In this document: piece after piece, positions 1-64,000 of the stretch | Layout of the letters: every line of letters starts with the position of its first letter | How positions within the stretch are numbered: position 1 is the stretch's first letter | Origin: Escherichia coli | GTDB lineage: Bacteria; Pseudomonadota; Gammaproteobacteria; Enterobacterales; Enterobacteriaceae | Reading direction: 5' to 3' (one strand) | Length of the DNA stretch: 64,000 bases | Assembly: GCF_030013205.1 (NCBI RefSeq) | Contig: NZ_CP122648.1 | Translations under genes and position numbers: made by a program | The notes under the pieces: model-generated | Told to the model about the DNA's origin: nothing | The model's database searches: none | The model's input: the letters and a program-made list of their open reading frames with translations, nothing else

Positions 1-1
1 T

Positions 2-247
2 ACACCCGCAACGATTCGCCTGATGAGCGACAGCGGCAAAACCTTCGAGGGTAAAGTGGATTCGATTGGCTACGGCGTGCTACCGGATGACGGCGGCCTG
101 GTGCTGGGCGGCCTGCCGAAAGTGTCTCGTTCTATTAACTGGGTCCGCGTTGCCCAGCGTTTTCCGGTCAAAATCATGGTCGATAAACCTGACCCGGAAA
201 TGTTCCGCATCGGCGCTTCGGCAGTCGCTAATCTTGAGCCGCAATAA
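2..247 (+). CDS. mdtN: Multidrug efflux membrane-fusion protein MdtN, C-terminal fragment (5' end outside window)
   Basis: Open frame from window edge to TAA at 245-247; stop overlaps the ATG of the next gene (ATGA-type coupling); operon context mdtNOP. Confidence 0.8.
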   Translation, partial: TPATIRLMSDSGKTFEGKVDSIGYGVLPDDGGLVLGGLPKVSRSINWVRVAQRFPVKIMVDKPDPEMFRIGASAVANLEPQ

Positions 248-2298
248 TGAGCGCGCTCAACTCCCTGCCATTACCGGTGGTCAGGCTGCTGGCGTTCTTT
301 CATGAAGAGTTAAGCGAGCGGCGACCAGGCCGCGTGCCGCAGACTATGCAACTCTGGGTAGGCTGCCTGCTGGTGATTCTGATCTCGATGACTTTTGAGA
401 TCCCTTTTGTGGCGTTATCGCTGGCAGTGCTGTTTTACGGTATTCAGTCGAACGCGTTTTACACCAAATTTGTCGCGATCTTGTTTGTGGTCGCCACGGT
501 GCTGGAGATCGGCAGCCTGTTTTTGATCTACAAATGGTCATATGGCGAACCGTTGATCCGATTGATCATCGCCGGACCGATCCTGATGGGCTGCATGTTT
601 TTGATGCGCACCCATCGGCTGGGGCTGGTCTTTTTCGCCGTCGCCATTGTCGCCATTTACGGGCAAACCTTCCCCGCCATGCTCGACTATCCGGAAGTGG
701 TCGTGCGCTTAACGCTGTGGTGTATCGTTGTTGGCCTCTATCCGACCTTGCTGATGACGTTAATCGGTGTGCTATGGTTTCCCAGTCGTGCCATTACGCA
801 AATGCATCAGGCGCTTAATGATCGGCTTGATGATGCCATTAGCCACCTGACAGACAGCCTCGCACCGCTATCCGAAACGCGGATTGAAAGAGAGGCGCTG
901 GCGCTGCAAAAACTGAATGTATTTTGTCTCGCGGACGATGCCAACTGGCGAACTCAAAGCGCATGGTGGCAAAGCTGCGTGGCAACGGTAACCTACATTT
1001 ACTCGACGCTGAATCGCTACGATCCCACCTCTTTTGCTGATTCTCAGGCAATTATTGAATTCCGGCAAAAATTAGCCTCAGAAATCAACAAACTGCAGCA
1101 TGCCATTGCCGAAGGTCAGTGCTGGCAAAGCGACTGGCGGATCAGTGAAAGTGAAGCGATGGCGGCACGGGAATGTAACCTGGAGAATATCTGCCAGACG
1201 TTATTGCAACTGGGTCAGATGGACCCGAATACGCCGCCAACGCCCGCCACCAAACCGCCATCAATGGTCGCCGACGCTTTTACCAATCCAGACTATATGC
1301 GCTACGCGGTAAAAACGCTGCTCGCCTGTTTGATCTGTTACACCTTCTACAGCGGCGTGGACTGGGAAGGCATTCACACCTGTATGCTGACCTGCGTGAT
1401 CGTCGCTAACCCAAATGTTGGTTCGTCGTATCAGAAAACGGCGCTGCGTTTTGGCGGTGCCTTCTGCGGTGCAATTCTGGCGCTGTTATTCACGTTACTG
1501 GTCATGCCCTGGCTGGACAATATTGTCGAATTGCTATTTGTGCTGGCACCGATTTTCCTGTTGGGCGCATGGATTGCCACCAGCTCTGAACGCTCTTCTT
1601 ATATCGGCACACAGATGGTGGTCACCTTCGCGCTCGCCACGCTCGAAAACGTTTTTGGCCCAGTGTACGACCTGGTGGAAATTCGCGATCGCGCCCTGGG
1701 TATCATCATTGGTACCGTGGTGTCCGCGGTGATTTACACCTTTGTCTGGCCTGAAAGTGAAGCGCGCACGCTGCCGCAAAAACTGGCTGGCGCGCTGGGT
1801 ATGTTAAGTAAAGTAATGCGGATCCCACGCCAGCAGGAAGTCATGGCTCTGCGCACTTATCTGCAAATTCGTATAGGTCTGCATGCGGCGTTTAATGCCT
1901 GTGAAGAGATGTGCCAACGCGTGGCGCTGGAGCGTCAACTGGACAGCGAAGAACGCGCTTTACTGATTGAACGTTCGCAAACGGTTATTCGTCAGGGCCG
2001 CGATATTCTTCACGCCTGGGATGCAACCTGGAACTCGGCGCAGGCGCTGGATAACGCACTACAGCCGGACAGAGCTGGTCAGTTTGCCGACGCACTGGAG
2101 AAATACGCCGCCGGTCTGGCAACCGCACTCAGCCGTTCTCCTCAAATAACGCTTGAAGAAACACCCGCCTCGCAGGCCATCCTGCCGACCTTATTAAAAC
2201 AGGAGCAACACGTCTGCCAGCTTTTCGCCCGCTTGCCAGACTGGACAGCCCCGGCATTAACGCCCGCCACGGAACAGGTACAAGGAGCCACGCAATGA
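247..2298 (+). CDS. mdtO: Multidrug efflux inner-membrane protein MdtO (683 aa)
   Basis: 683-aa ORF with multiple hydrophobic segments; translationally coupled to flanking genes; recognised as MdtO/YjcQ. Confidence 0.9.
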   Translation: MSALNSLPLPVVRLLAFFHEELSERRPGRVPQTMQLWVGCLLVILISMTFEIPFVALSLAVLFYGIQSNAFYTKFVAILFVVATVLEIGSLFLIYKWSYGEPLIRLIIAGPILMGCMFLMRTHRLGLVFFAVAIVAIYGQTFPAMLDYPEVVVRLTLWCIVVGLYPTLLMTLIGVLWFPSRAITQMHQALNDRLDDAISHLTDSLAPLSETRIEREALALQKLNVFCLADDANWRTQSAWWQSCVATVTYIYSTLNRYDPTSFADSQAIIEFRQKLASEINKLQHAIAEGQCWQSDWRISESEAMAARECNLENICQTLLQLGQMDPNTPPTPATKPPSMVADAFTNPDYMRYAVKTLLACLICYTFYSGVDWEGIHTCMLTCVIVANPNVGSSYQKTALRFGGAFCGAILALLFTLLVMPWLDNIVELLFVLAPIFLLGAWIATSSERSSYIGTQMVVTFALATLENVFGPVYDLVEIRDRALGIIIGTVVSAVIYTFVWPESEARTLPQKLAGALGMLSKVMRIPRQQEVMALRTYLQIRIGLHAAFNACEEMCQRVALERQLDSEERALLIERSQTVIRQGRDILHAWDATWNSAQALDNALQPDRAGQFADALEKYAAGLATALSRSPQITLEETPASQAILPTLLKQEQHVCQLFARLPDWTAPALTPATEQVQGATQ

Positions 2299-3761
2299 TC
2301 AATCGTCAACTTTCACGCCTGCTGTTGTGCAGCATTCTCGGCAGCACGACGCTGATTTCCGGCTGTGCCCTGGTACGTAAGGATTCTGCGCCTCATCAAC
2401 AGCTCAAACCGGAACAAATCAAACTGGCCGATGATATTCATCTTGCCAGCTCCGGTTGGCCGCAGGCGCAGTGGTGGAAACAACTCAATGACCCGCAGTT
2501 GGATGCCCTGATCCAACGGACGCTAAGTGGTTCACACACCCTCGCCGAAGCGAAACTGCGGGAAGAAAAAGCGCAGTCCCAGGCCGATTTGTTAGATGCT
2601 GGTTCACAGTTGCAGGTGGCAGCGTTAGGGATGCTCAACCGCCAACGTGTCTCGGCGAACGGCTTTTTAAGCCCTTATGCGATGGATGCGCCCGCACTGG
2701 GGATGGACGGGCCGTACTATACGGAAGCCACAGTCGGTTTGTTTGCCGGACTGGATCTCGATTTGTGGGGTGTGCATCGCTCAGCGGTTGCCGCTGCCAT
2801 TGGCGCGCATAATGCCGCGCTGGCAGAAACCGCAGCAGTAGAGCTATCGCTGACCACGGGCGTAGCGCAGCTTTATTACAGTATGCAGGCCAGCTATCAG
2901 ATGCTCGATCTGTTAGAACAAACTCGCGATGTGATTGATTACGCGGTAAAAGCGCACCAGAGTAAAGTGGCGCACGGTCTGGAAGCGCAAGTGCCTTTCC
3001 ACGGCGCGCGGGCACAGATTCTGGCGGTCGATAAACAAATTGCTGCCGTTAAAGGGCAAATCTCCGAAACGCGAGAATCTCTGCGCGCATTGATTGGCGC
3101 GGGAGCCAGCGATATGCCGGAGATCAGACCGGTGGCATTACCGCAAGTCCAGACCGGCATTCCGGCGACACTCTCTTATGAGTTGCTCGCCAGACGCCCG
3201 GATCTGCAAGCCATGCGCTGGTATGTTCAGGCGTCATTAGATCAGGTGGATTCCGCGCGGGCGCTGTTCTATCCGAGCTTTGATATCAAAGCGTTTTTCG
3301 GCCTGGACTCTATCCACCTGGATACCTTATTCAAAAAAACCAGTCGCCAGTTCAACTTTATCCCGGGTCTGAAATTGCCGCTGTTTGACGGTGGACGGTT
3401 GAATGCCAATCTCGAAGGCACTCGCGCCGCCAGCAACATGATGATTGAACGTTACAACCAGTCAGTGCTGAATGCGGTGCGCGACGTTGCCGTCAACGGC
3501 ACGCGTCTGCAAACGCTTAACGACGAGCGAGAGATGCAGGCTGAACGCGTGGAAGCAACGCGCTTCACCCAGCGCGCTGCCGAGGCCGCCTATCAACGCG
3601 GCTTAACCAGCCGCTTACAGGCCACCGAAGCCCGGTTGCCAGTGCTTGCCGAGGAGATGTCATTACTGATGCTGGACAGCCGCCGGGTGATCCAAAGCAT
3701 TCAGTTGATGAAATCGCTGGGCGGCGGGTATCAGGCAAGTCCCGTCGTCGAGAAAAAATAA
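2295..3761 (+). CDS. mdtP: Outer-membrane efflux factor MdtP (488 aa, lipoprotein signal LISGC)
   Basis: 488-aa ORF with N-terminal lipobox (..LISGCALV); start overlaps mdtO stop; OMF-family length. Confidence 0.9.
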   Translation: MINRQLSRLLLCSILGSTTLISGCALVRKDSAPHQQLKPEQIKLADDIHLASSGWPQAQWWKQLNDPQLDALIQRTLSGSHTLAEAKLREEKAQSQADLLDAGSQLQVAALGMLNRQRVSANGFLSPYAMDAPALGMDGPYYTEATVGLFAGLDLDLWGVHRSAVAAAIGAHNAALAETAAVELSLTTGVAQLYYSMQASYQMLDLLEQTRDVIDYAVKAHQSKVAHGLEAQVPFHGARAQILAVDKQIAAVKGQISETRESLRALIGAGASDMPEIRPVALPQVQTGIPATLSYELLARRPDLQAMRWYVQASLDQVDSARALFYPSFDIKAFFGLDSIHLDTLFKKTSRQFNFIPGLKLPLFDGGRLNANLEGTRAASNMMIERYNQSVLNAVRDVAVNGTRLQTLNDEREMQAERVEATRFTQRAAEAAYQRGLTSRLQATEARLPVLAEEMSLLMLDSRRVIQSIQLMKSLGGGYQASPVVEKK

Positions 3762-3769
3762 AATGTCTG

Positions 3770-3797
3770 CCGCGTGATGGCTGTCACGCGGTATTTC
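3770..3797 (+). terminator. Stem-loop (CCGCGTGA..TCACGCGG) after mdtP, putative intrinsic terminator
   Basis: 8-bp perfect inverted repeat at 3770-3777/3784-3791 followed by T-rich tract. Confidence 0.5.
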
Positions 3798-3800
3798 GTT

Positions 3801-3838
3801 TCGTCACGTCAAAACTGACGACAGCCTGTTTTTCGTCA
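3801..3838 (+). promoter_or_regulatory. Putative FhlA upstream activating sequence for fdhF
   Basis: Palindrome CGTCAAAACTGACG (3807-3820) flanked by repeated TTTCGTCA motifs, ~100 bp upstream of a sigma54 -24/-12 element. Confidence 0.4.
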
Positions 3839-3890
3839 GAGTTTTGAATAAATAGTGCCCGTAATATCAGGGAATGACCCCAAATAAAAT

Positions 3891-3906
3891 GTGGCATAAA
3901 AGATGC
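3891..3906 (+). promoter_or_regulatory. sigma54 (-24/-12) promoter of fdhF
   Basis: TGGCAT-aaaag-ATGCA with GG(3892-3893)-N10-GC(3904-3905) spacing, ~55 bp upstream of fdhF ATG. Confidence 0.6.
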
Positions 3907-3958
3907 ATACTGTAGTCGAGAGCGCGTATGCGTGATTTGATTAACTGGAGCGAGACCG

Positions 3959-6106
3959 ATGAAAAAAGTCGTCACGGTTTGCCCCTATTGCGCATCAGGT
4001 TGCAAAATCAACCTGGTCGTCGATAACGGCAAAATCGTCCGGGCGGAGGCAGCGCAGGGGAAAACCAACCAGGGTACCCTGTGTCTGAAGGGTTATTATG
4101 GCTGGGACTTCATTAACGATACCCAGATCCTGACCCCGCGCCTGAAAACCCCCATGATCCGTCGCCAGCGTGGCGGCAAACTCGAACCTGTTTCCTGGGA
4201 TGAGGCACTGAATTACGTTGCCGAGCGCCTGAGCGCCATCAAAGAGAAGTACGGTCCGGATGCCATCCAGACGACCGGCTCCTCGCGTGGTACGGGTAAC
4301 GAAACCAACTATGTAATGCAAAAATTTGCGCGCGCCGTTATTGGTACCAATAACGTTGACTGCTGCGCTCGTGTCTGACACGGCCCATCGGTTGCAGGTC
4401 TGCACCAATCGGTCGGTAATGGCGCAATGAGCAATGCTATTAACGAAATTGATAATACCGATTTAGTGTTCGTTTTCGGGTACAACCCGGCGGATTCCCA
4501 CCCAATCGTGGCGAATCACGTAATTAACGCTAAACGTAACGGGGCGAAAATTATCGTCTGCGATCCGCGCAAAATTGAAACCGCGCGCATTGCTGACATG
4601 CACATTGCACTGAAAAACGGCTCGAACATCGCGCTGTTGAATGCGATGGGCCATGTCATTATTGAAGAAAATTTGTACGACAAAGCGTTCGTCGCTTCCC
4701 GTACAGAAGGCTTTGAAGAGTATCGTAAAATCGTTGAAGGCTACACGCCGGAGTCGGTTGAAGATATCACCGGCGTCAGCGCCAGTGAGATTCGTCAGGC
4801 GGCACGGATGTATGCCCAGGCGAAAAGCGCCGCCATCCTGTGGGGCATGGGTGTAACCCAGTTCTACCAGGGCGTGGAAACCGTGCGTTCTCTGACCAGC
4901 CTCGCGATGCTGACCGGTAACCTCGGTAAGCCGCATGCGGGTGTAAACCCGGTTCGTGGTCAGAACAACGTGCAGGGTGCCTGCGATATGGGCGCGCTGC
5001 CGGATACGTATCCGGGATACCAGTACGTGAAAGATCCGGCTAACCGCGAGAAATTCGCCAAAGCCTGGGGCGTGGAAAGCCTGCCTGCTCATACCGGTTA
5101 TCGCATCAGCGAGCTGCCGCACCGCGCAGCGCATGGTGAAGTGCGTGCCGCGTACATTATGGGCGAAGATCCGCTGCAAACTGACGCGGAACTGTCGGCA
5201 GTACGTAAAGCCTTTGAAGATCTGGAACTGGTTATCGTTCAGGACATCTTTATGACCAAAACCGCGTCGGCGGCGGATGTCATTTTACCGTCAACGTCAT
5301 GGGGCGAGCATGAAGGCGTGTTTACTGCGGCTGACCGTGGCTTCCAGCGTTTCTTCAAAGCGGTTGAACCGAAGTGGGATCTGAAAACGGACTGGCAGAT
5401 TATCAGTGAAATCGCCACCCGTATGGGTTATCCGATGCACTACAACAACACCCAGGAGATCTGGGATGAGTTGCGTCATCTGTGCCCGGATTTCTACGGT
5501 GCGACTTACGAAAAAATGGGCGAACTGGGCTTCATTCAGTGGCCTTGCCGCGATACTTCAGATGCCGATCAGGGGACTTCTTATCTGTTTAAAGAGAAGT
5601 TTGATACCCCGAACGGTCTGGCGCAGTTCTTCACCTGCGACTGGGTAGCGCCAATCGACAAACTCACCGACGAGTACCCGATGGTACTGTCAACGGTGCG
5701 TGAAGTTGGTCACTACTCTTGCCGTTCGATGACCGGTAACTGTGCAGCACTGGCGGCGCTGGCTGATGAACCTGGCTACGCACAAATCAATACCGAAGAC
5801 GCCAAACGTCTGGGTATTGAAGATGAGGCATTGGTTTGGGTGCACTCGCGTAAAGGCAAAATTATCACCCGTGCGCAGGTCAGCGATCGTCCGAACAAAG
5901 GGGCGATTTATATGACCTACCAGTGGTGGATTGGTGCCTGTAACGAGCTGGTTACCGAAAACTTAAGCCCGATTACGAAAACGCCGGAATACAAATACTG
6001 CGCCGTGCGCGTCGAGCCGATCGCCGATCAGCGCGCCGCCGAGCAGTACGTGATTGACGAGTACAACAAGTTGAAAACTCGCCTGCGCGAAGCGGCACTG
6101 GCGTAA
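3959..6106 (+). CDS. fdhF: Formate dehydrogenase H (selenocysteine-containing, 715 aa) with in-frame UGA (Sec) at 4376-4378
   Basis: Two ORFs in the track (3959-4378 and 4427-6106) are in the same frame and separated only by a TGA; N-terminal 4Fe-4S Cys motif CPYCASGC; flanking protein ..CCARV-U-HGPSVAGL..; total 716 codons. Confidence 0.95.
4376..4420 (+). other. UGA-Sec codon plus SECIS stem-loop
   Basis: Immediately 3' of the in-frame TGA: CACGGCCCATCGGTTGCAGGTCTGCACCAATCGGTCGG can fold as a hairpin (CCATCGGTTG / CACCAATCGG arms), as expected for the bacterial SECIS. Confidence 0.75.
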
Positions 6107-6120
6107 TACAGTCCTTTCTA

Positions 6121-6147
6121 CAGCCTCCTTTCGGAGGCTGTTTTTTT
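6121..6147 (+). terminator. Intrinsic terminator after fdhF
   Basis: CAGCCTCC-tttc-GGAGGCTG hairpin followed by TTTTTTT. Confidence 0.8.
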
Positions 6148-6199
6148 ATCCATTCGAACTCTTTATACTGGTTACTCCCTACCCAATCGTATTATCAAA

Positions 6200-6889
6200 A
6201 TGAAAAAAATTATCGCATTGATGTTGTTTTTAACATTCTTTGCCCACGCGAACGACTCCGAGCCTGGCAGCCAGTATTTAAAGGCAGCAGAGGCCGGGGA
6301 CCGACGCGCACAATATTTTCTTGCCGACAGCTGGTTTAGCTCCGGCGATTTGAGCAAAGCCGAATATTGGGCACAGAAAGCCGCCGACAGCGGTGATGCT
6401 GATGCCTGCGCGCTGCTGGCGCAGATCAAAATCACCAATCCGGTCAGTCTGGACTATCCACAAGCAAAAGTTCTTGCAGAGAAAGCGGCGCAAGCGGGGA
6501 GTAAAGAAGGTGAAGTAACGCTGGCGCATATTCTGGTAAATACGCAAGCGGGTAAACCGGATTATCCAAAGGCGATTTCGCTGTTAGAAAACGCTTCGGA
6601 AGATCTGGAGAACGACTCTGCCGTCGATGCCCAAATGCTGCTTGGTTTGATTTACGCCAACGGCGTGGGCATTAAGGCCGACGATGACAAGGCAACCTGG
6701 TATTTCAAACGCAGCTCTGCGATTTCCCGAACCGGTTATTCCGAGTACTGGGCGGGAATGATGTTCTTAAACGGTGAAGAAGGTTTTATCGAGAAGAACA
6801 AGCAAAAGGCGCTGCACTGGTTGAATCTGAGCTGTATGGAAGGGTTTGATACCGGGTGTGAAGAGTTTGAAAAATTAACTAACGGTTAA
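6200..6889 (+). CDS. yjcO: Sel1-repeat (TPR-like) periplasmic protein YjcO (229 aa)
   Basis: Signal peptide MKKIIALMLFLTFFAHA; repeated A/G-rich Sel1-like motifs (AQYFLA..., GDADAC..., GVGIKAD...). Confidence 0.85.
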   Translation: MKKIIALMLFLTFFAHANDSEPGSQYLKAAEAGDRRAQYFLADSWFSSGDLSKAEYWAQKAADSGDADACALLAQIKITNPVSLDYPQAKVLAEKAAQAGSKEGEVTLAHILVNTQAGKPDYPKAISLLENASEDLENDSAVDAQMLLGLIYANGVGIKADDDKATWYFKRSSAISRTGYSEYWAGMMFLNGEEGFIEKNKQKALHWLNLSCMEGFDTGCEEFEKLTNG

Positions 6890-6893
6890 GGTA

Positions 6894-6928
6894 GGCCTGA
6901 TAAGACGCGTTAAGCGTCGCATCAGGCA
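6894..6928. repeat. REP (repetitive extragenic palindromic) element
   Basis: AGGCCTGATAAGACGCGTTAAGCGTCGCATCAGGC, classic REP imperfect palindrome between convergent genes. Confidence 0.7.
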
Positions 6929-6967
6929 TCCACACATTGCCGGGTGGATATCCCCGGCAATCTTCAA

Positions 6968-8281
6968 TTATTGATCCGCAGTTTTATCAAATTTGCCCAG
7001 CACTTCGCGCTCATAAGCCAGCGCTTTCTTACGGTCAAATTTGTGTTCCCACTTGGCAATCACCAGCACCGCCAGCGCATTACCCACCACGTTCAGCGCA
7101 GTACGCGCCATGTCGAGGATACGGTCAACACCGGCAATAAACGCCAGACCTTCCAGCGGGATCCCTACGCTGCCCAGCGTTGCCAGCAACACCACAAACG
7201 ACACGCCCGGCACGCCAGCAATCCCTTTCGAAGTCACCATCAGCGTCAGCACCAGAATGATTTCCTGCCAGATGGACAGGTCAATGCCATACAACTGCGC
7301 GATGAAGATAGCGGCAATACTTTGATACAGCGTCGAACCATCAAGGTTAAAAGAGTAACCGGTCGGCACCACGAAACTGGTGATCGACGCCGGTGCTCCG
7401 TAGGCTTCCATCTTCTCAATAATTCGCGGCAGCACGCTTTCAGAACTGGCAGTGGAGTACGCCAGAATCAGCTCATCTTTCAGAATACGAATCAGGATCC
7501 AGACGCTTAACCCGCACAGGCGCGCCACAATTCCCAGCACGACCAGCGCGAAGAACAGAATGGCGAAATGCACCAGCAGCACCAGTTTCGCCAGTGGCCA
7601 CAGAGACGAGAAACCAAAGTTAGCCACCGTCACCGCAATCAGCGCAAACACACCCACCGGCGCATAACGCATCACCATGTGAGTCACTTTAAACATGGTT
7701 TCAGAGATGGAGCGGAACACGGTCACCAGCGGTTCACGATGCGTCGCGGGCAGGGAGGAAAGCCCCAGACCAAACAGCACCGAGAAGAAGATGATCGGCA
7801 GCATTTCGCCTTTCGCCATCGACGCCACAATGTTCGTCGGCACCAGCGACAAAATCGTGCCCATAATGCCGTGGGAACTGCTTTGTACCGCTTCCGTCGT
7901 GCTCTGATATTTCGAGATATCGACGGTCGCCAGCTGCGACATATCCACCCCGGCACCGGGCTGGAAGACGTTCGCCAGAGTGATCCCCAAAATGATGGCG
8001 ACGGTGGTGATCACCTCGAAGTAAATAATGGTTTTCGCGCCAATACGCCCGAGCTGTTTGGCATCACCAACACCCGCGATACCCACCACCAGCGTGGAGA
8101 TCACAATCGGCACAACAATCATTTTGATCAGATGGATGAAGATATCACCCGCCGGAGAGAGCAAATTGACGACCAGCCAGTCGCGGCTGTCGCTATGGTA
8201 GTGCAGGTAGCTTCCCAGGAGAATGCCCAGCACCATAGCAAACAGAATCTGCCAGGCCAGGCTGAATTTTATATTTTTCAT
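6968..8281 (-). CDS. gltP: Glutamate/aspartate:proton symporter GltP (437 aa)
   Basis: 437-aa polytopic membrane ORF; N-terminus MKNIKFSLAWQILFAMVLGILLG; DAACS-family length and hydropathy. Confidence 0.9.
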   Translation of the reverse strand: MKNIKFSLAWQILFAMVLGILLGSYLHYHSDSRDWLVVNLLSPAGDIFIHLIKMIVVPIVISTLVVGIAGVGDAKQLGRIGAKTIIYFEVITTVAIILGITLANVFQPGAGVDMSQLATVDISKYQSTTEAVQSSSHGIMGTILSLVPTNIVASMAKGEMLPIIFFSVLFGLGLSSLPATHREPLVTVFRSISETMFKVTHMVMRYAPVGVFALIAVTVANFGFSSLWPLAKLVLLVHFAILFFALVVLGIVARLCGLSVWILIRILKDELILAYSTASSESVLPRIIEKMEAYGAPASITSFVVPTGYSFNLDGSTLYQSIAAIFIAQLYGIDLSIWQEIILVLTLMVTSKGIAGVPGVSFVVLLATLGSVGIPLEGLAFIAGVDRILDMARTALNVVGNALAVLVIAKWEHKFDRKKALAYEREVLGKFDKTADQ

Positions 8282-8622
8282 CAGAATAACTTCCTCAATG
8301 GAGCGCCGTTCCCCGTTCAGAAACGTGAGAACGTGACATACTGCCAGGGCATGAATTGTGTTGCGTTGGTTTGTAGATTTTTTTAACGCTTATGATCAGT
8401 ATCATTTGCGCGGTATGTTGCGCAACCCTTTAACAACAGAGCTTTTCGCTGCATTAATGCATAATAACGCGAGTTTATGGCAGGATTAATGAATAACCAT
8501 TTGTTATGGAAAGATTTTTATTTGTTTAATCTGCAATAATACTGATTGGTGATTATTTTTGGTATATGTTCATTCGATTATTTTTTATGCAGCTCAATAA
8601 CATAATCTTCATCACCAGATGA

Positions 8623-9219
8623 TTAATATGATCTCCGCTGCAACAATTTCGCCATATTAATCGACTCGACCAGCTGTGTCCGGTTGATCCGGGGTGAGTT
8701 GAGATCCATCACTTTTTGCCATAGTTCGATGGCTTGCGCGTAATTCGCCTGCATAAACGCATCGGAAGCCAGCAGCATCAGAGCGGTGATTTCGTTAGAG
8801 TCCAGCGCGAGGGCTTTGTCGATCATTGCGCGAGTCTGGGCGGTCATATGCTGGCTGGCCTGGTAATAAAGCACCGTCGCCAGCGCCGCATACAGTTCAG
8901 CGTTCTCACCACGTAGTTGCAACGCCTGACGGTACGCCAGCAGCGAATTGCTGTAATCGTTTTGCCACAGATAATACTCGCCCAGTAACGCCCATTGTTC
9001 GCTGTTTTGTGGATTAGCGCGGATTTTATCCTGCAATGCCTGAAGCTGCGCTTCCGGGGTTTGCTGGCTGGCAAACTGATGTAGCGGATCGCGCTGACGC
9101 TGATACTCCGCACGTACCGCCTGCCATTTTGGACTTAACAGATAACTGCCGACACAGAGAAATACCATCAAAATCGTGAGTGTTGTCAGCATTTTCACCG
9201 GTATTTGAGGCTGTTTCAT
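8623..9219 (-). CDS. nrfG: Formate-dependent nitrite reductase complex protein NrfG (TPR protein)
   Basis: ORF 8623-9285 with likely start at MKQPQIPVK (9219); TPR-like content; last gene of the nrf cluster. Confidence 0.8.
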
Positions 9220-9599
9220 CGCTTCGCCCTCACTCGCCAGAGGATCAGTATCATCAGCAGTAACAACACCACTGGCAGCGCCCACAACACCAGAGTCTGA
9301 CCGGTTAACGGTGGGTTATAGCGAACAAAATCTCCGTAGCGTTCGGTCATCCAGCCAATTATTTCGACTTCACTTTTCCCCTCTTCCACCATGCTGTAAA
9401 CCTGATGGCGCATACTGACTGCCACCGGCGCATTGGATTCCAGTAAGTTCTGATTCTGGCACTGCGGGCAGCGTAACTGGCTGGCAATATTTAACGCCTG
9501 TTCCTGTTGTTGCGGATTAGCGAATTGCCAGGTGTCTACAACCTGAGCGCGCGCAAAACAGGTAAATAACAGCAGTAGCGTGAGAAGCCCTTTATTCAT
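9216..9599 (-). CDS. nrfF: NrfF (CcmH-like thiol:disulfide protein for cytochrome c552 maturation, 127 aa)
   Basis: 127-aa ORF with signal peptide and LRCPQCQNQ motif (CXXC as in CcmH); overlaps neighbours. Confidence 0.85.
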
Positions 9600-11274
9600 C
9601 GCGCTTCCTCCCCCGCCATCCGCTTAACAATGCGCCCGCAATCATCAACAATCCTCCCCCCCAGATCCAGCGCACACCGCATTGTACATACAAACGAAAA
9701 GCGTAACGATCCGATCCGGTTTTCTCGCCCATGACCGCATACCAGTCATGGATACCATTCCAGCGAATTGACGGCTCCATCATTTGCTGACGACGTGCTT
9801 CGTAAAAACGCCGCTCCGGCGTTAATTCACCAATGCGTTGCTGATGGTCAAACAGCGCCACTATCGCTTTTTCGCTGGTGTAATTGCCTTTGGCTTGCAG
9901 ATCGAGGCGCTCAAAACGGAAGGTGTATCCTGCCAGCGTCACCTGCTGACCCGGCTGTAAATTCAGGCTGATCTCCTGACGGCTGACGCTGGAGACCACG
10001 ATCCCTGCGGCAAATAACAGCACGCCCGCATGAGCTACCAGCGCCGGAAGGTGCACGCGTTTGCCAGAGACAAACGTCGCCAGCACAATCACCACCAGCA
10101 TCAACAGACCAAACGGTAACGTCGCGCGGTTAAAATACGGCGCGCCAACGGAGAGGCGTCCCCAGCCCAGCAGGCCGTAAATCATCGGATAAAGCGTTCC
10201 CACCAGCACGATCAATAGCACTGCGCAAAACAGCAACAGCGTAGCGAGGATTAACATTTCCCGCGATAATCCCGAAAAACGCACCGCCGGGCCACCGTCC
10301 CGCGCTCGCCAGCCATACAGAGCCAGAGACGAAAGGCTAATCAGTGCAAACAGGCCGAACAACGGCACGGCGCGGACGTTATCCAGTGCGAACGCATGAA
10401 CCGAAACCAGAATGCCAGAACGGACAATTAAGGTGACCAGCAGCGACAGCATCAGAGTAACTATCGCCAGCAACAGCGACCAGTGGCGGAAAATCCCCCG
10501 CTGGCGTGTCAGGGACAAACTGTGCAGCAGTGCAGTGGCAGAAAGCCAGGGTAATAAAGAGGCGTTTTCCACCGGGTCCCAGAACCACCAGCCGCCCCAG
10601 CCCAGTTCGCAATAGGCCCACCAGGAACCGAGGATGATCCCCGCCGTTAATGCCCCCCAGCCTGGTAGTGCCCAGCGCCAGCAAATTCGGGCGCAGGCAC
10701 CATCAAACTCGCTGCGCAGTAAACTCCCCAGCGCCACGCTCGCCGCCACCATCAAACCGCCATAGCCGAGATAAAGCAGCGGCGGATGGAAGATAAGACC
10801 GGGATGTTGCAGCATCGGATTGAGATCGCGGCCTTCGATTGCTGGTGGAAATATCCGCACGAAGGGATCGGACCACAGCACCACAAACAGTAGCAGTGCG
10901 GCGAGCATGAGAGATAAAACGGCTAGCGTCAGCGGAAATAGCGGATCGGTTTGCTGCCGATAATGCCAGGCAAACAGCGCGCTCCAGGCGGAAAGCAGCA
11001 GCACCCAAAGCAGCAGCGAACCTTCATGACCGCCCCACACCGCTGCCAGTTTGAGTTCCCACGACAGCAGGCTGTAGCTATGTTGGGCGACATAAATGAC
11101 CGAGAAATCGCTGATGAGAAAGCAATACGTCAGTACGCCAAAGGCGAGCAGCAGGAGCGCGAACTGCGCCAGAATGCCGATGCAAGTGAGTCGCATCATG
11201 GCAGGCCAGCGCAACCGCACTCCCGCGAAGGCCGTCAACGGGGTCAACACGTTGACCCCGAGACTTAACAACAA
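9592..11274 (-). CDS. nrfE: NrfE (CcmF-like haem lyase, polytopic membrane protein)
   Basis: 560-aa ORF, highly hydrophobic, Trp-rich WGGWWFWDPVEN motif typical of CcmF/NrfE; exact start uncertain. Confidence 0.85.
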   Translation of the reverse strand: MLLSLGVNVLTPLTAFAGVRLRWPAMMRLTCIGILAQFALLLLAFGVLTYCFLISDFSVIYVAQHSYSLLSWELKLAAVWGGHEGSLLLWVLLLSAWSALFAWHYRQQTDPLFPLTLAVLSLMLAALLLFVVLWSDPFVRIFPPAIEGRDLNPMLQHPGLIFHPPLLYLGYGGLMVAASVALGSLLRSEFDGACARICWRWALPGWGALTAGIILGSWWAYCELGWGGWWFWDPVENASLLPWLSATALLHSLSLTRQRGIFRHWSLLLAIVTLMLSLLVTLIVRSGILVSVHAFALDNVRAVPLFGLFALISLSSLALYGWRARDGGPAVRFSGLSREMLILATLLLFCAVLLIVLVGTLYPMIYGLLGWGRLSVGAPYFNRATLPFGLLMLVVIVLATFVSGKRVHLPALVAHAGVLLFAAGIVVSSVSRQEISLNLQPGQQVTLAGYTFRFERLDLQAKGNYTSEKAIVALFDHQQRIGELTPERRFYEARRQQMMEPSIRWNGIHDWYAVMGEKTGSDRYAFRLYVQCGVRWIWGGGLLMIAGALLSGWRGRKRDE

Positions 11275-11329
11275 CGCCAGAAAACCGACTTCAGGAAGGA
11301 ATACGTCCAGAAACCACCTCTGTTCTGGC

Positions 11330-12286
11330 TTACGCCACCGTTAACTGCCCGGCGTAGAGAATGAAAAAACGCAGCATCAACACGCCGACCAGGCTGGCCC
11401 CACACGCCGCCAGCACAGCAGGAATGCCGGAACTGCGATTGACCCACGGTTTGAGCAACATTGGCACAATCAGCCCCAGCCCGGCGACACCAAGCCAGAA
11501 CCACCACGTCCAGAAACCGCCGCCCAATGCCGCCACCAGCGCACGCACTTTACCGTCATCGCCCAGGGCCAGTCCGACAAAAAACGCCACCAGCAGGAAG
11601 ATTTCGCCCCATACCACAGGGATCTCCATACGGTGTACAAAGTGCGCTTCCGTGGAATGCGGGTTACTGCGCTGACATATCGCCATGGCGATCAGCGCCA
11701 CCGCCGCACCGGACGAGATGCCGGAGAAGAGGAACAACACCGGCAGGATCGGGTTATTGAGGAACGGATACGATTTCAGCGCCGATAGCAGAAAGCCGGT
11801 ATAAGCCCCCAGCAGCACCGCCAGCACCAGCATCAATGTTTCCAGTCCGCGATGAACGGGCGTCAGCAGGCTCAGAACCTTTTGCACGAACCCCAGCTTC
11901 GGCAACCAGCGTTGTTGCAGGGCAAGCAAATCATGTTCAAAGATTTTCGCCAGCCACAGCAACAGCACCACCATGTAGAGCTGAAACAGCATCACCCCCA
12001 TCGACATCACCGAGGTAAAACTGTAGTGGAACATCAGCTTCCAGAAGGTCCACGGTCTTGTCAGGTGGAAGACGAGGATCAACAGACCAAGGATCACCGC
12101 GCCAGGCCCGACAATCAGCGTGGTGCGCAACAACGTACTGTCTGCACCGCCCGCCTGCGGGTAGACGCGACGTAACAGCACGGCCAGTGTCACCAGACCG
12201 GCAGAAATACCAATCAAAAACAGGTAGATGGCAATCGGCCAGTCCCACACCAGCGATTCAAAATGAAATGCGGAAGTCTGCGTCAT
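11330..12286 (-). CDS. nrfD: NrfD (membrane quinol-interacting subunit, 318 aa)
   Basis: 318-aa polytopic membrane ORF overlapping the nrfC stop. Confidence 0.85.
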   Translation of the reverse strand: MTQTSAFHFESLVWDWPIAIYLFLIGISAGLVTLAVLLRRVYPQAGGADSTLLRTTLIVGPGAVILGLLILVFHLTRPWTFWKLMFHYSFTSVMSMGVMLFQLYMVVLLLWLAKIFEHDLLALQQRWLPKLGFVQKVLSLLTPVHRGLETLMLVLAVLLGAYTGFLLSALKSYPFLNNPILPVLFLFSGISSGAAVALIAMAICQRSNPHSTEAHFVHRMEIPVVWGEIFLLVAFFVGLALGDDGKVRALVAALGGGFWTWWFWLGVAGLGLIVPMLLKPWVNRSSGIPAVLAACGASLVGVLMLRFFILYAGQLTVA

Positions 12287-12954
12287 TGGCTCACCTCCCC
12301 GTATTTAAACGGTACGCGGTACAGCTTCGGTTTGGTTCCCAGCGCCAGCTTGTAGCGGTAAGTGGGCTTCTGGCGCAGCAGTTGCGAAATCTCACTGTTG
12401 GGATCGTCCAGATTGCCAAACGTCAGCGCCTTCGTCGGGCAAGCTTCAACGCACGCGGGCAGCTTACCGGCCTGCAAATTGGTCTTACGGCAGAAATCGC
12501 ATTTGTCCGCTGTCTTCGTGACCGGATGGATAAAGCGCACGCGGTACGGACAGGCGGCGATGCAGTACTGACAACCGACGCAGAGATCCGGATTTACATC
12601 GACAATCCCACTGGCAGCATCGCGAAAAGACGCACCGGTCGGGCAGACGTCAACGCACGGCGCATGATCACAGTGCTGGCAAGACTTACGGAAGAAGCGA
12701 TATTTCACATCAGGAAATTCGCCCTGTGGCTCGCTACGAATAATTGTCAGGCGCGAGACGCCTTCCGGCACCTTGTTCACTTCCCGACAAGCATCCATAC
12801 AGGCGGTACAGCCGATGCATAACGACTCGTCATGCACCATGCCGTAACGCACCCCATTGATATTCAACGTTTTCGCCACCACGCGCCCTGCGGTGCCGCT
12901 GACGGCTGCCAGCACGCCGACGCCGGTGAGAAACTGGCGACGTGACCAGGTCAT
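12283..12954 (-). CDS. nrfC: NrfC (4Fe-4S ferredoxin-type subunit, Tat signal, 223 aa)
   Basis: Twin-arginine motif SRRQFLTG; several CxxCxxCxxxCP ferredoxin motifs. Confidence 0.9.
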
Positions 12955-13517
12955 GGCTGCTCCTTAAGCAACGGAACAGACGCCGGGTTAAAGTTCGGAT
13001 TGGTGCGCTGATCGCTGTGGCAATCGACGCAAATCTTAATCCGTCCTTTGTCACTTAACGTCTGCATCGTATCTTGCTGTGGATGCAGGGAATGGCAGCT
13101 GGCGCACGCCACTTTGGTTACGTGGACATCGTGTGGCCAGAACGCTTTTTGCAACTGTTCCGGCAGATGGCAGGACATACAGACGCTGTTCTGCTCTCCA
13201 ACCTTGTACATCGGCTCGTTAAAGCGCATCACATCTTTCACCCCTTCGCGGTGTTGCGGTGATGGCTGGCCGTGACAGTTGGTGCAGGTGACCGGCAGTT
13301 TGTTATTCGGGTTGATAACGGAAGCATGTTTGCCATGCATACCTTCGGTATCTGGCTTATGACAGTCCAGACAGGCGGCATCCGGGTTACGCTGCTGGGT
13401 AACTTCGTAGCGATCACCAGATGCCTGCGCCGCAGGGGTAGCGGTAATTCCGTTCAGGCTCCACAACAGGCCCGACGCCAGCACCCCGGCAGTTAATAAC
13501 GAACGTAATACGCTCAT
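12951..13517 (-). CDS. nrfB: NrfB (pentahaem cytochrome c, 188 aa)
   Basis: Signal peptide then five CxxCH haem-binding motifs (CLDCH, CTNCH, CMSCH, CASCH, CVDCH). Confidence 0.9.
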
Positions 13518-13561
13518 ATTCACTCCATTGTGTTTTCCGCCCCTTGCGAGGCGGAACGGGG

Positions 13562-17349
<3,788 letters not shown>

Positions 17350-17358
17350 CCCACAATT

Positions 17359-17393
17359 GCCGGATGCGGCGTATAACGCCTTATCCGGTCTAC
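17359..17393. repeat. REP element
   Basis: GCCGGATGCGGCGTATAACGCCTTATCCGGTCTAC. Confidence 0.7.
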
Positions 17394-17574
17394 ACGCCCC
17401 TTTCTTTATAGTGGGAAAGGGCAAATATAAAAATTCCCCTAAGTATTTCGCGTTGCAGGAAGGAAGCAAGCGAGCATCTCCCAGGAGCATAGAAAACTAT
17501 GTGACTGGGGGAGGCGAGTGCGGCTGACGAACCTGCGGCGTGAAAGACGACGGGGAACCTCTGGAGAATCTGTG

Positions 17575-19535
<1,961 letters not shown>

Positions 19536-19712
19536 TCTCTCCCCTTCCCCGGTCGCCTGACCGGGGAATACCCTTCCTCTGCAAAATGCATCACCTTTTC
19601 CCATAATATTAAACAAATAAACGCATTAAAAAATGAGCGATTTTTGACAGTCGTAGAAAATGATAATGCAGAGAATATGCCTTTTCTTTCTTGTTAATTA
19701 TAAGGATATTTT

Positions 19713-21005
19713 ATGTGCTACAATGGTTTAAATAATATGTTTTTCCCTCTTTGCCAGATTAACAATAACCACTCTGTCACAAGTCCATCACATACAAAGA
19801 AAACAAAATCAGATAATTACAGAAAACATCATAAAAACACGTTAATTGACAATAAAGCCCTCTCTCTTTTCAAAATAGATGATCATGAAAAAGTGATAGG
19901 CTTGATTCAGAAAATGAAAAGATTTTATGATAGTTTACCATCAGGAAAAATCACGAAAGAAACGGACAGGAAAATACATAAATATTTTATAGATATAGCT
20001 TCACATGCAAATAATAAATGTGACGATAGAATTACGAGAAGAGTTTACCTTAATAAAGATAAGGAAGTGTCCATTAAGGTAGTATATTTTATAAACAATG
20101 TCACCGTCCATAATAATACTATCGAAATCCCACAGACAGTAAATGGTGGTTACGATTTTTCACACCTTAGCCTGAAAGGTATCGTGATTAAAGATGAAGA
20201 TTTATCCAATTCGAATTTTGCAGGTTGCAGACTACAAAACGCTATTTTCCAGGACTGTAATATGTATAAAACGAATTTTAATTTCGCCATAATGGAAAAA
20301 ATACTTTTTGATAATTGTATTCTCGATGACTCAAATTTCGCTCAGATAAAAATGACTGACGGAACTCTAAATTCATGCTCCGCTATCCATGTTCAATTCT
20401 ACAATGCAGCAATGAATAGAGCCAATATTAAAAATACCTTCCTTGACTATTCAAATTTTTATATGGCGTACATGGTTGAGGTAAATTTTTATAAAGTAAT
20501 AGCGCCGTATGTTAATTTATTTAGAGCCGATCTTAGTTTCTCTAAACTCGATTTAATTAACTTTGAACATGCTGATCTGTCTCGCGTCAATCTGAACAAA
20601 GCAACTCTCCAGAATATAAACTTAATTGATAGCAAACTCTTTTTTACGCGGCTGACAAATACATTCCTTGAAATGGTTATATGTACCGGCTCTAATATGG
20701 CTAATGTTAATTTTAATAATGCCAATTTAAGCAATTGCCATTTCAACTGTTCTATTTTAACAAAAGCCTGGATGTTTAATACCCGTCTCTATCGGGTTAA
20801 TTTCGATGAGGCTAACGTGCAGGGAATGGGCATTTCCATTCTCCGTGAGGAGGAAAATATCCCCATTAATAGTGATACCCTGATAACACTACAGAAATTC
20901 TTTGAAGAAGATTGTACCTCTCATACTGGCATGTCACAAACTGAGGATAATATTCATGCAGTCGCTATGAAGATTACTGCAGATATTATGCGAGATGCAG
21001 ATTGA
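19713..21005 (+). CDS. yjcF: Pentapeptide-repeat protein YjcF (about 430 aa; start uncertain)
   Basis: AT-rich ORF with long runs of A(D/N)LSxxxLxxAxLxxxN-type pentapeptide repeats. Confidence 0.8.
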   Translation: MCYNGLNNMFFPLCQINNNHSVTSPSHTKKTKSDNYRKHHKNTLIDNKALSLFKIDDHEKVIGLIQKMKRFYDSLPSGKITKETDRKIHKYFIDIASHANNKCDDRITRRVYLNKDKEVSIKVVYFINNVTVHNNTIEIPQTVNGGYDFSHLSLKGIVIKDEDLSNSNFAGCRLQNAIFQDCNMYKTNFNFAIMEKILFDNCILDDSNFAQIKMTDGTLNSCSAIHVQFYNAAMNRANIKNTFLDYSNFYMAYMVEVNFYKVIAPYVNLFRADLSFSKLDLINFEHADLSRVNLNKATLQNINLIDSKLFFTRLTNTFLEMVICTGSNMANVNFNNANLSNCHFNCSILTKAWMFNTRLYRVNFDEANVQGMGISILREEENIPINSDTLITLQKFFEEDCTSHTGMSQTEDNIHAVAMKITADIMRDAD

Positions 21006-21097
21006 GGTTAAGCCGAAGAACAGCCAATGAATTGACTTTAAAAGAGAGATAACTTATTTGTTTTAGAATCATGTATGTTAGCCCGAGCTAACCTGTT

Positions 21098-21123
21098 AAA
21101 GGTGCAAAAGATTGCACCTTTTT
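21098..21123. terminator. Bidirectional intrinsic terminator between yjcF and yjcE
   Basis: AAAGGTGCAA-aag-aTTGCACCTTTTT, A-tract upstream and T-tract downstream. Confidence 0.75.
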
Positions 21124-21158
21124 CAAATTACCTCGGGCCTGGTTACGTCGCTTTCGGC

Positions 21159-22808
21159 TTACTGATTTTCCTCAATCAACAACGCTTCAAGCAAATCGAG
21201 ATCGTGCAGTAATTTTTGCAGCGTTTCATTGCTGATCTCCCGCGTGGCGCGCAGGTGGTACAGTTCAGCACGTTCAGAACGCAATGCCGCCAGACGGAAG
21301 CGACGCTCAAGGTTCTCTTCCTGCACGGAACTTTCAACGTCGTTACGTCCATCGGCGCGACGACGCAGGTTACCAATGACGCGAGAACTGACCTCCGTGA
21401 GCAGCTGGTTATCGATATTCTCTTCGGTATCCGCCGCCAGACGCTCCTCCATTTTCTGGATCGCCACAATCGCCACTTCTGCCGTTGCCGCTCGCGCAAT
21501 ACGTTCCTCTTTCAATTGTTGCGAATGGTCCGCGACTTCAATGTGTTGTAGCAGAATAGGCAACATCACCACGCCGACAAACAGCGAGAAGAGAATGACA
21601 CCAGCCGCCAGGAATACCAGCTCATAGCGCGCCGGGAAGACGTTACCATCCGGCAAGAGCAGCGGGATAGAGAGCACACCAGCCAGAGTGATCGCCCCAC
21701 GCACCCCGGCGAAAGACGCGATCAGGATTTCTCGTGTGGTCCACGAACCAAACTCCATCGGCTTCTTTTTCAGGAAGCGGTTGCTGAACTTTTTCATCGT
21801 CCACAGCCAGCCGAAACGGACCAGCATCAGCGCCGCATAAATCAGAATGATATCGGTAAACAGCATCCAGATTTCGACGTTAGGGTCGATTTCTGCCGCC
21901 ATCAGCGACGTCTCCAGAATACCCGGCAGCTGCAGACCTAACAGCAGGAATACCATGCCGTTAAAGACAAATTCCAGCATCGCCCAGGTGCTGTTTGCGC
22001 GCAGGCGCATTGCCAGCGGCGCACGGCGCATCACACCGGAGCGGGTGATGGTCATCCCGGCAGCAACCGCAGCGAGGATGCCGGAAACGCCAATATGTTC
22101 GGCAATCAGATAAGAAGCGAATGGCAGCAGGAACAGCAGGACGATCTGCGTCGCGGGTTCATCACCGCCCCAGCGGCTGAGGAATCGCAGCGAGCGACCG
22201 TACAGCCAGCTCACCACAAAACCGGCGAGAATACCGCCAATGGCTACTTTCATAAATTCGACCGTCGCACCGCCAACGGTGAAGATCATCGTCCCCATCG
22301 CCACTGCTACGGCAAACTTCAACGACACCAGGCCAGAGGCGTCATTCATCAACGCTTCGCCCTGCAAAATGCCCATGATTTTTTTCGGGATGCGCCCTTC
22401 GCCAACAATCCCGGAGAGCGCCACAGCATCGGTCGGAGAAAGCACCGCCGCCAGCGCAAAGGCGGGGATCAGCGGAATGCCCGGCACCACCCAGTAAATA
22501 AGGAAGCCAATGCCGACCACGGTGACCACCACCAGCGCCAGCGCGAGGCCGAAAATCTCTCGACCATGTTCGAGAAATTCACGGGTCGGCGTTTTCCAGC
22601 CATCAGCGAACAGCAACGGCGGGATAAACAAGACTAAAAAGAGTTCAGGATCAAACTCCACATGCAAACCAAACGTCGGCCACGCCAGTAGCGCACCGAT
22701 GGCGATTTGCATAAGCGGAAGCGGGATCTGAAAGGGCATGACACGAGTGACCACCCCGGACAGCGAGACCACGAGGGTCATTATCAGTATGGTGAAGAAG
22801 ATTTCCAT
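21159..22808 (-). CDS. yjcE: Na+/H+ exchanger (CPA1 family) YjcE (549 aa)
   Basis: 549-aa ORF, N-terminal polytopic membrane domain plus C-terminal charged cytoplasmic tail. Confidence 0.85.
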   Translation of the reverse strand: MEIFFTILIMTLVVSLSGVVTRVMPFQIPLPLMQIAIGALLAWPTFGLHVEFDPELFLVLFIPPLLFADGWKTPTREFLEHGREIFGLALALVVVTVVGIGFLIYWVVPGIPLIPAFALAAVLSPTDAVALSGIVGEGRIPKKIMGILQGEALMNDASGLVSLKFAVAVAMGTMIFTVGGATVEFMKVAIGGILAGFVVSWLYGRSLRFLSRWGGDEPATQIVLLFLLPFASYLIAEHIGVSGILAAVAAGMTITRSGVMRRAPLAMRLRANSTWAMLEFVFNGMVFLLLGLQLPGILETSLMAAEIDPNVEIWMLFTDIILIYAALMLVRFGWLWTMKKFSNRFLKKKPMEFGSWTTREILIASFAGVRGAITLAGVLSIPLLLPDGNVFPARYELVFLAAGVILFSLFVGVVMLPILLQHIEVADHSQQLKEERIARAATAEVAIVAIQKMEERLAADTEENIDNQLLTEVSSRVIGNLRRRADGRNDVESSVQEENLERRFRLAALRSERAELYHLRATREISNETLQKLLHDLDLLEALLIEENQ

Positions 22809-22958
22809 GCGTTCCCTGTTTGCGATGTTTTTTATGATCTGAGAAAGACGTTATGCCTGAATTCTCATTTTTTCAGAATATCGCAAAAGCTCACACAATG
22901 TGCGGAGAAAATAAAAACGGGCAGCCATTGCCACCCGTTTTCAGAATCATATGAAAGA

Positions 22959-24308
22959 TTAGATAGCCCAGCCACCCGCATAGAAGGTCACCAGCGCCAC
23001 AGCGATAACGACCGTACCGATGTTCAACTTGCGCCATTCGCCGGAAACCAGACGACCAATCACCAGAGTCGCGAAGCCGATCATGATGCCTGTTACGATG
23101 TTACAGGTCAGCACGATGAATACCGCCGTAACCAGACCCGCCATCGCATCAACAAAATCAGCAAAGTCGATTTTCGCCACGTTACTCAGCATCAGCAGGC
23201 CAACGTACATCAGCGCCGGAGCCGTTGCATACCCCGGAACGAGGTAAGAGAGCGGAGAGAGGAACAGAATCAGCAGGAACAGCACGCCAACGGTGATAGC
23301 CGTCAACCCGGTTTTACCGCCCGCCGCCGTACCCGCCGCAGACTCGATGTATACCGCTGCCGGAGCTGCACCCACCAGGCCAGAGAAAACGCTGCTCATG
23401 GAGTCGGTGGTCAGTGCTTTCCCACCGTCAATGATCTGCCCATCTTTATCCAGCAGGTTCGCCTGACCGGCGACGGCGCGGATAGTTCCGGTGGCATCAA
23501 ATACTGCCGTCATCACCAGCGCCAGAACGCTTGGCAGGACTACAGGATTCAGCGCGCCCATAATGTCCAGGCTACCAATCAGTGAATTGCCGTTTTCATC
23601 GCTCAATGAAGGCATGGCGAAAACGCCGGAGAAATGGACGTTAGGATCGAAGATCAAACCGACAATTGAGATACCGATAATGGTCAGCAGAATGCCACCA
23701 GGGACTTTCAGTTTTTCCAGGCCGATGATCACCGCCAGACCTACCAGTGACATAATCACCGGGAAGGTCGCGAAATCACCCAGCGCAACGGGCAGACCAT
23801 CAAGCGGGTTTTTAATCACCAGACCGACACCATTAGCGGCAATGAGCAGCAGGAACAGACCGATACCGATCCCCGTGCCGTGCGCCACACCGTGCGGCAA
23901 GTTGCGCAAAATCCAGCTACGGATACCCGTGGCAGAAATTACCGTAAACAGTACACCCATCAGGAACACAGCACCCAGCGCGACAGGTACGCTAATATGT
24001 TGCCCCAGCACCAGACTGAATGCGGTAAACGCCGTCAGGGAGATGGCGCAACCAATCGCCAACGGCAGATTAGCCCACAGACCCATCACGATAGAACCGA
24101 GTCCGGCAACCAGACAGGTCGCAACGAAAACTGCCGCAGGCGGGAAGCCTGCTTTACCCAACATGCCTGGAACGACGATAACCGAGTAGACCATCGCCAG
24201 AAATGTTGTTAACCCGGCAACCACTTCCTGACGGACAGTGCTTCCACGTTGTGAAATTTTAAACCAGGCGTCGAGTGAACCGCCGGTACGCGCTGATGGC
24301 GTAGACAT
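22959..24308 (-). CDS. ghxP: Guanine/hypoxanthine permease GhxP (NCS2/AzgA family, 449 aa)
   Basis: 449-aa polytopic membrane ORF; recognised as YjcD/GhxP by sequence and synteny next to soxR. Confidence 0.85.
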
Positions 24309-24413
24309 AAGAAAACATCCCCTGAGAGTTTAATTTTCGTCAAGATGCGTGGCGGACAATCCCCTGCCAGCGAAACGTTATCTTCCTGCTCCAGGTTTGC
24401 GACAAATTGGTGC

Positions 24414-24427
24414 GTCGCAAAAAAGCA
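24414..24427. promoter_or_regulatory. Candidate PurR box upstream of ghxP
   Basis: AGCAAACGTTTAGC matches the GCAAACGTTT core of the PurR operator, ~110 bp upstream of the ghxP start. Confidence 0.35.
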
Positions 24428-24564
24428 AACGTTTAGCTCCGCGCATACAAAACGGGTGGTAAAAAAAGCAAACGATTATCCGGCGATCATAGCGGCTTTT
24501 TCAACCGAAGTTTGCTGCTTTTTTCTCTTTTATTGTCTTGACGATGAAAAACCAGGCAATTGAT

Positions 24565-24580
24565 GCGCAAACGTTATCGT
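24565..24580. promoter_or_regulatory. Second candidate PurR-like box
   Basis: GCGCAAACGTTATCGT (compare consensus ACGCAAACGTTTTCGT). Confidence 0.3.
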
Positions 24581-24829
24581 CGATGCGCAAGATTGCAGCG
24601 TTATCGAGCCATATACCGTTCAGGATTGCGATAAAAAATCGTCTGAGATGACAAAAATATTGCGGCTAAAAAGTGTACTTTTACTCTGGCGAAGAAACGC
24701 CGGTGACATACAATTAAAGCATCAACACCAACCGGAACCTCCACCACGTGCTCGAATGAGGTGTGTTGACGTCGGGGGAAACCCTCCTGTGTACCAGCGG
24801 GATAGAGAGAAAGACAAAGACCGGAAAAC

Positions 24830-24860
24830 AAACTAAAGCGCCCTTGTGGCGCTTTAGTTT
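24830..24860. terminator. Palindromic terminator at the soxR 3' end
   Basis: AAACTAAAGCGCC-cttgtg-GCGCTTTAGTTT perfect 13-bp inverted repeat. Confidence 0.7.
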
Positions 24861-25318
24861 TGTTCATCTTCCAGCAAGCGTGCGCCTGTGCCTTCTTCTC
24901 CTAAGCGGTCGCCCGGGTTACGCAATGGGCAATCACTGCGCGAAAGGCAGCCACAACCAATACATCCGTCCAGCTCGTCACGCAGCGCCACTAAGGTATG
25001 AATGCGCCGATCCAACTCTTCTCGCCATTGGGACGAAAGCTGTTTCCACTCTTTCGCACTTAATGTATGCCCTTCGGGCAACACGCCGAATGCTTCACGA
25101 ATGGTCGCCAGCGGAATGCCAATACGCTGAGCAATTTTGATGATTGCGACATATCGCAACACATCACGTTTATATCGCCGCTGATTGCCACTATTACGGA
25201 TACTGCTAATCAACCCTTTGCTTTCATAGAAATGCAGCGCCGATACCGCCACACCGCTGCGTTTTGCCACTTCGCCGGGGGTTAGCAGCGCTTTAATGCG
25301 GGGTAATTTCTTTTCCAT
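24854..25318 (-). CDS. soxR: Redox-sensitive MerR-family activator SoxR (154 aa)
   Basis: MerR-type N-terminal HTH; C-terminal [2Fe-2S] motif [12 protein letters not shown]. Confidence 0.95.
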
Positions 25319-25329
25319 AAATCGCTTTA

Positions 25330-25347
25330 CCTCAAGTTAACTTGAGG
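25330..25347. promoter_or_regulatory. SoxR operator within the soxS promoter spacer
   Basis: Perfect 18-bp palindrome CCTCAAGTTAACTTGAGG in the soxR-soxS divergent region. Confidence 0.9.
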
Positions 25348-25403
25348 AATTATACTCCCCAACAGATGAATTAACGAACTGAACACTGAAAAGAGGCAGA
25401 TTT

Positions 25404-25727
25404 ATGTCCCATCAGAAAATTATTCAGGATCTTATCGCATGGATTGACGAGCATATTGACCAGCCGCTTAACATTGATGTCGTCGCAAAAAAATCAGGCT
25501 ATTCAAAGTGGTACTTACAGCGGATGTTCCGCACCGTGACGCATCAGACACTTGGTGATTACATTCGCCAACGCCGCCTGTTACTGGCCGCCGTTGAGTT
25601 GCGCACCACCGAGCGTCCGATTTTTGATATCGCAATGGACCTGGGTTATGTCTCTCAGCAGACCTTCTCCCGCGTTTTCCGTCGGCAGTTTGATCGCACT
25701 CCCAGCGATTATCGCCACCGCCTGTAG
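25404..25727 (+). CDS. soxS: AraC-family superoxide-response regulator SoxS (107 aa)
   Basis: 107-aa ORF consisting only of the AraC dual-HTH domain; divergent from soxR. Confidence 0.95.
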   Translation: MSHQKIIQDLIAWIDEHIDQPLNIDVVAKKSGYSKWYLQRMFRTVTHQTLGDYIRQRRLLLAAVELRTTERPIFDIAMDLGYVSQQTFSRVFRRQFDRTPSDYRHRL

Positions 25728-25729
25728 TT

Positions 25730-27316
25730 TTATTGCCCGCGCGTTAACTCCCGCGCGGGTAATTGCTCCATCCATTGCATAAACACCTGCGGCGGCATCG
25801 CCTTCGCAAAGAACCATCCCTGGCAATAGCGCACGCCGCGTTTGCGCAGCCAGTTAACCTGTTCCTCAGTTTCGACGCCTTCAGCGATCGTTTTTAACCC
25901 CAGACTGTGCGCCAGCTCGATGATGTGTTCCGCAATCAAATGACTGGTTTTATGGGTGGTCAGCGTCTCAACAAACGATTTATCGATTTTCAAAATATCG
26001 ACATTCAATGATTTAAGGTTATGCAAGTTAGAGTAGCCAATACCAAAATCATCAATTGCCACTTCGTAACCAGCCTGGCGGAACGCCAGAATAATTGGTG
26101 TCATTTTGTCGACATCAAGAAATGCATGTTCAGTCACTTCAAATTTAATTTGCTGTGGACGCACCGCGTATTGCTCTGTTTTCTGATTGGTTCGCGCTAT
26201 CAACCGTGACGTATGAAAATCGGAGGCCGACAGGTTAATAGAAACATAGCGATCGGCATGTGTTGCCAGGTACGCGCCCAGATCGCGGAAGACATTATCA
26301 ATAACATAATCAGTTACCTGTCCGATCATCCCCTCCTTTTCTGCCAGCGGAATAAACTCTGCCGGATTCATTACTTGCCCCTGCTCACCAGGCCAACGTA
26401 ACAATGCTTCAGCTCCGATACATTTTTCTGTTTTGATATCGATTATTGGCTGGTAATAAAGGCAAAGTTGATGTTTTTCGAGGGCGCGTTGCAATTTGCG
26501 TTTGGGAGACAAATAGTTTTGTCGAATACGTAGCCAGAGTAATAACAGAACAAGACTCCCCAAAATACCGGCGGGTAACGCAAAAATAAGATGATTATAA
26601 AAATGCGCTATAAGACGTTGATATGAAGTCGCAACAATGGCTGCAATTGGGCGTTTTGTCGAATAAACTGTCGCATATAAATAGCCATTTCTTTGTACGG
26701 TTAAATCATTCAAATGAATCAGTGGAGAAAACGTTGCTGCCGAGGCCTCGTTGCTTAACGAGAAAAAGGTTTTCGTTACCGTATCATACACACCCCATTG
26801 CAATGTCGGATCATCAGACATCACTTCACTCCAGAAGAGAGGGTTGATGACCACCACATAATTTCCCCGCTGCATATAGGTCATTTTATAGCCAGAGAAA
26901 AAAGGCGTATCGCGGTAATAATAGATAGAAACGTTAGGTTCACGCTTATAATCGGCCGGTGCAATCGTATAGCCGTTTACAGGCGCTATCAGCGATGAGC
27001 ATAAAAAATGGTTATCACGGGCATAGATCAATTCATTAATATAAAGATAGCCACGAATAATATTCAACATTCGCTTTTGATGGGCTGGAGTGCAAACTTG
27101 CCCCTGATAGCGTTCTGCTGCATCGCTCACTAAATCTGCCTGGCGAATGACCAGCTCGGATTTATCCAGCGCCAGCTGAGCAAAAGTTTGGAGCTGACTA
27201 TTCACTTCTGATTTTGCCCAAAGGAAGGCAATCCATAGCGACAGTATGATGGGAAAGAGAACTAAAAAGATAATGCCCGGCAACGCCAGTAATTGGTGTC
27301 GTGCACGATGACTCAT
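25730..27316 (-). CDS. pdeC: c-di-GMP phosphodiesterase PdeC (CSS sensor domain + EAL, 528 aa)
   Basis: Two TM segments flanking a periplasmic domain; C-terminal EAL domain (..EALLRWP.. / EVTEH.. / DDFGIGYS..); start at MSHRARH. Confidence 0.9.
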
Positions 27317-27744
27317 TGCTATCAATTTCCTGCCTGTTTATACCCGGTCATTGCAAGGTGAAAACCCTGGTTACCGACGTCTTTAGATAAATCTTACGGT
27401 ATAAATAGCACTTTTGCCTGATTTGAAATTGATACCTTTTTAATGGTCACCTGAATAAAAATAATTCATTGATATTCAAATTAATTTTCTACAGGAATGC
27501 AGAGGCGGCGGGAAGATATGCCCTTAATGCCACTGAAAAACCACATAATCTGTACGGCAATAAAAGTCACGGCCTAATCTGGCTAACAAACAATCAATTG
27601 TGATATAGTTCACAAAATTAATGAAACAAACAGAGTGTTTCATTTTTGTGTCCTGCAAGCCCCGCGATAGCCAGATTGTATCACGCCTCCCGTGAACAAC
27701 GCCGCGCTGTCCGAGGCATCGGCTCTTTTCAGAGGAATTGTTTG

Positions 27745-28026
27745 ATGGCTACCCTCACCACTGGCGTGGTTCTTCTTCGCTGGCAACTTCTTAGTGCCGT
27801 AATGATGTTTCTGGCCAGCACACTCAACATCCGTTTTCGTCGGTCTGATTATGTCGGGCTTGCAGTGATCAGCAGCGGTCTGGGCGTGGTTTCTGCCTGC
27901 TGGTTCGCAATGGGGTTGCTTGGTATCACAATGGCGGATATCACCGCCATCTGGCACAACATCGAGTCGGTGATGATAGAAGAGATGAATCAGACACCGC
28001 CACAATGGCCAATGATTTTGACTTGA
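27745..28026 (+). CDS. yjcB: Small inner-membrane protein YjcB (93 aa)
   Basis: Start MATLTTGVVLL; two hydrophobic helices; followed by a strong terminator. Confidence 0.75.
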   Translation: MATLTTGVVLLRWQLLSAVMMFLASTLNIRFRRSDYVGLAVISSGLGVVSACWFAMGLLGITMADITAIWHNIESVMIEEMNQTPPQWPMILT

Positions 28027-28032
28027 TATATA

Positions 28033-28061
28033 GAAGCCTCCAAAACGGAGGCTTCTTTTTT
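28033..28061 (+). terminator. Intrinsic terminator after yjcB
   Basis: GAAGCCTCC-aaaac-GGAGGCTTC followed by TTTTTT. Confidence 0.85.
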
Positions 28062-28124
28062 ACGGCTGGCAGATGCTTTAATCATCCACCTTAAAACAAT
28101 ATAACCTATTGTTTTAATGACAAA

Positions 28125-28631
28125 TCAGAACGGAATATCGTCATCAAAGTCCATCGGCGGCTCGTTAGACGGTGCTGCCGGAGCAGACTGCTGCGGGCGA
28201 GACTGCGCGCCGCCGCTGAACTGATTGCCGCCCTGCGGCTGACCACCACCGATATTGCCACCTGCAGGAGCGCCACCACCCTGACGACCACCCAACATCT
28301 GCATGGTGCCACCAACGTTCACCACGACTTCTGTGGTGTAGCGATCCTGACCGGATTGATCGGTCCATTTGCGGGTACGCAGCTGACCTTCGATATAAAC
28401 CTGAGAACCTTTACGCAGATATTCGCTGGCTACTTCTGCCAGTTTGCCGAACAGCACAACGCGGTGCCATTCAGTCTGCTCTTTCATCTCGCCGGTCGCT
28501 TTGTCACGCCAGGATTCGGAAGTAGCCAGCGTAATGTTGGCAACAGCGCCACCATTTGGCATGTAGCGTACTTCCGGGTCCTGACCCAGATTACCAACGA
28601 GAATAACCTTGTTTACGCCTCTGCTGGCCAT
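28125..28631 (-). CDS. ssb: Single-stranded DNA-binding protein SSB (168 aa here)
   Basis: OB-fold core [30 protein letters not shown]...; Gly/Gln/Pro-rich linker; acidic tip MDFDDDIPF. Confidence 0.95.
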
Positions 28632-28793
28632 GTTCGTGTCTCCTGAAAAAAAATCGTTCTGAATAAGTGTAAACGCGCGATTGTACCATTACCAATAGCG
28701 CTTTTACTATGTTGTGACCTCGGTTCCGGGAAACAAACCTGGCCAGACATTGTTACACAACACTCCGGGTATTGCATTCCAATACTGTATATT

Positions 28794-28813
28794 CATTCAG
28801 GTCAATTTGTGTC
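28794..28813. promoter_or_regulatory. LexA (SOS) box shared by divergent ssb and uvrA promoters
   Basis: TACTGTATATTCATTCAGGT (CTGT-N8-CAG) in the ssb-uvrA intergenic region. Confidence 0.85.
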
Positions 28814-28885
28814 ATAATTAACCGTTTGTGATCGCCGGTAGCACCATGCCACCGGGCAAAAAAGCGTTTAATCCGGGAAAGGTGA

Positions 28886-31708
28886 ATGGATAAGATCGAA
28901 GTTCGGGGCGCCCGCACCCATAATCTCAAAAACATCAACCTCGTTATCCCCCGCGACAAGCTCATTGTCGTGACCGGGCTTTCGGGTTCTGGCAAATCCT
29001 CGCTCGCTTTCGACACCTTATATGCCGAAGGGCAGCGCCGTTACGTTGAATCCCTTTCCGCCTACGCGCGGCAGTTTCTGTCACTGATGGAAAAGCCGGA
29101 CGTCGATCATATTGAGGGGCTTTCTCCTGCCATCTCAATTGAGCAGAAATCGACGTCTCATAACCCGCGTTCTACGGTGGGGACAATCACCGAAATCCAC
29201 GACTATTTGCGTTTGTTGTTCGCCCGCGTCGGTGAGCCGCGCTGCCCGGACCACGACGTCCCGCTGGCGGCGCAAACCGTCAGTCAGATGGTGGATAACG
29301 TGTTGTCCCAGCCGGAAGGTAAACGCCTGATGCTGCTCGCGCCAATCATTAAAGAGCGCAAAGGCGAACACACCAAAACGCTGGAGAACCTGGCAAGTCA
29401 GGGTTACATCCGTGCTCGTATTGATGGCGAAGTCTGCGATCTTTCCGATCCGCCGAAACTGGAACTGCAAAAGAAACATACCATTGAAGTGGTGGTTGAT
29501 CGCTTCAAGGTGCGTGACGATCTTACCCAACGTCTTGCCGAGTCGTTTGAAACCGCGCTGGAGCTTTCCGGTGGTACCGCGGTAGTTGCGGATATGGACG
29601 ACCCGAAAGCGGAAGAGTTGCTGTTCTCCGCTAATTTCGCCTGCCCAATTTGCGGCTACAGTATGCGTGAACTGGAGCCGCGACTGTTTTCGTTTAACAA
29701 CCCGGCAGGGGCCTGCCCGACCTGTGACGGCCTTGGCGTGCAGCAATATTTCGATCCTGACCGCGTGATCCAGAATCCGGAACTGTCGCTGGCTGGCGGT
29801 GCGATCCGAGGCTGGGATCGCCGCAACTTCTATTACTTCCAGATGCTGAAATCGCTGGCAGATCACTATAAGTTCGACGTCGAAGCGCCGTGGGGCAGCC
29901 TGAGCGCGAACGTGCATAAAGTGGTGTTGTACGGTTCTGGCAAAGAAAACATTGAATTCAAATACATGAACGATCGTGGCGATACCTCCATTCGTCGTCA
30001 TCCGTTCGAAGGCGTGCTGCACAATATGGAGCGCCGTTATAAAGAGACGGAATCCAGTGCGGTACGCGAAGAATTAGCCAAGTTTATCAGCAATCGCCCG
30101 TGCGCCAGCTGCGAAGGGACGCGTCTGCGTCGAGAAGCGCGCCATGTGTATGTCGAGAATACGCCGCTGCCTGCTATCTCCGACATGAGCATCGGTCATG
30201 CGATGGAATTCTTCAACAATCTCAAACTCGCAGGTCAGCGAGCGAAGATTGCGGAAAAAATTCTTAAAGAGATTGGCGATCGCCTGAAATTCCTCGTTAA
30301 CGTAGGCCTGAATTACCTGACACTTTCCCGCTCGGCAGAGACACTTTCTGGCGGTGAAGCCCAGCGTATCCGTCTGGCGAGCCAGATTGGTGCGGGCCTG
30401 GTTGGCGTTATGTACGTGCTGGACGAGCCGTCTATCGGCCTGCACCAGCGCGATAACGAGCGCCTGTTGGGTACGCTTATCCATCTGCGCGATCTCGGTA
30501 ATACCGTGATTGTGGTGGAGCACGACGAAGACGCGATTCGCGCCGCTGACCATGTGATCGACATTGGCCCGGGCGCAGGTGTACACGGCGGTGAAGTGGT
30601 CGCAGAAGGTCCACTGGAAGCGATTATGGCAGTGCCTGAGTCGTTGACCGGGCAGTACATGAGCGGCAAACGCAAGATTGAAGTGCCGAAGAAACGCGTT
30701 CCGGCGAATCCGGAAAAAGTGCTGAAGCTGACAGGCGCACGTGGTAATAACCTGAAAGACGTGACGCTGACGCTGCCAGTCGGTCTGTTTACCTGCATCA
30801 CAGGGGTTTCAGGTTCCGGTAAATCGACGCTGATTAACGACACACTGTTCCCGATTGCCCAACGCCAGTTGAATGGTGCGACCATCGCCGAACCGGCACC
30901 GTATCGCGATATTCAGGGGCTGGAGCATTTCGATAAAGTGATCGATATCGACCAAAGCCCAATTGGTCGTACTCCGCGTTCTAACCCGGCGACCTATACC
31001 GGCGTGTTTACGCCTGTGCGCGAACTGTTTGCGGGCGTACCGGAATCCCGTGCGCGTGGTTATACGCCAGGACGTTTCAGCTTTAACGTCCGTGGCGGAC
31101 GCTGCGAAGCCTGTCAGGGCGACGGTGTGATCAAAGTGGAGATGCACTTCCTGCCGGATATCTACGTACCGTGCGACCAGTGCAAAGGCAAACGCTATAA
31201 CCGTGAAACGCTGGAGATTAAGTACAAAGGCAAAACCATCCACGAAGTGCTGGATATGACCATCGAAGAGGCGCGTGAGTTCTTTGATGCCGTACCTGCA
31301 CTGGCGCGTAAGCTGCAAACGTTGATGGACGTTGGTCTGACGTACATTCGCCTGGGGCAGTCCGCAACCACACTTTCTGGTGGTGAAGCCCAGCGCGTGA
31401 AGCTGGCGCGTGAGCTGTCAAAACGCGGCACCGGGCAGACGCTGTATATTCTTGATGAGCCGACCACCGGTCTGCACTTCGCCGATATTCAGCAACTGCT
31501 CGACGTACTGCATAAACTGCGCGATCAGGGCAACACCATTGTGGTGATTGAGCACAATCTCGACGTGATCAAAACCGCTGACTGGATTGTCGACCTGGGA
31601 CCGGAAGGCGGCAGTGGCGGCGGCGAAATCCTCGTCTCCGGTACGCCAGAAACCGTCGCGGAGTGCGAAGCTTCGCATACGGCACGCTTCCTCAAGCCGA
31701 TGCTGTAA
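28886..31708 (+). CDS. uvrA: Excinuclease ABC subunit A, UvrA (940 aa)
   Basis: 940-aa ORF with two ABC ATPase modules ([10 protein letters not shown] and [10 protein letters not shown] Walker A), zinc-finger CxxC pairs, LSGGEAQR signatures. Confidence 0.95.
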
Positions 31709-31712
31709 TCGT

Positions 31713-31740
31713 TAAGGCCGCTTTCTGAGCGGCCTTTTCC
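31713..31740. terminator. Bidirectional terminator between uvrA and yjbR
   Basis: AAGGCCGC-tttctga-GCGGCCTT followed by T-rich tract. Confidence 0.8.
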
Positions 31741-31742
31741 TT

Positions 31743-32099
31743 TCAGAGTTGCACCAGCAATTTACGTTTTTCTTCCGGCAGCAAATTCACCGCCTGCTGA
31801 TAAGACGCATCCACCAGATAATAGATTTGCGAATCCGGTAGCGATCCGTCGAGATACACGGTGCTCCAGTGCGCTTTATTCAGATGGCGGCTTGGACGCA
31901 CATCGCTGTGCTGCTGACGTAGCAGCTCCGCCAGCTCCGGGCTGGTTTTCAGCGAAACCGCCGGGCGATTTTCTACTTCTTTCACCATCGCAAACAGTAC
32001 ATCTTCCACTTTGATCTGCGTCGCTTTCCAGTCGTTATGCACGCTCTGTTCTGCGCCTGGTTTTGCCATGCAATATTGTAGCAACTCCGAAATGGTCAT
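31743..32099 (-). CDS. yjbR: YjbR (118 aa, MmcQ/YjbR-family protein)
   Basis: 118-aa ORF in conserved position downstream of uvrA, convergent. Confidence 0.75.
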   Translation of the reverse strand: MTISELLQYCMAKPGAEQSVHNDWKATQIKVEDVLFAMVKEVENRPAVSLKTSPELAELLRQQHSDVRPSRHLNKAHWSTVYLDGSLPDSQIYYLVDASYQQAVNLLPEEKRKLLVQL

Positions 32100-32102
32100 T
32101 TT

Positions 32103-32519
32103 TTACTCCCCTTGTAGTGTCGCGATAATGCGACGCGATCCGCCGTGGATGCGATGTTCCCCCAGCCAGATGCCTTGCCAGGTGCCGGTCTGAATACGCC
32201 CTTTATGCACCGGCAATACAAGCGATGTTCCCAGCATTGAGGATTTGATATGAGAAGGCATATCGTCTGCTCCCTCATAGTCATGCTCATAATTTCCGTT
32301 GTCGGGAACTGTGCGGAGGAAAAAACGCTCCATGTCGTGGCGTACGGTGGGATCGCAGTTCTCATTAAGTGTCAGAGAGGCGGAGGTATGTTGCAACAAC
32401 AGATGCAGTAAACCGATGTTAACGCGCGGCATATCAGCCAGCTGATTCAGAATTTCATCCGTTACCAGATGAAACCCACGAGATTTGGCGCTAAGCGTGA
32501 GCGTCTTTTGATACCACAT
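32103..32519 (-). CDS. yjbQ: YjbQ (UPF0047 family, 138 aa)
   Basis: 138-aa ORF immediately upstream of yjbR on the same strand. Confidence 0.75.
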
Positions 32520-32629
32520 GTGCTGCTCCTTGATAAAACTCTCTTAATCAGTTTGCAGCAAGACAGAGAAAGGATAAAGGTGTGATTAAAAAAACAGCAT
32601 TCGGGAGAGTGTCACGCTCTCCCGCGCTG

Positions 32630-33529
<900 letters not shown>

Positions 33530-33704
33530 TCATCAATGAAGGATACATTAATTTTACGTTTATTATGATGAATCCTCTGCAAATGAGCGAAATTTGATAG
33601 AACATTTATCTGCTGTACGATTTAATGAACTTAATGATACAGCATTACAAAAACAATCGAAGTTTATAAAGATGATTTCTGGTTGACCAGAACCCTACCC
33701 TACA

Positions 33705-34247
33705 ATGGTGACTAATTTTATTACTCTCGAAGGAGATGATGATATGAATATATCATATGTGAATAGCAACAAAATGACATCTTTACCTGTTGAGCTAGAT
33801 GCACTAAATAATAAAGATATCTCTTATTCCAAAGATTTTTCTTATGCCAAAGATTTCTTTTTATATATAGAAACACAGTTAAAAATTGCAAAAGATTTTT
33901 GTAGACCAGGAGAGGAAGTATCAAGATCTATTGCAAATAAAGTTTTTCATGCATTTATTGATTTAGTTAACAAAATCAGAGGCAAGAAAGATTGTATGTA
34001 TATTTGCACACTTTGCTGTTTTGCCGAGGAGGTTAAAGGTGATTATTCTCATTACAGGACCTTTTTATTTGATATTGGTAATCAATATAAGGTTAAACTT
34101 ACACAAAGCGGAAAAAAAGAGTTCTCTTTAACATTAGAATTTAACGATACTATAATTGAATCTCAGAAAGTCACAGGCAATAAGGCAAAGCATATTCTTG
34201 AGGATATAGAAATATTCTATCGTAACAAACCCGATACTTATTATTAA
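33705..34247 (+). CDS. Hypothetical protein in an AT-rich islet (start may be MNISYVN at 33744)
   Basis: 180-aa ORF in a visibly AT-rich ~1.1-kb segment between aphA and tyrB; no recognisable motif. Confidence 0.45.
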   Translation: MVTNFITLEGDDDMNISYVNSNKMTSLPVELDALNNKDISYSKDFSYAKDFFLYIETQLKIAKDFCRPGEEVSRSIANKVFHAFIDLVNKIRGKKDCMYICTLCCFAEEVKGDYSHYRTFLFDIGNQYKVKLTQSGKKEFSLTLEFNDTIIESQKVTGNKAKHILEDIEIFYRNKPDTYY

Positions 34248-34468
34248 ATTTAATAATGGTTAGATGTGCAGAAATTATTACTCCACACGGTAAAACAGGG
34301 AAAAGCACTCCAGAACATTGGGATAAACTTAACAAGTTAGAACTAACAACGTTTTATTACCTCTCACGTAGAACGATGGCATCAAAAAAATCATCTATAA
34401 AGCAAGAGTGAAAGCGACGACAGTTTAATTTCACTGCAGGCTGGATAACTCCAGCCTGCTTTCCTGCA

Positions 34469-35662
34469 TTACATCACCGCAGCAAACGCCTTTGCCACAC
34501 GTTGTACATTTGCCGTATTTAACCCGGCGACACACATGCGACCGCTGGCGATGAGATAGACACCAAATTCTTCACGTAGTCGGTCAACCTGAGCGGCACT
34601 TAAACCGGTATAACTGAACATGCCGCGCTGATTAAGCAGATAATCGAAATTGCGTTCTGGCATCTCTGTGCTTAATACCTTCACCAGTTCCTGACGCATT
34701 GCCAGAATGCGAGTACGCATCTCTTCTACTTCCGCCAGCCAGCTGGCTTTCAATGCCTCGTCATTCAGCACTGCAGCCACCACCTGCGCACCAAAATTCG
34801 GCGGGCTGGAGTAGTTGCGGCGAACTGTTGCTTTCAATTGCCCCAGTACGCGGCCTGCAGCTTCGGCATCTTCACACAGAACAGAAAGTCCGCCAACGCG
34901 CTCGCCGTAAAGGGAGAAAATTTTCGAGAACGAATTGCTCACCAGAGCGGGTAATCCAGCGCTGGCAATGGCGCGAATGGCGTAGGCATCCTCTTCCATA
35001 CCGGCACCAAATCCTTGATAGGCAATATCAAGAAATGGGATAAGCTCGCGGGCTTTGAGAATTTCAATCACCGCATCCCACTGGTTATTAGTGAGATCGG
35101 CACCCGTTGGGTTGTGGCAACATGGGTGGAGCAACACAATACTGCGGGCAGGTAATGTTTTTAGCGTCGCCAACAGGTCATTAAAGCGCACGCCGTTAGT
35201 CGCTTCGTCATACCAGGGGTAAGTACTCACTTCGAATCCAGCCCCGGCGAATATTGCTACGTGGTTTTCCCAGGTAGGATCGCTGACCCAGACGCCTGAT
35301 TCCGGGAAGTAGCGTTTCAGGAAATCTGCGCCCACTTTCAATGCCCCTGAGCCGCCAAGGGTTTGAATGGTTGCTACGCGCTGTTGTTGCAGTACCGGAT
35401 GGTCGGCACCAAACAGCAGCGGCGCAATGGCATGGCGATAGCTATTAAGCCCTTCCATCGGTAAATAAAGCGAAGCGCCATGAGGCTGCGCATTCAGGCG
35501 CGCTTCCGCATCCGCCACGGCTTTCAGTTGGGGAATAATTCCGTCTTCGTTGTAGTACAGACCGATACTTAAATTCACTTTGTCGCTGCGAGGGTCTTCT
35601 TTGAAACGCTCCATAAGCGTAAGAATCGGGTCGCCAGCGTAGGCGTCAACTTTTTGAAACAC
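34469..35662 (-). CDS. tyrB: Aromatic-amino-acid aminotransferase TyrB (397 aa, GTG start)
   Basis: N-terminus [20 protein letters not shown] with GTG start at 35662; PLP-lysine region [14 protein letters not shown]. Confidence 0.9.
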
Positions 35663-35858
35663 GCGATGGTTCTCCAGGTTTACGGGCAGGTGGTTAAAAC
35701 ACAATAAACCGGAAGAAGGCGAAGATCGAGTGGATGTTCAGGGGCGAACGGCAATTAGCAACAGAGTGAGACTCATGACAAACGTACATCCGCCAGAGGC
35801 ACGGCCTTCATAAGAGCATGAAAGAATATCAACTTATTGAATTGGTAGGATTTTATTG

Positions 35859-35888
35859 GCCGGATAAGGCATTCACGCCGCATCCGGC
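35859..35888. repeat. REP element
   Basis: GCCGGATAAGGCATTCACGCCGCATCCGGC just downstream of alr. Confidence 0.7.
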
Positions 35889-35914
35889 ACAAACAATCAA
35901 ATATTACAGAACGA

Positions 35915-36994
35915 TTAATCCACGTATTTCATCGCGACCCTTGAAGTCAGGCGCGTAATAAGTTCGTAAGCGCTTACTTTCGTCATTTCAGCGATACGTT
36001 CTACGGGCAAACCTTCGCCCCATAAAATGACCGGGTCCCCGGCTTTGTCCTGCGCCTGTGGACCTAAATCTACGCAGATCATATCCATCGCCACGCGCCC
36101 GACAATCGGCACTTCGCGACCGTTCACCAGCACTGGCGTACCCGACGGCGCGGCGCGCGGATAACCATCGCCATAGCCCATCGCGACTACGCCCAGGCGG
36201 GTATCACGTTCGCTTACCCAAGTTCCACCATAACCGACAGGCTCTCCGGCTTTATGCTCACGCACGGCAATCAGGCTGGAGGTTAGTGACATCACTGGCT
36301 GACAGCCAAAATCGGCACCGGTGGAGCGATCTTCCAGCGGAGAGACGCCATAAAGAATGATGCCCGGGCGCACCCAGTCAAAATGCGACTGTGGCCACAG
36401 CAGAATGCCACCCGACGCGGCAATGGAACGTTGACCTGGTTTGCCTTCACAAAAGGTATTAAAGATAGCGAGTTGTTTCTCGGTTGCGTCGCATTTTGGT
36501 TCATCCGCGCGCGCAAAATGGCTGACGATATTCACCGGCTGACGAACGTTTTTGCACTGGGTCAGGCGATGATAAAACGCCTCAGCCTGTTCCGGCCTTA
36601 CGCCCAGACGGTGCATACCGGTATCGAGTTTCATCCAGACGGTAACCGGCTCGTCCAGGCTGGCCTCTTCCAGCGCAGCAAGCTGTTCTTCGTTATGCAC
36701 GGCGGTATGAAAATGTTGCGCAGAAATCGTCGGTAGATCTCTGGCATCAAAAAAGCCTTCGAGTAACAGTACAGGTTTGGTGATTCCCCCCGCACGCAGT
36801 CGCAGAGCTTCTTCGAGACGGGCTACGCCAAAGGCGTCAGCATCGGGGAGCGTTCGCGCGGTCTCAAGAAGACCGTGACCATAAGCGTTCGCTTTCACCA
36901 CCGCAACCATTTTACTGGCAGGAGCCAGTTCACGAAGACGTTGCAGGTTGTGTCGCAGAGCGCGGCGGTTAATCACAACAGTTGCCGCTTGCAT
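35915..36994 (-). CDS. alr: Alanine racemase (biosynthetic), Alr (359 aa)
   Basis: N-terminal PLP-binding region [11 protein letters not shown]; 359 aa; adjacent to dnaB. Confidence 0.9.
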
Positions 36995-37046
36995 TTGTGT
37001 TCCTTGATAAGTGTTTGCTTTAATTACCTAATTCATAAAATAATTA

Positions 37047-38462
37047 TTATTCGTCGTCGTACTGCGGCCCCGCATAGTTGTCGAAGCGCGACCATTGACC
37101 GTTAAAGGTCAGGCGTACCGTCCCGATTGGGCCGTTACGTTGTTTACCGATAATAATTTCCGCGATGCCTTTTAAATCACTGTTTTCGTGATACACCTCA
37201 TCACGATAGATAAACATGATCAAGTCCGCATCCTGCTCGATAGAGCCAGATTCACGCAGGTCGGAGTTGACCGGGCGTTTGTCGGCACGTTGTTCCAGAG
37301 AACGGTTCAACTGGGACAGCGCCACCACCGGCACGTTCAATTCTTTCGCCAGTGCTTTCAGCGAGCGGGAGATTTCTGCAATTTCCAGCGTACGGTTATC
37401 GGAAAGCGCCGGTACGCGCATCAGTTGCAGGTAGTCGATCATGATAAGCCCGATGCCGCCGTGTTCACGGGCAATACGGCGCGCGCGGGAACGCACTTCC
37501 GTTGGCGTCAGGCCGGAGGAGTCATCGATATAGATATTACGTTTTTCGAGCAAAATACCCATGGTGCCGGAAATACGTGCCCAGTCTTCATCATCGAGCT
37601 GCCCGGTACGGATTTTAGTCTGGTCAACGCGCGACAGCGACGCCAGAGAACGCATCATAATCTGTTCTGATGGCATCTCCAGCGAGAAGATAAGTACAGG
37701 TTTATCCTGCAACATCGCCGCGTTTTCGACGAGGTTCATCGCAAATGTGGTTTTACCCATCGACGGACGCGCGGCGACGATGATCAAATCCGACGGCTGC
37801 AAGCCAGCGGTTTTTTTGTTGAGATCGTCATAACCGGTGTTTACTCCGGTAACGCCATCGTGTGGCTGCTGAAACAACTGCTCAATACGCGCCACGGTTG
37901 CGTCGAGCACATCGGCGATGTTCTTCGGCCCTTCGTCTTTGTTTGCACGACTTTCGGCAATTTTAAAGACGCGGGATTCAGCCAGGTCCAGCAGATCTTC
38001 GCTGGTGCGCCCCTGCGGATCAAAACCGGCTTCGGCAATCTCATTCGCAACCGAAATCATCTCGCGAAAAACGGCACGTTCACGCACGATGTCAGCATAA
38101 GCACTGATGTTCGCCGCACTTGGCGTATTTTTTGACAGCTCCGCCAGATAAGCGAAACCACCGACGCTATCGAGTTGCCCCTGGCGTTCCAGCGATTCCG
38201 CAAGGGTAATCAGATCGATAGGACTACCGCTTTCCTGTAAACGCGCCATTTCAGTAAAGATATGACGGTGTGGGCGGGTGTAAAAATCGTCTGCCACCAC
38301 ACGCTCGGCTACATCGTCCCAGCGTTCGTTATCCAGCATTAAACCGCCCAACACCGACTGCTCCGCTTCGATCGAGTGCGGAGGCACTTTCAGCCCGGCA
38401 ACTTGTGGATCGCGTTCGCGGGGTTCAGCCTGCTGTTTGTTGAAGGGTTTATTTCCTGCCAT
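37047..38462 (-). CDS. dnaB: Replicative DNA helicase DnaB (471 aa)
   Basis: 471-aa ORF; Walker A AARPSMGKTTFA; RecA-like C-terminal domain. Confidence 0.95.
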   Translation of the reverse strand: MAGNKPFNKQQAEPRERDPQVAGLKVPPHSIEAEQSVLGGLMLDNERWDDVAERVVADDFYTRPHRHIFTEMARLQESGSPIDLITLAESLERQGQLDSVGGFAYLAELSKNTPSAANISAYADIVRERAVFREMISVANEIAEAGFDPQGRTSEDLLDLAESRVFKIAESRANKDEGPKNIADVLDATVARIEQLFQQPHDGVTGVNTGYDDLNKKTAGLQPSDLIIVAARPSMGKTTFAMNLVENAAMLQDKPVLIFSLEMPSEQIMMRSLASLSRVDQTKIRTGQLDDEDWARISGTMGILLEKRNIYIDDSSGLTPTEVRSRARRIAREHGGIGLIMIDYLQLMRVPALSDNRTLEIAEISRSLKALAKELNVPVVALSQLNRSLEQRADKRPVNSDLRESGSIEQDADLIMFIYRDEVYHENSDLKGIAEIIIGKQRNGPIGTVRLTFNGQWSRFDNYAGPQYDDE

Positions 38463-38544
38463 AGTGAATGGAGTTACCGAGATAAAGAATGGGTCGAAAC
38501 TTTACCATATGAAGCAGACCCTGACGATACGTTCTGGAGGACAC

Positions 38545-39528
38545 ATGGCAACACGAATTGAATTTCACAAGCACGGTGGCCCGGAAGTACTTCAAGCCGT
38601 AGAGTTCACTCCTGCCGATCCGGCGGAGAATGAAATCCAGGTCGAAAATAAAGCCATCGGCATCAATTTTATCGACACGTATATCCGCAGCGGCCTTTAC
38701 CCGCCGCCATCACTACCCTGCGGATTAGGCACCGAAGCGGCAGGCATCGTGAGTAAAGTCGGCAGTGGTGTAAAGCATATTAAGGCAGGCGATCGTGTAG
38801 TCTATGCGCAGTCGGCGTTAGGCGCTTACAGCTCTGTGCATAACATTAATGCGGATAAAGCGGCGATTCTGCCTGCGGCAATTTCTTTTGAGCAAGCGGC
38901 GGCATCCTTCCTGAAAGGCTTAACGGTTTATTATCTGCTGCGCAAAACCTATGAAATTAAACCCGATGAGCAGTTCCTGTTCCACGCAGCGGCTGGCGGC
39001 GTTGGCTTAATTGCTTGCCAGTGGGCAAAAGCCCTTGGGGCGAAACTTATCGGCACCGTGGGAACCGCGCAAAAAGCGCAGAGTGCGCTAAAAGCGGGCG
39101 CATGGCAGGTTATTAACTATCGCGAAGAGAATCTGGTCGAGCGATTGAAAGAGATCACCGGTGGCAAGAAAGTGCGCGTGGTGTACGATTCCGTGGGCAG
39201 AGACACCTGGGAACGGTCGCTTGATTGCCTGCAACGCCGCGGCTTAATGGTGAGCTTTGGCAACTCATCAGGTGCGGTTACCGGTGTGAACTTAGGCATT
39301 CTCAATCAGAAAGGCTCGTTGTATGTGACACGCCCTTCCCTGCAAGGCTATATCACCACGCGGGAGGAATTAACCGAGGCCAGTAATGAGCTGTTCTCTT
39401 TGATTGCCAGCGGTGTGATTAAGGTCGATGTCACCGAGCAGCAGAAATATCCGCTTAAGGATGCACAGCGTGCGCATGCGATTCTGGAAAGCCGGGCGAC
39501 GCAAGGTTCCAGCCTGTTGATTCCATAA
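38545..39528 (+). CDS. qorA: NADPH:quinone oxidoreductase QorA (327 aa)
   Basis: Start MATRIEFHKHGGPEVLQ; MDR/zeta-crystallin fold with AAGGVGL cofactor motif. Confidence 0.9.
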   Translation: MATRIEFHKHGGPEVLQAVEFTPADPAENEIQVENKAIGINFIDTYIRSGLYPPPSLPCGLGTEAAGIVSKVGSGVKHIKAGDRVVYAQSALGAYSSVHNINADKAAILPAAISFEQAAASFLKGLTVYYLLRKTYEIKPDEQFLFHAAAGGVGLIACQWAKALGAKLIGTVGTAQKAQSALKAGAWQVINYREENLVERLKEITGGKKVRVVYDSVGRDTWERSLDCLQRRGLMVSFGNSSGAVTGVNLGILNQKGSLYVTRPSLQGYITTREELTEASNELFSLIASGVIKVDVTEQQKYPLKDAQRAHAILESRATQGSSLLIP

Positions 39529-39535
39529 AAGAAAT

Positions 39536-39566
39536 AGGGCTTCCACCTGGGAAGCCCTTTCTTTTT
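39536..39566 (+). terminator. Intrinsic terminator after qorA
   Basis: AGGGCTTCC-acct-GGGAAGCCCT followed by TTCTTTTT. Confidence 0.85.
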
Positions 39567-39693
39567 ATAGTTCGGCTGTATGTAGGGTACAGCACGATGA
39601 ATCTGTTAGAGGCGCAATAGTGACAGATTTGATTATCAATTCCTATTTTGTTCTAAGGATAAAACCTTAGGTTGTGATCATCCGCACAATCCC

Positions 39694-39936
39694 TTAGTAA
39701 CGCCAGCGGTCATAACGCTGATATTTAGGCACTTTTGGTGCTTTAATCGCCTTAATAACCCACACCACCGCAATCGCCAGTAGTAACCACGGCAGCAACT
39801 TAATCATCAATGCCAGCATACCGCCGAGGAACATAATGGCCGTCGCCACAACCAGCGCTGCGATAATACCCAGCAACGAAACGCCGGTGACCATCAGCAT
39901 GACAAAAAAGCCAATCACAAAAAGTAGTTCCAGCAT
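39694..39936 (-). CDS. pspG: Phage-shock protein G, PspG (80 aa membrane protein)
   Basis: Start MLELLFVIGFFVMLM; two TM helices; sigma54 promoter upstream. Confidence 0.85.
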   Translation of the reverse strand: MLELLFVIGFFVMLMVTGVSLLGIIAALVVATAIMFLGGMLALMIKLLPWLLLAIAVVWVIKAIKAPKVPKYQRYDRWRY

Positions 39937-39968
39937 GATGCTCTCCCAAATATGAAATCTCTTGCTGG

Positions 39969-39987
39969 CATTACAAGAATCATGCCA
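39969..39987 (-). promoter_or_regulatory. sigma54 promoter of pspG
   Basis: Minus strand reads TGGCATGATTCTTGTAAT (GG-N10-TG, pspA-like -24/-12), ~35 bp upstream of the pspG ATG. Confidence 0.55.
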
Positions 39988-40069
39988 AAAATAATCTATT
40001 GATTTAACAGCAAAACGCCCCGCGACGGTGCGCAGGGCGTGGTGAATTTGACTACTTTTTGGTGAAAAG

Positions 40070-41107
40070 TTAACGCTTATCTGCCACCAGTTTGAGCGCG
40101 TGTTCCAGCACGTTAATGTCAGCACCAGCTTTATGGGCATTTTCACTTAAATAACGCCGCCACTGCCGCGCGCCAGGAATACCCTGGAACAAGCCCAGCA
40201 TATGCCGGGTAATATGGCCAAGATACGTCCCCTGGCTGAGTTCACGCTCAATGTACGGATACATGGCGCGCACTACCGCCACCGGATCGGCATCGGTATC
40301 CGAGGAACCAAAGATCTCTCGGTCTACCGCCGCCAGAATACCCGGATTCTGATACGCTTCGCGCCCGACCATCACGCCATCCATATGTTGCAAATGCGCT
40401 TTTGCCTCTTCCAGCGACTTGATGCCACCGTTAATCGACATTGTCAGATGCGGAAAGTCACGCTTCAGTTGATACACACGCGGATAATCGAGCGGCGGGA
40501 TTTCACGGTTTTCTTTCGGGCTTAACCCCGAAAGCCAGGCTTTACGTGCGTGGATGATGAACATCTCACACTCGCCTTTGCCGGAAACGGTGTTGATGAA
40601 ATCGCAGAGAAATTCATAGCTGTCCTGGTCGTCGATGCCAATACGCGTTTTCACCGTCACCGGAATCGACACCACATCGCGCATCGCTTTCACGCAGTCG
40701 GCAACCAGCTGCGCATTACCCATCAGACACGCCCCAAACATGCCGTTCTGCACCCGGTCAGACGGGCAGCCGACATTCAGGTTGATCTCATCATATCCGC
40801 GCGCTTCTGCCAGCTTTGCACACTGCGCCAGCGCCGCCGGATCGCTACCGCCCAGTTGCAATGCTACCGGATGTTCTTCTTCACTGTACGCCAGGTAATC
40901 ACCTTTACCGTGAATAATCGCCCCTGTAGTCACCATTTCGGTATACAGCAACGTATTGCGGGAAAGCAGACGCAAGAAATAGCGGCAATGTCTGTCCGTC
41001 CAGTCGAGCATAGGAGCAATGCTAAACCGAGAATTCCAGTAAACACCAGTTTTTTCAGGCATCACGCTGGTTTGATTAATTTTTTGTGTTTCATGATTAT
41101 CGTGCAT
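40070..41107 (-). CDS. dusA: tRNA-dihydrouridine synthase A, DusA (5' end adjoins prophage integrase; alternative start at 41062)
   Basis: TIM-barrel Dus signature (..[11 protein letters not shown].., ..IHARKAWL..); 345-aa ORF. Confidence 0.9.
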
Positions 41108-41195
41108 TTTTGAACATTTCAGGCTATTTTTCTCGCGTTAGGTTCCCGCACAGGTTCCCACGTTTTATGGGAACCCGAAATAACGAGGTCGTGTA

Positions 41196-42293
41196 ATGGC
41201 GTACTATAACATAGAGAAACGACTAAAATCCGATGGCACACCACGCTATCGCTGTAATGTGATTATCAAAGAAAAAGGTGTTATCACTTACAGGGAAAGC
41301 AAAACATTCCCTAAACATGCTCATGCCAAAACATGGGGAACACAGAAAGTGATGGAATTAGATCTATATGGCATTCCATCATCAAATGCAGTTGACGGAC
41401 TTACAGTCCGTGACTTACTACACAAATATTTAAATGACCCAAATGCCGGAGGTAAAGCAGGCCGTACTAAAAGATATGTGCTGGAACTGCTTATGGATAG
41501 TGACATCTCCGCGATCAAACTATCTGAACTGACAGAAAATGACGTAATTGAACATTGCAGGCTAAGAAACAACGCTGGTGCAGGTCCAGCAACAGTCAGC
41601 CACGATGTTAGTTATCTTGGCAGTGTTCTGGATGCGGCCAAACCTGTATACGGAATTAATTACACATCAAACCCGGCGAAAAGCGCTCGCCCATATCTAC
41701 TTAAACTTGGTTTGATTGGTAAATCAAACCGTCGTAATCGTAGACCAGCATCTGATGAACTGGACATGCTCATTGAAGGCCTTCAACAACGATCTACTCA
41801 TAAATGCTCAAAAATTCCGTTCGTTGATATCCTCAAATTTTCTGTGTGGTCCTGTATGCGGATCGGAGAAGTATGCCGGTTACGATGGGAAGATCTCGAC
41901 CAGGAACAAAAATCTATACTCGTAAGAGACAGGAAAGATCCACGCAAAAAGGAAGGCAACCACATGAAAGTAGCCTTGCTTGGGGAAGCCTGGGATATCG
42001 TCCAACGACAGCCCAAAAAATCGGAATTCATTTTTCCATATAACAGCACTTCTGTTACTGCAGGATTTCAGAGGGTAAGAAGCAAATTAGGTATTAAAGA
42101 TCTGCGATACCATGATTTGCGTAGAGAAGGGGCAAGTCGCTTATTTGAGGCTGGTTTTAGTATTGAGGAAGTCGCTCAGGTTACAGGGCATCGTTCATTA
42201 AACGTGCTATGGCAGGTATATACCGAACTGTATCCGAAATCTTTACATAATCGTTTTGAAGAGCTCCAAAGGAGCAGAAATAAGACCTCTTGA
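41196..42293 (+). CDS. int: Tyrosine site-specific integrase (dusA-associated type, 365 aa)
   Basis: C-terminal catalytic domain with R..HxxR..Y layout (..MRIGEVCRLRWEDL.., ..RYHDLRREGASR.., ..VTGHRSLNVLWQVY..); located next to dusA 5' end. Confidence 0.9.
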   Translation: MAYYNIEKRLKSDGTPRYRCNVIIKEKGVITYRESKTFPKHAHAKTWGTQKVMELDLYGIPSSNAVDGLTVRDLLHKYLNDPNAGGKAGRTKRYVLELLMDSDISAIKLSELTENDVIEHCRLRNNAGAGPATVSHDVSYLGSVLDAAKPVYGINYTSNPAKSARPYLLKLGLIGKSNRRNRRPASDELDMLIEGLQQRSTHKCSKIPFVDILKFSVWSCMRIGEVCRLRWEDLDQEQKSILVRDRKDPRKKEGNHMKVALLGEAWDIVQRQPKKSEFIFPYNSTSVTAGFQRVRSKLGIKDLRYHDLRREGASRLFEAGFSIEEVAQVTGHRSLNVLWQVYTELYPKSLHNRFEELQRSRNKTS

Positions 42294-42295
42294 CA

Positions 42296-42339
42296 CTGTT
42301 TATCCATACAGTTAAAAATAACACTGTATACAAACACAG
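42296..42339. promoter_or_regulatory. Two tandem consensus LexA (SOS) boxes upstream of the dinI-like gene
   Basis: CTGTTTATCCATACAG (42296-42311) and CTGTATACAAACACAG (42324-42339): both perfect CTGT-N8-ACAG. Confidence 0.8.
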
Positions 42340-42354
42340 TATAGAGGGACTTTT

Positions 42355-42603
42355 ATGCGTATTGAGATCTGCATAGCCAAAGAAAAAATGACTAAAATGC
42401 CAAACGGTGCTGTGGATGCGTTAAAGGAAGAATTAACCCGACGCATCAGTAAACGTTATGACGATGTAGAGGTGATCGTAAAAGCCACCAGCAACGATGG
42501 CCTTTCTGTTACGCGCACCGCCGATAAAGATTCAGCTAAAACTTTTGTTCAGGAAACTCTGAAAGATACCTGGGAGTCTGCTGACGAGTGGTTTGTTCAC
42601 TAA
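42355..42603 (+). CDS. DinI-family SOS-modulating protein (82 aa)
   Basis: MRIEICIAK...GAVDAL.EEL.RRI...[16 protein letters not shown] closely parallels DinI (MRIEVTIAK...ETWESADDWFV). Confidence 0.85.
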
Positions 42604-42720
42604 TTAGCACGTAAAATCAGTAACGGCTGGAAATCATTCAATACTCGCACTATCGAAAGTTAACCAGCCAGCCGCAGTATCCTATCATGACAAGTTACTG
42701 CGGCTTTTTACTTTTTATAT

Positions 42721-43023
42721 TTAACGGATCAACATCCAGATCAGCAGACACGCCACCACCGGCACAGCAAAATCCATCAGGCTTGCTACATCCCACGCGC
42801 GTAGATCAAAACCGCCCCACCACGGCATATTCATACGCTTGCCATGCCCGAACATTTCAATCCAGCGATATTCTGCCTGGGTGTGTTCCCGCGCAATGAA
42901 GAATGTACAACCGGCTATCGCCCCGTAAGCCCAGTTTCCGGTAAAAAGACCAACCAGTACCTGCGCAGCCACAGCACAAAGTGCATGAAGGAAAGGTGTT
43001 ATATCCATTTTCATCCCACCCAA
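42721..43023 (-). CDS. Small hydrophobic prophage protein, function unknown
   Basis: 100-aa ORF with 2-3 hydrophobic helices; downstream of the tail fibre genes. Confidence 0.4.
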   Translation of the reverse strand: MGGMKMDITPFLHALCAVAAQVLVGLFTGNWAYGAIAGCTFFIAREHTQAEYRWIEMFGHGKRMNMPWWGGFDLRAWDVASLMDFAVPVVACLLIWMLIR

Positions 43024-43050
43024 TAAAACGGGGCGCTCGGCCCCTTAATA

Positions 43051-44091
43051 TTATTTAGACGCAAGCGCCGCCTCAATTGCAGATAATCTTTGTTTTAATT
43101 CTGCGTTTTCTTCTTCCAGTGCTGTTATTCTGTCGTCTGACTCTCTGGCTACCTGAACAAGCAAGCCAGTAATACCAGAATAATCTACTGTGTAATAACG
43201 TTCACCTTCTTCACCTTCCGATCCGCTTGCACCGTCCTGATATTTCACTGCGGAACCTACAACTTCTGGGATTGCTTCCAGAGCTTCCTGTGCAATGACA
43301 CCAGCATAGGGCATACCGTTTTCTTTAAGCGTGTATGTATAGCCGTTCATTTTACGGATGCGGTCGGTTGCATTATCGATCACCTGAATGTTGTCTTTCA
43401 GATCCCGGTCGGAATGCTGGTTAAATGCGGTGGCATGACATGCACCATTAACGCTTAACATATAGGTGTTATCGGTATTTTTCTGCGCATAGAACATATA
43501 AGCGCCACCATCAACACCGACTTCATAAACAACCGGACGGCTGGAGTTGCCCCACAATTTAGCAGTAACACCAGCATAAGCGGTTCCCTGTGTGTTTAAT
43601 GTCATGGTCGACCCGTGATTAGCATATTTGATCTGTAATGTGTCTGTATAATCAAATTTAATCAGGGCATTATCTACACGATCCCCATAGGACATGAGGC
43701 ACTTACCCATTTTCAAATAACCAGCAGTGCCAGGGAAAATTAAAGTTCCTCCGTAAAGATCACTAAAGTCCCAAAAGATACCTTTTGTCCCGTTATGTGT
43801 GACGATCCTCGTCATTGTATCTTTAGTACCATCAATATTTTTTCTGGTATATATGTCACTATAAGCGTTTTCCGTTTCACCAGTCTTATTTGACAAATGC
43901 AGCTTACCGCTGAATATAGTTCCAGTTGTTGGCAATGTTTTTTGATCATAGATTACATTGCAATAACCATTCCATGTTGTTTTATTGTCTACATAAGATT
44001 TTGTTGCGTAGCTTCCTTGATCGTTTTTTAATTTGCTAACGTCGGATTTTAGCGTTTTGATGTCATCAGGAATTACTGTCGATGTAGCCAT
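43051..44091 (-). CDS. Tail fibre / receptor-binding protein with C-terminal intramolecular chaperone (peptidase S74-like) domain (346 aa)
   Basis: C-terminal ..DLKDNIQVIDNATDRIRKMNGYTYTLKE..GVIAQEALEAIPEVV..YTVDYSGITGLLVQV.. followed by a coiled-coil tail; AT-rich. Confidence 0.65.
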   Translation of the reverse strand: MATSTVIPDDIKTLKSDVSKLKNDQGSYATKSYVDNKTTWNGYCNVIYDQKTLPTTGTIFSGKLHLSNKTGETENAYSDIYTRKNIDGTKDTMTRIVTHNGTKGIFWDFSDLYGGTLIFPGTAGYLKMGKCLMSYGDRVDNALIKFDYTDTLQIKYANHGSTMTLNTQGTAYAGVTAKLWGNSSRPVVYEVGVDGGAYMFYAQKNTDNTYMLSVNGACHATAFNQHSDRDLKDNIQVIDNATDRIRKMNGYTYTLKENGMPYAGVIAQEALEAIPEVVGSAVKYQDGASGSEGEEGERYYTVDYSGITGLLVQVARESDDRITALEEENAELKQRLSAIEAALASK

Positions 44092-44100
44092 TTTTCTTCC

Positions 44101-44382
44101 TCACATCCAGCCACGAAGTTGATGCTCAACAGCAACCACGTATTCATCGAATATTGACGGTGTTTTCACATCATTAATGATGCGCACGTTTACAAAATAT
44201 CCGTCTTCCTTAACACATACCGGTTCGCCATCTTCAGTCAGTTCTCCGGTTTCTTTGTACACGTTACCTATCACGTCAATAAGAATATCATCCTGCATCG
44301 ACTCATCATCATAATAGCCGATACTCTCCATAAAGGCCGAAAAGTCGGCCCTGTCGACAAATTTGAGTGTTAAATCTTTCAT
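44101..44382 (-). CDS. Hypothetical acidic phage protein (93 aa)
   Basis: ORF tightly packed between two tail fibre genes; no recognisable motif. Confidence 0.4.
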   Translation of the reverse strand: MKDLTLKFVDRADFSAFMESIGYYDDESMQDDILIDVIGNVYKETGELTEDGEPVCVKEDGYFVNVRIINDVKTPSIFDEYVVAVEHQLRGWM

Positions 44383-46481
44383 TAGATTAACTCCCCCACC
44401 TGAGCATCAGTCAATGCCTTGTGCCATATTCTGAAATTCCTGACATGACCAAATAAATGACGTAACCCGGCTGTAGTCTGGCCTCCAATACGGATAATTG
44501 CGGTGTTCTGAATATAAGACCATGTGGTTTTTGTTTCGCTGGATATACGCCCGTTACTTACTGAGCACGTAGACTGATCTGACTTTACACGCATCCCCAT
44601 AACCATTTTTTCAAGCGATGCGTTTTCGTTTACCAGTCTGTTAGCTCCTCCAATATCGCAATAAGGAAATCCGTCGTAATCTGCTGAAGAACCGAAGCCA
44701 AGAATAATAGCCGCTCCGGTTTGATGACCGCCGGTATCAAAAACACGCGGTGCTGCATTTGGTGTTTTATTCCAGTTTTTATGAGCCTCAACCAGAACTG
44801 TAAAAGGAAGACTATAAAGATTATTCTTAATTGGAACTGTAACCATATCGCTTGCGCGGGTGCTTGCAGTTGTATCAGTTACAATAAATGACGAAGCACT
44901 TGATCCACCTTCCACTTGTGGAGTTGCGATATCCAGATAGTCTCCAGATGCTGTGTCTGAACCTTTTACTGGAGCGTATTGAACCATCGCACCAATCATG
45001 CTCTCTGTATCTAGTGCAGTAATTGTAGCCTGATAGAAAATCCAACCAGTAGCCTCATCTTTTACAGCCTTTGCAATAATACGATTTGCTGCACCACCAG
45101 TTTTATCAATTACAAGTGTTGATAAATTGAGGTAAGCATCTCCCAAAAAAGTGTAAGTAGAACCATCATGATGTTCAAATCTTAAACGACACCTTATATT
45201 TTCAACATCACTTCTGACACGGCATGAAATGGTCACATATTTTTCATCACCTGTGACATCAAATCCTTTACTGCCAGAAACCGTTACGATACTAATCGCA
45301 CTTGTTTGACCAATAAGAGTATCTTTTACAGTAAATCTACCATAAGTAAAATTAAAAGAATCCGTGGATATTTCTGTGAGTTCCAGATTGCTTGACTTAT
45401 TCCATTTAGATGGATTTGTTGAATTAAGCAGAAGATTAGTTCTTTGCCCCTCAATAAGCAGGCCATCACGTTCAAATCGTGGCTCGTCAATGGCAGCCTC
45501 TGTCAGCACACCAGATTTATTAATATAGGTTGCTTTCGATGCGCGTTTAAACTTTACAACCTTATCGCCAGGCATCGTTATTTCATCATCACCAATAACA
45601 ATCTTTTTATATGACGGCGAAAACCCCGTAATCATATCCAGTGAATCGTTAAATGGTATCCACACATCAGGAAGCGGCTGCAATACTTGTTTATACGGCT
45701 CCGCAGCCTGGCTTGCATACTCTCTGGCTGCATCCTCACTTGCTTTAGCTGCTGTCTGGCTTGCAGCGGATGCTTTCGCCGAGTTAGCCGCCGCAGTCTC
45801 GCTCGCCTTTGCGTTGGTTTCACTGGTTTTTGCAGCTTTTTGACTGTTGGCTGATGCAGTGGCAGAAGAAGCCGCCGCACTTGCAGAACCAGCTGCGGCA
45901 CTCTCGCTTTGGGCTGCTGCATCCTGACTGTTTTTCGCCGCAGTTTCGCTGGCTTTGGCATTCGTTTCGCTGGTCTTCGCTGCCGTCTGGCTGGACTTTG
46001 CGTTAGTTTCACTCGTCTTCGCAGCTTTCTGGCTGTTAGCCGCAGCAGTTGCTGATCCAGCTGCTGAAGTCGCAGAACCGGCTGCCGCGCTCTCGCTTTG
46101 GGCTGCTGAAACCTGGCTGTTTTTTGCTGCAGTTTCACTGGCTTTAGCATTCGTTTCGCTGGTCTTCGCTGCCGTCTGGCTGGACTTTGCGTTGGTTTCG
46201 CTCGTCTTTGCGGCTGTCTCGCTATTTTTCGCGTTGGTTTCTGATTTTTTGGCTGCTGTCGCGTAGTTTGCCGATGCAGTCTTTGAGGTCGCTGCCGCCT
46301 GTGCACTATTAGCTGCATTCGTTTCTGAGGTTTTCGCTGCGTTCTTCGATGATGCCGCTGCAGTTTCGGATTTCTTTGCCGCCGCTGCGCTCTGAGAGGC
46401 GGCTTCGGCGTTGCGTGCCGCTTCTTCCACCATTGCCTCAAAACGACGCAATGCCTCCGGCATGACATCATCTTCCGTCAA
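44382..46481 (-). CDS. Side tail fibre protein (Stf-like) with repetitive Ala/Ser/Thr/Lys-rich N-terminal shaft (699 aa)
   Basis: N-terminal region built of SETNAK / AAKTSETNAK repeats like lambdoid Stf; immediately downstream of J. Confidence 0.8.
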   Translation of the reverse strand: MTEDDVMPEALRRFEAMVEEAARNAEAASQSAAAAKKSETAAASSKNAAKTSETNAANSAQAAATSKTASANYATAAKKSETNAKNSETAAKTSETNAKSSQTAAKTSETNAKASETAAKNSQVSAAQSESAAAGSATSAAGSATAAANSQKAAKTSETNAKSSQTAAKTSETNAKASETAAKNSQDAAAQSESAAAGSASAAASSATASANSQKAAKTSETNAKASETAAANSAKASAASQTAAKASEDAAREYASQAAEPYKQVLQPLPDVWIPFNDSLDMITGFSPSYKKIVIGDDEITMPGDKVVKFKRASKATYINKSGVLTEAAIDEPRFERDGLLIEGQRTNLLLNSTNPSKWNKSSNLELTEISTDSFNFTYGRFTVKDTLIGQTSAISIVTVSGSKGFDVTGDEKYVTISCRVRSDVENIRCRLRFEHHDGSTYTFLGDAYLNLSTLVIDKTGGAANRIIAKAVKDEATGWIFYQATITALDTESMIGAMVQYAPVKGSDTASGDYLDIATPQVEGGSSASSFIVTDTTASTRASDMVTVPIKNNLYSLPFTVLVEAHKNWNKTPNAAPRVFDTGGHQTGAAIILGFGSSADYDGFPYCDIGGANRLVNENASLEKMVMGMRVKSDQSTCSVSNGRISSETKTTWSYIQNTAIIRIGGQTTAGLRHLFGHVRNFRIWHKALTDAQVGELI
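45800..46400. repeat. Nested tandem repeats inside the stf-like gene (189-bp duplication built from degenerate 21-bp units)
   Basis: Near-identical copies with period 189 bp (e.g. GGCTTTGGCATTCGTTTCGCTGGTCTTCGCTGCCGTCTGGCTGGACTTTGCGTT at 45951 and again at 46140); 21-bp sub-periodicity. Confidence 0.85.
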
Positions 46482-46594
46482 CCAGCCAGACTACTGCGGA
46501 CAGAATAACAGCACATAATTTACGCATAATTACCTCTCGCTTTTCTGCAATAAAAAAGGCGTCATTTCTGACGCCCGTATTGGGGTTATAAAAT

Positions 46595-64000: not shown

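Follow-up and report, generated by a model that had tools for sequence, protein, structure and literature searches.

The window analysed here, a 64-kb stretch of DNA from the E. coli strain ETEC4079, contains two plus-strand open reading frames, 3959-4378 (139 aa) and 4427-6106 (559 aa), both starting with ATG and lying in one common frame. When the interval 3959-6106 was translated as a whole, the TGA at 4376-4378, which is codon 140, was found to be the sole internal stop. RefSeq/PGAP annotates a single CDS of 2148 nt named fdhF with exactly these coordinates. Of 5426 complete E. coli genomes, 5419 have the locus at an identity of at least 95%. It is annotated as an intact CDS. The features of the locus are given below in the order of their position.

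3799-3848, plus strand: upstream activating region with presumed FhlA sites, about 70-120 bp 5' of the inferred transcription start
3892-3907, plus strand: sigma54 (RpoN) promoter TGGCATAAAAGATGCA, with the -24 GG at 3893-3894 and the -12 GC at 3905-3906
3947-3950, plus strand: Shine-Dalgarno-like GGAG, 8 nt 5' of the ATG, read from the sequence and of inferred function
3959-6106, plus strand: fdhF CDS, 715 codons and a stop, formate dehydrogenase H, based on translation, PDB identity, TIGR01591 and RefSeq
4371-4425, plus strand: SECIS element, an mRNA hairpin inside the CDS which binds SelB according to the literature, based on Rfam RF01988 SECIS_2 and comparative conservation
4376-4378, plus strand: UGA codon 140, read as selenocysteine, the only internal stop, aligned with X140 of the solved structure
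6120-6141, plus strand: hairpin and T run resembling an intrinsic terminator, 14 nt past the fdhF stop, of inferred function

The candidate terminator was obtained in a consensus scan and is composed of a 9-bp stem with 6 GC pairs followed by TTTTTTT. As a terminator is predicted so close to the 3' end of fdhF, the transcript is probably monocistronic.

The product of reading through the TGA was compared with a protein family profile and with solved structures. It scores 1095.7 bits with the TIGR01591 equivalog (cut-off 666.25 bits) and covers profile positions 1-672 of 672. The N-terminal fragment alone covers positions 1-128 and the C-terminal fragment positions 146-672. With Cys put in at position 140 of the query, residues 1-715 are 100% identical to FDH-H in PDB 1AA6, 1FDI, 1FDO, 2IV2 and 7Z0T, and the non-standard residue X140 of the PDB chain aligns with the UGA codon. 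An earlier note on this DNA, made from the sequence alone, had proposed one gene interrupted by an in-frame UGA and had suggested aligning the 715-aa translation to FDH-H. The alignment gave identity over the full length with X at 140, and the consecutive coverage of TIGR01591 by both frames, together with the match of the read-through product to the FDH-H chain, bears the proposal out. Residue positions were also checked, and the [4Fe-4S] ligands Cys8, Cys11, Cys15 and Cys42 as well as the active site residues Sec140, His141 and Arg333 are all in place. FdhF is a molybdopterin-guanine-dinucleotide and [4Fe-4S] selenoenzyme, formate dehydrogenase H, and from its identity to the characterised enzyme its presumed activity is the oxidation of formate within the formate hydrogenlyase complex.

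The two frames could also be taken as two genes, whose products would be subunits, a small one for Fe-S and a large one for molybdopterin, assembling after translation. Each fragment alone matches the FdhF profile significantly and the second ORF opens with ATG, as such an arrangement would have it. However, the fragments represent positions 1-128 and 146-672 of one and the same equivalog, and residues 140-156 are encoded in frame between them, the downstream part of this stretch being the SECIS. The TGA cuts through the Pfam Molybdopterin domain PF00384, all 715 residues of the PDB chain belong to a single polypeptide, and 4427 is not preceded by any apparent Shine-Dalgarno sequence. Two genes were rejected on the basis of the one equivalog, the split of PF00384 at the TGA and the single PDB chain, and their probability is negligible. 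The preferred reading is a single fdhF gene, and the halves, which the earlier note had considered might align to separate proteins, align to one family profile, TIGR01591. The expectation that naive gene calling would split fdhF also proved right. The exact 139-aa and 559-aa pieces are stored as separate public proteins, with cluster sizes of 2374 and 11377, while RefSeq/PGAP has one CDS.

To follow codon 140 among homologues, a scan was made with a coding motif blind to the identity of this codon, which gave 123 loci. TGA was found at the position in 58 of them and TGC or TGT, both coding for Cys, in the other 65. The alternative to TGA was therefore always Cys and never a different stop, and the TGA loci represent many genera. 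This distribution bears directly on whether the TGA is a true nonsense mutation, with fdhF a pseudogene and the two ORFs its decaying remnants. Such a view would agree with the two fragments in the mechanical ORF list and with their listing as separate proteins in many public gene calls. Against it stand the restriction of codon 140 to TGA (58 loci, many genera) or Cys, the annotation of the locus as an intact CDS, its presence at an identity of at least 95% in all but 7 of the 5426 E. coli genomes, and the solved structure with a non-standard residue at 140. Moreover, the downstream ORF has its full length and does not differ from the crystallised protein, and the SECIS directly follows the TGA. 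A pseudogene was rejected on the conserved TGA/Cys codon, the intact CDS, X140 in the structure and the SECIS, and is very improbable. fdhF is thus read as a functional gene with a recoded codon. In experimental work the terms 'UGA140' and 'Sec140' are in use, and the fdhF UGA140 with its SECIS is a standard recoding substrate (PMC4513850).

The in-frame UGA is located immediately 5' of the SECIS hairpin, and the frame of the CDS is the same on either side. The hairpin, which the earlier note had placed 3' of the TGA, was recovered by Rfam RF01988 SECIS_2 at 4371-4425 with 87.1 bits (E = 1.8e-17, model positions 1-55 of 55), above the gathering score of 70, and every consensus pair is formed. 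Since the source sequences of the Rfam model include the fdhF family, this match is one of near-identity and not independent evidence. A review describes an essential 17-nt upper stem-loop with a bulged U17 and apical G23 and U24, and names U17 and G23 as SelB contacts (PMC8659212). The corresponding upper stem-loop GGUUGCAGGUCUGCACC, 17 nt long (nt 15-31), is found here at 4390-4406, 11 nt past the UGA. The bulged U17 maps to 4392, the apical loop GGUC to 4397-4400, and G23 and U24 to 4398 and 4399.

Folding of 4371-4425 gave a minimum free energy of -19.7 kcal/mol with a structure equal to the Rfam consensus, and 4376-4425 gave -14.9 kcal/mol. The stability of the hairpin does not go beyond that of dinucleotide shuffles (z = -0.08 for 4376-4425 and -1.23 for 4371-4425). 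To our knowledge, stability above the expectation from composition is not a defining trait of the SECIS_2 family in the literature. Of the stable hairpin anticipated in the earlier note, the folding and the Rfam structure were thus recovered, but the stability is no better than that of shuffled sequences and lower than that of the same region in Cys-type homologues. As free energy alone is unable to establish a SECIS, the covariance model and a comparison of Sec-type with Cys-type sequences were used instead, and both of these do exceed chance.

This comparison included 32 distinct Sec-type and 64 Cys-type sequences. The apical CAGGTCTGC is unchanged in all 32 Sec-type sequences, whereas 44 different apical 10-mers occur among the 64 Cys-type ones. 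The 20 SECIS pairs form to 91% in the Sec-type and to 64% in the Cys-type. When held in the SECIS structure, the Sec-type has an energy of -15.7 kcal/mol and the Cys-type +2.7 kcal/mol. In their own folds the Cys-type homologues are the more stable over the same region (-17.0 versus -14.1 kcal/mol), and the lower average stability of the SECIS region could reflect selection for a hairpin which can be melted and refolded. It is by specific geometry and apical sequence, rather than by stability, that the SECIS is identified. Compensatory changes were observed at pairs 15-31 and 18-29 in six Pasteurellaceae sequences; as they are confined to this one lineage, no more than one or two events may account for them. 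The RF01988 consensus pairs U17 and bulges U18, whereas the literature has U17 bulged. The Pasteurellaceae change from U18-A29 to A18-U29 fits the version with bulged U17, against the consensus pairing of RF01988. For the E. coli SECIS the two versions are equal in energy.

The same comparison bears on the manner in which the UGA is decoded. A near-cognate tRNA, for Trp or Cys, might mainly read the UGA, with the hairpin acting only as a generic stimulator of read-through or as a pause. The thermodynamically unremarkable hairpin would suit this mechanism, as would the incomplete recoding of 30-40% (PMC4513850). However, the apical CAGGUCUGC is invariant, synonymous positions included, only in the homologues which contain TGA, and this argues for sequence-specific recognition and not for a generic roadblock. 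The contacts of SelB named in the review, U17 and G23 (PMC8659212), and the Sec machinery encoded in the source genome also speak against near-cognate decoding, which has next to no probability. Decoding as selenocysteine is preferred. As suggested at the outset, the source genome was checked for selA, selB and selC, and selA, selB and a tRNA-Sec are all annotated in ETEC4079. In NZ_CP122643.1, selA is situated at 151091-152482, selB at 152479-154329 and tRNA-Sec at 66205-66299, and, of 5426 E. coli genomes, 5424 contain selC.

Upstream of the CDS, a sigma54 -24/-12 element had been claimed, and one is present at 3892-3907 with a sequence identical to the site bound in K-12 ChIP-seq. A search of the whole 64-kb window for TGGCA-N7-TGCA gave a single match, TGGCATAAAAGATGCA, canonically spaced, on the strand of fdhF and 52 nt 5' of the ATG. 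As a window of this size should contain about one match by chance, the information lies in this position. On the RpoN matrix the element scores 13.4 bits and ranks 4 in the window, and TGGCA-N7-TGCAT is kept in 37 of the 55 Sec-type loci examined. In E. coli K-12, GTGGCATAAAAGATGCA is the sigma54 ChIP-seq site OS41, assigned to fdhF with a distance of 41 (PMC4591121), and the 17-mer at the ETEC4079 promoter is identical to it. fdhF is also a target of RpoN in gSELEX (PMC8743547). Counted from the -12 position, transcription would start near 3917-3918, so that the 5' UTR would measure about 41 nt.

Further upstream, the repeats claimed within 3801-3838 are present and lie inside a phylogenetically conserved block at 3799-3848, whose centre, CGTCA-N4-TGACG, is 85 bp 5' of the promoter. 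They comprise a direct repeat TTTCGTCA at 3799-3806 and 3831-3838, an inverted pair TCGTCA/TGACGA at 3801-3806/3816-3821, a palindrome CGTCAAAACTGACG at 3807-3820 and, at 3835-3848, a further palindrome that is imperfect, GTCA-N6-TGAa. Literature cited in passages of PMC11291172 and PMC7658346 describes FhlA binding upstream of fdhF. The literal FhlA consensus TGWC-N6-GWCA has 3 matches in the window, none of them upstream of fdhF. Scored with the published FhlA matrix, which was built from 13 promoters, the fdhF intergenic region has its best site at 3807-3820; this site reaches 8.1 bits and ranks 100 in the window, the matrix being a weak discriminator. As the matrix is by itself not evidence, phylogenetic footprinting was used. 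The aligned block TCGWCACGTCA-N4-TGACGA...TTTTCGTCAG was found to be conserved across Enterobacterales fdhF loci. In most motif-bearing Sec-type fdhF loci, from many Enterobacterales genera, CGTCA-N4-TGACG is usually situated 85 bp upstream of the sigma54 motif. Cys-type paralogues have the two elements about 75-78 bp apart. Two suggestions are rather doubtful, and each is possibly already contained in the older FhlA/SECIS literature. One is that the near-fixed spacing of 85 bp between palindrome and -24 element is locked to helical phase (about 75-78 bp in the Cys-type), the other that the SECIS is kept under selection as a hairpin which ribosomes can melt and which can refold.

Taken together, 3959-6106 is almost certainly the single E. 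coli gene fdhF, driven by sigma54 and presumably activated by FhlA, in which UGA 140 is read as selenocysteine by means of a SECIS. This reading is based on the sequence anatomy, the identity to a solved selenoprotein, the covariance match, the conservation seen among homologues, and the selA, selB and selC genes carried by the genome. Nothing contradicting it was found. SelB binding by the SECIS, the insertion of selenocysteine which it would direct, FhlA binding and induction by formate are taken from the literature. In the proposed course of events, transcription of fdhF would start from the sigma54 promoter at 3892-3907, activated by FhlA on the conserved block 3799-3848 when formate accumulates under anaerobic conditions. 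The UGA at 4376-4378 would enter the A site while the downstream mRNA is folded as the SECIS, with its core at 4390-4406. The C-terminal domain of SelB would then bind the apical G23 and U24 and the bulged U17, a contact expected to tether SelB-GTP-Sec-tRNA(Sec) at the ribosome. Selenocysteine would be inserted at position 140 in competition with termination by RF2. Sec140 would ligate the active-site molybdenum, and FDH-H would be the subunit by which the formate hydrogenlyase complex oxidises formate.

The gene, its UGA and its SECIS are already known and represent a textbook case, with nothing new in them. fdhF is one of the earliest examples of a gene with a UGA demonstrated to code for selenocysteine, and genetic, biochemical and structural work on it spans decades. 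The finding advances no open question. Its value is that of a quality check, as raw sequence was enough to recognise a selenoprotein gene with a recoded codon, together with its SECIS and sigma54 promoter. Unsupervised gene callers still deposit the halves of fdhF as separate proteins, in clusters of thousands.

The locus is closest to fdhF of E. coli K-12 (b4079). The two proteins do not differ in any of their 715 residues, Sec140 included, and the neighbourhood mdtNOP-fdhF-yjcO-gltP-nrf and the sequence of the sigma54 promoter are shared, so that no functional difference is seen in the ETEC4079 locus. This strain is of a porcine ETEC lineage, and ETEC4079 (NZ_CP122643.1) was the one genome to match 50000-64000 of the window in full. 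Other parts of the window are not the same as in K-12, a prophage at dusA being one example. As a side observation, the window is colinear with strain K_EC180 only as far as about 41110, and the prophage was noted from that break. Published experiments on SelB and on recoding were made with an element of the same sequence as this SECIS. The promoter appears to share the architecture of the FhlA/sigma54 promoters of hyc, hyp and hydN-hypF, which lie outside the window and in which a -24/-12 element is combined with an activator site roughly 100 bp upstream. Its own presumed activator site resembles the FhlA matrix from 13 promoters, though with only 8.1 bits. The Cys-type homologues and paralogues of FdhF, in Enterobacterales and other bacteria, share the active-site motif DCCARV-x-HGP and the Fe-S cysteine motif. 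Their N-terminal region is of similar length, with the codon mostly at 139-140 and in a few at 126-130, and some of them also have a sigma54 motif and the CGTCA-N4-TGACG palindrome upstream. Unlike fdhF, they have TGC or TGT in place of TGA, are without a SECIS and are variable in the apical sequence.

The fdhF gene, at 3959-6106 on the plus strand, is one reading frame interrupted by an in-frame TGA, and ORF scan and translation returned exactly the ORF and TGA coordinates from which the earlier note had proposed a single selenoprotein gene. When 3959-6106 was translated whole, 715 sense codons were obtained with one internal stop. The parts of the frame are as follows.

3959-4378 (+), ATG-initiated ORF of 139 codons
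4376-4378 (+), TGA, codon 140, the sole internal stop
4427-6106 (+), ATG-initiated ORF of 559 codons, in the same frame as the first

With cysteine put at the stop, the read-through product equals the E. coli formate dehydrogenase H (FDH-H) chain at 715 of 715 positions (PDB entries 1AA6, 1FDI, 1FDO, 2IV2 and 7Z0T). The concatenated translation is thus identical to FdhF throughout, and the deposited sequence carries the non-standard residue X precisely at position 140. The [4Fe-4S] ligands Cys8, Cys11, Cys15 and Cys42 are in place along with His141 and Arg333. The NCBIfam equivalog TIGR01591 matched the read-through product end to end (1-672, 1095.7 bits, cut-off 666). Taken separately, the 139-aa ORF covers 1-128 of this model and the 559-aa ORF 146-672, and this consecutive coverage marks them as adjacent pieces of one protein rather than two proteins. 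RefSeq annotates one CDS, fdhF, with the same boundaries and with mdtP and yjcO as neighbours. By megablast of 3700-6200, 5419 of the 5426 complete E. coli genomes have the locus with an identity of at least 95%; the other seven gave no match to this interval. Four of the 5420 matches were on records labelled plasmid.

Naive gene calling was expected to split fdhF, and this is true for unsupervised callers while PGAP and RefSeq treat the gene properly. Proteins identical to the 139-aa ORF and to the 559-aa ORF stand as separate entries in a collection of 15 billion proteins, each on at least 1000 contigs, with 2374 and 11377 members respectively in their 90% identity clusters. Names given to the fragments include 'Formate dehydrogenase H' and 'hypothetical protein, partial'. 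In one metagenome contig both fragments were called adjacent, with the Pfam Molybdopterin domain divided between them.

The SECIS element proposed directly 3' of the TGA was recovered by Rfam SECIS_2 (RF01988) over the whole model at 4371-4425 (87.1 bits, gathering score 70, E = 1.8e-17), a match that is near an identity match because the model is founded on the fdhF gene family. The fdhF SECIS is about 40 nt long. What is essential in it is a 17-nt upper stem-loop spanning nucleotides 15-31 (the U of UGA being nucleotide 1), hence 11 nt past the codon, with a bulged U17 and with G23 and U24 in the apical loop; SelB contacts U17 and G23 (PMC8659212). All these published landmarks could be mapped.

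4390-4406 (+), SECIS upper stem-loop, GGUUGCAGGUCUGCACC
4392 (+), bulged U17
4398 and 4399 (+), apical G23 and U24

In PMC4513850 this very fragment (codons 130-179, comprising UGA140 and then the SECIS) was the recoding substrate, and 30-40% recoding was observed in vivo. The folding check was borne out in part. The hairpin does form, and the minimum free energy (MFE) fold of the 55 nt at 4371-4425 is exactly the Rfam consensus structure (-19.7 kcal/mol), but its stability was not beyond chance against dinucleotide shuffles, either for this span (z = -1.23) or for the 50-nt stretch proposed in the earlier note (-14.9 kcal/mol, z = -0.08).

Homologues with cysteine at the active site served as natural control. 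The scan took a single genome for each species of bacteria and archaea and used a degenerate nucleotide pattern encoding the active-site motif DCCARV-x-HGP, with the third base of codon x left free. Among 123 loci, a total which includes the window and two additional loci (L008 and L009), codon x was TGA in 58 (Sec-type) and TGC or TGT in 65 (Cys-type). The 32 distinct Sec-type and 64 distinct Cys-type 55-mers were compared.

Comparison of Sec-type and Cys-type regions
Apical sequence: Sec-type, CAGGTCTGC invariant, synonymous positions included; Cys-type, 44 different apical 10-mers
Share of the 20 Rfam pairs formed: Sec-type, 91%; Cys-type, 64% (Mann-Whitney p = 2e-15)
Mean energy in the SECIS structure: Sec-type, -15.7 kcal/mol; Cys-type, +2.7 kcal/mol
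Unconstrained MFE: Sec-type, -14.1 kcal/mol; Cys-type, -17.0 kcal/mol

The mere existence of a stable hairpin is not discriminating, since the Cys-type region is no less stable when folded; what sets the SECIS apart is its particular shape and the sequence of its loop. The lower average stability of the Sec-type region in free folding, over the 50 nt from the Sec or Cys codon, has a Mann-Whitney p of 1e-5, and composition accounts for at least part of the MFE gap, G+C being 63.7% in Sec-type and 67.4% in Cys-type. When the 3' partners in the Sec-type alignment A1 were slid by 1-3 columns, pairing fell from 91-92% to 23-50%. Six Pasteurellaceae sequences have U-A in place of G15-C31, and if the bulge is U17 and not U18, the same six also change U18-A29 to A-U. 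These substitutions favour the geometry with U17 bulged, as published, rather than that of the Rfam consensus line, the covariation evidence being modest as it comes from a single lineage.

A pseudogene, two separate subunits, or near-cognate read-through of UGA140 could each be proposed for a frame with an internal stop. All three conflict with the findings: codon 140 is conserved as TGA or Cys, FDH-H was crystallised as a single chain, the Molybdopterin domain is split across the fragments, and the SECIS loop is conserved in a sequence-specific way.

Selenocysteine recoding also needs its machinery, and no sel gene was found within the 64-kb window. Position 1 of the window is position 4662873 of NZ_CP122643.1 (E. 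coli ETEC4079), and this record carries all three elements sought elsewhere in the genome, annotated as follows.

NZ_CP122643.1 66205-66299, tRNA-Sec (selC)
NZ_CP122643.1 151091-152482, selA
NZ_CP122643.1 152479-154329, selB

A 95-nt selC query, confirmed in identity by the 'tRNA-Sec' annotation beneath its matches, matched 5424 of 5426 E. coli genomes. Some 280 bp separate tRNA-Sec from an IS2 element (66580-67808), and an IS1 element (154358-155055) lies 29 bp past the selB end; they replace or abut the K-12 neighbours, and selA, selB and selC are annotated intact.

The region upstream of fdhF was claimed to carry a sigma54 -24/-12 element and FhlA-type repeats, and the following features were located around the gene.

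3768-3793, terminator-like hairpin after mdtP
3799-3806 and 3831-3838, direct repeat TTTCGTCA
3807-3820, palindrome CGTCAAAACTGACG at the centre of the repeat region
3892-3907 (+), sigma54 element TGGCATAAAAGATGCA, GG at 3893-3894 and GC at 3905-3906, canonical spacing
3947-3950 (+), GGAG, 8 nt ahead of the fdhF ATG
6120-6141, terminator-like hairpin after fdhF with a run of seven T

TGGCA-N7-TGCA has its single match in the window at 3892-3907. As about one is expected by chance per 64 kb, it is the location that carries the weight, 52 nt ahead of the fdhF ATG in an intergenic region of 197 bp. Site OS41 of the genome-wide K-12 sigma54 ChIP-seq map, assigned to fdhF, has the 17-mer GTGGCATAAAAGATGCA letter for letter (PMC4591121), and fdhF is among the RpoN holoenzyme targets in genomic SELEX (PMC8743547). 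No sigma70-like promoter was predicted in the fdhF upstream region. From the -12 position, transcription would start near 3917-3918, and the terminator-like hairpins after mdtP and fdhF suggest a monocistronic transcript. A second sigma54 promoter of the window, TGGCATGATTCTTGTA at 39972-39987 (-) upstream of pspG, is identical to ChIP-seq site OS40 (PMC4591121).

The repeat region, 3801-3838, contains an inverted pair TCGTCA/TGACGA. In a count matrix built from 13 FhlA-dependent promoters (PMC7658346, Table 2), 3807-3820 was the best of the intergenic region at 8.1 bits, which alone proves little as 99 other window positions score as high or higher. The upstream sequence was long enough in 55 Sec-type loci. 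In 37 of them TGGCA-N7-TGCA(T) stands 48-160 bp ahead of the start codon, and in most of these 37 the best matrix match is CGTCA-N4-TGACG with a varying centre (AAAC, ATAT, AAAG, AATT, AAAA), 85 bp upstream of the sigma54 motif (a few at 76 or 86-88 bp). It is found in Citrobacter, Enterobacter, Kluyvera, Shimwellia, Pseudocitrobacter, Escherichia albertii and others. In a promoter-anchored alignment the conserved block TCGWCACGTCA-N4-TGACGA, then TTTTCGTCAG(G/A)GTTTTG, corresponds to 3799-3848 while its flanks diverged; the repeats thus fall on an element that is under constraint across genera and lies as far from the promoter as an enhancer would. Passages of PMC11291172 and PMC7658346 cite FhlA as the protein binding upstream of fdhF. 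Many Enterobacterales genomes (L010-L129) have a Sec-type fdhF and a Cys-type paralogue together. About 12 Cys-type copies also have the sigma54 motif (e.g. L012, L029, L031, L036, L077, L107, L110, L119), most together with a CGTCA-N4-TGACG-like palindrome, which precedes the motif by about 75-78 bp, compared with 85 bp in Sec-type.

Beside fdhF, the window carries espX5 at 19713-21005 (+), annotated as a T3SS effector pentapeptide-repeat protein, between actP and yjcE, and the Hfq-binding sRNA sraL (ryjA) at 24721-24861 (+, 153.3 bits), adjoining soxR and convergent with it. Colinearity with other E. coli ends at about 41110 of the window, where the 5' end of dusA carries the insertion of a degraded lambdoid prophage (41110-64000). 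Its annotated genes include a tyrosine integrase (about 41196-42293), a DinI-like protein, tail fibre genes, gpJ, truncated tape-measure and terminase pseudogenes, holins, an M15 endolysin, an AraC-family regulator, antiterminator Q, RusA, a LexA-family repressor and an N6-adenine methyltransferase. Only one of 5426 complete E. coli genomes, ETEC4079, has the whole 14-kb stretch 50000-64000 at 100%. Within the prophage, a tRNA-Gly (anticodon UCC) at 57201-57275 (-) is flanked by the lysis genes and the AraC-family gene (Rfam tRNA, 65.6 bits; called by ARAGORN and RefSeq); the prophage-free comparison strain K_EC180 carries malE at the corresponding offset.

What is observed is the anatomy of fdhF, its identity with a gene already characterised, the constraint seen in the comparison of homologues, and selA, selB and selC in the source genome; established knowledge would supply the following course of expression. 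Under anaerobiosis, formate-activated FhlA at the upstream block would contact the sigma54 holoenzyme and open the promoter. During translation as far as codon 139, SelB would use its C-terminal winged-helix domains to bind the GGUC loop and bulged U17 of the SECIS. SelB so bound, carrying GTP and Sec-tRNA(Sec), would compete with RF2 at UGA140 and deliver Sec there. The hairpin would then be melted by the ribosome and translated as residues 141-153, and Sec140 would coordinate the molybdenum of the bis-MGD cofactor at the formate-oxidising site.

The observation of the earlier note is therefore confirmed and its interpretation supported. The locus can be used as a positive control for the scan. 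fdhF is the textbook case of bacterial selenocysteine recoding, already known and already annotated correctly in RefSeq.

Follow-up and report, generated by a model that had tools for sequence, protein, structure and literature searches.

Three copies of the heptamer GCAAACG lie close together upstream of ghxP (yjcD), a gene for guanine/hypoxanthine uptake, and raise the question of whether this DNA is a PurR control region and through which of its sites PurR would act on the gene. With a probability of about 85%, the sequence serves ghxP as its control region, the gene is a member of the PurR regulon, and purine-loaded PurR lowers its transcription through the boxes found here. The motifs fall in the ghxP-soxR intergenic region of 545 bp. 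All positions refer to the window, i.e., the whole stretch of 64,000 nucleotides that was analysed, which around the boxes is E. coli DNA identical or near-identical to more than 5,400 complete genomes. Window positions (w) were converted to K-12 coordinates (k) by k = 4277933 + (24854 - w), a relation that returns the ghxP start (4278479) and the ryjA ends as annotated.

The three motifs listed by a sequence-only reading of this DNA were all found on the + strand, as AGCAAACGTTTAGC at 24424-24437, AGCAAACGATTATC at 24467-24480 and GCGCAAACGTTATCGT at 24565-24580. The first of them had been placed at 24414, a coordinate 10 too low (true start 24424), and a fourth, weaker look-alike on the same stretch (AGCGAAACGTTATCTT, 24369-24384, 8.0 bits) had been missed. 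The corresponding 16-mers were named M1, M2, M3 and M0, respectively, and their limits are given in Table 1 along with the other features of the locus.

Table 1. Features of the ghxP upstream region and its neighbours, in window coordinates
Feature	Position	Strand	Basis
ghxP (yjcD), guanine/hypoxanthine transporter CDS, 449 aa	22959..24308	-	ORF list; RefSeq annotation of identical DNA
ghxP Shine-Dalgarno AGGGGA	24318..24323	-	read from sequence, 9 nt before ATG
Structured 5' UTR domain, four helices	24343..24448	-	covariation, 66-sequence alignment A2
Helix P1, long-range closing	24440-24448 with 24343-24351	-	five covarying pairs
Helix P2, M1 left half with M0	24428-24438 with 24369-24379	-	one covarying pair
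Helix P3, hairpin	24414-24420 with 24397-24403	-	all seven pairs covary
Helix P4, hairpin	24360-24364 with 24352-24356	-	no covarying pair
M0, PurR-like motif, AAGATAACGTTTCGCT	24369..24384	-	PWM 8.0 bits, rank 22 in window
M1, PurR box, downstream operator, AGCTAAACGTTTGCTT	24423..24438	-	PWM 18.8 bits, rank 1 in window
M2, PurR-like box, core operator candidate, GGATAATCGTTTGCTT	24466..24481	-	PWM 11.1 bits, rank 6 in window
ghxP transcription start, +/-1-2 nt	24470	-	SMRT-Cappable-seq, PMC6131387 Supplementary Data 1
ghxP promoter -10 hexamer GATAAT, within M2	24475..24480	-	promoter scan; just upstream of published start
ghxP promoter -35 hexamer TTGAAA	24499..24504	-	promoter scan
M3, PurR box, upstream operator, ACGATAACGTTTGCGC in ghxP sense	24565..24580	-	PWM 18.3 bits, rank 2 in window
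ryjA/sraL, divergent from ghxP	24721..24861	+	Rfam RF01408, K-12 annotation
soxR CDS, bounds intergenic region	24854..25318	-	ORF list and annotation

A position weight matrix (PWM) for PurR was derived from Table 1 of Cho et al. 2011, using its 27 ChIP-chip motifs other than that of yjcD, which was omitted against circularity, and ranks were taken among the ~128,000 position-strands of the 64-kb window. The 27 ChIP-defined training sites themselves scored about 12.2 to 24.7 bits (12.15 bits for the weakest). A matrix scan of this kind, which the earlier reading had proposed, placed M1 and M3 inside the range of these sites, while the top match outside the ghxP region reached 12.45 bits (rank 3). 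M2 in E. coli scored just under the weakest training site (11.1 vs 12.15 bits).

The bare 7-mer showed no enrichment over the window (15 matches vs 16.3 expected), and three of the 15 matches were found within 150 bp on one strand, with ~0.14 expected for the 545-bp region. Two matches of at least 18 bits were obtained in none of 5000 dinucleotide-preserving shuffles of the intergenic region, three matches of at least 11 bits in 0.02% of them, and a single match of at least 18 bits in 0.14%. The motif cluster is real and is not a product of chance. Repeats were also found in and around the boxes. M1 and M2 have a 17-nt direct repeat in common (AAAAAAGCAAACG(T/A)TTA), the two copies lying 43 bp apart. 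A conserved heptamer, TTGCGCA, was located 3 nt upstream of M3 (24584..24590, minus strand) and recurs 20 bp off as the end of M3, forming the direct repeat D8 (two copies of GATGCGCAA); its information content was near the maximum over 77 distinct M3-anchored sequences.

PurR control of ghxP is already known, and the motifs are PurR boxes upstream of this gene. The proposal that guanine/hypoxanthine uptake is tied to purine repression was right and had been published (Cho 2011, Kozmin 2013, Sastry 2019). The PurR ChIP-chip data of Cho et al. 2011 (PMC3159470) include a region named 'ryjA/yjcD', at 4,275,855-4,276,485 in old K-12 coordinates (24325-24955 in the window), with an enrichment of 2.08 in the presence of adenine and none in its absence. 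Its reported motif, ACGATAACGTTTGCGC, is the reverse complement of 24565-24580, i.e., M3; the region contains all four motifs, at a resolution too coarse to separate the boxes. The main text of the same study does not name yjcD among the significantly changed array genes (PMC3159470). Expression was addressed by Kozmin et al. 2013 (PMC3809563), who cited Marbach 2012 for a repression by adenine that depends on PurR and reported a 4-fold down-regulation of ghxP with the adenine precursor HAP. The gene also belongs to the PurR-1 iModulon of Sastry et al. 2019 (PMC6892915), where the M3 site is listed at 4278206 (Supplementary Table 4), and PurR repression of ghxP was restated by Rodionova et al. 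2021.

The regulon reconstruction of 2015 took another site: M1 is its yjcD site at -130, among those it shares with RegPrecise (PMC4576408 supplementary file 3), and M0 was proposed there as an 'additional' PurR site at -76. M2 is absent from the published sources that report M3 or M1. The comparison with ChIP and regulon data that the sequence-only reading had advised therefore bears it out, with M3 as the ChIP-chip motif, M1 in the regulon predictions and ghxP in the PurR-1 iModulon. M3, which is ChIP-derived, and M1, which comes from comparative genomics, are two different boxes of equal strength. In vivo, PurR occupies the region in an adenine-dependent manner and ghxP expression follows the PurR regulon.

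Apart from the -35/-10 pair of Table 1, which has an 18-nt spacer and matches at 10 of 12 positions, the ghxP strand gave no sigma-70-like match between 24250 and 24900, and both the -35 region (GTTGAAAA) and the -10 hexamer were invariant among species. The SMRT-Cappable-seq start agrees with this sole promoter-like match; it belongs to a forward-strand transcript of b4064 (NC_000913.3 4278317-4279876) for which two table sheets, the first headed M9_TTS, give 86 and 52 start-site reads (PMC6131387). Its position may be off by 1-2 nt because it lies just 4 nt past the -10 hexamer. The resulting 5' UTR is ~162 nt long. The Kim 2012 supplements hold no ghxP start-site entry. A second promoter near M3 was considered and rejected, the scan being empty on both strands and no acceptable -10 being seen by eye.

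Relative to the start at 24470, M3 spans -110 to -95 (centre ~-103), upstream of the core promoter; M2 spans -11 to +5 (centre ~-4), over the -10 hexamer and +1; M1 spans +33 to +48 (centre ~+40), in the early transcribed region; and M0 spans +87 to +102, deeper in the leader. M2 and M1 fit the promoter or early-transcript position of PurR operators, and M3 is atypical. M2 and M1 are thus the boxes placed for direct repression, while M3, which is the one named by both binding- or expression-based papers, lies ~100 bp upstream of the promoter. A centre at -103 is unusual for a simple repressor.

Conservation was assessed in 80 ghxP loci from different species of Enterobacteriaceae, whose proteins were 90-100% identical. 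The matrix detected M1 in all 80 loci (13-22 bits), M3 in 79 and M2 in 78, and M0 reached at least 9 bits in only five. M2 has the form AGATAATCGTTTGCCT in many genera, with a score of 14.1 bits that falls inside the range of ChIP-defined sites. Its stretch GATAATCGTTTGC was invariant in 79 of 81 sequences and extends past the -10 hexamer into -4 to +3; promoter function alone does not account for M2 invariance through these positions. As regards the rest of the box, the left half of M2 coincides with the -10 hexamer and would be kept for that reason alone. Over a 560-bp alignment, the boxes, the -35, the -10 and the Shine-Dalgarno stood out as conserved islands with poor conservation between them, the Shine-Dalgarno region (CTCAGGGGA) being near-invariant among species. 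Variation within the boxes was confined to positions that the matrix tolerates or that were already off consensus (positions 4-5 of M3, position 3 of M1).

Distances between the boxes differed in their constancy. M3 and M2 were exactly 99 bp apart in all 78 loci in which both boxes were independently detected, across an 83-bp spacer with a mean identity of just 62%. The M2-M1 distance varied from 43 to ~206 bp and the M1-ATG distance from 106 to 182 bp.

Transcription of ghxP starts from the sigma-70 promoter, on the minus strand at ~24470. The probable mechanism is that, in an excess of hypoxanthine or guanine, a dimer of PurR with its corepressor settles on the 16-bp boxes and less ghxP is transcribed, so that repression closes the uptake of the very bases that activate the repressor. 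The occupancy of individual boxes and the role of each are what we infer. PurR on M2 would block binding of RNA polymerase, and PurR on M1 would stop the polymerase as a roadblock early in elongation. The probable part of M3 is to increase local occupancy or to cooperate with M2, given that the 99-bp spacing never changes. PurR is a dimer and is not known to form loops.

The small RNA ryjA, suspected by the sequence-only reading to lie in the same 545-bp intergenic region, was indeed placed there, at 24721-24861 on the + strand, by Rfam and the K-12 annotation (ncRNA ryjA, 4277926-4278066). The match to RF01408 was full length (model positions 1-142) and scored 153.3 bits against an Rfam gathering threshold of 39 (E = 3e-36), so the RNA of this locus is the sraL/RyjA family without any difference; it lies next to the PurR boxes and is not part of them. 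The hairpin of its terminator, at 24830-24860, reaches into the 3' end of soxR. In the part of the Adams 2021 3'-end tables that was available, no ghxP, ryjA or sraL entry was found. A GST-like gene of 222 aa sits between sraL and the ghxP control region in most other genera, Salmonella, Enterobacter and Klebsiella among them.

Downstream of the promoter, the ghxP mRNA carries a structured leader domain of ~106 nt, from +23 to +128 of the mapped transcript. It was studied in an alignment of 66 distinct sequences that began 14 nt before M1 and ended at the ATG, on which four helices (P1 to P4, Table 1) were drawn by eye. Standard pairs filled 90.8% of the cells, against 30-52% when the partners were slid by 1-3 columns. 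Changes on both sides were seen in 13 pairs (7.9 ± 1.4 in shuffles, with 0 of 500 reaching 13), and cells with double changes numbered 134 against 32 in shuffles. In P1, for instance, pair 7:122 was AU in 40 sequences, CG in 14 and UA in 4, and the covarying pair of P2, which joins M1 column 17 to M0 column 92, was CG in 27, UA in 25 and UG in 11. As the structure had been drawn by eye, mutual information with average-product correction was computed over all 13,861 column pairs; ranks 1, 2, 4 and 5 were taken by pairs of P1, P3, P1 and P2, respectively. Many G-U pairs (e.g., 25:84, UG in 47 sequences) are compatible only with the ghxP-sense strand.

A covariance model of the leader found it in 13 loci outside the model alignment, which were more divergent or bore insertions (E from 1e-5 to 4e-24). 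Double changes were present there in 17 of 31 pairs, in an alignment that was fitted to the model and hence leans towards the structure. In the 64-kb window the model had one real match; a second one, at 17424-17496 (E = 0.79), was dismissed as noise, only an SD-like tail being aligned. The Rfam 15 scan of 23800-25500 (E <= 1) returned sraL only and no family for the leader. The fold energy of the single leader sequence was ordinary (z = -0.31). RNAalifold alone retrieved P3 only among the helices; it also paired CCxCC (columns 111-115) with the GGGG of the Shine-Dalgarno, in near-invariant columns with no compensatory changes. No intrinsic terminator or attenuator was found in the leader by the terminator scan. 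A leader peptide was rejected, as the 22-codon ORF starting from ATGCGCGG has no ATG in Enterobacter and Kluyvera and the T-run varies in length. GGA motifs occur in the leader, and a literature search returned no paper linking ghxP/yjcD to a riboswitch, a UTR element or CsrA. The paralogue ghxQ is without such a leader; it sits within the xanQ-guaD-ghxQ cluster with a gap of 35 nt.

The leader also bears on two of the boxes. M0 was rejected as a fourth conserved PurR operator, given its 9 bits in just 5 of 80 loci and its covariation with M1 as an RNA helix; it is best explained as the 3' strand of P2, the pairing partner of M1, and it looks like a box because a palindromic box and an RNA complement look alike. 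The left half of M1 is likewise constrained by P2, so its conservation may partly be unrelated to PurR. The leader is tentatively predicted to be an undescribed cis-regulatory RNA with a signal-responsive role, either metabolite-sensing or protein-binding; this is a possible function and not the likelier outcome.

The arrangement could also be read as one in which M3 alone works, M1 being box-like through the constraint of P2 and M2 through the -10 hexamer and the start region. Both binding- or expression-based site assignments in the literature name M3 alone, the left half of M1 pairs with M0 with covariation of columns 17 and 92, and M2, whose GATAAT is the -10 hexamer, remains at 11.1 bits under all 27 training sites. 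This is nevertheless an unlikely account, though one to be kept in mind, since M1 is the top PWM match in 64 kb, with 18.8 bits where 18 or more arise in 0.14% of shuffles, and its right half (GTTTGCTT) is invariant yet mostly unpaired in the leader model. Neither does it sit well with M2, where the invariant CGTTTGC at -4 to +3 is unneeded by the promoter and is partly untranscribed, and where many genera display the 14.1-bit form within the ChIP-defined range. Binding of the boxes mainly by another LacI-family regulator with a similar half-site, such as RbsR, would be in line with the AAACGTTT core that LacI-family operators have in common and with the half-site of M0, which is not PurR-like at positions 2-4. 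RbsR is a candidate on account of the left half of M0 (AGCGAAAC), which we take to resemble the rbs operator. Such a regulator appears highly improbable in view of the PurR ChIP-chip enrichment, which is at the top of the scale and adenine-dependent, of the covariation of ghxP with pur genes in the PurR-1 iModulon, and of the PurR-specific matrix, on which M1 and M3 score as high as true PurR sites; M0, moreover, is not conserved as a box.

That M3 serves the divergent ryjA/sraL instead of ghxP would agree with the 'ryjA/yjcD' label that Cho et al. gave to the ChIP region and with the E. coli layout, where M3 lies between both start sites, with the ryjA start 148 bp away. The other genera speak strongly against it and leave it very little probability: in most of them the GST-like gene intervenes and sraL is ~0.7 kb further off, while M3 stays by ghxP and keeps its 99 bp to the ghxP -10 region. 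M3 was accordingly discarded as a ryjA operator. A functionless cluster, arisen by chance resemblance or left over from a local 43-bp duplication, could draw on the 17-nt direct repeat common to M1 and M2 (43 bp apart) and on the lack of window-wide enrichment of the 7-mer. Its probability is practically negligible, as none of the 5000 shuffles gave both strong matches, the three boxes are kept in ~80 species while their flanks diverge, and PurR binds the region in vivo according to ChIP-chip.

Control of ghxP by purine-loaded PurR through these boxes resembles several known systems in part. The single operators of the pur regulon (purF, purHD, purMN, purT) are, like the ghxP boxes, 16-bp imperfect palindromes with a central CG, and they too serve repression by PurR with hypoxanthine or guanine. 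M1 and M3 have the features of PurR operators, namely the palindrome ACGCAAACGTTTGCGT, the central CG and a score in the experimental range, and the purHD box (ACGAAAACGTTTGCGC) differs from M3 at one position. Among PurR motifs, 44% are located between the -35 and -10 elements (Cho et al., PMC3159470), whereas at ghxP the core promoter is overlapped by the weak M2 alone, the strong boxes being centred outside it at -103 and +40. Binding of PurR within the reading frame was mentioned for purB and purR (Cho et al., PMC3159470). The downstream operators of these two genes form a roadblock past the start site, a class into which M1 at +40 would fit. The purR gene reportedly controls itself through two operators downstream of its start, and the purB operator is said to be intragenic. 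The ghxP region differs from both in that it adds an upstream and a core box and that its downstream box lies inside a structured leader. The adenine permease gene adeP (yieG/purP) likewise encodes a PurR-repressed nucleobase permease (PMC3159470); its two upstream PurR-like boxes, at -147 and -115 (PMC4576408), are 32 bp apart, in contrast to those of ghxP.

For its fixed spacing only, the ghxP region bears an analogy to the gal OE/OI loop, since the M3-M2 distance of 99 bp (9 turns at 11 bp/turn) would fit, with a phase that depends on the assumed helical repeat. In the gal loop, the dimeric LacI-family protein GalR acts together with HU on operators that flank the promoter at a fixed distance of ~11 helical turns. 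By this analogy, cooperation of PurR at M3 and M2 across 99 bp in the style of the gal loop is a possibility. The leader has a counterpart of another kind in the guanine riboswitch (RF00167), which reportedly forms a multi-helix junction leader of the hypoxanthine/guanine permease gene pbuG in Bacillus subtilis. Both are structured 5' leaders before a gene of the same transport function; however, the ghxP leader has no Rfam match, and its helices, size (~106 nt) and conserved nucleotides differ.

PurR binding at ghxP/yjcD has been in the literature since 2011-2013, as has purine-dependent repression, and the core finding holds nothing new. The additions are modest and comprise the layout of the boxes, a box on the -10/+1 region, the invariant M3-M2 spacing and a covariation-supported leader outside Rfam. 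As the two published sites differ and a third box was unreported, database entries with a single site are incomplete. That M3 keeps an invariant 99 bp from the core promoter is a hint of long-range cooperation, an unexpected trait in a dimeric repressor; if true, cooperation of M3 and M2 would be a new behaviour for PurR. The leader is a covariation-supported RNA without an Rfam family, found in the best-studied bacterium before a purine permease gene. If it only stabilises the mRNA, it would amount to a minor annotation, and the sensing of a purine-related signal would make it a new class of regulatory RNA. Its predicted regulatory role, if true, would add a post-transcriptional layer to the control of purine-base uptake in Enterobacteriaceae, with a leader that co-evolved with M1 embedded in P2.

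The structured domain of the ghxP 5' UTR kept its distance to the ATG, despite a variable transcript 5' end. Several genera (loci L039, L043, L044, L054, L077 and others) carried inserts between the core promoter, where the PurR box M2 lies, and the next box, M1. These were about 45 to 160 bp long, some with palindromic, REP-like segments, and the 5' end of the UTR therefore varies. The transcript began with (T)GCTTTTTTT, including a partially conserved T-run at +3 to +9. UTP-sensitive reiterative transcription occurs at codBA, upp and pyrBI, and the initial T-run of ghxP is reminiscent of these systems.

Beside the upstream PurR box M3, the heptamer TTGCGCA, whose core TGCGCA is a palindrome, was present in two copies 20 bp apart, both near-invariant among 77 distinct sequences. 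The first copy lay 3 nt upstream of M3; the second took in the end of M3 itself and a single adjacent base.

Within the leader, GCACA(R)GGAG was conserved and unpaired. Together with the Shine-Dalgarno region (CAGGGGAUG), it provides two GGA motifs of the kind bound by CsrA, which are candidate sites as judged by their sequence; a literature search for CsrA and ghxP/yjcD gave no link. In the 66-sequence leader alignment (A2), a double change linked M1 to M0, the PurR-like motif that pairs with the left half of M1. Where position 7 of M1 changed from A to U (AAT variants of Kluyvera-like species), the opposite M0 base changed from U to C in 6 sequences. These changes were correlated (columns 21 and 88, mutual information rank 19 of 13,861), yet no standard pair was regained, and they could reflect a register shift or a non-pairing constraint.

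Coordinates of features in the window and in comparison loci
Feature	Locus	Position	Strand or remark
ghxP transcript 5' end	window	24460-24470	minus
TTGCGCA copy 1	window	24584-24590	
TTGCGCA copy 2	window	24564-24570	
GCACA(R)GGAG	window	24385-24396	minus
Shine-Dalgarno region of ghxP	window	24316-24324	minus
A2 column 21 (M1 position 7)	window	24432	
A2 column 88 (facing M0 base)	window	24376	
ryjA terminator hairpin	window	24830-24860	plus
~178-bp insertion	L082 (E. coli strain 118UI)	about 765-945	insertion point at window ~24863
222-aa glutathione-S-transferase-like ORF	L007	1487-2155	ghxP strand
ghxQ (K-12), ghxP paralogue	L083	15122-16489	

The terminator of the small RNA ryjA (sraL) was a single perfect 13-bp hairpin, and this element is likely a bidirectional terminator, because its complement also fitted the sraL terminator model on the minus strand, at the end of soxR. 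Some E. coli strains carried an insertion at this terminator and the soxR 3' end, which was absent from the window and left the PurR boxes unaltered. The insert looks like a small repeat element, since about 27 bp (GCCCTTGTGGCGCTTTAGTTTTGTTCAT) were duplicated and palindromes of the GGGTGAGGG/CCCTCACCC type occurred inside it.

Gene order around sraL, whose position was determined in 19 loci, differed among genera. The glutathione-S-transferase-like ORF separated sraL from the ghxP control region in most genera, including Salmonella, Enterobacter and Klebsiella, and was absent from Escherichia, one Citrobacter locus and one Trabulsiella locus. The K-12 paralogue ghxQ belonged to the xanQ-guaD-ghxQ cluster, where it followed guaD after a 35-nt gap. 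It had no separate leader, which makes the structured leader a ghxP-specific feature.

Follow-up and report, generated by a model that had tools for sequence, protein, structure and literature searches.

A repeat-bounded 30-bp deletion in the ssb linker of porcine Escherichia coli ETEC4079 and its place among recurrent linker-length alleles of Escherichia and Shigella

The ssb gene of Escherichia coli ETEC4079, an isolate from pig faeces (Belgium), carries a repeat-mediated 30-bp deletion, which is private to this strain and derives, through a single event, from the wild-type allele of the clone to which the strain belongs. The gene was analyzed within a 64,000-nucleotide stretch of the ETEC4079 genome (hereafter, the window), and its product corresponds to RefSeq WP_096955297.1, annotated as SSB1. 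Of the explanations considered, a genuine 30-bp loss by repeat slippage within the strain's own clone, with a nearly neutral effect, is by far the best and, in our opinion, very probable. Both the 168-aa protein, for which a RefSeq accession exists, and the mechanism were known before. The features of the gene and of its surroundings are presented in Table 1.

Table 1. Location of ssb, its coding subregions and other features of the analyzed window
Feature	Position in the window	Strand	Basis or remarks
ssb (ssb1) CDS	28125..28631	-	507 bp including the stop codon, 168 aa; ORF list and NZ_CP122643.1 annotation
Coding region of the OB-fold DNA-binding and tetramerisation domain, intact	28293..28631	-	residues 1-135 100% identical to 1eqq
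Coding region of the disordered linker	28155..28292	-	46 residues vs 56; residues 114-159 (Met=1)
Deletion junction, sole remaining copy of the 14-bp repeat CAGCCGCAGGGCGG (coding strand)	28228..28241	-	sister-genome comparison
Coding region of the acidic tip MDFDDDIPF, intact	28128..28154	-	translation; identical to 1eqq residues 170-178
yjcB	27745-28026		
uvrA	28886-31708	+	divergent from ssb
espX5	19713-21005		between actP and yjcE
Small ORF	33744-33966		annotated as a frameshifted pseudogene
Lambdoid prophage	41196-64000		adjoining dusA
Prophage tyrosine integrase	41196-42293		
Prophage tape-measure gene	52465-53223		truncated
Prophage terminase gene	53288-54079		truncated
Prophage LPS core heptose(II)-phosphate phosphatase gene	55058-55633		
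Prophage tRNA-Gly	57201-57275		
Prophage AraC-family regulator	57693-58544		

The SSB protein of ETEC4079 was compared with solved structures, and it matched the 178-aa E. coli SSB (PDB 1eqq/4mz9), i.e., the reference that an earlier note on this DNA had given, correctly, as being 10 residues longer. Residues 1-135 of the ETEC4079 protein are identical to chain residues 1-135 of 1eqq/4mz9 and its residues 130-168 correspond to chain residues 140-178, so that exactly 10 residues are absent. At the DNA level, one 30-bp gap in the alignment with the wild-type E. coli ssb (537 bp, WP_000168305.1) explains the whole difference. The missing block is WGQPQQPQGG, the one named in the earlier note; it spans residues 136-145 (Met=1) and includes the PQQP motif (residues 139-142, a PxxP motif) and the fourth tryptophan of SSB (Trp135 in mature numbering).

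The core and the acidic tip were likewise found intact, as had been claimed: identity with 1eqq is complete over residues 1-135 and the sequence MDFDDDIPF is unchanged. This tip of SSB is the docking site for SSB-interacting proteins. The features of the SSB family are present, namely the OB fold, the tip ending with Pro-Phe, and a Gly/Gln/Pro-rich linker above the minimal functional length, and PF00436 is listed for a protein identical to the ETEC4079 SSB. The limits of the linker in Table 1 were computed from the ORF using the published domain boundaries, which in mature numbering are 1-112 for the DNA-binding domain, 113-168 for the linker, and 169-177 for the tip (PMC7145534). Judging by its identical domains and by larger deletions described in the literature, the 168-aa protein would form tetramers, bind ssDNA and recruit its partners. 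The gene occupies its usual chromosomal housekeeping position, with the divergent uvrA and with yjcB in its neighborhood.

The 25-kb segment of the window between positions 16000 and 40999 was used as a query, and a set of pig ETEC genomes matched it over 25,030 bases as against 25,000 in the query. This set includes ETEC1748, which comes from the same Belgian project, and the Korean genome K_EC180, and both are identical to the segment except for 30 extra bases in ssb. Counted from its left end, the segment agrees with the two genomes over 12,242 bases, and counted from its right end, over 12,772 bases. These lengths sum up to 25,014 for the 25,000-bp query, and the 14-base overlap of the two identical stretches thus reveals a perfect 14-bp direct repeat at positions 28228-28241, within the interval (28200-28260) to which the earlier note had assigned the loss. 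The repeat, CAGCCGCAGGGCGG, is present twice in the sister genomes, 30 bp apart (in the wild-type ssb, the copies start at positions 391 and 421), and only once in ETEC4079, the deleted length being equal to the repeat period. The previously proposed location of the deletion between direct repeats is therefore confirmed, and in the parental allele these repeats are perfect.

The other 507 positions of ssb are identical (0 SNPs) to the wild-type allele of strain 7/2 (locus L011). Another wild-type allele, 4 SNPs off, was rejected as the closest parent, as its position resulted from the ranking of gapped hits in BLAST and a 0-SNP allele exists. The wild-type allele with a C in the second repeat was found in 575 of the 5,426 complete genomes searched, and in all three such alleles that were read this C goes with the perfect 14-mer; in one other wild-type allele read, the repeat is perfect over 11 bp, or matches at 13 of 14 positions. 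Since there is no foreign SNP, and since the ETEC4079 gene is the allele of its own clone minus 30 bp, a single event, private to ETEC4079 among its near-identical sisters, accounts for the observed difference.

In the most likely mechanism, the two perfect 14-bp copies would misalign (slipped-strand mispairing) or the template would be switched during replication, with the loss of one repeat and of the 16 bp between the copies. The deletion removes residues 136-145 in frame and shortens the linker from 56 to 46 residues, leaving the OB fold and the acidic tip untouched, and the resulting protein is expected to work essentially like the wild type, as the linker is mainly a length-tolerant spacer. 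The replication slippage suggested in the earlier note is consistent with our results, and we infer it from the deletion product, i.e., from a 30-bp loss that is bounded by repeats and leaves one copy behind. The features typical of deletions between short direct repeats are found here: the endpoints lie within the repeats, one copy is kept, the length equals the period, the event recurs, and a reciprocal duplication exists. Template switching as a route to short-repeat deletions has been reviewed (PMC7145654).

Hairpin-assisted slippage and phase variation were also considered. For a possible hairpin bridging the two repeats, a 71-nt stretch from the parental allele was folded as either strand, and the folds were no better than those of shuffled sequences (z = -1.67 and -1.36; 10 and 16 of the 200 shuffles, respectively, were equally good), so that secondary structure lends no support. 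A phase-variable locus was rejected, as there are only two repeat copies with 16 bp of unique sequence between them, the change is in frame and gives no on/off switch, and the deletion is rare (at least 2 of the 5,426 genomes). Moreover, only a single repeat copy is left after the deletion, and slippage is thus unable to restore the lost bases.

The occurrence of the deletion was examined with junction-specific 38-mers in 5,426 complete E. coli genomes, a search that misses alleles with a SNP inside the 38-mer and thus gives a lower bound. The junction was present in at least two genomes, i.e., ETEC4079 (GGGC|GGC) and the Japanese human isolate 26_141088 (GGGT|GGC), and the allele is thus rare among them. 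In a collection of 15 billion proteins, the exact 168-aa protein was found on at least 80 contigs (raw contigs, as in all counts given below, including clonal relatives and sampling bias), indexed in 205 blocks, and the names attached to them are E. coli and E. albertii.

Eight loci encoding this protein were fetched, and all of them contain the same deletion in different synonymous backgrounds, with both junction types represented. Over the 507 bp of ssb, 4-32 SNPs separate them from the window, and in the adjacent 3 kb of uvrA the loci mutually differ by 30-239 SNPs, except for the pair L005/L008 (16 SNPs). The uvrA sequences of this pair are approximately 7.7% diverged from those of the other loci, and the two loci probably represent the E. 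albertii lineage. One of the loci (L004) shows no difference from the complete genome of 26_141088 along 6,038 bp, and further similar contigs exist, so the deletion allele is inherited within a natural clone. The many backgrounds, together with this inheritance, argue that the allele is real and viable. Judging from the synonymous SNPs, the 168-aa deletion recurs independently on at least eight backgrounds.

The surroundings of ssb vary among these loci. In L005/L008 (ssb at 3001-3507, yjcB at 3955-4236), there are about 350 bp more between ssb and yjcB than in E. coli. In L010, an E. coli carrier of the deletion, a phage-type integrase and genes of unknown function (positions 3666-6507) are placed directly downstream of ssb, where they replace yjcB.

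The linker DNA of the wild type was also listed for all in-frame direct repeats of at least 8 bp. Among these, the 11-bp pair CAGCCGCAGGG, the one behind the ETEC4079 deletion, is the longest, and each of the other natural linker-length alleles is predicted from a repeat of 8-11 bp. The predicted products were looked up as exact matches in the K-12 protein background, for which the wild-type count is at least 1,000. Seven of the nine other repeat-mediated products were present as exact proteins: the reciprocal 30-bp duplication (188 aa; 129 contigs), a 21-bp deletion (171 aa; 209 contigs; Shigella boydii, B2TX90) and its reciprocal (185 aa; 13 contigs), a 30-bp deletion (168 aa; 3 contigs) and a 30-bp duplication (188 aa; 1 contig) from a different repeat pair, a 60-bp deletion (158 aa; 2 contigs), and a 78-bp deletion (152 aa; 3 contigs). 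No exact match was found in the protein collection for the duplications of 60 bp (198 aa) and 78 bp (204 aa). As a control, ten 10-aa deletions spread along the linker and flanked by at most 2 bp of microhomology were looked up in the same exact manner, and none of the ten was found in the collection. Thus, of the 10-aa linker deletions looked up, the collection contains just two, those flanked by the most extensive homology (11 and 8 bp), as a repeat-driven mutational origin predicts.

In the DNA of eight loci encoding the 188-aa protein, which represent six distinct alleles, the 30-bp unit lost in ETEC4079 is exactly duplicated in tandem. In two of the 188-aa loci, L020 and L023 (ssb at 1001-1567), both units of the duplication contain the proline codon CCA instead of CCT, which indicates that the duplication arose within that allele background. 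The junction 38-mers of the 30-bp duplication (C-type and T-type) and of the 21-bp deletion had no hits in the 5,426 complete genomes, a positive control being available for the C-type junction; the latter was confirmed as correct in draft and GenBank genomes, and its zero applies to the 5,426-genome collection. In the open-access literature searched, no description of natural slippage alleles of the ssb linker was found. As far as can be read from the collected sequences, the linker DNA of ssb is a small natural slippage hot spot giving recurrent linker-length alleles in Escherichia and Shigella.

The most serious rival is an assembly artefact, in which the 537-bp wild-type gene would be the real one and the 30 bp would have been dropped during Nanopore assembly or polishing; we consider it quite unlikely. 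The ETEC4079 genome is indeed Nanopore-only, without Illumina polishing (R9.4.1, Bonito, Trycycler, and medaka; BioProject PRJNA917806; PMC10151945), and none of its near-identical sister genomes shares the deletion. However, the surrounding 25 kb shows no other difference from an independent Korean genome and from a genome of the same project, which indicates a high local accuracy of the consensus, and sister genomes produced with the same pipeline carry the wild-type ssb. Furthermore, many assemblies that were produced independently, by other projects and from other lineages, contain the identical deletion, and repeats of 14 bp are too short to be collapsed in a long-read assembly. The known errors of R9.4.1 data are 1-2-bp indels in homopolymers, and a clean, in-frame, repeat-bounded loss of 30 bp is unlike them.

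Elsewhere in the window, the small ORF annotated as a frameshifted pseudogene (Table 1) has the same annotation in ETEC1748 and K_EC180, and its frameshift is thus inherited and not an assembly error. The gene espX5 encodes a pentapeptide-repeat protein resembling type III secretion system (T3SS) effectors. The lambdoid prophage encodes, apart from the features listed in Table 1, a DinI-like protein, tail fibre proteins, and gpJ, and the truncation of its tape-measure and terminase genes makes it look degraded. The accession of the DusA protein differs from that of the sister strain ETEC1748, which is consistent with integration of the prophage at the 5' end of dusA.

As for the functional consequences, the claim that the shortened protein is probably functional gains support from engineered alleles. 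Chromosomal ssb mutants with the deletions Δ151-166, Δ139-164, and Δ130-166 resembled the wild type in growth, in SOS levels, and in how well they resisted UV, ciprofloxacin, and mitomycin C (Bonde et al. 2023, PMC10164576), and two of these deletions (Δ130-166 and Δ139-164) cover the segment lost in ETEC4079, Δ130-166 in full. In the same study, Δ120-166 was the sole slightly impaired deletion and was rescued by ten scrambled residues, about 20 linker residues (those left in Δ130-166) were enough for wild-type behavior, and the PxxP motifs were dispensable in vivo (PMC10164576). In a 2019 Nucleic Acids Research paper, RecO, PriA, PriC, and chi were found to bind the tip alone, the linker and its PXXP motifs contributing nothing (PMC7145534). 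In vitro, a role of the linker in cooperative ssDNA binding and in condensation or phase separation has been described in the literature.

As WGQPQQPQGG is a subset of the residues removed in Δ130-166, most likely its loss has no measurable phenotype, and by analogy with the engineered alleles the ETEC4079 allele is probably near-neutral. Taking into account the in vitro roles of the linker, the loss of 10 residues may still have a subtle quantitative effect on SSB. For ETEC4079 itself, the deletion would mean a slightly shorter and, by the same analogy, almost certainly functional SSB, and it has little import for this genome.

A second rival assumes adaptive tuning, i.e., that the shorter linker and the loss of PQQP and Trp135 alter cooperativity, condensation, or partner binding, and that the recurrence of the allele reflects selection. 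The linker does influence cooperativity and phase separation in vitro, the same 168-aa allele is found on at least eight backgrounds and persists within at least one clone, and the 7-aa linker deletion is present on as many as 209 contigs named Shigella boydii. Nevertheless, we regard this explanation as very improbable: the duplication of 10 residues is about as common as their deletion (129 vs 80 contigs), which is more in line with mutation and drift than with directional selection on length, the 168-aa allele is rare (at least 2 of the 5,426 complete genomes), only repeat-flanked variants are seen, and much larger deletions over the same segment are phenotypically silent, with PxxP motifs not needed in vivo (PMC10164576). 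A broader version, in which the whole linker-length series (-26, -20, -10, -7, +7, and +10 residues) would tune SSB subtly, with some members retained by selection (e.g., the 171-aa form of S. boydii), seems to us unlikely.

Although the deletion allele circulates in other Escherichia lineages and E. coli recombines, acquisition of an existing deletion allele by homologous recombination is extremely improbable and, in the absence of any foreign SNP, excluded in practice, since the ETEC4079 gene equals the wild-type allele of its clone minus 30 bp, its flanks (12.2 and 12.8 kb) are identical to those of the sisters, and all other sampled deletion alleles differ by 4-32 SNPs within ssb.

A slippage deletion of nearly neutral effect, read together with the other linker-length alleles, shows that SSB, although essential for replication, has repeatedly gained and lost 7-26 linker residues in wild populations and tolerates these changes. 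These natural alleles independently support the view of the linker as a length-tolerant spacer (Bonde et al. 2023), and the observation that all indels seen are repeat-flanked indicates that mutation bias shapes the linker variants that exist. For genome annotators and cgMLST schemes, this means that ssb alleles of 507, 516, 558, and 567 bp are genuine variants, not errors, and for biophysicists it may be of use that the 168-aa variant lacks one of the four tryptophans of SSB.

Compared with the SSB of E. coli K-12 (SSB_ECOLI, 178 aa, WP_000168305.1), encoded at the same locus, the ETEC4079 protein is identical in all residues that it has kept, but it lacks residues 136-145 and thereby has a linker of 46 instead of 56 residues, one PxxP motif (PQQP) less, and no fourth tryptophan. 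It shares the gene and the linker region with the other length alleles of Escherichia and Shigella (188, 171, 185, 158, and 152 aa), which differ in the repeat pairs involved and in size, the ETEC4079 form being the deletion product of the longest pair. The classic examples of spontaneous deletions between short direct repeats are the deletion hot spots of lacI, and the ssb deletion resembles them in having its endpoints within the repeats, one copy kept, a length equal to the repeat spacing, and reciprocal duplications; unlike the lacI hot spots, it occurs as natural variation of an essential gene and is tolerated because its target encodes a disordered spacer. Finally, the engineered deletions Δ130-166, Δ139-164, Δ151-166, and Δ120-166 (Kozlov/Lohman; Bonde et al. 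2023) are, similarly to the ETEC4079 allele, in frame and confined to the linker, with the tip kept, whereas the natural deletion is smaller (10 vs 16-47 residues) and arose spontaneously at direct repeats.

Follow-up and report, generated by a model that had tools for sequence, protein, structure and literature searches.

The stretch of DNA analysed here, called the window throughout, comprises 64,000 nucleotides of Escherichia coli (NCBI RefSeq assembly GCF_030013205.1, contig NZ_CP122648.1), in which the chromosomal genes dnaB, qorA, pspG and dusA follow one another in the order that is normal for E. coli. The tRNA-modification gene dusA is a 345-aa open reading frame on the minus strand (40070–41107), and next to it, in divergent orientation, lies a 365-aa frame on the plus strand (41196–42293) that encodes a dusA-associated tyrosine integrase (Int); their ATGs stand 89 nt apart, with an intergenic stretch of 88 nt. 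The first gene after int encodes a DinI-like protein (42355–42603, plus strand; PHROG 189, RecA filament binding protein DinI, E 4e-31) and occupies the same position in phage mEp460. The remainder, from 42604 to 64000 with no strand assigned, is the rest of a prophage as far as it falls within the window, described here from PHROG profiles and from the annotation of a near-identical genome, that of E. coli ETEC4079 (NZ_CP122643.1; locus L001). The genome beyond the window was also read from ETEC4079, which is 100% identical over 39600–42400 and which overlaps the window for 24,873 nt, from 39128 onward to its last position, with an A8/A7 indel at 58751 as the sole difference. An earlier sequence-only reading had noted a divergent tyrosine integrase beginning 89 bp from the dusA start codon and a long run of phage genes behind it; its coordinates are correct, both reading frames are confirmed, and in the ETEC4079 annotation phage genes fill the window from 41196 onward.

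Int carries the Pfam Phage_integrase domain (PF00589, E 1.5e-20), and an alignment with relatives of 31–89% identity leaves R222, H306, R309, H332 and Y342 invariant, which is the catalytic set R..H-x-x-R..H..Y of tyrosine recombinases. The protein is 100% identical to the integrase of phage Lys8385Vzw and 98.6% identical in amino acids to that of mEp460, and it shares 31–56% identity with integrases of Vibrio, Klebsiella, Ralstonia, Burkholderia and Pseudomonas phages; within E. coli, int adjoins dusA in 733 of 5426 complete genomes. In a full-length AF2 model, residues 2–58 form a three-strand sheet and a helix (strands 2–10, 16–26 and 29–38, helix 41–58; pLDDT 75–92 for the block). A Pfam search returned no arm-binding domain in Int, the matches of a fold search came mainly from the core-binding and catalytic domains, and an AF2 model of residues 1–63 alone, built with no alignment, reached a pLDDT of 53 and was discarded.

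Integrases of this kind were defined as dusA-associated integrases (DAIs) by Farrugia et al. (2015, NAR 43:4547; PMC4482086), who described islands by which the 5′ end of dusA is replaced and which have semi-conserved att sequences of 21 bp on either side, who listed mEp460 among the phage members, and who found Escherichia among the over-represented genera. A closely related case is the Stx2d phage phi1720a-02, which inserts 100 bp into dusA of Citrobacter rodentium, with a 7-base core lying within the attB sequence TCCAGTCGAGCATGGGAGC, and supplies an in-frame dusA′; regeneration of its attP requires Int (Balasubramanian et al. 2019, PLoS Pathog, PMC6328086). Experiments have shown, for relatives of the present element, that excision yields a circular intermediate and restores dusA (PMC4482086; PMC6328086). 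The statement in the sequence-only reading that such integrases target the 5′ end of dusA and supply a replacement for it is borne out, in that Int belongs to this published family.

The position of the crossover was read from a four-way alignment of the attL in the window, the attR of ETEC4079 (a near-identical genome, the attR lying outside the window), the attP of mEp460 and SKA5, both of which are free, packaged phage genomes, and the attB of DTU-1, a K-12-like strain in which the site is empty. On the left-hand side of TCGAGCAT, attL has the attB sequence and attR that of attP; on the right-hand side the pairing is exchanged, attL following attP and attR following attB. TCGAGCAT itself (41004–41011, no strand assigned) is the sole block that is identical in all four. 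It is the reverse complement of the Met-Leu-Asp codons of dusA, within the conserved APMLDW motif, so that the att core does lie inside the 5′ coding region of dusA, as had been predicted. The wider segment TCCAGTCGAGCATAGGAGC, at 40998–41016, contains the crossover, corresponds to the published semi-conserved att motif and matches the C. rodentium attB at 18 of 19 positions. The att repeats at the two junctions read TCCAGTCGAGCATAGGAGC at attL and TCCTATCGAGCATTGGTGC at attR, and an attP junction re-formed by excision would read GGTACATCCTA-TCGAGCAT-AGGAGCAATG. In a B2-type lysogen with a single-nucleotide difference in the core, attB is TCAAGCAT and both junctions carry the A, which does not narrow the overlap region.

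The two sides of the core have clearly different relatives. The dusA body (40070–41003, minus strand), which comprises codons 36–345 and the stop codon, is host-derived and agrees with the K-12-like DTU-1 allele at 916 of 934 positions (98.1%), and the 83 nt that precede the break (40929–41011) contain no mismatch to the K-12 allele at all. At 41012 the identity drops sharply: the segment 41012–41107 (minus strand, dusA codons 1–32) agrees with the K-12 allele at 78 of 96 positions (81.2%, 18 mismatches), with the SKA5 attP at 96 of 96, with the mEp460 attP at 92.7%, and with the B2-type allele of E. coli, argued below to be ancestral, at 39.6%. The match to the attP of free phages indicates that the first 32 codons of DusA are phage-supplied; these codons, and everything upstream of them, are on this evidence phage DNA, and the module stands in frame with the host body of the gene. 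The earlier estimate of 30–40 phage-derived codons is thereby narrowed to 32. The host's own 5′ end, which was expected to reappear as a repeat at the far end of the prophage, is present at attR in ETEC4079, with a core-to-core distance of 32,705 bp. There it is annotated by PGAP as a 105-nt 'tRNA-dihydrouridine synthase' pseudogene without a C-terminus (L001 34581–34685), and beyond it the normal chromosomal continuation resumes with DUF2713, zur, yjbJ, dinF and lexA.

It might be argued that the 5′ end of dusA is merely a divergent native allele and that the prophage lies upstream of an intact gene, since megablast against empty-site genomes aligns to 3 nt beyond the dusA start codon and the gene appears uninterrupted. 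That continuity, however, is an artefact that arises because phage module and K-12 5′ end are about 81% alike, and it conceals the abrupt change at 41011, where 18 mismatches in 96 nt succeed a flawless 83. The same segment is moreover present in free phage genomes, and the native 5′ end exists as a separate fragment at attR. Contradicted by both the four-way comparison and the identity break, a native origin of these codons has almost vanishing likelihood, and we rejected it.

What the window holds, then, is with a probability of roughly 0.93 the attL of a defective lambdoid prophage of the mEp460/phi1720a-02 type, integrated site-specifically in the 5′ coding part of E. coli dusA. How it came to lie there is shown by the sequence comparison. 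The phage attP bears a look-alike of the dusA 5′ end, situated directly upstream of int and divergent from it, and strand exchange by the tyrosine recombinase took place within the shared TCGAGCAT. The exchange joined the host dusA body to the 32-codon phage module and its upstream region, which keeps a 345-aa DusA reading frame intact, and it carried the 5′ end and promoter of the host off to attR, 32.7 kb away. By analogy with lambda Int, the core-binding and catalytic domains of Int would act at the core and its N-terminal domain may bind putative arm-type sites on both arms; excision would presumably be directed by the product of an excisionase candidate near attR, a PrtN-family reading frame outside the window (L001 32798–33079; PHROG 1300 'excisionase', E 1e-39). 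The gene dusA would now be transcribed from a promoter supplied by the phage. The divergent intergenic region (41108–41195), which is phage-derived, near-identical to the attP of free phages and equivalent to the P′ arm, must hold the int ribosome-binding site together with the presumed promoters of int and dusA; a consensus promoter scan of 41000–41260 gave no convincing sigma-70 promoter for either gene.

This intergenic region also contains a cluster of short repeats. The sequence-only reading had described a palindrome of GGTTCCC and GGGAACC with a third, direct GGTTCCC copy at 41141–41175, and these are present as described: two direct copies on the plus strand at 41141–41147 (P′1) and 41153–41159 (P′2), the second placed 12 bp after the first, and an inverted copy on the minus strand at 41169–41175 (P′3; GGGAACC on the plus strand), each of them a putative arm-type Int site. 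Relative to the int ATG, the cluster occupies the stretch from 56 to 22 nt upstream. The heptamer occurs 8 times in the 64-kb window, close to the 6.1 copies expected from shuffled sequence, and 3 of these 8 are packed into 35 bp, so the cluster is far from chance. In the mEp460 attP, copies of the motif are found on both arms and are distinct in sequence from the core: the P arm carries GGTTCCC and GGCTCCC, 11 bp apart, at 61 and 50 bp to the left of the core, and the P′ arm carries copies 137, 149 and 165 bp to its right, which gives the attP a span of about 233 bp in all. The P-arm copies lie at 34521 and 34532 in the ETEC4079 locus (L001) and at 2432 and 2443 in that of mEp460 (L004).

A comparison across relatives adds to this picture. 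A scan of viral contigs with Int yielded only relatives of at least 89% identity, which are too close for covariation, and the comparison was instead based on matches in phage collections and on dusA loci from a genome scan. In relatives with an Int of 89% identity, site 2 reads GGCCCCC and sites 1 and 3 are exact, amid spacers and flanks that have diverged. Four dusA-adjacent integrases of about 70% identity, from a Pseudocitrobacter MAG, Shimwellia, an unclassified Enterobacteriaceae MAG and Rosenbergiella, have two direct copies 12 bp apart and one inverted copy 20–70 nt upstream of int, and their motifs differ from GGTTCCC (CAGCACCCC, GTACACCA and AGGACACC); the inverted third copy stands at the P′3 position in all four, again with the different motif. 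Among more distant relatives, lineage-specific repeats occur at the same position in Klebsiella, Vibrio, Ralstonia, Burkholderia and Pseudomonas phages, and two Pseudomonas phages have paired P-arm copies 11 bp apart. The layout, with its lineage-specific motifs, is kept in four genomic and five phage relatives. It appears from these alignments that DAI attP sites have a conserved design, with a P-arm pair 11 bp apart and, near int, a direct pair 12 bp apart joined by a single inverted copy, the motif itself varying with the lineage of the integrase.

The sequence-only reading had left it undecided whether the cluster would be bound by the integrase or by a regulator, and the comparative evidence backs the former part of that suggestion, although the sites remain putative ones. 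Suppose that the cluster served chiefly as an operator, controlling transcription from the divergent int and dusA′ promoters through a phage regulator or through autorepression by Int. One would then expect to find it exactly where it is, between the two divergent genes where the int promoter should lie, and its position relative to int would be kept across relatives, as is the case. An operator would not, however, be expected to have copies of the same motif beyond the core, on the P arm and far from any int promoter, and the P-arm pairs recur in distant relatives, as arm sites should. A mainly regulatory role is thus unlikely, with the proviso that operator and arm-site functions are compatible with each other. 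It is far less probable still that GGTTCCC-N9-GGGAACC owes its existence to an RNA or DNA hairpin, such as a terminator or a structure in the int 5′-UTR. Structure prediction does give a stem of 8 bp and a loop of 7 nt (centroid −12.6 kcal/mol), and the inverted pair is kept, with changed sequence, in the relatives of about 70% identity; yet the folding energy of the region is at the level of shuffled sequence (z 0.07), a T-run is absent after the stem, the GGCCCCC of site 2 in the 89% relatives breaks the centre of the stem at the same time as sites 1 and 3 stay exact, and the direct copy and the P-arm copies are left unexplained. The z value, the broken stem and these unexplained copies led us to discard the hairpin. 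The reading that is supported is that the cluster fits integrase arm-type sites, with Int as their putative ligand; in the searchable literature we found no description of an arm-motif layout for the DAI family.

The prophage that adjoins this attL runs about 9.7 kb past the window to attR. Up to the end of the window it contains genes for tail fibres, gpJ, tail assembly, lysis, Q, RusA and a methylase, fragments of the tape-measure and terminase genes, accessory genes that are dispensable for phage growth, and replication and recombination genes. The tape-measure gene is a truncated C-terminal fragment (52465–53250), which matches only the C-terminal part of the PHROG profiles, and 35 nt away from it lies a truncated terminase-large fragment (53285–54079) that matches an internal part of its profile. 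A prophage of KC-Dl-1 with an identical Int measures 46,014 bp, compared with 32,705 bp here, and has a full set of head and tail genes, a comparison which indicates that the element in the window has lost about 12–13 kb, including the portal, capsid and tail-tube genes. Since head genes and part of the tail genes are gone, the prophage cannot produce particles; it is defective, or cryptic, and could at most excise. The int gene, both att sites, a gene for a LexA-family (CI-type) repressor and the excisionase-family gene all appear intact, and for this reason excision may still be possible.

The host side of the junction has a history of its own. Of the 5426 complete E. coli genomes, all but one (5425) have one of two types of dusA 5′ end. 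The K-12 type (4302 genomes, about 79%) encodes a DusA of 345 aa that starts with MHGNSEMQ, its first 32 codons reading MHGNSEMQKINQTSAMPEKTDVHWSGRFSVAP, and is followed by DUF2713. The B2 type (1123 genomes) encodes a DusA of 331 aa that starts with MPAESHTVYPAYRFSI, and zur lies 155 nt upstream. The two types part exactly at the DAI core. The B2-type N-terminus is also found in E. albertii, Citrobacter, Enterobacter, Lelliottia, Leclercia, Kluyvera, Kosakonia and others, the tight spacing between dusA and zur is shared by E. albertii and by the representative of a second Escherichia species (L093), and DUF2713 adjoins dusA in none of 80 other species. The presence of the B2-type N-terminus in other genera and the absence of DUF2713 there indicate that the B2-type 5′ end is the ancestral one.

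Where the K-12 type came from is suggested by its relatives. Its 96-nt module is 81–83% identical to the dusA′ modules borne by phages, which are only 72–75% identical to one another, and at 33% it is unrelated to the B2 type. These observations make it somewhat probable that the K-12-type 5′ end, that is, the 32 codons and the upstream region with DUF2713, is a fossil attL left by an earlier dusA phage, an estimate that we attach jointly to this origin and to the conservation of the attP layout across DAIs described above. The case is weakened by the fact that K-12 lacks an int remnant, arm sites and an ancestral attR fragment, and that DUF2713 is absent from phage genomes: upstream of K-12 dusA, tblastn gave nothing significant for an int remnant and blastn gave only a 107-nt module, with no arm sites; no ancestral dusA 5′ fragment was found between DUF2713 and zur in K-12; and a comparison of the K-12 upstream region, DUF2713 included, with phage genomes gave a 98-nt dusA′ module as its sole match. 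Capture of the host module by a phage, for its part, would explain the similarity, though neither the position of the boundary nor the derived state of the K-12 type. A fossil attL is, in our view and with the same modest degree of assurance, the most economical account, and the present prophage would then have replaced a K-12-type 5′ end once again. If this is true, the junction entered by the prophage was itself of phage origin, and dusA has had its 5′ end replaced on more than one occasion.

Overall, the observation made by the sequence-only reading is confirmed, and the evidence supports its interpretation as correct. The phenomenon itself is already known, given that Int is 98.6% identical to that of mEp460, a named DAI phage, and that phi1720a-02 has been shown to integrate into dusA; it is the well-documented behaviour of a known integrase family, and only the layout of the arm sites and the proposed fossil origin of the K-12 5′ end go beyond the searchable literature. 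That dusA is a host–phage chimera and that the prophage is cryptic are useful mainly as correct annotation. The likely arm sites chart attP in concrete terms for integrases of a very widespread family, and such a map would aid the prediction of island boundaries or the use of these integrases as tools. As for the proposed fossil end, the N-terminus and promoter of DusA in the reference strain E. coli K-12 may be derived from a phage, which bears on how the start codons, N-terminal extensions and regulation of DusA are read in this model organism.

Comparison with known systems leads from the distant to the near. Lambda offers the model of a heterobivalent integrase, with arm-type sites P1, P2 and P′1–3 in its attP, but lambda Int has only about 17–19% sequence identity to the Int of the window, and in the present element attP is placed upstream of int and includes a coding sequence that mimics the target gene; binding of Int to the arm motifs is putative. 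The phages mEp460 (JQ182728), SKA5, Lys8385Vzw and PhiR47_1 share int, dinI and the attP module at 97.5–99% nucleotide identity, as well as a lambdoid gene order; mEp460 differs in being viable and 44.5 kb long, whereas the prophage studied here measures 32.7 kb from core to core and has its tape-measure fragment abutting its terminase fragment. With phi1720a-02 it shares about 95.5% nucleotide identity over the dusA′–int region and the insertion into dusA some 100 bp in, but that phage is intact, inducible and Stx-converting, whereas the present element, within the window, is devoid of stx, and its head genes and some of its tail genes are gone. The paper that defined the DAI systems (PMC4482086) makes no mention of arm-type sites and does not address the dimorphism between K-12-type and ancestral dusA 5′ ends in E. 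coli. With the systems it describes, the element has in common a tyrosine integrase that adjoins the 5′ end of dusA and is divergent from it, a replacement 5′ end, semi-conserved att repeats on both sides and a crossover in the conserved coding region for APM(L/M)DW, and between those systems and the element in the window there is no essential difference.

Escherichia coli carries two mutually unrelated dusA 5′ ends, and the point at which they diverge is exactly the integrase crossover site, as was seen when window positions 41012-41107 were compared with a K-12-like locus (L002, 4413-4508), a B2-type locus (L003, 4412-4466) and outgroup loci (L092-L111). The B2-type end, found in 1123 genomes, is common to E. 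albertii and many genera of Enterobacteriaceae, a distribution that marks it as the ancestral form. The K-12-type end occurs in 4302 genomes and is 81-83% like the phage-borne replacement modules (dusA′); together with DUF2713, it looks like the fossil of an earlier dusA-specific insertion.

Insertion into the ancestral type of dusA is seen in E. coli KC-Dl-1 (locus L173, positions 3562 and 49576), where a full-length prophage with an identical integrase protein sits in a B2-type gene and DusA has gone from 331 aa to a chimera of 345 aa. In the B2 type, the attB core is TCAAGCAT, with a single mismatch to the phage core, TCGAGCAT, and both junctions of the KC-Dl-1 lysogen carry A at the mismatched position.

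The prophage of the window is itself cryptic, measuring 32.7 kb as compared with 46.0 kb in an intact relative with an identical integrase. At 52465-54079, a C-terminal tape-measure fragment lies only 35 nt from a fragment of the terminase large subunit, an arrangement that implies a deletion of ~12-13 kb that removed head genes as well as proximal tail genes. The 699-aa fibre/head-spike gene, marked incomplete by PGAP in the near-identical genome ETEC4079, contains an internal direct repeat of 246 nt (45789-46223; 83% identity) that codes for Ala/Ser/Thr-rich repeats (AAKTSETNAKSSQTAAK...).

Accessory, moron-like cargo separates the packaging remnant from the Q/late region; it comprises an LPS core heptose(II)-phosphate phosphatase (55058-55633, +), a tRNA-Gly (57201-57275, -), an AraC-family regulator (57693-58544, -) and a DUF6731 protein (58716-59657, +). 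The sole difference from ETEC4079 over 24.9 kb is a run of A8 rather than A7 at 58751. This run falls in the 5′-terminal part of the DUF6731 ORF and shifts where that ORF seems to start, giving 313 aa for the window sequence versus 261 aa as annotated in ETEC4079. Outside the window, the genes adjoining attR were read from ETEC4079 (L001, 32798-34327): just inside attR, a PrtN-family gene matches a PHROG excisionase family and is a candidate excisionase, and it is followed by three small genes in reverse orientation, one of which codes for a protein with a Panacea domain, a domain of toxin-antitoxin antitoxins.

Diverged dusA-associated integrases were compared for arm motifs in int-dusA intergenic regions (L103, L121, L139 and L162) and at L006, L007 and L088-L091. 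In every case, two direct copies of a lineage-specific motif of 7-10 bp lie 11-12 bp apart just upstream of int, usually with an inverted third copy beside them, and in two Pseudomonas phages a pair is also found across the core, on its other side. Judged from these sequences, the dusA-associated integrase family seems to share a conserved arm architecture of attP.

Follow-up and report, generated by a model that had tools for sequence, protein, structure and literature searches.

Does a prophage gene for a presumed modulator of RecA, lying next to the integrase gene, answer to the SOS repressor of its host, and if so, does the prophage use it as a feedback on its own induction? The first-pass annotation of this locus had proposed both. 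We examined these proposals in a window of 64,000 nucleotides of Escherichia coli DNA (the window being the whole stretch that was analysed; positions refer to it unless another sequence is named), which is 100% identical to NZ_CP122643.1, the chromosome of the porcine enterotoxigenic E. coli ETEC4079. We consider it probable (about 85%) that positions 42290-42610 are a self-contained 321-bp moron, followed by a terminator of the phage backbone, whose DinI-family gene is directly repressed by host LexA; the induction feedback loop, on the other hand, is speculation.

Results

A dinI-like gene beside the integrase gene of a defective prophage

The prophage is mEp460-like and defective and lies at dusA (Table 1). 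The 5' end of dusA is its insertion site (window 40070-41195), where the prophage supplies a replacement 5' end, and the displaced dusA fragment is found at the far prophage junction (L015 33781-33885); a replacement 5' end together with a displaced fragment is characteristic of integrases specific for dusA. About 4 kb past the far prophage end, outside the window, is the host lexA-dinF locus. Relative to an intact relative (the mEp460-like prophage of strain 20Ec-P-124), with which the window prophage is not collinear, it lacks about 10 kb with genes for portal, capsid and tail, and a tape-measure gene without its N-terminus adjoins a large-terminase fragment without its C-terminus. A 699-aa tail-fibre ORF (44382-46481) is likewise marked incomplete in RefSeq. 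Both the source strain and the intact relative encode a prophage repressor with HTH_3 and Peptidase_S24 domains, which is thus of the RecA-dependent self-cleaving type.

Three genes form a non-phage cargo between the lysis genes and the Q antiterminator gene, namely those for the LPS core heptose(II)-phosphate phosphatase, the AraC-family regulator and the DUF6731 protein, and the tRNA-Gly(TCC) gene lies on the lysis side of Q, flanked by the holin genes and the AraC-family regulator gene. Downstream of Q, the intact prophage of 20Ec-P-124 encodes an AB5-toxin binding subunit and a scabin-related ADP-ribosyltransferase (19066-20240 of its sequence), and the ETEC4079 prophage has other cargo there. 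The hydrophobic ORF that lies on the minus strand past the dinI-like gene is slightly shorter in its RefSeq version.

Table 1. Features of the window discussed in the text (HI, heterology index; values comparable only within this analysis).
Feature	Position	Strand	Basis or remark
SECIS element	4371-4425	+	Rfam; ordinary chromosomal feature
sraL Hfq-binding sRNA	24721-24861	+	Rfam; ordinary chromosomal feature
Known uvrA/ssb LexA operator, TACTGTATATTCATTCAGGT	28783-28802		Third-best LexA matrix match in window; internal positive control
dusA	40070-41107	minus	5' end meets prophage at 41108-41195
Tyrosine integrase, prophage gene 1	41196-42293	+	ORF list; NCBIfam and PHROG integrase matches; RefSeq annotation of identical sequence
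-35 hexamer, TTGACA	42290-42295	+	Promoter scan; same promoter annotated in mEp460 GenBank record
LexA box 1, CTGTTTATCCATACAG	42296-42311 (20-mer 42294-42313)	+	HI 5.4; best match in window
-10 region, TAAAAAT	42313-42319	+	Promoter scan; mEp460 promoter annotation; invariant across E. coli copies
LexA box 2, CTGTATACAAACACAG	42324-42339 (20-mer 42322-42341)	+	HI 5.7; second-best match in window
Shine-Dalgarno-like AGAGGGA	42343-42349	+	Direct reading of sequence; 5 nt to ATG
DinI-like protein, 82 aa, identical to WP_001217539.1	42355-42603	+	Pfam, PHROG, PDB, K-12 DinI alignment, RefSeq name
Lambdoid backbone segment, 67 bp, non-coding	42611-42677	+	Lambda 24190-24256; HK97; adjoining sib site
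Intrinsic terminator	42670-42716	+	Perfect 10-bp stem AGCCGCAGUA/UACUGCGGCU, 16-nt loop, then UUUUUACUUUUU
Hydrophobic ORF, 100 aa	42721-43023	minus	PHROG 1443 (unknown function), 3.5e-57; between terminator and tail-fibre genes
Tape-measure gene, N-terminus missing	52465-53250		Adjoins terminase fragment
Large-terminase fragment, C-terminus missing	53285-54079		Adjoins tape-measure remnant
LPS core heptose(II)-phosphate phosphatase	55058-55633	+	RefSeq name
tRNA-Gly(TCC)	57201-57275	minus	Rfam and ARAGORN; annotated in source record
AraC-family regulator	57693-58544	minus	RefSeq name
DUF6731 protein	about 58871-59656	+	RefSeq name
LexA N-terminal DNA-binding domain only, without S24 cleavage domain, 108 aa	62720-63046	minus	nin operon; PHROG 362

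The product is a member of the DinI family

The first-pass annotation had described the product of the gene as collinear with DinI, and this is borne out by profile, structural and pairwise matches. The ORF covers the whole Pfam DinI model (PF06183, positions 1-63 of 63, E=1.5e-19), matches PHROG 189, "RecA filament binding protein DinI" (4e-31), as well as the DinI structures 1GHH and 7YWA in the PDB (8e-13; 1GHH over residues 1-81), and is 46% identical to K-12 DinI over its full length. The PHROG 189 profile has 151 positions, and the protein aligns to the second half only (71-149). [quoted passage not shown] When these contacts are mapped onto the phage protein (L13 to M15, L21 to L23, E24 to E26, E69 to D71, W71 to W73, D76 to E78, W77 to W79 and F78 to F80), five of the eight are identical and the other three conservative (L to M, E to D, D to E). 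The protein would thus be expected to bind RecA, as judged from its sequence. Its score against the NCBIfam DinI equivalog model (NF007893) is 72.5 bits, under the cut-off of 111, which makes it a paralogue of DinI, in line with its PGAP/RefSeq name "DinI-like family protein"; its effects on RecA could therefore differ from those of DinI.

Two LexA-type operators overlie the predicted promoter

From position 42290 on, the sequence reads TTGACA / CTGTTTATCCATACAG / T / TAAAAAT / AACA / CTGTATACAAACACAG / TAT / AGAGGGA / CTTTT / ATG, the ATG standing at 42355. The integrase is context of the cassette and lies outside it, its TGA stop (42291-42293) falling within the -35 hexamer of the dinI-like promoter, with 61 bp between this stop and the dinI-like ATG. 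Box 1 had been placed 3 bp after the integrase stop; it does start at the third base, the separating bases being two. Box 1 occupies 16 of the 17 spacer bases between the -35 and the -10, which may be read either as TAAAAA with a 17-nt spacer or as AAAAAT with an 18-nt spacer. Box 2 starts 5 nt past the -10, over the transcription start that the -10 predicts at about 42325. Promoters that would instead hold box 2 in their spacer (with TATACA or TATAGA as -10) were rejected: they lack an acceptable -35 and would leave the gene without its ribosome-binding site.

The two boxes are the only matches to CTGT-N8-ACAG on both strands of the 64 kb window, for which shuffled sequences give an expectation of 0.59 per window; by a simple estimate from the shuffle density, two such sites 28 bp apart would arise by chance in about 3 of 10,000 windows. 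The boxes had been called perfect, which holds for their CTGT/ACAG arms; against the 20-bp consensus TACTGTATATATATACAGTA they match at 15 (box 1) and 16 (box 2) of the 20 positions. For scoring we built a LexA heterology-index (HI) matrix from 28 E. coli operators of the published compilations, its values being comparable only within this analysis; on their own matrix the 28 known sites span HI 2.0-11.7. The matrix scan that had been asked for places box 1 and box 2 first and second in the window, ahead of the known uvrA/ssb LexA operator (HI 6.35), the next site scoring 11.7. As further controls, the real dinI operator of MG1655 and the two lexA operators of the source strain are found again with the matrix, and over 42 kb around the prophage the sites below HI 9 are the two lexA operators and the two phage boxes only. 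The tandem SOS boxes directly before the phage gene are thus as first described, with scores in the range of proven operators and a position over the predicted core promoter and start.

Operator conservation among close and distant relatives

In nine E. coli variants of the cassette, both boxes are fixed in position and their CTG/CAG arms are invariant while the inner bases vary: the arm of box 1 alternates between CTGT and CTGG, and the interior of box 2 is TATACAAACA, TACATAACTA or TATATAACCA. One further copy of the same cassette, in phage JLK-2012, has both boxes broken by single arm mutations (box 1 CAG to CAA, leaving a remnant of HI 9.7, and box 2 CTG to TTG; 238-281 of its sequence). 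It is possibly a constitutively expressed variant, and its broken operators indicate that tight LexA control is usual and not obligatory.

The comparison was extended to phages of Escherichia, Citrobacter, Klebsiella, Yersinia, Aeromonas and Salmonella, from which eight distant homologues (38-60% identical as proteins) were sampled. A LexA-type site precedes the gene or its operon in all eight and also in Klebsiella phage P12620-1, with HI 2.3-4.7 in seven of these nine. In six of the eight the box is strong (HI 2.3-3.5): it lies 35-39 bp ahead of the ATG in five of them, and in YeP2 it precedes a small partner ORF upstream of the gene. The tandem pair recurs in Citrobacter phage phiNP, with boxes at -60 and -34 (HI 6.9 and 4.1), and the eighth homologue is the JLK-2012 copy with its HI 9.7 remnant. 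LexA control thus appears, from these sequences, to be a general and selected property of phage DinI-like genes, and the tandem arrangement characterises the cassette that lies close to int and att.

Boundaries, terminator and spread of the cassette

An alignment of ten cassette copies sets the left boundary of the mobile cassette at the -35 hexamer: upstream of TTGACA the copies stand in four unrelated contexts (an integrase 3' end, att-proximal sequence and others), and their similarity starts exactly at the -35. The right boundary is given by a non-coding backbone segment that is kept in lambda, HK97, HK75, mEp234 and others, all of which are without dinI. It is this shared start in four contexts, together with a dinI-less 3' backbone in lambda and HK97, that marks the cassette as behaving like a moron, with a promoter and a terminator of its own and presence or absence at a fixed position of the backbone.

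The backbone segment folds into a hairpin and is the 5' part of the terminator region, in which 42670-42679 pairs with 42696-42705; a simple terminator scanner missed this hairpin because its loop exceeds 8 nt. The 3' UTR folds at -30.1 kcal/mol (z = -4.0). In Klebsiella the sRNA DinR is cut from the dinI mRNA, its targeting stretch being Klebsiella-specific (PMC10907235); a search for such a 3' UTR sRNA with Rfam over 42200-42800 (E<=5) returned zero RNA families.

Of 5426 complete E. coli genomes, 1814 carry the cassette, a single genome having up to 7 copies, and it is always named "DinI-like". Among phage genomes, BLAST finds near-identical copies in mEp460, cdtI, VT1-Sakai, 2H10, Lys8385Vzw and many Stx1a, Stx2a, Stx2c and Stx2d phages.

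A LexA-domain-only gene in the nin operon

The nin operon of the prophage includes a gene for a 108-aa protein annotated as a "LexA family transcriptional regulator" (Table 1). Its close homologue in a related prophage matches Pfam LexA_DNA_bind (3.8e-19). Against residues 1-90 of host LexA the protein is 43% identical, ungapped through residue 68, with a recognition helix that is almost unchanged (RS-NAA-EHL-AL). The ORF has ATGA overlaps with both neighbouring genes and is translationally coupled. LexA-domain-only proteins of this kind are found in 61 phage records, and a literature search on them found no paper. The gene assorts independently of the cassette: Shigella Sf phages have the LexA-domain gene without DinI, and Stx1a and Stx2a phages the reverse.

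Discussion

That the dinI-like gene is under SOS control by LexA is strongly indicated by several lines of sequence comparison and by analogy: the boxes lie on the spacer and on the predicted start, their arms are kept in diverged copies, distant phage homologues have such boxes as well, and there is the precedent of Gifsy. The earlier picture of a RecA-modulator homologue under SOS-type operators inside a prophage is thus supported in its location, its boxes and its protein family, with LexA control as the inferred element. For the cassette itself, we infer that LexA binds, that damage induces the gene, that the protein binds RecA, and whatever effect this has on physiology; the literature searched and an EHEC ciprofloxacin data set gave no direct description of LexA regulation or expression of the E. 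coli cassette.

We propose the following sequence of events. In an undamaged lysogen, LexA dimers on box 1 (in the spacer) and on box 2 (at the start) would close this promoter with its consensus -35, and LexA at either box alone should exclude RNA polymerase; this likely mode of repression follows from the position of the boxes on the promoter. Since the integrase gene has no terminator ahead of the promoter, read-through could give some LexA-independent expression. Upon DNA damage, activated RecA filaments would promote LexA self-cleavage, both operators would clear and the 82-aa protein would be made from a transcript predicted to end at the terminator hairpin. The protein should sit in the groove of the RecA filament, like DinI, and depending on its dose it might stabilise RecA filaments or compete with co-protease substrates (UmuD, LexA, CI-type repressors). 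The host dinI operator scores HI 4.6 on the same matrix, and two sites as strong as this operator would be expected to combine tight repression with a comparatively late release. The phage protein would then be an extra dose of DinI, supplied by the phage, that tunes the host SOS response and is not essential to the induction switch.

The cassette has close and more distant counterparts. It is the same as that of mEp460 (gp21), cdtI (gp30) and VT1-Sakai (H0001), where the protein is 96-100% identical and the position is the same, with the tail-fibre or cargo region on one side and att/int on the other. There is no substantive difference, save that the present copy lies in a defective prophage. 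The annotation of the E. coli phage gene as dinI goes back at least to the VT1-Sakai record, and LexA boxes are annotated in none of the mEp460, cdtI and VT1-Sakai-type records inspected, that of mEp460 having the promoter. The chromosomal dinI of E. coli (b1061) is an SOS gene of about 81 aa with a LexA box at its promoter, and the phage protein shares its RecA-contact residues and acidic C-terminal helix; it differs by a 2-residue insertion after K9 and in the central beta region, and the host gene has one box (ACCTGTATAAATAACCAGTA) where the phage gene has two. The analogy for LexA control extends to Klebsiella dinI, through ChIP (PMC10907235). The closest precedent is in Salmonella, where Gifsy-1, -2 and -3 each have a dinI homologue that lies behind a LexA box and is LexA-controlled, the protein accumulating after mitomycin C (Lemire, Figueroa-Bossi and Bossi 2011, PMC3121763). 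Here as there, a prophage-borne DinI homologue stands directly 3' of a LexA box; the Gifsy genes, however, have one box, are found downstream of replication genes and head an operon with irsA and the gfoA/gftA antirepressor that is responsible for induction (PMC3121763), whereas the present gene stands alone behind two boxes at the int/att end. The 82-aa protein is probably about 40% identical to the Gifsy class, judging from the nin-region homologues of mEp237 and SEN34.

How far does the evidence favour this reading over others? A dedicated induction feedback, in which the DinI-like protein would modulate the RecA-stimulated cleavage of the prophage's own CI and so commit the prophage to induction or act as a brake, is in our view unlikely. 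A repressor with HTH and Peptidase_S24 domains, as found in the source strain and the intact relative, cleaves itself, so that a RecA modulator could in principle affect induction, and the late, deep-SOS expression that two strong operators would predict is the regime of CI cleavage. However, non-polar dinI deletions in Gifsy-1 and Gifsy-3 did not significantly change the level or the rate of induction (PMC3121763), the cassette moves without regard to immunity regions and integrases, and the copy studied here is intact, its prophage being without head genes and some of the tail genes; an unproven loop of this kind would do little for virus production in a defective prophage. We give still less credit to a phage rewiring of SOS in which the 108-aa protein, if it binds SOS boxes, would be an uncleavable LexA mimic that, after induction and while RecA is still active, re-closes the phage dinI operators and the host regulon; if this long shot were true, the phage would obtain a timed DinI pulse together with a shutdown of host SOS functions.

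The remaining readings fare worse. Coliphage 186 is P2-like and its repressor is non-cleavable. Its Tum protein, like the split tum of PSP3, is the product of a LexA-repressed phage gene with a DinI-like segment (PMC3121763; PHROG 189 profile), and our gene could be imagined as a remnant or component of such an antirepressor module under LexA control (like that of 186 Tum, PSP3 or Gifsy dinI-gfoA), a small antirepressor being the real effector. The match to only the second half of PHROG 189 is what one would expect of a family that includes Tum-like fusions, in which the C-terminal half is DinI-like; Gifsy operons start with dinI (PMC3121763), and the more distant homologues of mEp237, SEN34 and pAEv1818, in the nin region, have a small ORF after them, while YeP2 has one upstream behind its LexA box. 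Yet the DinI-like ORF has no N-terminal extension and hence lacks the antirepressor half of Tum, the ORF list and the RNA fold yielded no same-strand ORF of at least 30 aa between its stop and the terminator, the gene is at the tail-fibre/att end and not in the nin region, and a self-cleaving repressor needs no antirepressor. With no fused or adjacent partner ORF, we rejected this assignment as very improbable. Most improbable of all, we think, is that the boxes are fortuitous and non-functional, the gene being constitutive or read through from the integrase gene. AT-rich promoter regions may resemble LexA sites, a terminator is absent between int and the cassette, and the JLK-2012 copy tolerates broken boxes; but against chance resemblance stand the two sole core matches in 64 kb, 28 bp apart and at a promoter, which score like bona fide operators, keep their arms in diverged copies and recur before unrelated phage dinI homologues.

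The preferred reading, a LexA-repressed DinI moron, places the locus among familiar things: the cassette is ordinary, widespread and already annotated, and its LexA control is of a kind demonstrated in Salmonella prophages. Its novelty had been overrated, given that about a third of complete E. coli genomes already carry the gene under a DinI-like annotation; the double LexA-operator layout might be the only undocumented element of the cassette. It reveals no new mechanism, and the double-operator, probably late-SOS promoter is a concrete handle that can be tested. A phage DinI-like gene is among the genes associated with the emergence of quinolone resistance in a comparative study (PMC10575684). 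The significance is modest: copies of the cassette, many of them on Shiga-toxin phages, add to the dose of DinI and bring as many as 14 further strong LexA sites, and extra copies could shift SOS timing, UmuD-dependent mutagenesis and the antibiotic-triggered induction of prophages and toxins.

Follow-up and report, generated by a model that had tools for sequence, protein, structure and literature searches.

Side tail fibers of the lambda type (Stf) are mounted by an N-terminal collar, twelve copies of which dock on the tail tip. In Ur-lambda, this collar is the part of Stf that fixes the fiber to the tail (PMC12617516). Fibers built from two proteins have also been described. In the published model of the T5-like phage IrisVonRoten (Bas32), Gp24 attaches to the proximal fiber Gp22, whose C-terminal domain is called "galectin-like" and is predicted to be an extra receptor-binding domain (PMC11990801). 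In DT57C, LtfB is modeled as attached through LtfA, on which it depends via a short conserved N terminus; each of the two has an S74 chaperone at its C-terminal end, and the shaft in DT57C and DT571/2 carries tandem peptide repeats that vary in copy number (PMC4728585, PMC10713586).

Here we compare these systems with a tail fiber locus of Escherichia coli ETEC4079, analyzed within a window of 64,000 nucleotides (the whole stretch of DNA examined, to which all positions refer). We read the span as a decaying side-tail-fiber cassette of a lambdoid prophage at dusA, the intact version of which comprises a proximal fiber, a partner, and a distal fiber, and we place the probability of this reading at roughly 0.7. 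In ETEC4079 the cassette is an ordinary relic; the cassette type itself is common and horizontally traded.

The stf gene is truncated in a defective prophage

Downstream of J (1,159 aa), in the place that lambda-type Stf occupies in the late operon after J and lom, lies a 699-aa open reading frame (44382-46481, minus strand). The initial annotation had called this an Stf-like gene, and both the tail fiber assignment and the position hold, but the gene is not intact. Pfam PF08400 matches the frame only at profile positions 93-131 of 134, phrog_1419 only at positions 93-793, and RefSeq annotates a pseudogene "missing N-terminus". The frame covers residues 94-792 of intact Stf and lacks the collar that serves as anchor. 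A sibling prophage in BEN5202, 99.2% identical, carries both lom and a 792-aa stf, and the window is shorter by 897 bp. Alignment with L002 places the deletion junction at 46479..46481 (minus strand), where codon 17 of lom meets codon 94 of stf at a 2-bp microhomology (TG), so that lom and Stf residues 1-93 are removed and Met94 changes from ATG to TTG, the first codon of the 699-aa frame. ETEC4079 is the sole member of a set of 5,426 complete E. coli genomes to match in full an 81-nt probe spanning the junction. The intact BEN5202 protein aligns over residues 3-95 with the collar of Ur-lambda Stf (chain 9e7m; E 8.4e-49); this lambda-type collar (residues 1-94) is absent from the window frame and present in the sibling allele.

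What is left of lom (46468..46527, minus strand) consists of the start and signal-peptide codons 1-16, identical in product to the first 16 residues of the full-length BEN5202 Ail/Lom protein (199 aa), followed by out-of-frame stf; it reads MRKLCAVILSAVVWLV and then DGR before a TGA stop that lies 4 nt upstream of the Stf Met100 ATG. Both the ribosome-binding site and the start of lom have survived, the 19-codon remnant terminates at a TGA that runs on into TGTC-ATG, in frame with stf, and all 699 remaining stf codons are open, an arrangement that might let a collar-less Stf be made by re-initiation at Met100 and leave it a role in the lysogen or as the product of a recombination donor. We regard this as very improbable. 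Such a product could not join a tail, the prophage makes no tails in any case, and RefSeq calls the gene a pseudogene. Moreover, the stf lesion is confined to one strain, and therefore the open frame merely reflects how recent the event is.

The prophage as a whole is defective because a deletion takes all genes from terminase through tape measure, leaving a tape-measure remnant directly adjoining a terminase remnant, whereas the BEN5202 prophage retains the full gene set. The truncation and DEFECTIVENESS are evident from the profile start, the RefSeq pseudogene call, the junction, the lost collar, and the tape-measure and terminase remnants. Terminator-like hairpins follow both J and the last fiber gene on the minus strand: one after the J stop codon (46557..46576) resembles an intrinsic terminator, with an 8-bp stem holding 5 G-C pairs, a 4-nt loop, and a T-run, and the other lies at 43030..43044. 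Neither an invertase (Pin/Cin/Gin) nor a DGR reverse transcriptase was found between int and J, and the sole long inverted repeat is 16 nt, pairing the chaperone coding region with the lom remnant. The tandem repeats of the cassette are direct and in frame rather than inverted.

The rod is built of heptads and varies in steps of seven residues

The proximal part of the remaining stf (45681..46460, minus strand; intact residues 101-360) encodes an Ala/Ser/Thr/Lys/Glu-rich rod of 37 uninterrupted heptads with a GC content of 0.55. Both the heptad register and a 21-nt periodicity are present, and by sequence the rod shares the long heptad-repeat feature of lambda-type Stf; in the Ur-lambda fiber this position is taken by a proximal coiled-coil domain (PMC12617516). 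The initial annotation had described a 189-bp tandem duplication built from 21-bp units, and self-comparison of the gene bears this out. In Tandem Repeats Finder (TRF) the array at 45789-46223 scores 597, with 2.3 copies of a 189-bp period at 83% matches and shorter periods of 21 and 42 bp nested within it. Two full units of 63 aa, nine heptads each, occupy 45789..46166 on the minus strand (copies 45789-45977 and 45978-46166). The 12 best lags in the self-match of the rod are all multiples of 21, with an identity at lag 189 of 0.631, compared with 0.345 ± 0.022 (maximum 0.429) in 500 codon shuffles, and at lag 21 of 0.504, compared with 0.346 ± 0.017.

Rod length does vary among alleles, as had been proposed when the repeat was named a hotspot for slippage. 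Near-identical Stf proteins differ in their rods by 49, 63, 105, or 126 residues, each a multiple of 7, and the commonest Stf class (728 aa; P0065, 219 member sequences) is short by exactly one 63-aa (189-bp) unit. Recent slippage is the part of the proposal that we do not find supported. The two full copies share just 81% DNA identity, which speaks for a duplication that is old or that arose by unequal recombination of diverged alleles. That the repeat is a contingency locus actively generating length variants now would agree with 189-bp units on a 21-bp period and with allele lengths that step by sevens; we nevertheless consider it unlikely, since copies this diverged are poor substrates for efficient slippage and too different for a recent duplication. 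Single-unit alleles (P0065 and P0003) retain a unit of the first type in some cases and of the second in others, which is the expectation for unequal recombination between diverged alleles, and in complete genomes the close relatives that align across the whole span are all equal in length.

The rod also overlaps a 279-aa Arg/Gln/Lys/Pro-rich open reading frame (45632..46471). It had been described as antisense, wrongly: it lies on the same minus strand as stf, in the +1 frame, and the longest genuine antisense frame has 103 aa (45955-46266, plus strand). Synonymous-codon shuffles of stf gave 246 ± 48 open codons in the +1 frame, and 13.8% of them attained the observed length. The frame is spurious, a compositional artifact.

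An AT-rich block begins inside stf

Within stf, GC content falls from 0.553 in the rod to 0.409 in the C-terminal 432 codons (GC3 0.296). The two genes that follow are similar, at 0.419 for a 93-aa gene and 0.414 for a 346-aa gene, against 0.563 for J and 0.507 for the window. That the 346-aa gene is AT-rich was noted from the start, and the contrast was then attributed to recombination of a distal module. We find support for horizontal exchange of the AT-rich part but place its boundary elsewhere: the composition break is not between two genes but at the rod/C-terminal boundary inside stf, and the AT-rich block comprises the stf C terminus, the 93-aa gene, and the 346-aa gene. Composition, spread over phage families, and block-wise mosaicism together support the view that this distal part has been exchanged as a module. 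The same C-terminal domain is found behind lambda-, T5-, T1-, P2-, and rV5-type N termini, and the distribution of the cassette is wide, covering lambdoid, T1-like, 9g-like, and T5-like phages.

The C-terminal 432 residues of Stf (44385..45680, minus strand) are predicted to fold as tandem ConA/LamG-like lectin jelly rolls. The AlphaFold2 (AF2) model is confident (pLDDT 91.4, pTM 0.88), Foldseek matches it to laminin LG4-5 (E 1.9e-6) and also to Pa193/E217 baseplate-fiber chains, and the NCBIfam model GTA_spike_fiber (NF048003) matches intact residues 435-636 (E 2.6e-17; 63.9 bits against a cut-off of 36). Block-wise identity to relatives locates the variable part in the first jelly roll. This C terminus is not a gp37-like distal tip, and the 93-aa product of the next gene does not match Tfa. 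A homologous fiber of mar004NP2 is recorded in GenBank as "confirmed structural protein by MS". IrisVonRoten, 65.9% identical over the 432 residues (66% by block analysis), infects O16-expressing K-12 (PMC8594841; PMC11990801). The probable ligand of the paired domains is a glycan of the cell surface, O-antigen for example.

The 93-aa gene (44101..44382, minus strand) encodes an acidic protein (pI 4.1; phrog_1361) with no match in Pfam, NCBIfam, PADLOC, or PDB sequences. It occurs in 179 phage records, in every case directly downstream of the lectin domain, and its product is probably an assembly chaperone or adaptor of the lectin C terminus. Both the lectin domain and the 93-aa gene are found without a third fiber gene in Lambda_4B5 and in rV5-like phages, and therefore neither is dedicated to docking.

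The intact third gene (43051-44091, minus strand) has Pfam and PHROGs matches, and the 99%-identity cluster of its 346-aa product in E. coli has 906 member sequences. The protein runs from an N-terminal motif and a short helix through a variable beta domain and a T4 gp34-like knob (profile match, E 1e-9) to an S74 intramolecular chaperone; compared with Tritos, the variable block spans residues about 30-130. Its AF2 model has moderate confidence (pLDDT 64, pTM 0.31) and gave weak fold-search matches (best E 5.6e-3). A domain search confirmed the S74-type C terminus that had been suspected, matching Pfam Peptidase_S74 (PF13884) at residues 227-278 (E 5.8e-14; 52.6 bits against a cut-off of 22). 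The chaperone covers residues 227-346 (43054..43413, minus strand), a long C-terminal helix is predicted at 304-345, and residues 215-333 match the C terminus of S16 gp37 (6f45_A). Each residue of the motif S227-D-R-D-L-K232 is at least 90% conserved among 40 homologues. We take the Ser/Lys pair of S-D-R-x-L-K to be catalytic, as in endoNF and T5 pb1, and the chaperone may cleave itself at Ser227.

A shared N-terminal motif points to a probable composite fiber

Codons 1-15 of the third gene (44047..44091, minus strand), encoding MATSTVIPDDIKTLK, form a putative docking peptide of third-gene fibers. The consensus M[AV]T.T[VI]IP.DI..LK is common to IrisVonRoten, FGS017, mar004NP2, swan01, and JenP1, and it heads proteins with unrelated bodies, of 224 aa in swan01 and 574-589 aa in IrisVonRoten (Gp24), FGS017, and mar004NP2. 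We found the motif in 29 + 61 phage records, limited to genes at the third-fiber position of lambdoid, T1-like, 9g-like, and T5-like phages, and just after the 93-aa gene in every locus inspected. In PhiR11_1, where the Stf C terminus falls to 53% identity, the motif is still conserved. The 346-aa protein has no recognizable virion anchor (no PF08400) but has this short conserved N terminus linked to a lectin-type proximal fiber, a combination that fits the published proximal-distal models for Gp22/Gp24 and LtfA/LtfB.

The initial annotation had counted two tail fibers. Its 346-aa protein does indeed have a gene and a start codon to itself, phages with multiple independent receptor-binding proteins are common, and the Stf/93-aa pair is found without a 346-aa-type gene, all of which would suit a protein that joins the tail tip or baseplate alone and works apart from Stf. 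The protein itself speaks against this, with just 15 conserved N-terminal residues and then a short helix where an anchor would be expected. The motif also spans lambdoid, T1-like, 9g-like, and T5-like phages with unrelated tail tips, always after lectin-fiber and 93-aa genes; a motif that stays constant across unrelated tail tips and always within the cassette more likely has its partner in the cassette than in the tail. Two independent fibers are therefore quite unlikely, and by sequence Stf and the 346-aa protein are probably the proximal and distal parts of one composite fiber. The 93-aa protein could be a structural adaptor, a socket linking distal to proximal fiber, instead of serving the lectin domain as a non-structural chaperone, since its gene sits between the two fiber genes in every lineage and one sentence of PMC11990801 has the IrisVonRoten distal fiber connect to "Gp23". 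A figure legend of the same paper gives the proximal fiber as Gp22, however, not Gp23, and the gene is kept where the distal fiber is missing, as in Lambda_4B5 and rV5-like phages. In the mar004NP2 GenBank record the 93-aa homologue carries no MS note, unlike the adjacent fiber, although few proteins were detected overall. We lean against the socket.

A model for the intact cassette and its decay

BEN5202 and phages Tritos, 2G7b, and PhiR63_1 carry the intact cassette. In the composite fiber that we favor, a 792-aa Stf would dock on the tail tip through its collar (residues 1-94) and extend a rod of about 37 heptads to a tip made of the lectin pair. The 93-aa acidic partner would assist assembly of the lectin C terminus or act as an adaptor, and the 346-aa distal fiber would sit on the proximal fiber via its conserved 15-residue N terminus. 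Its chains would trimerize with the help of the S74 chaperone, which would then be released by a cut at Ser227. Over time the heptad-coded rod gains or loses multiples of 7 residues, probably through unequal recombination, and the entire AT-rich block (lectin domain, 93-aa gene, and distal fiber) passes between phage lineages, with sub-domain swaps inside it. In the window, the 897-bp deletion has taken away lom and the Stf collar, and a separate deletion the terminase-to-tape-measure genes. Fiber mounting and virion production have both become impossible, with the stf pseudogene and two intact downstream genes left behind.

We tentatively suggest, at somewhat less than even odds, that the 15-residue N terminus (M-A/V-T-x-T-V/I-I-P-x-D-I-x-x-L-K) is a universal plug by which varied S74-capped distal fibers, from 224 to 589 aa, are set on lectin-tipped proximal fibers, possibly via the 93-aa protein, and that it is shared by lambdoid, T1-like, 9g-like, and T5-like siphoviruses. 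If so, many E. coli lambdoid side tail fibers would be two-component, with two receptor-binding sites. To our knowledge, a two-component side tail fiber has so far been demonstrated experimentally in no lambdoid phage.

Comparison with known tail fibers

Ur-lambda gpStf (PF08400; PDB 9e7m/9mgh; PMC12617516) lies in the same place after J and lom, and has a linker and then a long coiled-coil rod. Its collar is nearly identical to that of the intact allele and is deleted in the window. The distal ends differ, as gpStf has a gp37-like tip with Tfa, whereas the window has a lectin module, the 93-aa partner, and a second fiber gene. The head-spike fiber domain of the Rhodobacter capsulatus gene transfer agent (GTA; NF048003) is another match, to the first of the paired lectin domains in Stf. 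The GTA domain is on the capsid and the window version is a tail-fiber tip; to call the stf gene a "phage head spike fiber domain-containing protein", as RefSeq does, is misleading.

At its C terminus, the third-gene protein resembles the S74 fibers and spikes of K1F endosialidase, T5 pb1, GA-1 gp12, and S16 gp37: it has PF13884, the conserved S-D-R-x-L-K motif, in which Lys follows Ser at a distance of five residues, and a helical segment at the C-terminal end. The window protein is a short fiber with a T4 gp34-like knob upstream, however, and not a triple beta-helix spike. The branched, L-shaped LtfA-LtfB fibers of DT57C and DT571/2 resemble the window cassette in that two proteins form the fiber and the second has no virion anchor. 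This resemblance is one of design only: the N terminus of DT57C LtfB is unrelated in sequence to the 15-residue motif, the LtfA C terminus is S74 and not lectin, and no 93-aa gene lies between LtfA and LtfB.

IrisVonRoten has the same gene order as the window, with Gp22, Gp23, and Gp24 in place of Stf, the 93-aa protein, and the distal fiber. Gp23 is a homologue of the 93-aa protein, and Gp24 starts with the shared motif, MVTKTVIPTDITKLK, and has an S74 chaperone at its other end. The two differ at both ends of the fiber, since the proximal anchor of IrisVonRoten is T5-type and that of intact Stf a lambda collar, and Gp24 is a "T-shaped" protein of 574 aa with two receptor-binding domains, whereas the distal fiber of the window has 346 aa and another body.

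A fibre cassette in a cryptic prophage

The window matches the chromosome of the pig isolate E. coli ETEC4079 (NZ_CP122643.1) at 100% identity, and its fibre cassette lies at the left end of a lambdoid prophage integrated at dusA. This end carries a dusA-type tyrosine integrase gene (int, 41196-42293, +) and dinI (42355-42603, +). The tail-tip gene J (46595-50074, -) is followed on the same strand, in order, by a 699-aa ORF (stf, 44382-46481), a 93-aa ORF (44101-44382), a 346-aa ORF (43051-44091), and a membrane ORF of 95-100 aa; ORF calling on the window confirmed the positions given in the initial annotation. A tape-measure 3' remnant (52465-53223, -) adjoins a terminase-large-subunit 5' remnant (53288-54079, -), and the portal, protease/capsid, connector, tail-tube, and G/T genes between them are deleted, all of which are present in the complete sibling prophage of E. 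coli BEN5202. Because its portal, capsid, and tail-tube genes have been deleted, the dusA prophage of ETEC4079 is cryptic.

Other features of the prophage include an 81-bp scrap that RefSeq annotates as a 'capsid protein' pseudogene with an internal stop (42600-42680, -), located beside dinI and the integrase gene. The 5' end of dusA is replaced by the prophage, with an annotated dusA fragment lying beyond the window at the far attachment site. RefSeq cargo comprises an LPS core heptose(II)-phosphate phosphatase (55058-55633, +), a tRNA-Gly (57201-57275, -), and an AraC-family regulator (57693-58544, -). A promoter scan returned 8 sites against 7.6 +/- 3.2 in shuffled sequence, which is no excess.

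Loss of the Stf anchor

The 699-aa ORF had been taken for a Stf-like gene, but it is a 5'-truncated pseudogene. Alignments of the PF08400 and phrog_1419 profiles to it begin only at profile position 93, and RefSeq flags it as 'incomplete, missing N-terminus'. The BEN5202 prophage, which occupies the same site and is 99.2% identical to this one, has intact copies of a 199-aa lom, located between J and stf, and of a 792-aa stf. Alignment with this sibling revealed an 897-bp deletion in the window that spans lom codon 17 to stf codon 94 and shows 2-bp microhomology at the junction; the TTG that heads the 699-aa ORF is the former Met94 ATG, changed by the deletion junction. An in-frame fusion of the Lom signal peptide to Stf was rejected, as the lom remnant (MRKLCAVILSAVVWLV-DGR*) is in a different frame from stf and reaches a stop after 19 codons.

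Residues 3-95 of intact Stf match the Ur-lambda Stf collar chain 9e7m (E 8.4e-49), and residues 1-94 of Ur-lambda Stf make up the twelve-membered collar through which the fibres are fixed to the tail tip (PMC12617516). Because these two stretches correspond, the deletion took away precisely the anchor of the fibre. The lesion is strain-specific, since an 81-nt junction probe was matched in full in only 1 of 5,426 complete E. coli genomes. The segments 43119-43134 (chaperone codons DRITAL) and 46499-46514 (lom remnant codons CAVILS) form a perfect inverted repeat of 16 nt. We estimate that chance would give about 0.002 such matches in 4.4 kb; the repeat, which is unlike any known invertase site, is probably a coincidence.

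Rod repeat and composition of the cassette

The rod, the heptad repeat that precedes the C-terminal part of Stf, contains the 189-bp tandem duplication of 21-bp units that had been noticed in the sequence. According to Tandem Repeats Finder (TRF), the interval 45789-46223 has a period of 189 bp (2.3 copies, 83% matches, score 597), within which periods of 21 and 42 bp are nested, and the best self-match lags were multiples of 21 in 12 of 12 cases. Identity at lag 189 was 0.631 against 0.345 +/- 0.022 in codon shuffles, the two complete 189-bp copies are 81% identical, and the encoded protein runs through 37 uninterrupted heptads.

The repeat had also been proposed as a hotspot for slippage and length variation. 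Allele lengths do vary: Stf homologues that share the collar and the C-terminal domain have landmark-to-landmark distances of 137, 158, 191, 200, 214, or 263 residues. Relative to the window allele these give five differences, four of which (-126, -105, -63, and -49) are multiples of 7. The commonest class, at 728 aa (219 member sequences in one cluster alone), is exactly one 63-aa unit shorter, and a 742-aa allele has 49 residues fewer. Single-unit alleles have kept either the first or the second type of unit. The units differ, however, at 19% of DNA positions, and the variation therefore looks like an old duplication followed by unequal recombination of diverged alleles, not ongoing slippage. 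An invertible-segment or diversity-generating origin of the repeats was rejected, as neither an invertase nor suitable inverted repeats are present.

Base composition changes within stf itself. GC content is 0.563 in J and 0.553 in the rod, then falls to 0.409 (GC3 0.296) in the C-terminal 432 codons, 0.419 in the 93-aa gene, and 0.414 in the 346-aa gene before returning to 0.523 in the next ORF. The AT richness earlier ascribed to the 346-aa gene is thus real, but because of the drop after the rod the foreign-looking block begins inside stf, at about 45680, and spans three coding units. A 279-aa ORF over the repeat, previously called a spurious antisense frame, shares its strand with stf and is read in the +1 frame. 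It is nonetheless spurious: synonymous-codon shuffles of stf gave 246 +/- 48 open codons in that frame, with 13.8% attaining the observed length, so we rejected an overlapping gene and regard the ORF as a by-product of Ala/Ser/Thr/Lys/Glu composition.

A predicted lectin tip and its small partner

An AlphaFold2 model of the Stf C-terminus (44385-45680, -), built with 51 diverse homologues, is confident and all-beta (pLDDT 91.4, pTM 0.88). Foldseek matched it to two-domain LamG proteins (laminin LG4-5, E 1.9e-6; neurexin L2-L3) and to baseplate or fibre chains of Pseudomonas phages Pa193 and E217. The NCBIfam model GTA_spike_fiber aligns to the first jelly roll of the pair, which accounts for the odd RefSeq product name 'head spike fiber'. 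By block-wise identity this first jelly roll is variable among relatives and its flanks are conserved, a pattern expected of a glycan-binding specificity domain and one that suggests such binding here.

This lectin-type C-terminus is widespread: of 8,000 candidates that were scored, 2,477 were homologues at E <= 1e-20. We found the 432-residue domain in 217 phage records, which include lambdoid phages, Drexlerviridae (swan01, 77%), Dhillonvirus, Queuovirinae (JenP1, 64%), T5-like phages (FGS017, 94%; IrisVonRoten, 66%), and rV5-like myoviruses (~46%), and it is also found after P2-type N-termini. These data support the earlier proposal that the distal module was acquired by recombination.

The acidic 93-aa protein (pI 4.1, phrog_1361) was found in 179 records, always as the gene immediately after the lectin-type C-terminus. 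It matched nothing in Pfam, NCBIfam, PADLOC, or PDB sequences, the best PDB matches being chance ones to GAPDH (E 0.03). The homologous large fibre of phage mar004NP2 bears the label 'confirmed structural protein by MS' in its GenBank record. The small partner lacks that label; few proteins were detected in the experiment. Since the Stf and 93-aa pair occurs without a distal fibre in phage Lambda_4B5 and rV5-like phages, the distal fibre is an optional addition, and the 93-aa protein more probably serves as a lectin-tip chaperone than as a dedicated socket.

The ORF of a predicted membrane protein (42721-43023, -), for which phrog_1443 was the sole family match in Pfam, PHROGs, NCBIfam, and PDB searches, is conserved just 3' of the cassette in phages Tritos, PhiR11_1, and Lambda_4B5, in the last immediately after the 92-aa gene. 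One possibility is that it is a moron or an exclusion gene. Just past it Tritos carries a PinR-type site-specific recombinase gene (L003 3668-4258), which is absent from the window.

A proposed plug-in distal fibre

The 346-aa protein is common in E. coli (906 member sequences in its 99%-identity cluster). A domain search bore out its proposed S74-type chaperone domain, with a Peptidase_S74 match (E 5.8e-14) well above the gathering score. The protein starts with a 15-residue N-terminus and a short helix, followed by a variable beta domain (residues ~30-130) with 30-40% identity to Tritos, compared with 95-100% elsewhere. A knob homologous to a T4 gp34 shaft domain comes next, and then the S74 chaperone, whose conserved SDRDLK motif contains S227 and K232 and which ends in a long helix. 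Owing to the poor quality of the monomer model, the fold search gave only weak matches (T4 gp34, E 5.6e-3, TM 0.19), and the profile search (T4 gp34, E 1e-9) was more informative.

No lambda collar or other anchor was found in this protein. Its N-terminus, MATSTVIPDDIKTLK, is a motif common to third genes of such cassettes with differing bodies, as in swan01 (224 aa), JenP1 (351 aa), and IrisVonRoten, FGS017, and mar004NP2 (574-589 aa). By tblastn the window's version was found in 29 records and the T5-like version in 61 more (coverage at least 80%), and at every inspected locus the motif starts just past the 93-aa gene. This linkage, together with published predictions, raises the possibility that the motif is a cross-lineage docking plug, which would make many lambdoid side tail fibres two-component. 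Homologue clusters P0137 and P0146-P0150 (up to 400 member sequences) hold 254-aa forms that start MTRIVTHNG... at the counterpart of residue 93 and lack the motif and most of the variable domain; they represent either copies in other prophages that have lost their 5' end or wrongly called starts.

A probable composite fibre and its known counterparts

Motif and linkage, together with the published models of Gp22/Gp24 and LtfA/LtfB, make a single composite fibre of Stf, the 93-aa partner, and the 346-aa distal fibre the best reading of the cassette. The fibre would comprise a lectin-tipped proximal Stf, the small partner protein, and a distal fibre that plugs in and is matured by the S74 chaperone. 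The initial annotation was largely correct, and the cassette is of a known kind, a host-range module widely traded among E. coli and Salmonella phages. The window's copy is a recent, strain-specific wreck in a defective prophage and matters little here, although defective prophages of this sort can also supply incoming phages with fibre modules through recombination (PMC3945230). Treating anchor, rod, lectin tip, partner, and distal fibre as separable parts helps annotation, for which 'head spike fiber' is misleading here, as well as prediction of O-antigen or capsule tropism and engineering of lambda-based particles with swapped fibres.

One counterpart is IrisVonRoten, for which Humolli et al. 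used AlphaFold-Multimer to predict attachment of Gp24 to Gp22, the proximal fibre, whose C-terminal 'galectin-like' domain is predicted to protrude as a possible extra receptor-binding domain (PMC11990801). Gp24 is the homologue of the 346-aa protein by motif and position, and the Gp22 C-terminus is 66% identical to that of Stf. In DT57C, genetics and cryo-EM point to attachment of LtfB to LtfA through the N-terminal 45 residues of LtfB (PMC4728585, PMC10713586); this pair has the same design as the window cassette, although the sequences are unrelated.
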